A stretch of DNA of 31,915 nucleotides from an uncultured Clostridiaceae bacterium (GTDB lineage Bacteria > Bacillota > Clostridia > Lachnospirales > Lachnospiraceae). Positions within the stretch are counted from its first letter, which is position 1, and the number at the start of each line of letters is the position of its first letter. The DNA is taken from the NCBI GenBank assembly GCA_947175805.1, contig CAMWOF010000001.1, forward strand, positions 1 to 31,915, in the 5' to 3' direction. This document shows, in pieces, positions 1 through 31,915 of this stretch. The notes under the pieces were generated by a model, which saw only the letters and a program-made list of their open reading frames with translations, searched no databases and was not told the DNA's origin. The translations under genes and the position numbers were made by a program.

Positions 1-1
1 G

Positions 2-3000
2 AATATAGATATCACAAATTCGTCAGTCGAGGTGCCTAAAGGTGTGACTGTGCCGGCATCTAACGGCTTCACCATGGGTGGTACATCGAGAATTGCGAAT
101 ATCATCCTGTTAGAAGGGACATTGGCAGGCGAATATGTGGCGGATACATGCGAGTATACATATTTTTATATGTTGAGTGGCGGAGAGATTTCAAATGCAG
201 GATTTAATGAAATGGCGGTGAAATATTATCCGGTGACGTTAGATTACAATGCGGACGAAATCACAATTACACAATCTAACCTTGGTTCTATGGCACTTCG
301 TCCGGAGCTTGTGTTTGCGGAGAGTAATGAGGTTGCGAGCATTAGCTGTGTGCCGAAAGCAGGCTTCAATCTGGGAGAGGGAACTTACCAGCAGGAGGGG
401 GATGCCACTGCTTCTCAGATGAAGAAAGAGGAAAACGGTCAGACGGCCACATATACTTTCGACATGAAAGAAAAGCCGGTGACAGTGACGATTGCATGTG
501 CGGGTAATAAAATTTCCGTGGGCAAATCTGTGGCCGACCCGGTGGCGATTCTAAGCCACACATATACATCAGAAGAGCCATTGTATGATTTTGCAACGCT
601 GATGATTTACAACGATGGAACAGAGGGTGAATTAGGCTACGCTTTGGCTGACGGTCAGGTTTTGCCGGCAGGGCTTTCACTGACAGATGATGGGAAGCTT
701 ATCGGCACCCCGACAACAGTGAACGAAGCAGGTACCCAGGTAACCTTTGTGGTGACAGGCAGGAATGGCACGACAGCGGAGCTAATACTGAATATTATCG
801 TGTCTGCCGATGGGAATGCGTCTCAGACCAATCAGGACGGACGTATTCTTGTAGATGATGAAGCAAAGACCATCAATTGTCTGGGCAGCTCGGTGCTGAT
901 TGAGGCATGCGATGCAGGTACGGCAATCTACATAGATGAAGACAGGGATGGTGTGGCAGATTATGCGGAGCCGGCGGCAAAGGGCGATTTTTCCACATAT
1001 ACGCTTTACGGCTTAAAAGATTATGACAGCCAAAGACCGCTGCAGATTATCATGAAGGGCGGTGCGTTGGATTACCTTTATGGCGCATATAACGGCGATG
1101 TTACCGCAGAGCAGGAAACAGACAATATCTATATCTCTGTTCAGGGCGGCAGCGTGAAAATCTTGAATGGCGCTTATACTGCAGAGATTGCAGGGGGCAT
1201 TCGCATAGAGAGGACGGCTGCCGGTACGGTGAACAGCCTGAACACATGTGACAGCCGTACGACGTATCAATACATCTGGTTGGATCAGGCTGGCACTGTG
1301 ACAGTGACAGGCGACTATACGTTGACGAAGGATGTGACGGTAACCAACTTTACTATTGCTGCCGGCACTTATCAAAAGAATCATAGTGTTACAGTCAATC
1401 CTGATGTGACGCTGAACGTAACAGGGAATATTTATCAGTATGCTTATACGAATCTGTACAACAAGGGTACAGTCAGTACAAAAACATATACAAACAACTC
1501 TAGTACTTCTGCGCATTTTGTGACAGAGGGCGCAAAGCTGCTGCCAGAGGATAATACTTTCAATTATATTTATTATCCGATGACGATATCTTGTGAGGAT
1601 TTGCCGAAAAATGCGAAAGCGCCGTGGTTTGATAATAGTGTGAAGACCTATGAGGATGTGGTATATGGTTCTCCGTCGGCATCTACATATTTTAATTATG
1701 CACTGGTAGCGGGTTATACAGCTTATTATAGACTGAATGACGGCCAGGAAACAGTATTAGGGACAATTTCCGTGGGAGCGGGAACCAATAATAAATATGT
1801 TTACAGTGAACGAAAGCCAACGAATATCCATGTATTCTATGTGCCGAATGAGATTGCGGCAAAGGTAAAGTTTAGTGTTCCAACAGCAGAGGTTAACATG
1901 AAATACGATGCGGAAAATCCGCTGTATGATTGTGCTGCATCCATTGAGATTAGCAATGATACTGATTCTGAGCATGGCGGAAAGATGCTGTATCAGGTCA
2001 AGAAGGGCAGCAGCCTTCCTGCAGGACTTCGCCTGGAGGATGGCAAAATTGTCGGAACGCCGTCTGCAGCAACGAACGGAGCTGTGCCGGTAACACTGCT
2101 GATTACAGGTAGAAACGGCATGGTGACAGAGGCGTCATTGGAAGTTTCGGTGGTAGAAGAAGCAGAGCCTGTGCGGGATATCAATGAAATGATTTCACTA
2201 AGCGGCAGTATGCTGGATTTAAAGGGTACATCTGTTGTTATTTATGCGGATGCATCCAGCAGCAGTTATTGTAATATTTATCTGGATGAGAATCATGATG
2301 GTATTGCAGATAACGACTTGCCTTTTAAGGTAAATGGTTCTGCAAAGCTGTCATTGTCAAATGTAACGATATATGGCTGGCAGAATACAAGTGCGGCTTA
2401 TGATGGGGATATTACGATTTATGCTTACGGAGGCACCATCGGTTCTGTTTACGGCGTATATAGCAGTTCCAGTAGCCAAATTGCAGAGGTTAACGGTAAG
2501 GTGTCTCTGTATATGCAGGGCACTAGGGTAAATACCTGTACGGCAGCAGGCTACCGGGCGTCTGCAAAGGAGTTGAATTTATACTGTACCGCAGGGACTC
2601 TGTATTATAATGTCTATGGGGCGTATGAGCCGGCATCGGTGGAGACCGTACACTTTGCCTTCACAAAGGATGCCCTATTTTACGGCGGCTCCAATAGCAG
2701 ATATTATATGGCGGTTACCCAGGGTGGTACTGTGACAGGGAATGTATATGCACAGGTAGGAGGCGCTGGCACGAGCTACGGCTTTGGCAATAGTTATGGC
2801 AGATTCTATGGCGTGTATAATACCGAGGTTTCCGGCAGTGTGGATTACAGTATTCAAGGAAATTGGAGACCGCAATATGAAAACCATTTTGCAAGATTTG
2901 CTACCATTACAGGTGATATGGATATAGATTGGCAGAATGGATATGTTACTACGGGTAACAGCACGACTACGTACAGAGAGTTTGCTTATGATTCTGTGAT

Positions 3001-6000
3001 AAGGAATTTAACCGTGAATGTGGCTGCAGATGCTGTGATGTCTTCGTCCAGCGCAATGTATCCGTATTATAGCGGTAGGATTCAGAATGTATACATGTAT
3101 GTGCCGGATGCGCTGTCATCTGTGGTATCAACAGCGCTGTTAACTCCAAACACCTCAGAATTTCCGGTAAAGTGCGGATATCTGTATAATAAGGGAGCTG
3201 TCTGGGTATCCGGTGAGTATACGTTGACAGAGGATTTGAATACAACAACTCTCATGATACATAGCAACGGTAAACTCATTATCCCGGAGAATGTGGCATT
3301 GACGACTTCCTCAAATGTTAACTGCTATGGCATCATTGAGAATGAAGGCACGCTTACTACAAATACAACCAATGTTTACCCTCCTAATGTTACCGTATAT
3401 GCAGGTGCATTGGTTGCAAATGAGGGAACCTGGACGTCTGAATGTCCGGTTAACTGTTATGAGGCAATTGAGAACGAGGGCATATGGAATGCAAAGAACA
3501 CTGTGCAGTTAAATGCGAATGCGACAATTAGTAACAGTGGGCAATGGAATGCGGAGAAACAGGTGACTTTGTACCAGGGTGCGGCTATCTCAAATAAGAA
3601 TCTCTGGAATGTCAAAACAGGCAGCATCGTGTACCTGAATGCAGCAGCAGCCAAGGTAACAAATGAAGGAGAGTGGAATACAGACGGTCGGGTTATCCTG
3701 AATTATGCAGATGACGTGGTTGAGAACAGCGGTACTTGGAATATGAACCATGGTGTCTATATCAATAAAGGAAAGGTGGAGAATTCCGGCACCTTTAACG
3801 GTAAATACTATTCTGCATCCTTTGATGGGTGTGTATATGTTTGTAACGGAGGTACGGCTGTCAATACCGGAAACTGGATGGGTAATGCCTATATCGATTT
3901 GACTAGCGGTACTATGGATAATGCCGGTTCACTGGAGATAAATCTGCGTTCGACAACAGATACTACGAATTATAATCTGCACTTGAATAATGCAACCTGC
4001 ATGCTCATCAACCGTGAGGACGCTGTTTTAAAGCTGATGGCAAGAGTATATAACTATAGCGGAAAGATTGTAAACTATGGCACGGTGAAACAAACGTACC
4101 AGAGCACTAACACCAGTTACATGAATCTTGGCAATGTTTATGCGGCGAAGCCGGTAACGCTGTCCGGTGACATTGCAAACTATACAGGTACGAATTTCTA
4201 CTATCCTGCAGTTGTGGATTATCCAGAGACTGCGGTAAGCGGTGCAACACTGGCTACCACATATAGCAGCGGTGTAGAGGGGGATGAGAACCAGTACCTG
4301 AAAGCAAGGGAGAAGTTTACTGTCACGCTGGCAGGTTACGTCGGCGATTATACGAAGGCGGATGTACAGTCCGTTGTCTACGGCTCTGCAGAAGCTGAGG
4401 CGACGGGAACAAACACGGAGAATCAGTGGCAGGGCACCATGCCGCAGGAGAGCATCGCGGTGAAGGTGAACATCGTAAAGAATGATGCGTCACAGATTGA
4501 GATTACGCCGGGCGAGGTGACAATTGAAAAGCTGACGGTGAACCAGAGAAATAATTCCATTTACGATTTGAAAAATTTGGTTGTCACAAATGACGATGGA
4601 ACAGAGGGGCAGGTATCTTATGCAGTCAGCAGTACGAAGCCGCTTCCAGAGGGCTTAACCTTAAGTAATGGTGTGATTTCCGGTACGCCGAAGTATGCCA
4701 GCAGTGAGCCATATACGGCGGAGATTATTGTCACCGGAAAGAACCTGACAACGGCGGTTCTGAAGTTGACCTTTACACAGATAGAAAAGGCGGTGCCGAG
4801 CCTTACTGTACCGACAGGACTTTGGGGCTATACGAACTATAAGCTGTCACAGGTATACGGTATGCCGAAGCCGAGCACGGGTACTTATAGCTGGCCGGAT
4901 GCTACCTTGGATATTACGGAGAAATGCATTGCGGGCGAGAAGTTTGACCTTTACTTTACACCGGTGGATACGGATAATTACGATTGGTCTAAAGTGAATA
5001 TCTCTGCCGGCACGTGGAATGAGGAAGAGAAAAGGGTAGAGTGTAAGGTTGCTATAACCATGTATACGATTGCCCCGAGCTATACCACGCCAACGGATAT
5101 TACGGCGGTGTACGGGCAGACGTTAGAAGATGTGAAGCTGCCGTCTGATGAAAATGGCGCATTTGTATGGAGGACGCCGTCAACATCGGTGGGAAATGTT
5201 GGAAACAAGAGCTTTTACGCAAGCTATGTACCGACAGATACGAAACGGTACTCTACTGTCAATCTATACATTACGGTGACGGTACAGCCAAAAGAAGTAA
5301 CGGCAAAGATTCCGGAGGGGCTGAAGACATATAAAGACAATACCATCGGACAGGTGGAGCTGCCGAAGGCAGAGGGCGGTACTTATAAGTGGCTGACTGC
5401 AGCCTCCACTGTGGTAAAGGAGAATACCAAATATAAAGCGGTATTTATTCCTGACGAAAACACAAATTATAAATGGATTGTCAGTGATGGGCTGACTTAC
5501 AGCGAAGCTTACAAGGGTTACGTATTTGAGGTCGAGATTACGGTTGTCTATCATGAGGAGGGCAAGCATACCTATGAGACGAAGTATGATGGCACGTATC
5601 ACTGGAAGGAGTGTATCTGCGGAGATATTACGGATAAGGCGAAGCATACGCTGGGTGATTTGAAGATTAATGGTGATACCCATATTGCTACTTGTACCTT
5701 TGACGGCTGTGAGTATCAGGAAGAGAACTCCCACAGCTATGAGAAGAAGGTGGGAACGACAGAGCATTGGTATGAGTGTGCATGCCATGATGTCATCAAT
5801 AGAGCGACACATTATTATTCGAGGACTGTGTATAACGAGACAGAGCATTGGAGGGAGTGCAGCTGTGGCGCACAAACAGATAAGACAGCGCATGCCTACA
5901 ATACAAACAAGTCTGACAGCAGTTCCCACTGGAAACAGTGTAGCTGTGGCGCTAAGACAGATGTAGAAACACATAAATTTGAAACATTAAAGTATGATGG

Positions 6001-9000
6001 GCAGAATCATTGGTATGAGTGCGCATGTGGTGTAAAGAATAACGTTGCGGCACATACATACGGAAAATGGCTGTGTGACGAGGAGGAGGATAACCATTAC
6101 GCATTATGTGACTGTGGAGCGAAAATAACGGCAGAACACAAGTATAGCGACTGCGTGTCCACTGGAAAGAGCCAGCACAAGGAGGTCTGTGAGGACTGTG
6201 GCAGAGAGATTATAACAGACCATACCTGGGATGCAGGTGTCGTGACAGTTTCGCCGACAGAAGTAAAGACCGGCTTGAAGATATATACTTGTATAGCCTG
6301 TGGCGAGAAGAAAGAGGAGGTGCTGCCGAAAAATGAGCCTCCGCACCCGAATAATGAGCATATTAGGGCTTATGATGAAAACGAGCATTGGGAGGTCTGC
6401 GATGACGGGGACGGATATGAATTTGTAGAGACGAGAGAGTCCCATACCTTTACCGATTGGCAGATTGATGACAAGACGGGTATGCATTGGAAAGAGTGTA
6501 CAGTCTGCGGATACAAGAAGCAGCTAGGCACCCATACATGGAAGACCGTGTATAACGCAGAGAACCATTGGCAGGAGTGTGGCGTCTGTGGTTTGAAGAA
6601 GTCATCTGGAACACATTCCTATGTAAAACGCACAGACGAGGTCAACCACTGGCAGGAGTGTAGCTGTGGCAGGAGAATAGAGATAGAGCAGCATTCTTAT
6701 CGCTCCTATTCTTTCGATGCAAATGGTCATTGGGATGAATGTTCCTGTGGTAAGCGGGCAAATGAGGCCGCACACAGCTATGGCAAATGGCAGCCGACAG
6801 AAGATGGCAGCAAGCATTATCATGAGTGGGTATGCGAGTACAAAGAGGAGGCTGAACATTCTGCAGATTATGTTTGGACGTCTGACGGAGCGGAGAATCA
6901 CATCGGCAAATGTGAGCAATGCGGCGGCAATTCCACGACAGAGAAGCATGTATGGGATGCGGGCAAGGTGACAGTTTCGCCGACTGTATCTGCAGATGGT
7001 GTAAGAACCTACACATGTACGAAGTGTAAGGCGACGAAGACTGAGAAAATCGATAAGCTTGCGGCAAGCCATACACATTCCTTCACCGATTGGACATCTG
7101 ATGCTTCTGAGCATTGGAAAGTGTGCAATTGTGGTGATGAAGCGGACAGAGCAGCGCATAGATGGAATGCGGGAACTGTGACCCAGGAGCCGACAGAGAC
7201 GGAAACAGGCATTAAGACCTATCGGTGTACTGTCTGCGGCCGGGAGAAAACAGAGGAGCTTGCGAAGCTGCCGCATACGCACAAATATAGTGAGGAATAT
7301 ACCTATAATGAGACGTATCACTGGAAAGCGTGCAGTTGTGGTGCGGTGACGGCAAGGGCGGCGCATCAATGGGATAAGGGAACTGTTTTGAAGCCTGCAA
7401 CCATAGAGGAGACGGGTGTTATGCAGTACCAGTGTACCATCTGCGGAGCAGTGAAGCAGACCGTACTGCCAAAACTCACAGAGGCACACGAGCACAGCTT
7501 TGGTGATTGGATTGCATCAGACGATATTAACCATACACGTACCTGCAGCTGCGGCAATCAGGAGACAAGGGCGCACAGCTTTGGCTACTGGACAAAGGAT
7601 GACGCTGAGAATCATAAGAAGACATGTAGGGTTTGCGGTCATGCAATATATGAGGCGCATGCATGGGATGCCGGAAAAGTAACGAAAGAGGCAGACGAGG
7701 ATGAGCTGGGTGTGATTACCTATACATGTAGGACCTGCGGCGAGACGAAGGAGAAGACTTATACTTTAGGAGATCATATTCATTCTTATGGTGATGCCCA
7801 GATGAGGGATGAACAAAAACATATGAAGATATGCCAGGATGCTACCTGCGGACATATGCTTTTGGAGAATCATATATGGGATGCCGGAAAAGTAACGGCA
7901 GCGGCAACGGAAACAAAGGCGGGTACTATCACATATACCTGTGAGGAATGTGGTTATAAGAAGACGGAGGCGATAGAAAAGCATGCCCATGAATGTGATG
8001 CATGGGAGGCAGCAGAAGACGGCGTTCATCACATCGGCACATGTATTTACGGTGATCAGGATATGACAGAAGAGCATACATGGAATGATGGTGTGATAAC
8101 AGTTCCGGCAACGGAGGCAGCAGTCGGCGCTAAATTATACACATGTACGAAGTGTGGGGCAGAAAAGACAGAGGTGATTCCAAAGCATGAGCATGCCTAT
8201 GGAGACTGGGTGGCTGATGGAGAAAAGAACCATAAAAAGCTCTGTGAGTGTGGCGAGACGGTAACTGCACCGCATGATTGGGATGCAGGCTATATCACAA
8301 AACCGGCGACAACTACGGAAGAAGGAGAGATTACTTATACCTGTGAGGACTGTGGCGGCACAAAGGTGTCACCTCTGGCGAAGGTTCCGGAAAACCATAA
8401 GCATAAAAATGTATGGGTAAAGAAGAATGCAGATATTCATGTGGAGATGTGTAATGGCTGCGGTCTGCCGACAGGTCAGCAGGCACCGCATGATTGGGAT
8501 GCAGGTGAGGTGACAGTTGAGCCGACGGAGGCCACAGAGGGTGTCAGAACCTACCATTGTACGGTGTGTGATGCCAAGAAGAAAGAAACCATTGCCAAGC
8601 TGGGGCATTCCTATGGTGAGTGGATAAAGAACGATCAGGATACCCATAAAAAGGTCTGCGCTTGTGGAGATGTGGTGACAGAGGCACACAGTTGGAATGC
8701 AGGCGAGGTAACCACTGCGGCAACAGCCCAGGCAGAGGGTGTTAAGACCTATACCTGTACAGTCTGCGGGGAGACAAAGACGGAGGCGATTGCTAAGCTG
8801 CCGCCAGAAACTCCAGAAGAACCAGAACCGAAGGAGGTAGGTGCAGAGTTTACTGATGAGCAGAGCAAGGCGAAGTTTACTGTGGTGGACCCGGCAAGCA
8901 TTGACAGCGAAGATAAGGATACCTCACCGGCAGTTATCTATACCGGTTCTGTGGATGCGAATGCACAGGAGATTATCATACCGGATACCATCACGGTAGA

Positions 9001-9730
9001 CGGCGTGGAATACAGAGTGGTATCCATTGCAGACGGTGCCTTTAAGAATAAGAAGAAGCTCAAAAAGATAACGATTGGCAACTGCACATGGACAATTGGC
9101 AACAGTGCCTTTGAGGGCTGTACATCACTTAAGACAGTCACCTTTAAGAAGACTTCAAGGGTAAAGACAATTGGAAAGAAGGCATTTTACAAGTGTACCG
9201 CCCTGACAAAGATAACCATTCCGAAGTCAGTGGTGACAATTAAGGAAAGCGCCTTTGACGGCTGTAAGAAGTTGGCAACGGTGACCTTCCAGTCCGGTTC
9301 TAAGCTAAAGACGCTGGGTAAAAAGGTATTTAACAACTGTGTTGCTCTGAAGAAGATTGCGATACCAAAGAATGTGACTACCATTGCAAGCAGCACATTC
9401 AGCGGCTGTAAGAAGCTGGCAACGGTGACCTTCCAGTCTGGCTCTAAGCTTAAGAAGATTGACACAAAAGCATTTAACGGCTGTGTGGTATTAAAGAAGA
9501 TTACGATACCGAAGAATGTGACTACCATTGGAAGCAGTGCTTTTAACAAGTGTAAAAAGCTGGGTACAATTACTATTAAGTCTACAAAGCTCAAGAAGGT
9601 AGGAAAGAATGCGTTCAAGGGAATCAAGAGCACAGCAACGATTAAGGTGCCTTCCAAGAAACTGGCAGCTTACAAGAAGCTTTTGAAGAATAAGGGCCAG
9701 GGTAAGAAGGTAAAAATTAAAAAGATTTAA
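2..9730 (+). CDS. Giant modular cell-surface protein, 5' truncated by window edge (Ig-like He_PIG-type domains, beta-solenoid regions, His/Cys repeat array, C-terminal BspA/LRR_5 repeats)
   Basis: The frame is open from position 2 (NIDITNSSVEVPK...), so the GTG at 32 is probably not the true start, and no signal peptide is visible. There are three LP[AE]GL.L..G...GTP Ig-like motifs (nt 662, 2015, 4643), 34 Cys-centred repeats and IP.SV.TI...AF..C..L LRR units. Confidence 0.92.
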   Translation, partial: NIDITNSSVEVPKGVTVPASNGFTMGGTSRIANIILLEGTLAGEYVADTCEYTYFYMLSGGEISNAGFNEMAVKYYPVTLDYNADEITITQSNLGSMALRPELVFAESNEVASISCVPKAGFNLGEGTYQQEGDATASQMKKEENGQTATYTFDMKEKPVTVTIACAGNKISVGKSVADPVAILSHTYTSEEPLYDFATLMIYNDGTEGELGYALADGQVLPAGLSLTDDGKLIGTPTTVNEAGTQVTFVVTGRNGTTAELILNIIVSADGNASQTNQDGRILVDDEAKTINCLGSSVLIEACDAGTAIYIDEDRDGVADYAEPAAKGDFSTYTLYGLKDYDSQRPLQIIMKGGALDYLYGAYNGDVTAEQETDNIYISVQGGSVKILNGAYTAEIAGGIRIERTAAGTVNSLNTCDSRTTYQYIWLDQAGTVTVTGDYTLTKDVTVTNFTIAAGTYQKNHSVTVNPDVTLNVTGNIYQYAYTNLYNKGTVSTKTYTNNSSTSAHFVTEGAKLLPEDNTFNYIYYPMTISCEDLPKNAKAPWFDNSVKTYEDVVYGSPSASTYFNYALVAGYTAYYRLNDGQETVLGTISVGAGTNNKYVYSERKPTNIHVFYVPNEIAAKVKFSVPTAEVNMKYDAENPLYDCAASIEISNDTDSEHGGKMLYQVKKGSSLPAGLRLEDGKIVGTPSAATNGAVPVTLLITGRNGMVTEASLEVSVVEEAEPVRDINEMISLSGSMLDLKGTSVVIYADASSSSYCNIYLDENHDGIADNDLPFKVNGSAKLSLSNVTIYGWQNTSAAYDGDITIYAYGGTIGSVYGVYSSSSSQIAEVNGKVSLYMQGTRVNTCTAAGYRASAKELNLYCTAGTLYYNVYGAYEPASVETVHFAFTKDALFYGGSNSRYYMAVTQGGTVTGNVYAQVGGAGTSYGFGNSYGRFYGVYNTEVSGSVDYSIQGNWRPQYENHFARFATITGDMDIDWQNGYVTTGNSTTTYREFAYDSVIRNLTVNVAADAVMSSSSAMYPYYSGRIQNVYMYVPDALSSVVSTALLTPNTSEFPVKCGYLYNKGAVWVSGEYTLTEDLNTTTLMIHSNGKLIIPENVALTTSSNVNCYGIIENEGTLTTNTTNVYPPNVTVYAGALVANEGTWTSECPVNCYEAIENEGIWNAKNTVQLNANATISNSGQWNAEKQVTLYQGAAISNKNLWNVKTGSIVYLNAAAAKVTNEGEWNTDGRVILNYADDVVENSGTWNMNHGVYINKGKVENSGTFNGKYYSASFDGCVYVCNGGTAVNTGNWMGNAYIDLTSGTMDNAGSLEINLRSTTDTTNYNLHLNNATCMLINREDAVLKLMARVYNYSGKIVNYGTVKQTYQSTNTSYMNLGNVYAAKPVTLSGDIANYTGTNFYYPAVVDYPETAVSGATLATTYSSGVEGDENQYLKAREKFTVTLAGYVGDYTKADVQSVVYGSAEAEATGTNTENQWQGTMPQESIAVKVNIVKNDASQIEITPGEVTIEKLTVNQRNNSIYDLKNLVVTNDDGTEGQVSYAVSSTKPLPEGLTLSNGVISGTPKYASSEPYTAEIIVTGKNLTTAVLKLTFTQIEKAVPSLTVPTGLWGYTNYKLSQVYGMPKPSTGTYSWPDATLDITEKCIAGEKFDLYFTPVDTDNYDWSKVNISAGTWNEEEKRVECKVAITMYTIAPSYTTPTDITAVYGQTLEDVKLPSDENGAFVWRTPSTSVGNVGNKSFYASYVPTDTKRYSTVNLYITVTVQPKEVTAKIPEGLKTYKDNTIGQVELPKAEGGTYKWLTAASTVVKENTKYKAVFIPDENTNYKWIVSDGLTYSEAYKGYVFEVEITVVYHEEGKHTYETKYDGTYHWKECICGDITDKAKHTLGDLKINGDTHIATCTFDGCEYQEENSHSYEKKVGTTEHWYECACHDVINRATHYYSRTVYNETEHWRECSCGAQTDKTAHAYNTNKSDSSSHWKQCSCGAKTDVETHKFETLKYDGQNHWYECACGVKNNVAAHTYGKWLCDEEEDNHYALCDCGAKITAEHKYSDCVSTGKSQHKEVCEDCGREIITDHTWDAGVVTVSPTEVKTGLKIYTCIACGEKKEEVLPKNEPPHPNNEHIRAYDENEHWEVCDDGDGYEFVETRESHTFTDWQIDDKTGMHWKECTVCGYKKQLGTHTWKTVYNAENHWQECGVCGLKKSSGTHSYVKRTDEVNHWQECSCGRRIEIEQHSYRSYSFDANGHWDECSCGKRANEAAHSYGKWQPTEDGSKHYHEWVCEYKEEAEHSADYVWTSDGAENHIGKCEQCGGNSTTEKHVWDAGKVTVSPTVSADGVRTYTCTKCKATKTEKIDKLAASHTHSFTDWTSDASEHWKVCNCGDEADRAAHRWNAGTVTQEPTETETGIKTYRCTVCGREKTEELAKLPHTHKYSEEYTYNETYHWKACSCGAVTARAAHQWDKGTVLKPATIEETGVMQYQCTICGAVKQTVLPKLTEAHEHSFGDWIASDDINHTRTCSCGNQETRAHSFGYWTKDDAENHKKTCRVCGHAIYEAHAWDAGKVTKEADEDELGVITYTCRTCGETKEKTYTLGDHIHSYGDAQMRDEQKHMKICQDATCGHMLLENHIWDAGKVTAAATETKAGTITYTCEECGYKKTEAIEKHAHECDAWEAAEDGVHHIGTCIYGDQDMTEEHTWNDGVITVPATEAAVGAKLYTCTKCGAEKTEVIPKHEHAYGDWVADGEKNHKKLCECGETVTAPHDWDAGYITKPATTTEEGEITYTCEDCGGTKVSPLAKVPENHKHKNVWVKKNADIHVEMCNGCGLPTGQQAPHDWDAGEVTVEPTEATEGVRTYHCTVCDAKKKETIAKLGHSYGEWIKNDQDTHKKVCACGDVVTEAHSWNAGEVTTAATAQAEGVKTYTCTVCGETKTEAIAKLPPETPEEPEPKEVGAEFTDEQSKAKFTVVDPASIDSEDKDTSPAVIYTGSVDANAQEIIIPDTITVDGVEYRVVSIADGAFKNKKKLKKITIGNCTWTIGNSAFEGCTSLKTVTFKKTSRVKTIGKKAFYKCTALTKITIPKSVVTIKESAFDGCKKLATVTFQSGSKLKTLGKKVFNNCVALKKIAIPKNVTTIASSTFSGCKKLATVTFQSGSKLKKIDTKAFNGCVVLKKITIPKNVTTIGSSAFNKCKKLGTITIKSTKLKKVGKNAFKGIKSTATIKVPSKKLAAYKKLLKNKGQGKKVKIKKI
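5552..8800 (+). repeat. Intragenic array of 34 His/Cys modules (24 type A, 10 type B)
   Basis: Manual count from the translation. Type A is H-x~10-H-[WYK]-x2-C-x1-4-C-G; type B is H-x-W-[DN]-x-G-x-[VI]...G-x3-Y-x-C-x2-C-G. Confidence 0.9.
8972..9727 (+). repeat. BspA-type leucine-rich repeat (LRR_5) region with Lys-rich tail
   Basis: Repeats such as KITIPKSVVTIKESAFDGCKKLATVTF; the protein ends KKLLKNKGQGKKVKIKKI. Confidence 0.9.
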
Positions 9731-9769
9731 TGTACAAGAGATAAAATTTAAGACAGGAGTTTAAATCTG

Positions 9770-9800
9770 GGGGCATGCTTTGTGGCATGCCCCTCTCATT
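9770..9800 (+). terminator. Hairpin downstream of giant gene (possible intrinsic terminator)
   Basis: Perfect 9-bp stem ggggcatgc (9770-9778) / gcatgcccc (9785-9793) with a 6-nt loop, but only a weak U-tract (tctcattt). Confidence 0.55.
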
Positions 9801-9805
9801 TGCGC

Positions 9806-9913
9806 GAAGGCAAAGTGAGGATATGTCTGTGCTTGCACAAGACTATCCGAGCGCGCCCGCGAACCCGAGCAGGCTCGCGAAGCGTGACGCTCGTGGTTGT
9901 GTGAAGGCAAAGT
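9806..9913. repeat. Palindrome-rich intergenic element flanked by an 11-bp direct repeat; contains copy A of a dispersed 41-bp repeat (9859-9899)
   Basis: gaaggcaaagt occurs at 9806-9816 and 9903-9913. Internal inverted repeats are present, and the core matches 12553-12593 at 35/41 nt. Confidence 0.65.
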
Positions 9914-9928
9914 TTGGAGGTTAAAAGT

Positions 9929-10969
9929 ATGAAGATACTTGTAATTGGGGGCAGTTATTTTTATGGCAGGGTATTTGTTATGCAGGCGTGTGAACACCAT
10001 GACATTATGGTAGTTAACCGGGGGACGTATTCCATGAAGGATTTCGGGGTACGGGAACTGCATGGAGATCGGCGGGATAAGGCGTTGTGGGAGCAGGCGG
10101 CAGAGGGTTTTACGGCGGCATCGGTGGACGGTTCTCCATTTTGTCCTGATGTGGTGGTAGACTTTTGCGCCTATGAAGCCGGGGATGTGAACACGGTGTT
10201 AGAACATCTGCCCTGTGCTGCGACGTCTGCAAAGGCAGATACTCCTTTGGCAGAAGGAATCAAGCAGTATATTCTTATCAGCACAGTGGATGTGTACCAG
10301 AGAACGTCTGCATCAGAGACGGATACGACTCCGGGGTGCTGTGGGCTGCCTGGGAAGGATGGATTTTTGGAGGAATGCGAGCTGCTTCGTGAGGATGCAG
10401 CTCTGGAGCATCGTCGTATTGCCGGAGAGGCAGGCGCATATATTGCCGGCAAGGTTGCATTAGAGCAGGAGCTGATAGAAGCCTGCCAGAAGCGGGGAAT
10501 TGCCTATACGATATTAAGACCGGCGATATTATACGGTCCCTATAACTATGCGCCCAGGGAGCAGGTGTTTATTCAACATATGCTGCAGGAGCGTGTGCTG
10601 CCGCGGATAACGGATGCGGAGGGAAGATTTCAATTTGTCTATGTAAAGGACGCTGCGGTGGCGATTGTCAAATGCCTATTAAATGAGACGGCATATGGGA
10701 AGGCGTATAACCTGTGCGGTAATGAGATTGCAGATTATGATATGTTTTATGATGCGTTGTTTTCGGCAAAGGATGTGGAGGTGAAAGAGCAGCCTATGAC
10801 TGTGGCTGCAGCCATGGCGCAGGGGACTCTCCTGCCTTTTCCTCTGACGGCAGCAGAAACTCTCCTGTGTTCAAATGAAAGGAGCAGGCGGGAGTTAGGC
10901 ATTTCTTATACGGATTTAAAGACGGGCATGGCAAAAACCTACCGGGCCTTTAAAGGCGTGTTTAGCTAA
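9929..10969 (+). CDS. NAD-dependent epimerase/dehydratase (SDR superfamily)
   Basis: N-terminal KILVIGGSYFYG Rossmann motif, YxxxK (YIAGK), LRPAILYGP. ATG at 9929 follows RBS ggagg (9916-9920). Confidence 0.85.
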   Translation: MKILVIGGSYFYGRVFVMQACEHHDIMVVNRGTYSMKDFGVRELHGDRRDKALWEQAAEGFTAASVDGSPFCPDVVVDFCAYEAGDVNTVLEHLPCAATSAKADTPLAEGIKQYILISTVDVYQRTSASETDTTPGCCGLPGKDGFLEECELLREDAALEHRRIAGEAGAYIAGKVALEQELIEACQKRGIAYTILRPAILYGPYNYAPREQVFIQHMLQERVLPRITDAEGRFQFVYVKDAAVAIVKCLLNETAYGKAYNLCGNEIADYDMFYDALFSAKDVEVKEQPMTVAAAMAQGTLLPFPLTAAETLLCSNERSRRELGISYTDLKTGMAKTYRAFKGVFS

Positions 10970-10971
10970 TG

Positions 10972-10995
10972 CCTGCCGGACAAGCCGAAGGCAGG
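10972..10995 (+). terminator. Stem-loop directly after epimerase stop
   Basis: cctgcc (10972-10977) / ggcagg (10990-10995); no clear U-tract. Confidence 0.35.
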
Positions 10996-11037
10996 GCTAT
11001 GGATATATTTGTAGACAAGGTTATGGACATATTTTTC

Positions 11038-11065
11038 TTGCCAAAGACTGTGGGAATGGTGTAAT
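11038..11065 (+). promoter_or_regulatory. Putative sigma-A promoter of the yhhQ-queF operon
   Basis: TTGCCA (11038-11043), 16-nt spacer, TG-G-TGTAAT extended -10 (11057-11065), just upstream of the riboswitch. Confidence 0.6.
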
Positions 11066-11084
11066 ATAAGAGTCAAATGATATC

Positions 11085-11125
11085 AGACAGTTCGTGACCA
11101 TCCTGTCTTTAAACAAAACTAGGGG
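11085..11125 (+). ncRNA. preQ1 class I riboswitch aptamer
   Basis: Stem AGACAG (11085-11090) / CTGTCT (11103-11108), loop TTCGTGACCATC and A-rich tail TTAAACAAAACTAGG match the preQ1-I consensus. It lies upstream of queuosine genes. Confidence 0.93.
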
Positions 11126-11240
11126 ATTAAAAAAGCAATCGGATTTCAAGTACTTTCCGTGCGTTGTTTTTGTGCGCAATTGTTTTGCCCGGGTTTTGCT
11201 GCGGGCAGCCTGCTCACAGCATTACAAATCGGAGGGTATT

Positions 11241-11972
11241 ATGAATATTTTGATTTTTTTTGTATCGGTACTGTTTTTTTTGGCATCGGTGATTGCCATC
11301 TATAAGCTGTTTGGGAAAACGGGAATTTTCGCCTACATATGCTTTGCCACGATTTTATCCAACATTCAGGTATGCAAGTCCATCACACTGTTCGGTTTGA
11401 CCACCACTGCCGGGCCGGTGCTTTATGCGGCGACCTTCCTCTGTACGGATATCCTTTCGGAAAAGTACGGGAAGAAAGTGGCGGCAAAGGCGGTCTGGCT
11501 GGGTGTGTTTGTCAATATACTCTGGCTGTTCGGCACACAGATTACGCTCTGGTTTGTGCCGGCAGAGACGGATTATATTCAGTCGTCTCTGGCGGTGGTA
11601 TTCGGCATGGTTCCGAGGATTTCCACAGCGAGCCTGGTATCCTATGTCATCAGCCAGCGGCTGGATGTGACACTCTATCACTGGATATGGAAGAAAAGCG
11701 GAGATACCCCAAAAGGATTGTGGCTGCGCAACAATGGCTCTACGCTGGTTTCCCAGCTTGCTGATTCCGTGATATTTGTCAGCATTGCATTTCTCGGGAC
11801 GATGCCGATGGAAGTATTTTTCCAGATTATGTTTACAAATTATCTATTTAAGGCGTTAGTGGCGCTTTGCGATACACCGTTTATATACCTTGCCAGGAGG
11901 TTAAAGCCCATGGAGCTGGGGGAAGCAAACCGCACCGGCACCGGGCCAAAAGACGAAAGGAGTTTCATATGA
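11241..11972 (+). CDS. yhhQ: Queuosine precursor transporter (VUT/YhhQ family)
   Basis: Hydrophobic multi-TM protein with [29 protein letters not shown] and [19 protein letters not shown] motifs. ATG at 11241 follows RBS ggagg, and the gene lies behind a preQ1 riboswitch. Confidence 0.9.
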
Positions 11973-12436
11973 GCAGAGAAAACGAAGCGTTAAAGCAATT
12001 GGGGAATAAAACAGAATACCGTATGGACTATGCACCGGAGGTATTGGAGACTTTTGAAAACAAACATCCTGAAAACGATTATTTTGTAACCTTTGACTGT
12101 CCGGAGTTTACCAGCCTTTGTCCGATTACGGGACAGCCGGATTTTGCCACCATATACATTTCTTATATTCCGGATCAGAGGATGGTGGAGTCCAAGTCAT
12201 TAAAACTGTATTTATTCAGCTTTAGAAACCATGGAGATTTTCATGAGGACTGTGTTAACATTATCATGAAGGATTTAATTAAGCTGATGGAGCCGCGCTA
12301 CATTGAGGTGCGCGGGGAATTTACCCCACGAGGGGGGATTTCCATTCATCCCTATGCAAATTATGGCAGACCGGGAACCGGCTACGAGGAAATGGCAAAT
12401 TACAGGATGATGAATTATACACATATAAAGAAATAA
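11969..12436 (+). CDS. queF: NADPH-dependent 7-cyano-7-deazaguanine (preQ0) reductase, short type I QueF
   Basis: [38 protein letters not shown] and RGGI motifs. ATG at 11969 overlaps the yhhQ stop (ATGA), RBS aaggag. Confidence 0.97.
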
Positions 12437-12508
12437 AATAATAGAAAACTCCGTTATGACTGATAATATTTAAGAAGACATAAAATACTATACAGAAATT
12501 GAGAATTT

Positions 12509-12517
12509 TGATATAAT
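12509..12517 (+). promoter_or_regulatory. Putative extended -10 promoter of the K+ channel gene
   Basis: TG-A-TATAAT in an AT-rich intergenic region; the -35 is weak (TATACA, 12489-12494). Confidence 0.5.
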
Positions 12518-12552
12518 TGTAAAATATACAGGGGTTTTGCTGTTATATTTGT

Positions 12553-12593
12553 GCGAACACGGGCAGCCTCGCAAAGTGTGACGCTCATGGTTG
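12553..12593 (+). repeat. Copy B of dispersed 41-bp intergenic repeat
   Basis: gcgaacacgggcagcctcgcaaagtgtgacgctcatggttg versus gcgaacccgagcaggctcgcgaagcgtgacgctcgtggttg (9859-9899): 6 mismatches, no gaps. Confidence 0.8.
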
Positions 12594-12619
12594 GATTTTA
12601 AAAAAGAGGATAGCGAGCT

Positions 12620-13780
12620 TTGAGTAAATATGAAAGGGTAAAAAAAAGAATCTTTGATATCATTCAGATAGGAAATAAGACAGATTTTGCCAGCAGCGTG
12701 TTCGATCTTGTGATATCCTTTCTGATTATTGTCAGCATCAGCGTCACATTTCTTCAAACCTTTGATGCTCTGGCGGAGTTTCGCCCCATACTGGGCACCG
12801 TGGAGCTTGTGACAATTATTATTTTTACGGTTGAATATGGTTTGCGGCTATGGACTGCCGGCTATCTGTATGAGGGAATGACGCCTTTAGCGGCAGTGGG
12901 AAGGTATATAGTTTCCTTTTATGGCGTTGTGGATTTGCTGACTATCATATCCTACTTTGTACCTTTTCTTTTTACCAATGGGTTTGTGGCGCTCAGGATG
13001 CTGCGGGTGGTCAGAATCATGCGTCTGTTCAAGCTAAATTCCCACTATGACGCTTTCAATGTGATAACGGATGTGTTACGGGATAAGAAGAACCAGATTT
13101 TTTCCTCGGTGTTTATGATTATTGTGCTCATGCTGGCGTCCTCCATGTGTATGTACAGTTTAGAGCATGACGCCCAACCGGAAAATTTTCAAAATGCTTT
13201 CTCCGGTATCTGGTGGTCGGTGTCCACTCTGCTTACGGTGGGCTATGGGGACATATATCCGGTTACGATTGGCGGGCGCATACTAGCTATCTTTATTGCA
13301 TTTCTAGGGGTGGGTATGGTAGCGATTCCCACCGGTATTATCAGCGCAGGCTTTGTGGAGCGCTACACGAAGATTAAGACCGGCAGCTACTCCAAAAAAA
13401 ATGCGGAGTTTGTCGTTTTGGATATTCCGGAAGGGCACAGCTTTATTAACCGCACGCTCTCCGAGCTTGATTTGCCGGAGGGGCTTTATATGGCGGTGCT
13501 GTTAAGAGGGGAGGATATACTGACTCCTTACGCTTCCCTGGTGATTCACAAGGGGGACAGCCTCTTGCTGGTGAGCACCAGCAACAAGAGCGTAGATTCC
13601 GCCATCCAGGAGGTAACACTGGAGGCCAGCCACCCGTGGATAAAAAAGAAAATAAAAAATCTGGACATATCAAGACAGACTTTTATTATCATGATTCGCA
13701 GAAAACACAGGATAATCAGGCCGGAGGGGGAGACCTGCCTGCGGGAGGGCGATGTTTTGGTGCTGTTGGATAAGCGGTAA
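12620..13780 (+). CDS. Voltage-gated potassium channel (6TM) with two C-terminal RCK_C/TrkA-C domains
   Basis: TVGYGD selectivity filter, S4-like LRMLRVVRIMRLFK, and two RCK_C-like repeats ending ...HKGDSLLLV and ...REGDVLVLL. TTG start with RBS gagga. Confidence 0.88.
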   Translation: MSKYERVKKRIFDIIQIGNKTDFASSVFDLVISFLIIVSISVTFLQTFDALAEFRPILGTVELVTIIIFTVEYGLRLWTAGYLYEGMTPLAAVGRYIVSFYGVVDLLTIISYFVPFLFTNGFVALRMLRVVRIMRLFKLNSHYDAFNVITDVLRDKKNQIFSSVFMIIVLMLASSMCMYSLEHDAQPENFQNAFSGIWWSVSTLLTVGYGDIYPVTIGGRILAIFIAFLGVGMVAIPTGIISAGFVERYTKIKTGSYSKKNAEFVVLDIPEGHSFINRTLSELDLPEGLYMAVLLRGEDILTPYASLVIHKGDSLLLVSTSNKSVDSAIQEVTLEASHPWIKKKIKNLDISRQTFIIMIRRKHRIIRPEGETCLREGDVLVLLDKR

Positions 13781-13852
13781 AGATATCATATGAATACTGA
13801 ATTAATATAACCAAAGAGGATGTGCGTCTAGTGGAAAGGAGAAGGGGATTCT

Positions 13853-14227
13853 ATGGCGGATTATGTGAAGTTGCAAATGAAAGGGCTCAGAGAGGTGATT
13901 GATTACAGCCAGAAGCTTTTGCCGGCTGTGCAGGAGATTATAGACGAGCTGAAGCTGGGAAGAAAAAAGGACACCGGCGAGATTTTAAATTTGATTATTC
14001 TGGGCATTAACTGGGAGATTGAAATGTATAACTGCTGTGAGAAGCTCATAAATATAGACCGCAGAGTGGTGGATAAGAAGCAGATGACCGCATCGGTAAA
14101 TGAGCTGGGACAGGTGCTGAAGCAGGGGGATGACTGGCAGATTGCTGAGTGCTTAGAACTGCAATTCGTTCCGTTTTTGAGTGTGCTGGAAAGCGCTGCA
14201 AAAGAGACACTTTTGAGGGATATCTGA
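13853..14227 (+). CDS. Hypothetical small alpha-helical protein (124 aa)
   Basis: Strong RBS (aaggagaagggg), plausible codon usage, co-oriented with the channel gene; no motif recognised. Confidence 0.75.
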   Translation: MADYVKLQMKGLREVIDYSQKLLPAVQEIIDELKLGRKKDTGEILNLIILGINWEIEMYNCCEKLINIDRRVVDKKQMTASVNELGQVLKQGDDWQIAECLELQFVPFLSVLESAAKETLLRDI

Positions 14228-14320
14228 TTTTGGGTCAAATAGGTTGCAGTAGATGCTGTGCAATCAAAGATTTGCTATTGAGGGATATCTAATTTTAGAT
14301 AAAATGGGTACGATATAGGG

Positions 14321-14366
14321 TTAAAAAACGGGCAGTCTGGAAGGTATATCACCTTTGACTGCCCGT
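14321..14366 (-). terminator. Intrinsic terminator of the FliD-like gene (possibly bidirectional)
   Basis: acgggcagtc (14328-14337) / gactgcccgt (14357-14366) with inner aaggt/acctt; the A-run on the left gives a U-tract on the minus strand. Confidence 0.8.
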
Positions 14367-14416
14367 ATTATATTGCGTATAGTCTGCATGTTCTGACAGG
14401 TACAATGCTGTGTACC

Positions 14417-15688
14417 CTATGCATAACCGTTAAACAAAAGACCGCTGTACATGGATGGCATATAAGGATTCGGTAGTGATTTTGCGGTATTCGGGTAGGT
14501 CACAATTACCTTATCCACATAAGCCAGAGGGTCAAGATTCAGCGCATCCGTTGTCTTGATGATATCACTCTTAAAGTCTGAAATATCATCAAACAGGGAT
14601 TGGAACTCCCCGTTTTTGGTGCTCTGGGTAAGCAGCGCCTCCTCTGTCTCTAAATATCCCTTTGCGTTGACTGCAAGACCGGAGGCCTCTAATACATTGG
14701 CGTGCTTTCTTGTAATCTGGGAGATATCTGTCAAAAGCTTCCTTGCGCTGCGTTGGTTATCCAGATTATTAACGGCAAGACCGACCAAATGATTATAGGA
14801 ATCAACGAAGTCGTGTATCTTGTTGATAATCTCTCCTGTGTCAGGCTGCATCTGCAGGGAAACCTCCTCCTCGGAAGCGGACAGTAAATCAATCTCAATG
14901 GCATTGTTGATGGAAATACTGTTGGTCGCTGAGGTATGGGTCTCATCGTTAATGGTAAAGACAGAATTCTCCGGCTGTCTCGACACATGATTTAGTCCAA
15001 AGTAATTAATGAGAGGCTGGTTTGGGTTATCCTCCTCAAAAGCAAATTGCAGCCCATCCTCTACGGAACCCTTACCGGTAAACTGTGATTCTAATATCAG
15101 TGCACTTTCATTGCCCTTGACATCAACTCTGGCACTGATGCCGGTATGGTTCTGGTTAATAGCATCAGCAAGGCTATGCTGTGCATCAATGTTAGTTGAA
15201 GAGGCATTGAGCTTTAAGGAGAACAGGTAGTCACTCTTCGAGGTAATCAAATGTATATCATAGGAGCCGTTAGCAAGCCCCTTGCTTTGTGATTTTACAT
15301 ACTGTCCCGAATTAATCTGGCTGTCCGCCAACCGACTTATGCGCAGGCTTAATTGCTCCGGCACATTGGAATAATTGTCTGTCCGCAGCCGCACATCCAG
15401 AATATCCTCGTTTGAGGATTCAAAAATCTTCTTATTAAAAACAGTGTCCACATCATCGCTCAGGAAATTGGAAATATTTTTCAGATTAATAGCAGCGTCC
15501 TTGATACTCAAAGCATAATCCTGCGTTTCCTGCGACATACTGAACTTATAAAGAGGGGACTGCTTGTTGTGGCTGACCATGCTCTTATATATGTTCTTTA
15601 ATTCGTTGGATTTATGCGTATCGTACTTCGTATTTGTCTTTGGCAAATACGTCATGCTATAATGGTTATAAACATTATAATCAATCAT
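14417..15688 (-). CDS. Flagellar filament cap (FliD)-like protein
   Basis: FliD-like segments (ISRLADSQIN, LADAINQNHTGISARV, SVFTINDETHTSATNSI, IHDFVDSYNHLV) and C-terminal YSGLLFNGYA; strong RBS ggaaggagggg. Confidence 0.7.
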   Translation of the reverse strand: MIDYNVYNHYSMTYLPKTNTKYDTHKSNELKNIYKSMVSHNKQSPLYKFSMSQETQDYALSIKDAAINLKNISNFLSDDVDTVFNKKIFESSNEDILDVRLRTDNYSNVPEQLSLRISRLADSQINSGQYVKSQSKGLANGSYDIHLITSKSDYLFSLKLNASSTNIDAQHSLADAINQNHTGISARVDVKGNESALILESQFTGKGSVEDGLQFAFEEDNPNQPLINYFGLNHVSRQPENSVFTINDETHTSATNSISINNAIEIDLLSASEEEVSLQMQPDTGEIINKIHDFVDSYNHLVGLAVNNLDNQRSARKLLTDISQITRKHANVLEASGLAVNAKGYLETEEALLTQSTKNGEFQSLFDDISDFKSDIIKTTDALNLDPLAYVDKVIVTYPNTAKSLPNPYMPSMYSGLLFNGYA

Positions 15689-15777
15689 GATAACCCCTCC
15701 TTCCCTGGTTGGTATTCATGTAGAATAAATTTGAACCTGATTTTTACATCCATATAAAAATCTTTATAAGTGTCTTC

Positions 15778-15806
15778 ATTATATAATATATTTGCCGATA
15801 TGTCTA
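15778..15806 (-). promoter_or_regulatory. Putative sigma-A promoter of the FliD-like gene
   Basis: Minus strand reads TAGACA (15806-15801), 17-nt spacer, TATAAT (15783-15778). Confidence 0.65.
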
Positions 15807-15939
15807 GGTGGGAAAATGAACAAAAATAGATTTTTTTTCTTAGGGATATCTGTGAAAATTGGTATCCAAAAATTGGTCGGAAATGGGCCTGAAAAATTAG
15901 TATTCAAGATTGGTTAAAAAGTGGTTTTCAAAAAAATAG

Positions 15940-15968
15940 TTGACTTTCATTTTTGGTTGTGATAATGT
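15940..15968 (+). promoter_or_regulatory. Putative sigma-A promoter of rplJ-rplL
   Basis: TTGACT, 17-nt spacer, TG-A-TAATGT extended -10; A-tracts upstream. Confidence 0.7.
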
Positions 15969-15983
15969 ATTAGCCGATGAACT

Positions 15984-16090
15984 GCCGAAGACAGTAGGTG
16001 CCTGCGGGCATAAGTATAACGCCTACCGAGGAAGATATATGTGATGATATCTATGCCCCGGTCTTTGACACGGGGCTTTCTTATATTTAT
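15984..16090 (+). ncRNA. Ribosomal protein L10 leader with downstream attenuator hairpin
   Basis: ccgaagacagtaggtg...cctaccgagg matches the L10 leader core. It is followed by gccccg/cggggc (16055-16076) and a U-rich tract, upstream of rplJ. Confidence 0.88.
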
Positions 16091-16163
16091 TGTTCTTAGT
16101 GCAGTCATTCGTCTGTGGGGGCGTATTCCCGCAGGCAAGAATAAAATAAGGAGGTGCACTATC

Positions 16164-16652
16164 GTGGCGAAAGTTGAATTAAAGCAGCCGGTGGTTGACG
16201 AGATTAAGGAGTTGCTTGACGGCGCACAGTCAATGGTATTGGTGGACTACCGTGGTCTTACCGTTGCCCAGGACACTTTGCTTCGTAAGGATTTAAGAGA
16301 AGCAGGTGTCACATATAAGGTATACAAGAACACATTGATTAAGCGTGCAGTGGAAGGTACAGCCTTTGAGTCGGTGTCCGGTGATTTGGAAGGTCCTACG
16401 GCGATTGCAGTATCTAAGACAGATGCAACCGCGCCTGCAAGAATTCTTGCAAAGGCAGCAAAGACCGCAGATGCATTAGAGATTAAGTCCGGTGTTGTTG
16501 AGGGAACCTACTATGACAACAAGGCGATTCAGTCTATTGCAAACATCCCATCCAGAGAAGAATTGCTGTCCAAGCTGCTTGGAAGCATGCAGTCACCGAT
16601 TACAAACTTTGCTCGTGTTATTAAGCAGATTGCTGAGAAGCAGGAGGCATAG
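16164..16652 (+). CDS. rplJ: 50S ribosomal protein L10
   Basis: VDYRGLTVAQ, YKVYKNTL, LEGPTAIA and SREELLSKLLGSMQSP motifs; GTG at 16164 follows ggaggtg. Confidence 0.98.
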   Translation: MAKVELKQPVVDEIKELLDGAQSMVLVDYRGLTVAQDTLLRKDLREAGVTYKVYKNTLIKRAVEGTAFESVSGDLEGPTAIAVSKTDATAPARILAKAAKTADALEIKSGVVEGTYYDNKAIQSIANIPSREELLSKLLGSMQSPITNFARVIKQIAEKQEA

Positions 16653-16756
16653 TTTTGTCTAATCAGCACGCATACCGTTTGGGATGCATGGAAACCGTTC
16701 CCGTAATCATGGGAGTAGATTGAACATTATATTAATTAATTTAGGAGGATTAAAAA

Positions 16757-17128
16757 ATGACAACACAAGAAATCATTGAAGTAATTAAGGGTTTATCCGT
16801 TTTAGAGTTAAATGACCTGGTTAAGGCATGTGAGGAAGAGTTCGGCGTTTCTGCAGCAGCAGGCGTTGTAGTTGCAGCAGCAGGTGCAGGCGCAGCTGAG
16901 GGTGCAGCTGAGGAGAAGGATGAGTTTAACGTAGAGTTAACAGAGGTTGGCCCGAACAAGGTTAAGGTTATCAAGGTTGTCCGTGAGGTTACCGGCTTAG
17001 GTCTGAAGGAGGCAAAGGAAGTTGTTGACGGCGCTCCGAAGATGATTAAGGAGGGTGCTTCTAAGGCAGAGGCTGAGGATATCAAGGCTAAGGTTGAGGC
17101 AGAGGGTGCAAAGGTTACTCTCAAGTAA
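16757..17128 (+). CDS. rplL: 50S ribosomal protein L7/L12
   Basis: [34 protein letters not shown]. Confidence 0.99.
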
Positions 17129-17148
17129 TATATATTTACGGTGATTAC

Positions 17149-17177
17149 AGGGGCGTTCGCAGGAACCGCCCCTTTTT
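17149..17177 (+). terminator. Intrinsic terminator after rplL
   Basis: ggggcg/cgcccc stem followed by ttttt. Confidence 0.85.
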
Positions 17178-17275
17178 CCGCATTTTAAAGCTGGTTTTAA
17201 TTCTTATATATAACATATCTGTTTGTATACATAAAATATGCCCGTTCCAGGGCTGAAAAATTTTTCCAGAAATAG

Positions 17276-17312
17276 TTGACTCCGTTGACAACCTGTGATA
17301 TTATTATAGAAT
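17276..17312 (+). promoter_or_regulatory. Two overlapping putative sigma-A promoters of rpoBC
   Basis: P1 is TTGACT(17276)-N17-TATTAT with TGn; P2 is TTGACA(17285)-N16-TAGAAT. Confidence 0.65.
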
Positions 17313-17403
17313 GTCACTATTATGGGTAGAACTGCCTTAATGTGACTTCAAAATGTATGACTTTTGTTGTATATATATTAATTTTCAAGGGGTGAAAACG
17401 TCA

Positions 17404-20400
17404 ATGGAAAAAAACAGAATCCGTCCTATTAGTACCGGTAAGGGAGTTCGTATGAGTTATTCTAGGCAAAAAGAAGTACTTCAGATGCCAAACCTCATCG
17501 AAGTACAGAAGAATTCATACCAATGGTTCCTTTCGGAAGGGCTGCGCGAGGCATTTAACGACATTTCTCCGATTACAGATTTTAACGGGCAGTTAAGCTT
17601 GGAGTTTGTTGACTATCAGCTGTGTGAGGATGATGTAAAGTACTCGATTGAGGAGTGTAAGGAGCGGGATGCCACATACGCAGCGCCGTTGAAGGTAAAG
17701 GTACGCTTACGGAATACGGAGACAGGCGACGGCATTAAAGAGCATGATATTTTTATGGGCGACCTGCCGCTGATGACGGAGACGGGTACTTTCGTAATTA
17801 ATGGCGCAGAGCGGGTAATTGTCAGCCAGTTGGTTCGTTCCCCAGGCATTTATTATGCTATCGGACATGATAAGATTGGCAAGACCTTATATTCATGTAC
17901 CGTAATTCCGAATCGAGGCGCCTGGCTGGAGTATGAGACGGATTCCAATGACGTGTTTTATGTGCGTGTAGACAGAACAAGAAAAGTTCCGATTACGGTG
18001 TTGCTGCGTTCCCTTGGTCTGGGCAGCAATGCGGAGATTATTGAGATGTTTGGCGAGGAGCCGAAGATCTTAGCAAGTATTGAGAAAGACCCATCCGATA
18101 ATTATCAGGATGGCTTATTAGAGTTATACAAAAAAATCCGTCCGGGTGAGCCGCTGGCGGTGGAAAGTGCCGAATCCCTGATTAATGGTATGTTTTTTGA
18201 TTCCAGAAGATATGATTTGGCAAAGGTAGGCCGTTATAAGTTTAACAAGAAGCTGGCATGGAGGAACCGTCTGGCGGGACAGGTTTTATCCGAGGATGTG
18301 GTTGACCCTGCCACTGGAGAGGTGCTTGCCTCCGCAGGGGACAGGTTGACACGGGAGAGTGCAAAAGCATTACAGGATGCGGCAGTTCCTTATGTATGGA
18401 TTCAGACGGAGGAGAGAAATGTCAAGATTCTGTCCAATATGATGGTAGATATGTCTGGCTATGTGGGCTTTGACCCGCTGGAGGCAGGCGTGACAGAGGA
18501 CGTCTTTTATCCTGTGTTAGAGCAGCTTTTAAAGGACAATGACAATGACGAGGACTTGAAAAAGGCAATCAGAAAGAATTTATCCGAGCTGATTCCGAAG
18601 CATATCACGAAGCAGGATATTTTTGCTTCGGTAAATTATAATATGCATTTAGAGTATGAGATTGGAAATGACGATGATATCGACCACTTGGGCAACCGCC
18701 GTATTCGTGCGGTGGGCGAGCTTTTACAGAACCAGTACCGTATCGGATTGTCCAGACTGGAGAGAGTTGTTCGGGAAAGAATGACAACCCAGGACATCGA
18801 GACGATTTCGCCGCAGTCTCTGATTAACATTAAGCCGGTGACTGCTGCGGTCAAAGAGTTCTTCGGAAGTTCACAGCTGTCGCAGTTTATGGATCAGAAC
18901 AATCCGCTTTCTGAGCTGACCCACAAGAGACGTCTTTCTGCGCTGGGACCGGGCGGTCTTTCCAGAGATCGTGCAGGTTTTGAGGTTCGTGATGTGCATT
19001 ACACCCACTATGGCAGAATGTGTCCGATTGAGACTCCTGAAGGTCCGAATATCGGTCTGATTAATTCACTGGCCTGCTATGCGAGAATTAATCAATACGG
19101 ATTTGTGGAAGCACCGTACCGGAAAGTTGACAAGAGCGACCCGGAGAATCCGGTGGTAACAGATGAAGTTATTTATTTGACGGCAGATGAAGAGGATAAT
19201 TATGTTGTTGCACAGGCAAATGAGCCTTTAGATGAGAAGGGAAGATTTGTTAAGAGCAATGTATCAGGGCGGTTCCGCGAGGACACCTCTGAGTTTTCCA
19301 AGAAAAAGGTGGATTTGATGGACGTGTCTCCGAAGATGGTATTTTCTGTGGCGACATCCATGATTCCGTTCCTGGAAAATGATGATGCGAACCGTGCGTT
19401 GATGGGTTCTAACATGCAGCGTCAGGCGGTGCCGCTGCTTCGCACGGAGGCTCCGGTTGTCGGTACAGGTATGGAGGCAAAGGCAGCTGTGGATTCCGGC
19501 GTATGTATTGTGGCAAAGCACGGAGGTATCGTAGAGAAGTCGTCCAGCACAGAGATTGTAGTAAAATGTGATGACGGCAGCAGGGATACCTACCATGTGA
19601 TTAAGTTCTCCAGAAGCAATCAGGGTAACTGCATGAACCAGAGACCGATTGTGTTTAAGGGAGACCGGGTGGAAGCAGGCGATGTGCTTGCGGACGGTCC
19701 TTCCACCGCAGACGGAGAAATTGCATTGGGCAAGAATCCTTTGATTGGCTTTATGACATGGGAGGGCTACAATTACGAAGATGCAGTTTTGCTTTCTGAG
19801 CGGCTGGTACAGGAGGATGTCTATACTTCTGTCCATATTGAGGAGTACGAGGCTGAGGCCAGAGATACGAAGCTGGGAGCCGAGGAGATTACGAGAGATT
19901 TGGCAGGTCTGGGACCTGATGTGTTGAAGGATTTAGATGAAAACGGTATTATCCGCATTGGCGCTGAGGTACGTGCCGGCGATATTCTTGTTGGAAAGGT
20001 AACTCCGAAGGGAGAGACAGAACTGACTGCAGAGGAGAGGCTTTTGCGCGCGATTTTCGGTGAGAAGGCAAGGGAGGTTCGTGATACATCCCTCAGAGTT
20101 CCTCACGGTGCATTTGGCGTTGTCATGGATACAAAGGTATTTACAAGAGAGAATGGAGACGAGCTGCCGCCGGGCGTAAATAAATCCGTCCGTGTATATA
20201 TCGCGCAGAAGAGGAAGATTTCCGTGGGTGATAAGATGGCGGGACGTCATGGTAACAAGGGTGTTATTTCCCGTATTTTACCTGTGGAGGATATGCCGTT
20301 TTTACCGAACGGGCGTCCGCTCGATATCGTGCTGAATCCATTGGGTGTGCCGTCCCGTATGAATATCGGGCAGGTGCTGGAGATTCATCTGTCTTTGGCG

Positions 20401-21210
20401 GCAAAGGTGCTGGGCTTTAATGTATCCACGCCTGTGTTTGATGGCGCCAATGAGATTGATATTATGGATACGCTGGAGATGGCGAATGATTATGCCAATG
20501 AGGATTGGGAAACCTTCAAGTCCCGCTGGGGAGACTGTACGGCGGATGAGGTTATGGATTACCTCTATGAGAACCGTGACCACAGGGAGGAGTGGAAGGG
20601 TGTTCCGATTAACCGAACCGGTAAGGTGAGGCTGAGAGACGGAAGAACCGGCGAGGAGTTTGATAATCCGGTTACCATCGGCTTTATGCATTATTTGAAG
20701 CTGCATCACCTGGTTGACGATAAGATTCATGCCCGTTCTACGGGGCCGTATTCATTGGTAACCCAGCAGCCGCTTGGTGGTAAGGCACAGTTCGGTGGAC
20801 AGCGCTTTGGTGAGATGGAGGTTTGGGCTCTTGAGGCATACGGCGCATCCTATACATTACAGGAGATTTTGACTGTAAAATCCGATGATGTGGTAGGGCG
20901 TGTCAAGACCTATGAGGCAATTATTAAGGGCGCCAATATTAATGAGCCGGGTATTCCTGAGTCATTTAAGGTACTGTTAAAGGAATTCCAGTCATTAGGC
21001 CTGGATGTACGTCTGCTGGATGAGAGTGGCAGAGAGTGCCAGATGGGTGAGACCCAGGAGCCTGCAAATCCTGATTTAAGAGATGTCATTGAGGGTGACG
21101 GCTCTACATTCGAGGATGAGGAGGATGTGGAAGGCTTTGGCGAGATAGAAAATGATGAATATGTAGACATTGAAGTAGGGGACGATGGATACTTTGATGA
21201 CGAGCTATAG
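17404..21210 (+). CDS. rpoB: DNA-directed RNA polymerase subunit beta
   Basis: Canonical motifs ([46 protein letters not shown]); ATG at 17404 follows RBS ggggtg. Confidence 0.99.
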
Positions 21211-21234
21211 TCGATAGATGGAAGGAGAGCCAAA

Positions 21235-24200
21235 ATGTCAAATTTAAAAGATCAGGAAGCTGAACAGGCGGTTAATTTTGAGTCAATTAGGATTGGTCTT
21301 GCATCTCCGGAAAAAATCAGGGAGTGGTCGCACGGCGAAGTGAAAAAACCGGAGACCATTAATTACAGAACCTTGAAGCCGGAGAGGGACGGATTGTTCT
21401 GTGAAAAGATTTTTGGACCAAGCAAGGACTGGGAATGTCATTGTGGTAAATATAAAAAGATTCGTTATAAAGGTGTGGTCTGTGACCGCTGCGGCGTTGA
21501 GGTCACAAAGGCTAGTGTTCGCCGGGAGCGGATGGGACACATTGAACTGGCTGCGCCGGTTTCCCATATCTGGTATTTTAAGGGAATACCGAGCCGCATG
21601 GGTCTGATTTTGGATATTTCTCCGAGGGTTCTGGAGAAGGTACTATACTTTGCGTCTTATATTGTGCTGGATTCGGGAAATACAAACCTGGTATACAAGC
21701 AGGTGCTCTCTGAGAAGGAGTATCGGGATGCGGAGGAAGAATTTGGATACGGCAGCTTCCGTGTCGGCATGGGTGCAGAGGCGGTAAAGGAGCTTTTGCA
21801 GGCAATAGATCTTGAGGCTGAGGCTGCAGAGCTTAAGAAGATGCTTCGGGAATCTACCGGTCAGAAGCGGGCTAGGGTAATTAAGCGGTTAGAGGTCATT
21901 GAGGCCTTCAGGAATTCTGACAATAAGCCGGAGTGGATGATTATGGATGTGATTCCTGTGATTCCGCCAGATATCAGGCCGATGGTGCAGTTGGACGGCG
22001 GACGTTTTGCCACCTCTGACTTAAATGATTTGTATCGACGTATTATTAACCGTAATAATAGACTGCAGCGTCTGTTGGAGTTGGGCGCTCCGGATATCAT
22101 TGTCAGAAATGAGAAGCGTATGCTGCAGGAGGCAGTGGATGCGCTGATTGATAACGGAAGGCGTGGAAGACCGGTTACAGGTCCGGGCAACAGAGCCTTA
22201 AAGTCTCTGTCTGATATGTTAAAGGGTAAGCAGGGACGGTTCCGTCAGAATCTTCTTGGTAAGCGTGTGGATTATTCCGGACGTTCGGTTATCGTGGTGG
22301 GGCCTGAGCTTAAGATTTACCAGTGCGGTCTGCCGAAGGAAATGGCGATTGAGCTGTTCAAGCCGTTTGTTATGAAGGAAATATGGGCAAAGAAGATTGC
22401 CCATAACATTAAGTCTGCCAAGAAGATGGTGGAAAAATTAGATCCTGTAGTCTGGGATGTGTTGGAGGATGTTATTAAAGAGCATCCGGTAATGTTAAAC
22501 CGTGCTCCAACGCTGCACAGGCTGGGTATTCAGGCATTTGAGCCGATTCTTGTAGAGGGTAAGGCGATTAAACTGCATCCGTTGGTATGTACGGCATTTA
22601 ACGCCGATTTCGATGGTGACCAGATGGCTGTGCATCTGCCGCTTTCTGTGGAAGCACAGGCAGAGTGCCGCTTCCTCCTGTTGTCGCCGAATAACCTGCT
22701 GAAGCCTTCAGACGGTGCGCCGGTGGCAGTGCCTTCCCAGGATATGGTGCTGGGTATTTACTACCTTACGCTGGACAAGGAGGGCGATAAGGGTGAGGGC
22801 AAGTTCTTCAAGTCCGAGAACGAAGCGATTTTGGCATACGAGAACAAGGAAATTACCCTGCACTCAAGAATTAAGGTGCGCTATCAGGGCGTGGATGCTG
22901 CAGGTAATCGGATTTCCGATGTTATTGAGTCCACCCTTGGAAAGCTTATTTTTAATGAGATTATTCCGCAGGATTTGGGCTTTGTGGATAGAAGCATTGC
23001 CGGAAATGAACTGAAGCCGGAGATAGATTTTCTTGTTGGTAAGAAGCAGTTAAAGACGATTCTTGATAAATGCATTAATATTCACGGTGCAACCAGGACC
23101 GCCGAGGTGTTGGATGATATCAAGAGCATGGGTTACAAGTATTCTACCAGAGGCGCTCTGACGGTATCGATTTCCGACATGACGGTGCCGGAGGCAAAGA
23201 AGGATATTCTTCAGGAGGCACAGAATACGGTTGATCAGATTACAAAGCTGTTCCGCCGTGGTATGATGACCGAGGAGGAGAGATATCTGGCAGTGATTAA
23301 GACTTGGGAGGCAGCGGATAAGAAGCTGACCAAGGCATTGTTAGACGGTCTGGACAAATATAATAACATTTATATGATGGCGGATTCTGGCGCCCGTGGT
23401 TCCAACCAGCAGATTAAACAGCTGGCGGGTATGCGTGGTTTGATGGCAGATACAACGGGACGTACCATTGAGCTGCCAATTAAGTCAAACTTCCGTGAAG
23501 GCTTGGATGTATTGGAGTATTTTATTTCTGCCCACGGCGCCCGCAAGGGTCTGTCGGATACGGCACTCCGTACGGCGGATTCCGGTTATCTGACAAGACG
23601 TCTGGTGGATGTATCCCAGGATTTGATTATCCGTGAGGTGGACTGCTGTGCAGGAACGGATGAGCATCCAGGTATGGTGATTGAGGCCTTTATGGAGGGC
23701 AACGAGGTCATTGAGAGCTTAGAGGAGCGAATTACCGGCAGATATGCCGCAGAATCTGTTTATGATAAAGACGGTAATATGATTGTAAAGGTAAATCATA
23801 TGATTACGCCGAAACGTGCCGCCAATATAATGAAAAATGGCGTGGATGAAAAGGGCAATCCGATTACGAGACTGAAGATTCGCACGATTTTAACTTGCCG
23901 CTCTCATATCGGTATCTGTGCAAAGTGCTACGGTGCAAACATGGCAACCGGTCAGGCAGTGCAGGTTGGTGAGGCTGTCGGTATTATTGCAGCCCAGTCC
24001 ATCGGTGAGCCGGGTACCCAGCTTACCATGCGTACCTTCCATACCGGTGGTGTTGCCGGTGGCGATATCACACAGGGTCTTCCGCGTGTGGAGGAGCTGT
24101 TTGAGGCGCGTAAGCCGAAGGGACTTGCGATTATTACAGAATTTGGCGGTGATGTCCAGGTCAACGACACCAAGAAAAAACGCGAGGTTGTTGTTACAAA

Positions 24201-24957
24201 CAAGGAGACAGGTGAGGCGAAGGCATATCTGATTCCTTACGGCTCCCGTATCAAGGTGTTTGACGGTCAAACCTTAGAGGCCGGTGACGAATTGACCGAA
24301 GGTTCTGTCAATCCGCATGATATATTGAAGATTAAGGGCGTGCGGGCTGTTCAGGATTATATGATTCGCGAGGTGCAGAGAGTATACCGTCTGCAAGGTG
24401 TGGATATCAATGACAAGCACATTGAGGTCATTGTCCGCCAGATGTTAAAGAAAATCAGAGTGGAAGACGGCGGGGATTCTGATTATCTGCCGGGTTCACT
24501 GATTAACGTCCTGGATTATGAGGAGACGAATGCAAGATTGAGTGAGGAAGGTCTAGAGCCGATTCAGGGTACGCAGGTGATGCTGGGTATTACAAAGGCG
24601 TCCTTAGCTACCAGCTCCTTCCTGTCAGCGGCATCCTTCCAGGAGACAACGAAGGTGCTGACGGAGGCTGCCATTAAGGGTAAGATTGACCCATTGATTG
24701 GCTTAAAGGAGAATGTGCTGATTGGTAAGCTGATTCCTGCCGGTACGGGCATGAAGCGTTACCGCTCCGTAAAGCTCAATACGGATATGGAGGCCATTGA
24801 CTTGGAGGATGAACTCGATTTTGATGAGGGCGATATGGATGGCATGGATGAAGCCCAATACGAGGATTTGAACGGTGCCGATCTTGATGAAGCTGTCAGT
24901 GCCGAGGAGCCGGTGGAGGAAGAGCTTGCGCCGGTGCTGGAAGACGGCGAGGAATAA
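21235..24957 (+). CDS. rpoC: DNA-directed RNA polymerase subunit beta'
   Basis: NADFDGD catalytic motif, N-terminal CHCGKYK zinc finger, [13 protein letters not shown]. Confidence 0.99.
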
Positions 24958-24999
24958 AATGGCAGGCGTGATTATGCCTATATAAGATATGATGGCAAG

Positions 25000-25035
25000 A
25001 GGTTGAGGATGGAATATGTCTCAGCCTTTTGCTTT
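25000..25035 (+). terminator. Possible terminator after rpoC
   Basis: aggttgag (25000-25007) / ctcagcct (25020-25027, one G-U pair) followed by tttgcttt. Confidence 0.45.
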
Positions 25036-25053
25036 ATAGGAAGGAGAATCAAT

Positions 25054-25713
25054 ATGGAATTTGCACAATATTTTGACCACACAATCTTAAAGCCGGAGGC
25101 GACGGAGGCAGATGTCAGAACGGTCTGCGAGGAGGCGAAGGTCTACGGCTTTGCTTCGGTATGTGTTAATTCCAGCTATACTGCCCTGGTGGCAGACGCC
25201 TTGGAGGACACGGAAATAGATGTGTGTACGGTGATAGGCTTTCCTCTGGGGGCAATGTCCACAAAAGCCAAGGTGGCTGAGACAAAACTGGCAATTGAGG
25301 ACGGTGCAGATGAGATTGATATGGTAATGAATATCGGTGCGATGAAAGAGGGACAGGATGATTATGTGTTATACGATATTCAGGAGGTAAAAAAGGCCTG
25401 CGGTGATGAGGTTATGCTAAAGGTGATTATAGAGACTTGTCTGCTGACCGATGATGAGAAGAAAAGAGCCTGTCAGGCGGCTGTGGAAGCAGGAGCAAAC
25501 TATGTGAAAACCTCTACCGGATTCTCTACAGGCGGTGCTACAGTGGAGGACGTGAAGCTGATGAAAGAGATGGTGGGCGATGAAGCGCTGGTGAAGGCTT
25601 CCGGCGGCATCAGGGATTATAAGACGGCAAAAGCCATGATTGAGGCGGGAGCTGACAGATTGGGAACCAGTGCCACGGTGGAGATTATGAAGGAATACCA
25701 AAAGAACAAATAG
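25054..25713 (+). CDS. deoC: Deoxyribose-phosphate aldolase
   Basis: [46 protein letters not shown] and GADRLGTS motifs; ATG at 25054 follows aaggag. Confidence 0.97.
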
Positions 25714-25744
25714 GCTGTATATTTGGGAGAGGAGAGCGCTTATT

Positions 25745-26857
25745 ATGAACCTTACGATATATGTTCTCACACATAAAAAATTTGATGTGCCTAAGGATGC
25801 AACATATCAGCCGCTGCAGGTGGGGAGTGCAGTGCATGATAATCTGGGTTATCTGCGGGATGATGCCGGAGAGAATATTTCTGCTCAGAATTGTTATTAC
25901 AGTGAATTGACCGGTTTATACTGGATATGGAAAAATGTAAAAAATGTAGATTATGTCGGAACATGCCATTATCGCCGTTACCTGATTAATGGAGAGGAAA
26001 AGGTATTTACAAAGCAGGAATATGAGAATCTTCTGAGGGAATATGATTTAATTACGACAAAGAAGGTACATTTAAATAATTCTTATCACTATGGTTTTTC
26101 TGCAAATCACAATATTGCTGCATTGGATATGACAGGAAACGTGATTCATGAGATATATCCGGAGTATTATGAGACCTTTGAAAAATTAGTTAACGGTCCG
26201 GATACTTATTTTGGCAATATGTTTGTGACTAGCAAGGCGCTCTATGATGAGTATTGTGAGTGGCTTTTTTCTATATTTTTTGAAGTGCAGAAGCGAATTG
26301 ATATGGAGATAGATGAAGACGATTACCATAAAAGAGTGTTTGGTTTTATTTCGGAATTTTTGCTTCTTGTGTGGACAACGAAAAAAGGGCTTAAGGTATG
26401 TGAATGCAAGGTTGGAATGATTGGAGAAAAGGCAGAAACCCGTGAGATGAAGGAGCGTCTTAGGGTTTATCTGAAATCACATGATATTGATGGGGCAAAG
26501 GCGTATTTTATGGAGCAGTATAAGCTTCGACCTGATGTTTTGATGGAGGCCTCGGATATTACCGGCGAGCTCCGTCTCACGATGCAGATTATAGCGACGG
26601 CGGATGCGGAGCAGCGTATCAACGGGACAAGTATTCTCGACAGTGAGGATGAGCTTTCTAAGCTGTTCCCTTTGTTTGTTTCTCTCAATCGTGCAGTCGC
26701 AAATGTTGCAAAGTACATAGAGAACGAAGAGGATTGTGCGTTTTTGCAAAACATGCCATTATCACAAGTAGCGGTGCGGGTGGCAGTGGAAATCTTCCCG
26801 GAAAAATCGTTGGACAAAAATGAACTTTTGCAGCGGCTGCTTGGTATGGGATTATAA
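25745..26857 (+). CDS. DUF4422-family glycosyltransferase with C-terminal helical extension
   Basis: IYVLTHK, DDAGENIS..N..YSELTGLYWIWKN, DYVGTCHYRRY and RVFGFISEFLL are typical DUF4422 motifs. Confidence 0.82.
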   Translation: MNLTIYVLTHKKFDVPKDATYQPLQVGSAVHDNLGYLRDDAGENISAQNCYYSELTGLYWIWKNVKNVDYVGTCHYRRYLINGEEKVFTKQEYENLLREYDLITTKKVHLNNSYHYGFSANHNIAALDMTGNVIHEIYPEYYETFEKLVNGPDTYFGNMFVTSKALYDEYCEWLFSIFFEVQKRIDMEIDEDDYHKRVFGFISEFLLLVWTTKKGLKVCECKVGMIGEKAETREMKERLRVYLKSHDIDGAKAYFMEQYKLRPDVLMEASDITGELRLTMQIIATADAEQRINGTSILDSEDELSKLFPLFVSLNRAVANVAKYIENEEDCAFLQNMPLSQVAVRVAVEIFPEKSLDKNELLQRLLGMGL

Positions 26858-26929
26858 TTTTGGCAGGCATACATACATCCGGGCCGCAGTGTAGATTATT
26901 ATGATGTAATTTTAAGGAAGGAGATAAAT

Positions 26930-27472
26930 ATGGCTACATGGAGCGGTATTAGAAATAAATTAGAAAATGATTATTTGGCTGAGAGCTTGCGTGGACATAT
27001 CCAGTATTATGCCACGTCTTACAGCCGGAGCCCGGATCATGAGGGCAGGGCAGCCATTAGATATGATGGAAAAGACATAATCAAAGGCTGTTACAATAAT
27101 TATTGGCTCAAGGCAGGTCAATTTCCCAGGGATGAGAAGTATGAAAAAAGGATGCAGATGGAATATGCATATATGGATGATACTGCATTAAAGTTAGGAG
27201 TATTTGATCAACGCTGCTTTTATAGTGCATTTGATGAATTTGACAATCAAAGTATTGAGAAGAGCCTGGCAAGTGAAAATCTGATAGTGAGAATATTTGC
27301 GGTGCTAGACAGGCGTGTCGGGAAAAGGCGATTAGCAAAAATGAAGGAGCATATCCTTCAGGAACCGGAAACTTTTCAAGAATTTTTTGCAATACGGGCA
27401 AATGCAGAAGGGATAAAACTTCAGACTGGAGACAAAAATGATATGGAGATTGTTGACGGAACAGGAAATTAA
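26930..27472 (+). CDS. Conserved hypothetical protein (resembles the SF0329-type family; family call uncertain)
   Basis: Strong RBS aaggaaggag. Motifs WSGIRNKLE..YLAESLRGHIQY..TSY....DHEGRA and NLIVRIFAVLDRRVGKRRL are recalled from a widespread uncharacterised family. Confidence 0.7.
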   Translation: MATWSGIRNKLENDYLAESLRGHIQYYATSYSRSPDHEGRAAIRYDGKDIIKGCYNNYWLKAGQFPRDEKYEKRMQMEYAYMDDTALKLGVFDQRCFYSAFDEFDNQSIEKSLASENLIVRIFAVLDRRVGKRRLAKMKEHILQEPETFQEFFAIRANAEGIKLQTGDKNDMEIVDGTGN

Positions 27473-27698
27473 TATTGTATATGAGCAGCATATGAAACGG
27501 GGTTTTCCGCCGGAGGAGCTGCCTCCGTTTCCACCGGCAATGGAGTTGATTGCGAGTGGAGAAGGATGGTTTTTCGGTATCTTTGATAAAGCGCAGGATG
27601 GCGGAATTGAAGGTGCCCATGAAATGAACAGTGATATAGATTTAGAGAATCTGGCAGCCTATATGCAGGTGTTGAAGCTAGGGGTTTGCTCATCTTAA
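27438..27698 (+). pseudogene. Truncated 5' copy of the downstream GNAT gene (86 aa)
   Basis: About 92% nt identity to 28137-28443 (20 differences in 255 aligned nt, excluding a 51-nt indel). It stops before acetyl-CoA-binding motif A. Confidence 0.85.
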
Positions 27699-27714
27699 AG
27701 GAGTAGGATGGATT

Positions 27715-28104
27715 ATGGGGGAAATGTCTTTTTTAGCATTGATTTTAGGAATCGGTTTGGGAGTGTTTGTACTAGGCTTTGGAATATATCAGCGTGTTAG
27801 CTGTAATGTGTCGGTAATTGCGAGATGTACAGGCTATCGGTCAAAATATGAAGGTCAAAAGGCTTCGTGTTATCCGATTTTTCAATACAATTATAATAGT
27901 GAAGAATATATGTCTGTTGGATATTTTAGTGCAGAGGGATTTGAAAAAAATCAGGACTATAAAATCTGGATAAATCCCCGAAAACCAAGCGTTATCTGGC
28001 ACAAAAGGGAGTTGGAAGTATATATCATGGTGATGCTCTTGTGTTTGATTTGCATTATACTTGCATTGTCAGGAGTTTGTGACCGTATGGAACTATATAT
28101 GTAG
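27715..28104 (+). CDS. DUF3592-like small membrane protein
   Basis: N- and C-terminal hydrophobic helices bracket YPIFQYNYNSEEY...YKIWINPRKP; visibly AT-richer than the core genes. Confidence 0.65.
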   Translation: MGEMSFLALILGIGLGVFVLGFGIYQRVSCNVSVIARCTGYRSKYEGQKASCYPIFQYNYNSEEYMSVGYFSAEGFEKNQDYKIWINPRKPSVIWHKRELEVYIMVMLLCLICIILALSGVCDRMELYM

Positions 28105-28136
28105 ATGAGAAAACGCAACCGGACAGGAGAAATAAA

Positions 28137-28892
28137 ATGATATGGAGATTGTTGACGGAACAGGAAATTAATATTATATATGAGCAGCATATGAAACGGG
28201 ATTTTCCACCGGAGGAGCTGCCGCCGTTTCCGCCGGCAATGGAGCTGATTGCAAGTGGAGAGGGATGGTTTTTCGGGATTTTTGATAAAGAGCAGGATGG
28301 CGGAACGGAAGGTGCCCATGAGGTGAAGCAGGATGGCGGAACGGAAGGTGCTCATGAGGTGAAGCAGGATGAGATGAACTGTGATATAGATTTAGAGGAT
28401 TTGGCAGCCTATATGCAGGTGTTGAAGCCGGAGGTTTGCTCATATGCACTGCTTAACTATTATGCGGTACTGCCGGCGTACAGAAATCAAGGGTTGGGAG
28501 AGCGGCTTTTAGGTGAATTGCAAATGCATTTGCCTAAGGTACAGGGTATTATTATAGAAGCGGAGATTCCAAAAAAGTCGGAGGATGCCGGGATTGCCCA
28601 AAGGCGTTTGGGTTTTTATGAGCGTGTCGGTGCGGTTAATACCATGTGGCAGGAGCAGGTATATGATGCATGGTACTACGTTTTGGTAAAATTATTTGCC
28701 GATGGTGGGGTTGGACAGGCATTGGATGATTTGCAGATGTGTTACCAGAGACTTTTTACAAAGCTTCAATATCAACAGGCATTTGGACTATGGGATGATA
28801 AGGGGAATGTGATTAGTGCAAGACCCAAGCATTTGAAACTGGACAGAGATAATCAGATTCAAGGTGTAATGTTAGTTGCAAAAAAGGAGTGA
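28137..28892 (+). CDS. GNAT family N-acetyltransferase
   Basis: Motif A YYAVLPAYRNQGLGERLL and RRLGFYERVG; RBS caggag. Confidence 0.88.
   Translation: MIWRLLTEQEINIIYEQHMKRDFPPEELPPFPPAMELIASGEGWFFGIFDKEQDGGTEGAHEVKQDGGTEGAHEVKQDEMNCDIDLEDLAAYMQVLKPEVCSYALLNYYAVLPAYRNQGLGERLLGELQMHLPKVQGIIIEAEIPKKSEDAGIAQRRLGFYERVGAVNTMWQEQVYDAWYYVLVKLFADGGVGQALDDLQMCYQRLFTKLQYQQAFGLWDDKGNVISARPKHLKLDRDNQIQGVMLVAKKE
28291..28371 (+). repeat. In-frame 36-bp tandem repeat (2.25 units) inside the GNAT gene
   Basis: agcaggatggcggaacggaaggtgc[c/t]catgaggtga at 28291-28326 and 28327-28362, plus agcaggatg; encodes QDGGTEGAHEVK twice. Confidence 0.92.
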
Positions 28893-28898
28893 GACAAT

Positions 28899-29657
28899 AT
28901 GAAGTTAATTTCATGGAATGTAAATGGGTTAAGAGCCTGTGTGGAGAAAGGTTTTCTGGACTTTTTTAAAGAAATAGATGCAGACATTTTTTGTGTGCAG
29001 GAGACAAAATTGCAGGAAGGACAGATTCAGCTGGAGCTGCCGGGCTACTACCAGTATTGGAATTATGCGGATAAGAAAGGGTATTCAGGCACAGCTATGT
29101 TTACGAAGAAGGAGCCGCTTAAGGTAAGCTATGGTATGCACAAGGATGAGCATAATCATGAGGGGCGTCTGATTACTGCTGAGTTTGAGCAGTTTTATAT
29201 GGTGACCTGTTATACACCCAATTCACAAAATGAGCTGGCGAGACTGCCTTACAGAATACAGTGGGAGGCAGACTTTAGGGAGTATTTGGGTGAGCTTAAG
29301 CAGAAGAAGCCTGTAATTGTAACAGGAGATTTGAATGTGGCACATCAGGAAATAGACCTTAAAAACCCAAAGACTAACCGCAAAAATGCCGGATTTACCG
29401 ATGAAGAGAGAGGGGAGTTTACAAAGCTGTTAGAGGCGGGGTTTGTGGATAGCTTCCGCTATTTTTATCCAGAGCAGGAGGGAGTGTATTCCTGGTGGTC
29501 ATATCGTTTTCAGGCAAGGGCAAAGAATGCGGGATGGCGGATAGATTATTTTTGTGTGTCGGAGGATTTGAAAGAAGCTATGCAAGACGCCAAAATTCAT
29601 ACACAGGTCATGGGCTCTGATCATTGTCCGGTGGAGCTGGACATAGATTTGCAGTAA
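28899..29657 (+). CDS. xth: Exodeoxyribonuclease III / AP endonuclease (ExoIII family)
   Basis: SWNVNGLRA, QETK, KKGYSGTA, GDLNVAH, GWRIDYF and GSDHCPV motifs. Confidence 0.97.
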   Translation: MKLISWNVNGLRACVEKGFLDFFKEIDADIFCVQETKLQEGQIQLELPGYYQYWNYADKKGYSGTAMFTKKEPLKVSYGMHKDEHNHEGRLITAEFEQFYMVTCYTPNSQNELARLPYRIQWEADFREYLGELKQKKPVIVTGDLNVAHQEIDLKNPKTNRKNAGFTDEERGEFTKLLEAGFVDSFRYFYPEQEGVYSWWSYRFQARAKNAGWRIDYFCVSEDLKEAMQDAKIHTQVMGSDHCPVELDIDLQ

Positions 29658-29698
29658 AATAACTGTTTATGACGATTGGCAGATATGAATAGGGAGAG

Positions 29699-30613
29699 GT
29701 GAAGGATATGTTATTGGGTTCTCATGTGGGGATGAGTGGTAAGGAAATGATGTTAGGCTCGGTAAAGGAAGCGATTTCTTACGGTGCAAATACATTTATG
29801 TTATATACAGGTGCGCCCCAGAATACCAAAAGAAAGCCTGTGGAGGAGCTTCGGATTCCTGAAGCGAGAGCACTGATGGAGGAACAGGGAATAGAAAGGT
29901 TTGTGGTGCACGCACCGTATATTATTAATCTGGCCAATGCGGTGAAGCCGGAAACCTTTGAAATAGCGGTGGAGACTTTGGCGAGTGAACTGGTTCGGAC
30001 GGAGAAAATGGGTTCTGATACATTGATTCTTCATCCGGGTTCTCATGTAGGTGAGGGTGTAGATGTTGGAATTGCAAAAATAATAGAGGGCTTAAATGAG
30101 GTGCTGGCAGTGCCGGGGACGGTCAATATCGCATTGGAAACCATGGCTGGTAAGGGAAGTGAGATTGGCAGGAGCTTTGAAGAGCTTGCGAGAATTTATG
30201 ATGGTGTGAAATATCCGGAGAGACTTAGAGTATGCTTTGATACCTGTCACACCCATGATGCTGGATATGATTTGGTTCATAAGTATGATGAGGTTATGGA
30301 AAGCTTTGACCATATTATAGGCAAAGAGCAGATTGCCGTATTTCATGTGAATGACAGCAAGAATCCATGCGGGGCTGGAAAGGACAGACATGAGAACTTT
30401 GGATTTGGATATATTGGTTTTGATGCATTAATGCAGGTGATTCGTGATGATGCCTTTGCTGATGTGCCTAGGATTCTGGAGACACCATATGTGCCGTCGG
30501 CGACAAAGGAGAAGGTGTCATATGCTCCTTATAAAGAAGAGATTGCAATGATCAGGAGCGGAGTATTTGACGAGGGCTTAAAGGAAAGACTGGCAAATGA
30601 CAGCGTCAGGTAG
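29699..30613 (+). CDS. nfo: Endonuclease IV (deoxyribonuclease IV)
   Basis: [42 protein letters not shown] and ILETP motifs. The true start may be the ATG at 29708. Confidence 0.97.
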
Positions 30614-30665
30614 TTTATCAAGGCAGACGGTTGGTTTACTATCGAAGAAATTATGAGGAGATAAA

Positions 30666-31472
30666 ATGAGAAAATTTTTAAGGTATATGATAAAATTGAT
30701 TTTATTTGTAGCAATCAGCTTATGGGCGTGCATAAGGTTTCATTTTTCCAATGCAGAGTTGTTTATATTTGCATTTTGTTTTTATATTGTATTGTGTATT
30801 GCTGAGAATATGCCGTCAGTGGTTAGACGGGAAAAGCTGCAAAGACTGGGAAATGCGCAGGGGATATATTCTGATGCATATGTTGAGAGATTGCTTAAGG
30901 TGGTGAAAAAGGAGGATAAGGCTGGCAGGGTGCCGCTTTATATTTCCCTGATTGCGGTTTATCTTGGCCGGGATGAGTTGGAAAAGGCAGAAAATATTAT
31001 TGGTGCACTGCCTATAGACTGGCCGGAACATTTTACATATAAGCTGTTGAATAAAGAGATGATGCGTATGCGGGCAGCACTATATTTTAATAATGCCATT
31101 GTCTGCTACTATCACATGGGAAATACGGAGAAAGCAGATCATTACTATCATGCGGGGAGGAAATATATTGAGGACTATCTGGAAAATGGTCAAAACAGAA
31201 CCCTGAAATCTGCCATAAAGGAAACTATGGCTTCTTATGCTGAATTACATGGAGAAGCCGAGAGGGCATTGCAGCTTTTGGAAGAAATGGAGAAAACAAA
31301 TAATCTGGAGAACTTTTGTTCCGGTGCAATTTTGCGGGCACGCATATACATAAAGCGTGGCAACACTGAGGAAGCAAGAGCATTATTGGAGAGCATTGCG
31401 GGAAAGAATGAGAATCCGCTGTTAAACCGAAAGGCAGAGGAAATGCTTGAGAGTATTCAGGCATCACATTAG
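30666..31472 (+). CDS. Membrane-anchored TPR-like helical protein
   Basis: Two N-terminal hydrophobic segments followed by helical repeats with an A/G/Y pattern (AEKADHYY, AERALQLLEE, ARALLESI); RBS gaggag. Confidence 0.7.
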   Translation: MRKFLRYMIKLILFVAISLWACIRFHFSNAELFIFAFCFYIVLCIAENMPSVVRREKLQRLGNAQGIYSDAYVERLLKVVKKEDKAGRVPLYISLIAVYLGRDELEKAENIIGALPIDWPEHFTYKLLNKEMMRMRAALYFNNAIVCYYHMGNTEKADHYYHAGRKYIEDYLENGQNRTLKSAIKETMASYAELHGEAERALQLLEEMEKTNNLENFCSGAILRARIYIKRGNTEEARALLESIAGKNENPLLNRKAEEMLESIQASH

Positions 31473-31505
31473 TTAGTGCTTTCATTTGATAAGGGAGTTA
31501 CCATA

Positions 31506-31915
31506 ATGAATAAGGGTCTTAATATAAATGACAACAAAAAACTCAAATTTCATCAACGCTTTATAGGAGACCGGGGATTTTACAAAATGGTGCTGGCAGT
31601 TGCAGTACCCATTATGCTGCAGAATGGTATTACCAATTTTGTAGGACTTCTTGACAATATTATGATTGGGCAGATTGGTACGGAGCAGATGTCCGGGGCA
31701 GCGATTGTAAATCAGCTTATTTTTGTTTATAATCTGTGCATTTTCGGGGGTGTATCCGGAGCGGGTATTTTTACTGCCCAGTTCTTTGGCCAGAAAGATA
31801 TGGAGGGAATCAGGAATACCTTCCGGTTTAAATTCTGGATGGCTTTGGTTTTGACGTCGATTACGATTGCTTTGTTTCTTGCAGCAGGTCAAGCCTTTAT
31901 TGACATGTTTTTAAG
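31506..31915 (+). CDS. MATE family efflux transporter, 3' truncated by window edge
   Basis: Manual translation from ATG 31506 (RBS aagggag): ...LAVAVPIMLQNGITNFVGLLDNIMIGQIGTEQMSGAAIVNQL...GAGIFTAQFFGQKD. It is absent from the ORF track because it has no stop in the window. Confidence 0.92.
   Translation, partial: MNKGLNINDNKKLKFHQRFIGDRGFYKMVLAVAVPIMLQNGITNFVGLLDNIMIGQIGTEQMSGAAIVNQLIFVYNLCIFGGVSGAGIFTAQFFGQKDMEGIRNTFRFKFWMALVLTSITIALFLAAGQAFIDMFL

Follow-up and report, generated by a model that had tools for sequence, protein, structure and literature searches.

Architecture of the giant secreted-protein gene

The window, which is the whole 31,915-nucleotide stretch of Lachnospiraceae DNA analyzed here, opens at contig position 1, inside a gene that encodes a giant secreted protein and whose 5' part lies beyond the contig end. 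The features of this gene are listed below by window position, and residues are numbered from the first one present.

2..9730, + strand: giant secreted-protein gene, 5'-truncated; one open frame, 3,242 aa present
2..5521, + strand: N-terminal region, aa 1-1840; beta-rich repeats and three He_PIG Ig-like domains
5522..7030, + strand: His/Cys modules 1-17, aa 1841-2343; A8-B-A7-B
7031..8770, + strand: His/Cys modules 18-34, aa 2344-2923; (AB)2-AAB-(AB)5
8771..9022, + strand: Pro/Glu-rich linker and short segment leading from the modules to the leucine-rich repeats (LRR), aa 2924-3007; read from the translation
9023..9634, + strand: BspA-type LRR domain, aa 3008-3211; Pfam PF13306 LRR_5 (E 1.2e-56) and PF13855 LRR_8
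9635..9727, + strand: Lys-rich C-terminal tail, aa 3212-3242; kept in orthologues

Orthologues of the protein are 3,951-4,320 aa long and carry an N-terminal Sec-type signal peptide. The best He_PIG stretch in the N-terminal region covers aa 1529-1584 (PF05345, E 3.8e-11). At the other end, LRR_5 matches aa 3008-3139 with 190.5 bits against a gathering cut-off of 27.7, which identifies a BspA-type LRR surface protein; a tandem DNA repeat of 144 bp, located by Tandem Repeats Finder at 9259-9537, lies inside the LRR-coding part. No LPXTG, SLH, or transmembrane anchor was recognizable at the C-terminus. The neighbors of the gene are rplJ, rplL, rpoB, rpoC, queF, and other housekeeping genes, and no sortase, zinc transport or regulation, heme-maturation, or respiratory gene was found near it. 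Given the signal peptide of the orthologues and the BspA-type LRR domain at the C-terminus, the first-pass annotation may plausibly be right to describe the modules as the stalk of a surface adhesin, although, with no wall anchor recognizable, a stalk that projects something from the cell, in either orientation, is only one possible sense of the word.

An uninterrupted chain of 34 His/Cys modules

Manual segmentation of aa 1841-2923 (nucleotides 5522-8770) resolved one uninterrupted run of 34 His/Cys modules, ~1,080 aa in all, in the order A8-B-A7-B-(AB)2-AAB-(AB)5. This is the number, order, and extent (aa ~1841-2923) that the first-pass annotation had proposed. Its two module types were also recovered: type A follows the pattern H1-x~11-H2-W-x-E-C-x(1,2)-C-G, and type B follows H-x-W-[DN]-x-G-x-V-T-x2-[PA]-T-x4-G-x3-Y-x-C-x2-C-G. 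The module sizes given there (~27 aa for A and ~40 aa for B) needed correction, as type A ranges from 25 to 39 aa, with 27 aa found only for an A that follows an A, and type B measures 34-36 aa.

A Cys knuckle is present in 29 of the 34 modules (CxC in 13, CxxC in 16), compared with a mean of 7.1 and a maximum of 15 in 2,000 shuffles of the region's own residues. The observation that these pairs are CxC or CxxC and never CxxCH held, CxxCH being absent from the entire giant protein. The Gly said to follow each knuckle occurs after 26 of the 29 and is replaced by H, K, or D after the other three. The remaining five modules, all of type A, have degenerate knuckles: either C-x4-C, or only one Cys accompanied by an Asp or an additional His. 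The module region makes up one third of the protein and contains 68 of its 96 Cys, 73 of its 84 His, and 36 of its 57 Trp residues. Tandem Repeats Finder detected no tandem DNA array within 5522-8770, the modules having diverged at the DNA level, so an assembly artifact or recent duplication is not the cause of the modules.

We also tabulated the candidate ligands of all 34 modules. An A module that follows an A offers two His and two Cys, an A module that follows a B begins with HxH and offers three His and two Cys, and a B module offers one His and two Cys. The residue that we call the top ligand would be the HW histidine (H2) in type A and a Cys or His at position 26 in type B; every B module of the giant protein is without it. 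Modules without one of the knuckle Cys residues carry an extra His or Asp, and module 33 has just three obvious ligands.

Candidate ligand positions are conserved and compensate for one another

The candidate ligands are nearly invariant in other proteins that contain the module. Among 451 type A modules, H1 was conserved in 86%, H2 in 100%, the Trp in 98%, the two Cys in 100% and 96%, and the Gly in 91%; among 559 type B modules, the corresponding values were 85% for the His, 98% for the Gly, and 100% and 90% for the two Cys. In comparison with four orthologues, with which overall identity is 52%, 85% of Cys, 80% of His, and 77% of Trp residues of the giant protein are conserved, and most of the losses concern nonligand positions or modules missing from the orthologues. 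The number of knuckles differs among orthologues, from 25 to 35.

Across 264 proteins, the start of a module depends on the module before it. HxH opens the next module after 298 of 318 B modules without a top ligand (94%), compared with 2% after a B with Cys26, 5% after a B with His26, and 1% after an A; these counts pool repeats within proteins and related proteins and are not phylogenetically independent. Counted per protein, the rule gave 87/97 and 98/98. Modules at chain starts open with HxH in 21% of cases and have a single His in 79%. At the other end of the chain, terminal B modules retain CxxC and never have Cys26 (0 against 94); the first/last-module test of type A comprised only 7 chain-terminal type A modules. 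Taken together, the ligand table, the conservation, and the compensation make four Cys/His ligands available per junction. The rule of four is not absolute, as the single His at chain starts and module 33 demonstrate.

Such compensation, seen across 264 proteins, favors a single metal site with four ligands at each junction and speaks against disulfides. Extracellular Cys pairs are often disulfides and CxxC is able to form one, so that the modules could in principle be disulfide stabilized and metal free, with the His residues serving in packing or some other role. We regard this as improbable, since a His makes up for a missing Cys or top ligand and vice versa, as fits a ligand count, and since H2 (100%) and H1 (86%) are conserved at a fixed spacing from the knuckle. 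CxC disulfides are, moreover, strained and rare. The host belongs to a strict-anaerobe lineage, and no disulfides were observed among the structures and models of a related IgA protease (PMC12237041).

A second arrangement, in which the site would lie within a module and use H2, the module's own knuckle, and the next H1, was rejected. H2 and the first Cys are four residues apart on one strand, and terminal B modules keep the knuckle with neither a top ligand nor a following His.

The modules match the predicted zinc-binding domains of an IgA protease

Pfam and NCBIfam scans returned no family model for the module and no Pfam match in aa 1841-2930. The module region did match the IgA protease of Thomasclavelia ramosa (sequence from PDB 9qa6; phmmer E 4.4e-11; profile E 9.1e-33), and the profile match falls in two stretches, over ZBD1 and ZBD2. 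These matches indicate that the giant-protein modules are homologous to the putative zinc-binding domains named ZBD1/ZBD2 in one study (PMC12237041) and CTD2/CTD4 in another (PMC12415215). In the former, zinc sites of two His and two Cys, in one case three Cys and one His, were predicted at subdomain interfaces, and the domains were predicted to be three-stranded up-and-down sheets extending ~110 Å per 129 aa, or three subdomains (PMC12237041). In the latter, isolated CTD2 was a fully extended rod by SAXS, and a metal-associated periscope domain was proposed (PMC12415215). A structural-zinc rod, taken as a putative new fold, was thus already put forward in 2025 for this type of module, with metal binding only predicted in both studies (PMC12237041, PMC12415215), and the remark in the first-pass annotation that no functional description was known is out of date.

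The giant protein and the T. ramosa M64 protease share homologous A and B modules, three-stranded up-and-down sheets, His/Cys sets at interfaces, an extracellular location, and the lack of a solved structural relative. Both HxH at the start of a chain and a lone His after Cys26 occur in the protease sequence, in agreement with the compensation rule. The two proteins differ in layout: in the protease, an Ig-like barrel separates a set of three modules from a set of two, an LPXTG-type anchor lies beside them, and the ZBDs are not resolved in the 9qa6 map, whereas the 34 modules of the giant protein are uninterrupted, have the beta-rich/Ig region on one side and the BspA LRR on the other, and come with no recognizable anchor. 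Its B modules are also without the third Cys of the protease, and its putative sites are nearly all Cys2His2.

AlphaFold2 models of aa 2356-2530 (pLDDT 91.7) and aa 1925-2015 (pLDDT 88.8) were confident across the junctions, and DSSP classed both as all-beta, each module having three strands and none a helix. In a PDB fold comparison of the models, no solved structure shared the module fold. The type A and type B profiles, both of them very short, gave no alignment to each other by hhalign, a result that speaks neither for nor against a shared origin of the two types. C2H2 fingers, zinc ribbons, and rubredoxin knuckles resemble the module in the CxxCG beta-hairpin knuckle and the Cys2His2 ligand count, and the B knuckle (G-x-K-x-Y-x-C-x2-C-G) showed weak, subthreshold similarity to a finger linker/knuckle (best E 4.6e-4). 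A classical C2H2 finger (C-x2-4-C-x12-H-x3-5-H, beta-beta-alpha) was rejected given the lack of a Pfam match, the lack of a helix, and a different ligand order, and a zinc ribbon or rubredoxin-like domain, which has two CxxC knuckles, was rejected given one knuckle per module and no PDB fold match.

The module family is large, with matches in 56,450 protein clusters (50% identity). This figure confirms and extends the earlier statement that gut clostridial proteins often contain B-like repeats, the taxonomic range resting on the source names of the matches. Family members carry LPXTG, SLH, cohesin/dockerin, LRR, and glycosidase domains, and some fold relatives bear automatic "cytochrome c-like" names.

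A probable zinc-clasped rod

We consider it likely that the 34 modules form a zinc-clasped, stiff rod of ~90 nm that serves as a spacer between the N-terminal beta-rich/Ig region and the BspA LRR. The chain would consist of 34 small three-stranded beta-sheet modules, and a single tetrahedral metal site, most likely occupied by structural Zn2+, would clasp each junction through four ligands from the protein. At the junction between modules n-1 and n, the ligands would be the top ligand of n-1, H1 of n, and the CxC or CxxC knuckle of n. After a B module without a top ligand, the next module would add a second His through HxH, which would make nearly every site Cys2His2, and a chain clasped in this way would be a thin, stiff, periscope-like spacer. 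The analysis itself shows the anatomy, homology, conservation, and compensation of the modules and their predicted secondary structure. How each site is built and which four residues meet there is deduced from strand order and covariation only, and the identity of the metal as zinc and the length, rigidity, and spacer function of the rod are inferred as well. A tetrahedral site of two Cys and two His per module in a metal-rigidified spacer had been suggested from the first reading of the DNA, and this putative site is supported by the homology to the IgA protease ZBDs, the near-invariant ligand positions, and the compensatory bookkeeping of ligands.

The proposed rod resembles periscope proteins and the SasG/Aap G5-E rods of Gram-positive cocci in building a surface spacer from thin, elongated, single-layer beta-sheet modules joined in series, and its module number likewise varies between orthologues (25-35 knuckles). 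Those rods have no sequence or fold relation to the His/Cys modules. The DNA repeats of canonical periscope proteins are nearly identical, but the His/Cys modules have diverged and form no tandem DNA repeat, so the giant protein falls outside the strict definition. Zinc in Aap lies between molecules and is bound by His and acidic ligands, whereas the putative Cys/His sites of the giant protein lie inside the chain.

The first-pass annotation had also raised, more speculatively, an electron-transfer chain. Such an extracellular chain would run through ~34 redox-active metal centers, with conserved Trp/Tyr as possible hopping relays. The regular spacing of the putative sites, each beside a 98%-conserved Trp, and the "cytochrome c-like" names of some fold relatives would suit such a chain, but we find it extremely unlikely. 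A multiheme c-type cytochrome is rejected by the absence of CxxCH from the entire protein, and no heme-maturation or respiratory genes adjoin. Tunneling is limited to ~14 Å, and mononuclear Cys2His2 sites typically hold zinc, which is redox inert. Scaling from 110 Å, 129 aa, and three subdomains (PMC12237041) places the sites ~23-37 Å apart.

The ~34 candidate sites in one chain and the great abundance of the family in gut anaerobes could also point to metal storage, as in the surface reservoir suggested by the first-pass annotation, with ~34 Zn (or Fe) per molecule in competition with host nutritional immunity. This reading seems very improbable to us. The putative sites are fully protein coordinated at junctions, so that metal release would unfold the rod; the modules occur as spacers in a great many domain arrangements, where they adjoin anchors and enzymes; and the gene is adjoined by housekeeping genes and not by genes for zinc transport or regulation.

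A less remote, though still unlikely, elaboration is a rod that works as a mechanical switch through its ~34 Zn-thiolate clasps; the first-pass annotation had named a redox/oxygen-sensitive hinge. The clasps would be stable only as long as zinc is at hand and the thiols are reduced. If calprotectin withheld zinc, as in the inflamed gut, or if oxygen or host oxidants attacked the thiolates, the metal would be released and the stiff rod would collapse and become floppy, which would alter how far the LRR head reaches or how exposed it is. Two thiolates at every putative junction site and an anaerobic Lachnospiraceae host are compatible with this, and Zn-Cys sites are redox switches in Hsp33 and RsrA. 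The IgA protease was monodisperse only with a reducing agent (PMC12237041), and its function has been speculated to be one that "is regulated by zinc" (PMC12415215). On the other side, Cys2His2 sites usually bind zinc very tightly, and regulated and purely structural clasps look alike in sequence; the switch adds to the structural reading and does not replace it.

Implications for gut Firmicutes surfaces

The module is among the most abundant surface building blocks of gut Firmicutes without a database model, and the giant protein provides a long, clean test object for it, with 34 consecutive modules that are nearly all putative Cys2His2. The compensation rule yields a residue-level prediction of the four ligands that meet at each junction. 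If the zinc-clasped rod is correct, it would define a new class of intermodule zinc clasp, allow tens of thousands of proteins to be correctly annotated, including some now called "cytochrome c-like," and mean that the surface of gut anaerobes requires a considerable amount of zinc. If the switch, in addition, proved real, how far the adhesin/LRR head reaches would depend on zinc and redox conditions in the host environment, and, with >56,000 clusters in the family, gut Firmicutes surfaces would share a general principle for sensing their environment.

A 34-module His/Cys array in a predicted secreted protein

The His/Cys array lies within a single, truncated open frame encoding a giant protein. 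The frame, its annotated parts, and one gene discussed below are as follows.

2-9730 (+): open frame of 3,242 aa, truncated at its 5' end by the contig start (the window begins at contig position 1)
Before the His/Cys array: N-terminal beta-rich/Ig region with three He_PIG domains
5522-8770 (+): His/Cys array, aa 1841-2923
9259-9537: 144-bp tandem DNA repeat within the LRR domain (1.9 copies, 83% matches)
9635-9727: Lys-rich C-terminal tail, conserved in four orthologues
14417-15688 (-): sole sizeable minus-strand gene, with a 423-aa product weakly matching FliD_C (flagellar cap)

The metagenome-assembled genome behind the window (2.5 Mb, 376 contigs, 84% complete) encodes, downstream in the window, an RpoB that is 84 to 87% identical to Lachnospiraceae bacterium, Wujia sp., and Clostridium sp. 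MAG proteins, and the source organism is therefore an uncultured member of the Lachnospiraceae, a lineage of strict anaerobes. Within this 84% complete assembly, the His/Cys module was found only in the giant-protein gene. Neighboring genes within the window (epimerase, Vut_1 transporter, queF, K+ channel, rplJ, rplL, rpoB, rpoC, and others) showed no functional link to it; the minus-strand gene has the K+ channel gene on one side and the rplJ-rplL-rpoB-rpoC cluster on the other.

Four orthologues of 3,951 to 4,320 aa are 53 to 59% identical to the giant protein across the His/Cys region. Because they carry a typical Sec signal peptide (beginning MRHKKR), the giant protein is predicted to be secreted; some 700 to 1,000 N-terminal residues are absent from this copy because the contig ends there. 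The giant protein and its orthologues alike close with a BspA-type LRR domain (PF13306, E = 1.2e-56) followed by the Lys-rich tail, and no recognizable LPXTG, SLH, or transmembrane anchor was found in the giant protein.

Segmentation of the array reproduced exactly the order proposed in the first-pass annotation, A8-B-A7-B-(AB)2-AAB-(AB)5, where type A is H1-x~11-H2-W-x-E-C-x(1,2)-C-G and type B is H-x-W-[DN]-x-G...Y-x-C-x2-C-G. A knuckle, meaning a CxC (13 modules) or CxxC (16 modules) pair, is present in 29 of the 34 modules and directly followed by Gly in 26 of them. The other five, all type A, are degenerate, with C-x4-C (two), Cys plus Asp (one), or a single knuckle Cys with an extra His (two). 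CxxCH, which had been described as never occurring, was counted zero times. The array holds 68 of the protein's 96 Cys, 73 of its 84 His, and 36 of its 57 Trp residues, and shuffling its residues yielded a mean of 7.1 knuckles and a maximum of 15. No tandem DNA repeats were found inside the array, indicating that the modules are old and diverged rather than an assembly artifact. The LRR units, unlike the His/Cys modules, are recently duplicated.

Relatives of the module

The array is a new, large member of a module type known from the Thomasclavelia ramosa IgA protease. No Pfam-A or NCBIfam model covers it, and the only significant match in a PDB sequence search was the 9qa6 sequence (T. ramosa M64 IgA protease; E = 4.4e-11 with a single sequence and 9.1e-33 with a profile), an entry whose cryo-EM map covers residues 32 to 876 only. 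Both A- and B-type modules align with the C-terminal domains of this protease. The first-pass annotation had known of no functional description, but the module type and its reading as a metal clasp and spacer were published in 2025 (PMC12237041, as ZBD1/ZBD2; PMC12415215, as CTD2/CTD4). By SAXS, CTD2 on its own is rod-shaped and fully extended, in agreement with its AlphaFold2 model, and the authors proposed for CTD2/CTD4 "an uncharacterized periscope domain fold" with putative structural zinc (PMC12415215). Zinc is a prediction in the protease as it is in the array.

A word-indexed search with the array retrieved 1,470 proteins, with architectures including LRR_5, SLH, cohesin/dockerin, Flg_new, Big_2, glycosidases, and peptidases. 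When 1.84 billion cluster representatives were searched with a profile in full HMMER, 56,450 matched at E <= 1e-3 (28,650 at <= 1e-10; 6,508 at <= 1e-30), which bears out the suggestion that type-B-like repeats are common in gut clostridial proteins. A strict regular expression recognized up to 85 modules in other proteins and 21 in the array, which is therefore long without being exceptional. AlphaFold-DB fold clusters matching the model are uncharacterized Firmicutes surface proteins (LPXTG, SLH, LRR, Big2). A few of these fold relatives are automatically named "Cytochrome c-552/4 domain-containing" or "Cytochrome c7-like"; they are probably misannotated Cys-rich repeats of the putative zinc-clasp type. 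Of the 100 nearest ESM Atlas clusters, 93 lack a common Pfam family, and the other 7, offering a lead only, show scattered zinc-finger, zinc-ribbon, or unrelated Pfam matches in a minority of members. The type B knuckle G-x-K-x-Y-x-C-x2-C-G (window 7200-7260 and similar) gave weak, sub-threshold profile matches (best E = 4.6e-4) to classical eukaryotic C2H2 fingers at their linker/knuckle, a resemblance most likely due to convergence of the zinc knuckle.

Conservation and compensation of candidate ligands

The candidate ligands are nearly invariant in other proteins, including the His positions, whose lack of conservation would have argued against metal binding. Across 451 type A modules, H1 is present in 86%, H2 in 100%, Trp in 98%, the two Cys in 100% and 96%, and Gly in 91%; across 559 type B modules, the values are 85% for His, 98% for Gly, and 100% and 90% for the Cys pair. 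In comparison with the four orthologues, to which overall identity is 52%, the best-conserved residues are Cys (85%), His (80%), and Trp (77%), and losses of ligand-type residues fall mostly at nonligand positions or in modules that three orthologues lack.

The loop joining strands 1 and 2 of type B contains position 26, a Cys in 43% of the modules; the B modules of the giant protein all have Glu, Val, Ile, Asp, Ala, or Thr there. We surveyed the start of the following module in 264 proteins, in which junction counts are not phylogenetically independent. An HxH motif follows 94% (298/318) of B modules lacking Cys or His at position 26, compared with 2% (16/718) of those with Cys26, 5% (2/37) of those with His26, and 1% (6/799) of A modules, in which H2 is present. 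At chain starts, where no module precedes, the frequency is 21% (odds ratio of 35 versus after A). Counted per protein, HxH comes next at most ligand-less B junctions in 87 of the 97 proteins that have them, and a single His at most Cys26 junctions in 98 of 98. Chain-ending B modules keep CxxC but never have Cys26 (0 versus 94), and H1 is kept in 93% of chain-first modules.

In the giant protein, A after A supplies 2 His and 2 Cys, B supplies 1 His and 2 Cys, and A after B supplies 3 His and 2 Cys, through HxH in seven cases and H-x4-H in one, with one exception. There (aa 2852, ~nt 8555), B module 32 has a His right before its knuckle and Asp in place of the Gly after it, and A module 33 begins with a single His, against the HxH rule, so that only three ligands are obvious at this junction. 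An extra His (H-x4-H) also occurs in the module that opens the chain, and loss of one knuckle Cys is accompanied by a gained His or Asp. Ligand number is held constant by compensation between modules. Interchange of Cys and His, with the ligand drawn from a module or its neighbor, is predicted by a four-coordinate metal site and not by a disulfide; together with the invariant His and the anaerobic host, it disfavors pairing of the Cys as disulfides without metal.

Predicted structure of the junction site

AlphaFold2 was run on two alignments of module windows from the giant protein and its homologues, aa 2356-2530 (A-B-A-B-A; pLDDT 91.7, pTM 0.50) and aa 1925-2015 (A-A-A; pLDDT 88.8, pTM 0.65). 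Each model is all-beta, its modules contain three strands apiece, and confidence is maintained at the junctions; the modest pTM values are expected of a rod. Fold comparison of the models found no solved structure with the same fold, in agreement with both IgA-protease papers.

H1 precedes strand 1, H2-W starts strand 2, the knuckle lies at the end of strand 2, and strand 3 runs on to the following H1. With the strands arranged as an up-and-down sheet, H1 and the knuckle share one end of the module, and H2 (or B position 26) meets the H1 of the next module at the opposite end. We therefore infer a junction site in which the top ligand of module n-1 (H2 in type A; Cys or His at position 26 in type B) joins H1 and both knuckle Cys from module n, with HxH substituting where the preceding top ligand is missing. 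This set accounts for the kept knuckle and absent Cys26 of terminal B modules and, at chain starts, for H1 retention and the enrichment of HxH. A site built instead from H2, the knuckle of the same module, and the H1 that follows fits these terminal-module and chain-start facts less well and would take H2 and Cys from a single strand, at a separation of four residues.

A putative metal-stapled spacer

The best-supported reading of the array is a thin rod that one putative structural Zn at each junction would stiffen. Scaling from the published rod model (110 A per 129 aa; PMC12237041) would put the length of the array's 1,083 aa at ~90 nm and the distance between metal sites at ~23 to 37 A. 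Such a rod would space the N-terminal beta-rich/Ig region from the C-terminal LRR head. Orthologues differ in module number (25 to 35 knuckles), and modules matching ~aa 2720-2900 (window 8200-8770 compared) are missing from three of the four, as expected for a length-tunable spacer.

Of the functions raised in the first-pass annotation, the metal clasp and spacer is supported by the IgA-protease homology, the near-invariant ligands, and the compensation, with Zn itself predicted. The electron-transfer chain is disfavored by the absence of CxxCH, an unfavorable ligand type, and an estimated site spacing well past tunneling distance. Zinc storage is unlikely as the main function because the metal would be a staple of the fold, even though the array would still tie up ~34 Zn per molecule. 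A zinc- or redox-dependent switch in stiffness, a reading of low probability, would be compatible with everything seen. The value of the array lies in its clean, nearly all-Cys2His2 complement of putative sites, and it is also the source of a residue-level rule for junction sites.

Follow-up and report, generated by a model that had tools for sequence, protein, structure and literature searches.

How did a small gene come to lie between two copies of the 5' end of the acetyltransferase gene that follows it? The initial annotation of the window (the whole 31,915-nt stretch of DNA analysed here, from an uncultured gut Clostridiaceae bacterium that GTDB places in the Lachnospiraceae) described two direct repeats of a GNAT 5' end bracketing a cassette-like gene, and both a repeat search and a MAFFT alignment bear this description out. 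The upstream copy, R1 (27424-27693, + strand), comprises the GNAT ribosome-binding site and the first 256 nt of coding sequence, ending at GNAT codon 85, while the downstream copy, R2 (28122-28443, + strand), extends to codon 102 and runs on into the intact gene. They share 91-92% identity; R1 has a single 51-nt gap, the longest exact match is 42 nt, and an assembly-wide search found these two copies only. A segment of the target gene is directly duplicated on both sides of a 428-bp insert, the upstream copy being truncated to an 86-aa stub and the downstream copy continuing as an intact 251-aa GNAT. With moderate confidence, we read this locus as the trace of a single insertion-duplication by recombination, in an operon that varies among strains.

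The edges of the homology lie where they were first placed, with the ribosome-binding site inside it and a sharp end at gtttgctcat. On the left, the homology begins about 14-20 nt 5' of the ATG, with GGAGA included; any similarity extending upstream of the ribosome-binding-site region, into SF0329 or X, is at chance level, being reached by 207 of 1000 shuffles. The right joint of R1 is abrupt, with gtttgctcat giving way to cttaaagg. As had also been noted, a stop and a new ribosome-binding site follow immediately, the junction reading tct-TAA and the stop overlapping the AAGGAG of the next gene. The resulting R1 open reading frame (27438..27698, + strand, 86 aa) therefore ends in a serine and stop made by the junction. 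It is a truncated GNAT stub, from which the R-x-x-G-x-G acetyl-CoA motif (full-gene residues 116-121) is missing. Three replacements (D22G, P to L and E to G) are private to it, all at sites that are conserved in nearly all full-length homologues. Annotators should treat the 86-aa frame with caution, as a remnant.

The genes across the locus are co-directional and tightly spaced. The DUF4422 gene (25745..26857, + strand; Pfam PF14393, E 8e-82) had been taken as the direct upstream flank, but it lies one gene further up: an SF0329-family gene (26930..27472, + strand; PF25753, E 1e-48; NF049912) adjoins R1, and its final 35 nt are shared with the beginning of the R1 frame. The DUF4422 gene opens an accessory block between deoC and xth that is absent from the congeneric genome G003, where xth directly follows deoC. 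Downstream of the insert, the intact GNAT acetyltransferase gene (28137..28892, + strand) encodes a protein with PF13508/PF00583 at residues 102-165 and a match to the GNAT structure PDB 3ey5 (E 5e-4). The ribosome-binding site of xth sits in its final codons, and the core genes xth (28899-29657) and nfo (29699-30613), which together occupy 28899..30613 on the + strand, are conserved next to deoC in G003.

The insert-specific DNA (27694..28121, + strand, 428 bp) consists of an AAGGAG ribosome-binding site, a gene that we call X (27715..28104, + strand) and a 17-nt spacer. The 129-aa X protein has hydrophobic segments at its N- and C-terminus. Against DUF3592 (PF12158) it scores 14.4 bits (E 0.064), below the Pfam gathering cut-off of 25.3; its phmmer relatives P0096, P0097, P0098 and P0104 pass the DUF3592 cut-off, and the ESM Atlas clusters nearest to it are DUF3592 in part. 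By this transitive evidence from sequence, we take X to be a divergent DUF3592-like membrane protein. A derivation of X from the GNAT or SF0329 genes was rejected, as no similarity was found and X has DUF3592 relatives of its own. X seems to have come in later: its GC content is 36.7% (GC3 35%) against 44.7% for the genome, and at 90% clustering its five sequences make up just one of 5.8 billion clusters. The + strand of the insert bears no site resembling a promoter or terminator, and an Rfam scan gave no match.

The initial annotation had described the insertion as one without an integrase, and this holds for the 31.9-kb contig C1, which encodes no tyrosine recombinase; matches to PF00589 in the assembly are confined to contigs C30, C91, C137 and C161. 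The insert resembles an integron cassette in being a short, promoterless single-gene unit with operon-directed insertion, but it is flanked by 270-bp homologous repeats and not by core sites. An integron cassette was rejected on further grounds, there being neither IntI nor attI, and no attC-like inverted repeat within the insert or beside it (32 nt separate the stop of X from the GNAT ATG). We likewise rejected an IS or MITE, since 27694-28121 contains no inverted repeats, is not repeated elsewhere in the assembly and is accompanied by no short target duplication.

We considered whether the arrangement could be an artefact in which two co-existing strains were joined in one MAG. The MAG is fragmented (376 contigs, 84% complete) with adapter remnants at contig ends, and another assembly breaks inside R1 (P0079). 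We regard the probability of such a chimera as close to negligible, given that other samples show both junctions again, in sequences that have diverged, that 428 bp of unique DNA separate repeats with no exact word longer than 42 nt in common, and that the window holds no adapter sequence. P0080, an R1 peptide of diverged sequence from another sample, ends in the same CSS-stop made by the junction, and the X variants P0082-P0085 also come from other samples. P0080 and P0085 are each found on 1016-bp contigs, and P0084 and the GNAT P0002 each on 1371-bp contigs; judging from these equal sizes only, the members of each pair may share one contig. P0079 itself (92 aa, on a 27,715-bp contig) was rejected as a third junction, its tail being translated Nextera adapter at a chimeric read end.

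All occupied copies whose R1-X junction is readable (two samples) have it in common, and there is one R1-type cluster only, with a single truncation point. The insertion hotspot that had been suggested is not supported: one cargo and one junction were found, the R1 peptides of both samples ending in CSS-stop, and the different cargo that was to be looked for at the site elsewhere did not appear. The empty sites that were to be sought in other strains and MAGs are present, however. The metagenome contig L028 carries SF0329-GNAT-xth without X, with the same SF0329 gene and the same tail directly 5' of GNAT. L028 was the only contig recovered in the one run of the metagenome scan and provides the sole DNA sequence of an empty site available here, a low-quality 1.7-kb contig whose xth contains an N and a stop. 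The empty-site GNAT (P0087, 254 aa) is found on 11 further contigs of up to 9951 bp, none of which is in the single X cluster. The site is polymorphic among strains, occupied in some and empty in others.

In 200-400 genomes of the family, we found no donor in which X natively adjoins a GNAT, and no such context turned up among 185,579 GTDB species representatives, IMG/VR, plasmids and phages; the plasmid and phage searches matched only SF0329. Relatives of G027, in which X has a 61% homologue (P0094), yielded no donor or other context, and more distant X homologues in other genera were not found adjoining a GNAT by tblastn.

To place the two repeats relative to one another, we compared their divergence with that of the surrounding genes. 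The initial count of 18 differing codons among 85, 10 of them synonymous, was reproduced exactly and corresponds to a dS of 0.28, a dN of 0.043 and a dN/dS of 0.15 (Fisher p 1e-4). Between the window and L028, the flanking genes have a dS of 0.14-0.15 and the remainder of GNAT one of 0.35. The sequences indicate that R1 and R2 are two functional alleles brought together and not a fresh duplication, because their dS is about twice the strain-to-strain value of the flanks and similar to that among GNAT alleles. The annotation had drawn R1 from a functional foreign allele. Its rejection of fresh duplication stands on the dN/dS of 0.15, but the foreign origin of R1 does not, as the 5' part of R1 is of the resident type; polarised against the empty allele, the divergent allele turns out to be the X-linked copy, R2, in its 5' part. 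With the empty-site allele for comparison, R1 and R2 do not come out as sisters. From a genomic 5' stub such as this, a past exchange of alleles can be read and dated.

Recombination between R1 and R2 had been predicted to create a chimeric GNAT, and the empty-site GNAT indeed has an R1-5'/R2-3' make-up and keeps the 51 nt. It is R1-like up to codon 57, with 10 R1-like and 2 R2-like positions among the R1/R2-differing sites of codons 14-57, and R2-like from codon 79, with 6 R2-like positions and 1 R1-like position in codons 79-99. This pattern (Fisher p 0.006; breakpoint-corrected permutation p 0.026) comes from 19 sites in one low-quality empty-site contig and a mosaic gene. R1 itself is resident-like in its 5' part and divergent in its 3' part, and R2 is the reverse. 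The interval in which the inferred crossover falls contains a 36-nt in-frame tandem repeat of 2.2 copies (28291..28371, + strand), which lies in a surface loop of GNAT. The 51-nt length difference between R1 and R2 is real; what had been called an insert is copy-number variation in this tandem repeat.

The hybrid empty allele fits a crossover between R1 and R2. The breakpoint at the tandem repeat could alternatively stem from ordinary allelic exchange with other strains, since the GNAT alleles are mosaics in any case, with patches in which 14-15 of 60 nt differ, and P0002 mixes R1-type and R2-type residues. X would then have entered once, with no exchange between R1 and R2; the switch in the empty allele would be ordinary interstrain GNAT exchange with end points near the tandem repeat, and a corrected p of only 0.026 from 19 sites leaves room for this. 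We nevertheless consider it quite improbable, given that the switch matches the single-crossover prediction in both repeats at once.

The insertion-duplication that we propose builds on what the sequences show: the anatomy of the locus, repeats that have diverged as alleles do, a site that is occupied or empty depending on the strain, and the hybrid make-up of the empty allele. Which way events ran, what form the incoming DNA took and how the genes are expressed, we infer. The incoming DNA would have been a promoterless X joined to the 5' end of a different GNAT allele, from the ribosome-binding site to about +256, and would have entered the resident SF0329-GNAT-xth operon through GNAT homology. 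Entry could have been by Campbell-type single crossover of a circularised fragment, or by homology-facilitated illegitimate recombination of a linear one. Because the homologous piece holds the start of the gene and not its end, the predicted product has a dead stub (R1) first, X next and a complete GNAT (R2 and the rest) last. X would thus be gained without GNAT or the downstream xth-nfo being knocked out, and it would probably be expressed from the operon transcript by means of its own AAGGAG, which overlaps the stub stop. Conversely, RecA-type recombination between R1 and R2 would delete X and leave a hybrid GNAT. The one empty-site sequence fits Campbell-type integration, homology-facilitated illegitimate recombination and loss of X by deletion alike. 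The proposal has against it that no donor in which X natively adjoins a GNAT, no circle and no second crossover point were seen.

Insertion-duplication, in which a circle with a 5'-terminal gene fragment integrates by a Campbell-type event, is used for gene targeting in Gram-positive bacteria. Its anatomy is the same as that seen here (a truncated target copy, the inserted DNA and an intact copy read from its own ribosome-binding site); direct repeats of this kind can recombine to lose the insert, and hybrid repeats are expected around the crossover. The present locus differs in being natural, in the small size of its insert (428 bp, one promoterless gene), in repeats that are 9% diverged alleles, and in that no circular or plasmid donor is known. 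For a linear homology-facilitated event, an illegitimate joint within the homologous stretch is unusual. Homology-facilitated illegitimate recombination is well established as a route by which remnants of displaced genes are left behind (PMC5361080, where de Vries and Wackernagel 2002, Prudhomme et al. 2002, and Meier and Wackernagel 2003 are cited; also PMC3240628). On this route, our locus would share with it foreign DNA anchored by one homologous arm, one abrupt non-homologous joint and no need for an element-encoded enzyme; such joints often lie at a few bases of microhomology. Its usual outcomes are insertion with deletion of recipient DNA, whereas our locus has a 270-bp duplication; the joint here would lie inside the homologous gene, and the host is an uncultured bacterium that is not known to be competent for DNA uptake.

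The displaced orphan modules of polymorphic-toxin loci offer a further comparison, as in the T6SS effector-immunity arrays of Vibrio cholerae (PMC5361080) and in the Rhs/CDI orphan arrays, which that article treats by citation. There, as is proposed here, alleles enter via homology in the conserved part, truncated remnants of the older gene lie beside small accessory genes, and the copies within one genome are not mutual closest relatives. Orphan modules, however, pile up 3' toxin tips and immunity genes downstream, whereas the present locus has only one unit, with a 5' stub on the upstream side, and nothing indicates a toxin or immunity role for GNAT or X.

A further observation against our proposal concerns the left end of the insert, where c TTA AAG GAG TAG followed by ATG mimics the GNAT end, AAA AAG GAG TGA. 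This likeness could instead be the trace of a former full-length upstream paralogue. The ancestor would have been GNAT_A-X-GNAT_B, with both old tandem paralogues full-length and functional; R1 would have arisen by deletion of GNAT_A from +257 to the last few codons, and the empty alleles by unequal crossover between the paralogues. A dN/dS of 0.15 would be equally apt for two long-functional genes, and a hybrid empty allele would be expected in this case too. We think such a history rather unlikely. No two full-length GNAT clusters occur on equal-sized contigs, and so there is no sign of tandem copies; the R1-type cluster and its truncation point are single; the common AAAGGAGT is a good ribosome-binding site and may be chance; and more steps are needed.

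On the insertion-duplication reading, the locus looks like the scar of ordinary homologous or illegitimate recombination and not like a new class of mobile element. It would be a clean natural case of a gut bacterium gaining an operon gene without a mobile-element enzyme and keeping the interrupted gene, with the occupied and the empty allele both present in public data. The annotation had gone further and suggested a mechanism of reversible variation. In its strongest form, X and the GNAT stub would be a dedicated mobile unit whose repeated gain and loss gives phase-like variation at the head of the GNAT-xth-nfo genes. The occurrence of both states (6 contigs with X, 11 with the empty-type GNAT) and the compact, promoterless cargo would suit such a switch, which we find scarcely credible: there is one cargo and one junction only, with no recombinase and no site-specific recombination site, and repeats that are 9% diverged, with perfect matches of at most 42 nt, should exchange rarely. 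The excised 0.7-kb circle cannot replicate and is unlikely to re-enter. It is also very improbable, though a little less so, that X and the 5' stub of its target gene form a self-targeting, enzyme-free cassette with the stub as homology arm. If this were true, host RecA could insert or remove a promoterless X without destroying the target gene, and presence/absence variation would be maintained in the population by selection.

The GNAT loop measures 0, 7, 17, 22 or 34 residues among alleles, and the gene combines a length-variable repeat loop with deep allelic lineages. At the right joint of R1, the CTTAA that opens the insert-specific sequence is seen again 8 nt further on in the intact gene, which may be chance.

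In the window, the gene for a DUF3592-like membrane protein (X, 27715-28104) lies between two direct repeats that carry the 5' end and ribosome-binding site of a GNAT gene: R1 (27424-27693), which holds a stub ORF (27438-27698), and R2 (28122-28443), which opens the intact GNAT gene (28137-28892), with all three reading frames on the + strand. R1 and R2 are the sole two copies in the assembly, are 91-92% identical with a single 51-nt gap in R1, share a longest exact word of 42 nt and enclose 428 bp of unique DNA. Their homology starts about 14-20 nt 5' of the ATG, with GGAGA included, and similarity further upstream was not significant, being equalled by 207 of 1000 shuffles. It ends at gtttgctcat, after which R1 continues into tct-TAA, overlapping the AAGGAG site of X.

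This order of truncated copy, cargo and intact copy matches the anatomy of insertion-duplication. A homologous fragment holding the start of GNAT but not its end would recombine once with the target, giving a truncated GNAT copy, then X, then an intact copy; a linear fragment could reach the same outcome by homology-facilitated illegitimate recombination (described in PMC5361080; see also PMC3240628). On balance we lean towards insertion-duplication by one of these two routes. The main rival, an older GNAT_A-X-GNAT_B order followed by loss of the 3' two-thirds of GNAT_A, would fit the resemblance of the post-break bases TTA AAG GAG TAG to the GNAT terminus AAA AAG GAG TGA, but no sign of tandem full-length GNAT copies was seen and we regard it as unlikely. 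The absence of an integrase reported in the initial annotation holds, with no tyrosine recombinase on the contig. The insert has no inverted repeats or further copies in the assembly and no promoter or terminator within it; no RNA family match was obtained.

The arrangement is real and strain-variable, and the locus looks like a tidy scar left by recombination of a known kind. Three sequences make up the R1 peptide cluster. In P0080, from another sample and recorded in ENA on a 1016-bp contig, three residues differ from the window's R1, yet the peptide closes with the same CSS-stop, which only the R1-X junction creates. One X variant is also recorded on a 1016-bp contig, and an X variant and the GNAT P0002 are each recorded on one of 1371 bp; from these equal sizes we infer that each pair shares a contig. 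An empty site, anticipated in the initial annotation, was found on metagenome contig L028 (WFLX010135585.1, 1696 bp), which reads SF0329-GNAT(254 aa)-xth, X being absent. This empty-type GNAT (P0087) occurs on 11 contigs, the largest of 9951 bp; the largest contig of the SF0329 protein P0089 is of the same size, and no member of the X cluster is recorded on a 9951-bp contig. P0079 (27,715-bp contig) was rejected as an independent R1 example, as it is the window's own sequence running into translated Nextera adapter: a second public assembly of the region breaks in adapter at about 27677, inside R1, yielding this spurious 92-aa 'protein'. The window makes up all of contig C1 of its source genome, which is metagenome-assembled, fragmented (376 contigs) and 84% complete, and Illumina Nextera adapter (CTGTCTCTTATACACATCTGACGCTGCCGACGA, with errors) stands at the ends of the genome's contigs C44, C130, C355, C327, C53, C265 and C145; none was found in the window.

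The earlier count of 18 differing codons in 85 between R1 and R2, 10 of them synonymous, was reproduced exactly. Nei-Gojobori estimates (dS 0.28, dN 0.043, dN/dS 0.15, p 1e-4) show that the difference accumulated under purifying selection. Between the window and L028, dS is 0.146 for SF0329, 0.137 for xth and 0.35 for the rest of GNAT; the repeats are thus about as divergent as two population alleles of this mosaic GNAT gene. Allele-scale dS and low dN/dS exclude a recent in-place duplication with decay of R1, upholding the initial argument against that origin.

At informative sites, where L028 agrees with one repeat against the other, codons 14-57 of the L028 GNAT are R1-like at 10 sites and R2-like at 2, and codons 79-99 are R2-like at 6 and R1-like at 1 (Fisher p 0.006; permutation with any breakpoint allowed, p 0.026). 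Its identity to R1 and R2 is 95.9% and 91.4% in the 5' part, and 87.7% and 94.5% in the 3' part. Such a reciprocal pattern would be expected if one R1-R2 crossover close to the tandem repeat, whichever way it ran, relates the occupied and empty states; the comparison uses one low-quality empty contig (one N and a stop in xth) and a gene that is mosaic among alleles regardless, some patches showing 14-15 differences in 60 nt. Residue 14 of the protein is Ile in window R2 and X-linked P0002, and Val in the empty allele, in more distant homologues and in both R1 peptides, a thin hint that X may move together with a GNAT 5' end of its own. The 51 nt, termed an insert in the initial annotation, are not of foreign origin and fall in an in-frame tandem repeat (28291-28371; 36-nt unit, QDGGTEGAHEVK, 2.2 copies), within a loop whose length varies from 0 to 34 residues in homologues of 70-92% identity (P0001-P0011). 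Nor was an insertion 'hotspot' supported, with one cargo and one junction seen, or a 'reversible switch': deletion between 270-bp repeats that are 9% diverged should be rare, the excised 0.7-kb circle cannot persist, and regain of X is more likely by ordinary double crossover with occupied-strain DNA. No donor context for X/GNAT was found in any collection searched.

The intact gene encodes a GNAT of 251 aa (PF13508/PF00583 over residues 102-165; weak match to PDB 3ey5). Since R1 terminates at the equivalent of residue 102, before the R-x-x-G-x-G motif at 116-121, the predicted stub product cannot be an acetyltransferase. Window R1 has three private replacements, D22G, P to L and E to G, none of which P0080 shares; they affect sites conserved in nearly all full-length homologues and mark the onset of decay. 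Between strains, divergence is about 25% in two further GNAT patches (about +368-428 and +608-668) and about 6% in the flanks. Single-base indels vary the C-terminus (window 28860-28900; L028:1160-1210), with endings ...QIQG-stop, ...VAKKE-stop and ...VAKRSETV-stop; in one form the ORF extends into the xth start codon.

The X protein has a beta-rich middle between hydrophobic N- and C-terminal segments. It matches DUF3592 in Pfam at E 0.064 only; its phmmer relatives (E 1e-9 to 1e-5) exceed the DUF3592 cut-off, and some of the nearest ESM Atlas clusters carry the domain. A DUF3592-type membrane protein is present in LXG toxin loci, with no clear role there (PMC12482557). The GC of X (36.7%; GC3 35%) lies below that of the genome (44.7%) and of GNAT. 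Five X variants fall in one 90% cluster, and the nearest other homologue, P0094 (MDE6025822.1, Lachnospiraceae MAG), is 61% identical. Of two candidate X starts (27710-27760), the one with the best spacing from AAGGAG is an ATG at 27710, which is out of frame in the window. Variant P0082 starts at the equivalent of this upstream ATG, so start-codon usage differs between strains; this would be explained by an indel of one base in the T-run close to 27748.

The 3.1-kb DUF4422-SF0329-(X)-GNAT block (25745-28892) is an accessory island within an rpoC-deoC-xth-nfo backbone. On the + strand, with rpoC upstream, deoC (25003-25713) is followed by the DUF4422 (25745-26857) and SF0329-family (26930-27472) genes, and GNAT by xth (28899-29657) and nfo (29699-30613). 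The block is accessory because the genome of a congeneric species, G003 (L013, G003:C22), lacks it and reads rpoC-deoC-xth-nfo with no genes intervening, and because xth of G001 has a different gene context. GC3 of DUF4422, SF0329 and X is 35-41%, against 44-55% in core neighbours. SF0329-family genes about 72-78% identical are carried by Subdoligranulum plasmid records (OY725881.1, OY725843.1) and a human-faecal phage contig (MT836171.1). In another Lachnospiraceae genus (G027:C304, L005), two unrelated GNAT genes (PF13508, PF12746) stand downstream of an SF0329 gene, and the SF0329-GNAT pairing may therefore recur.
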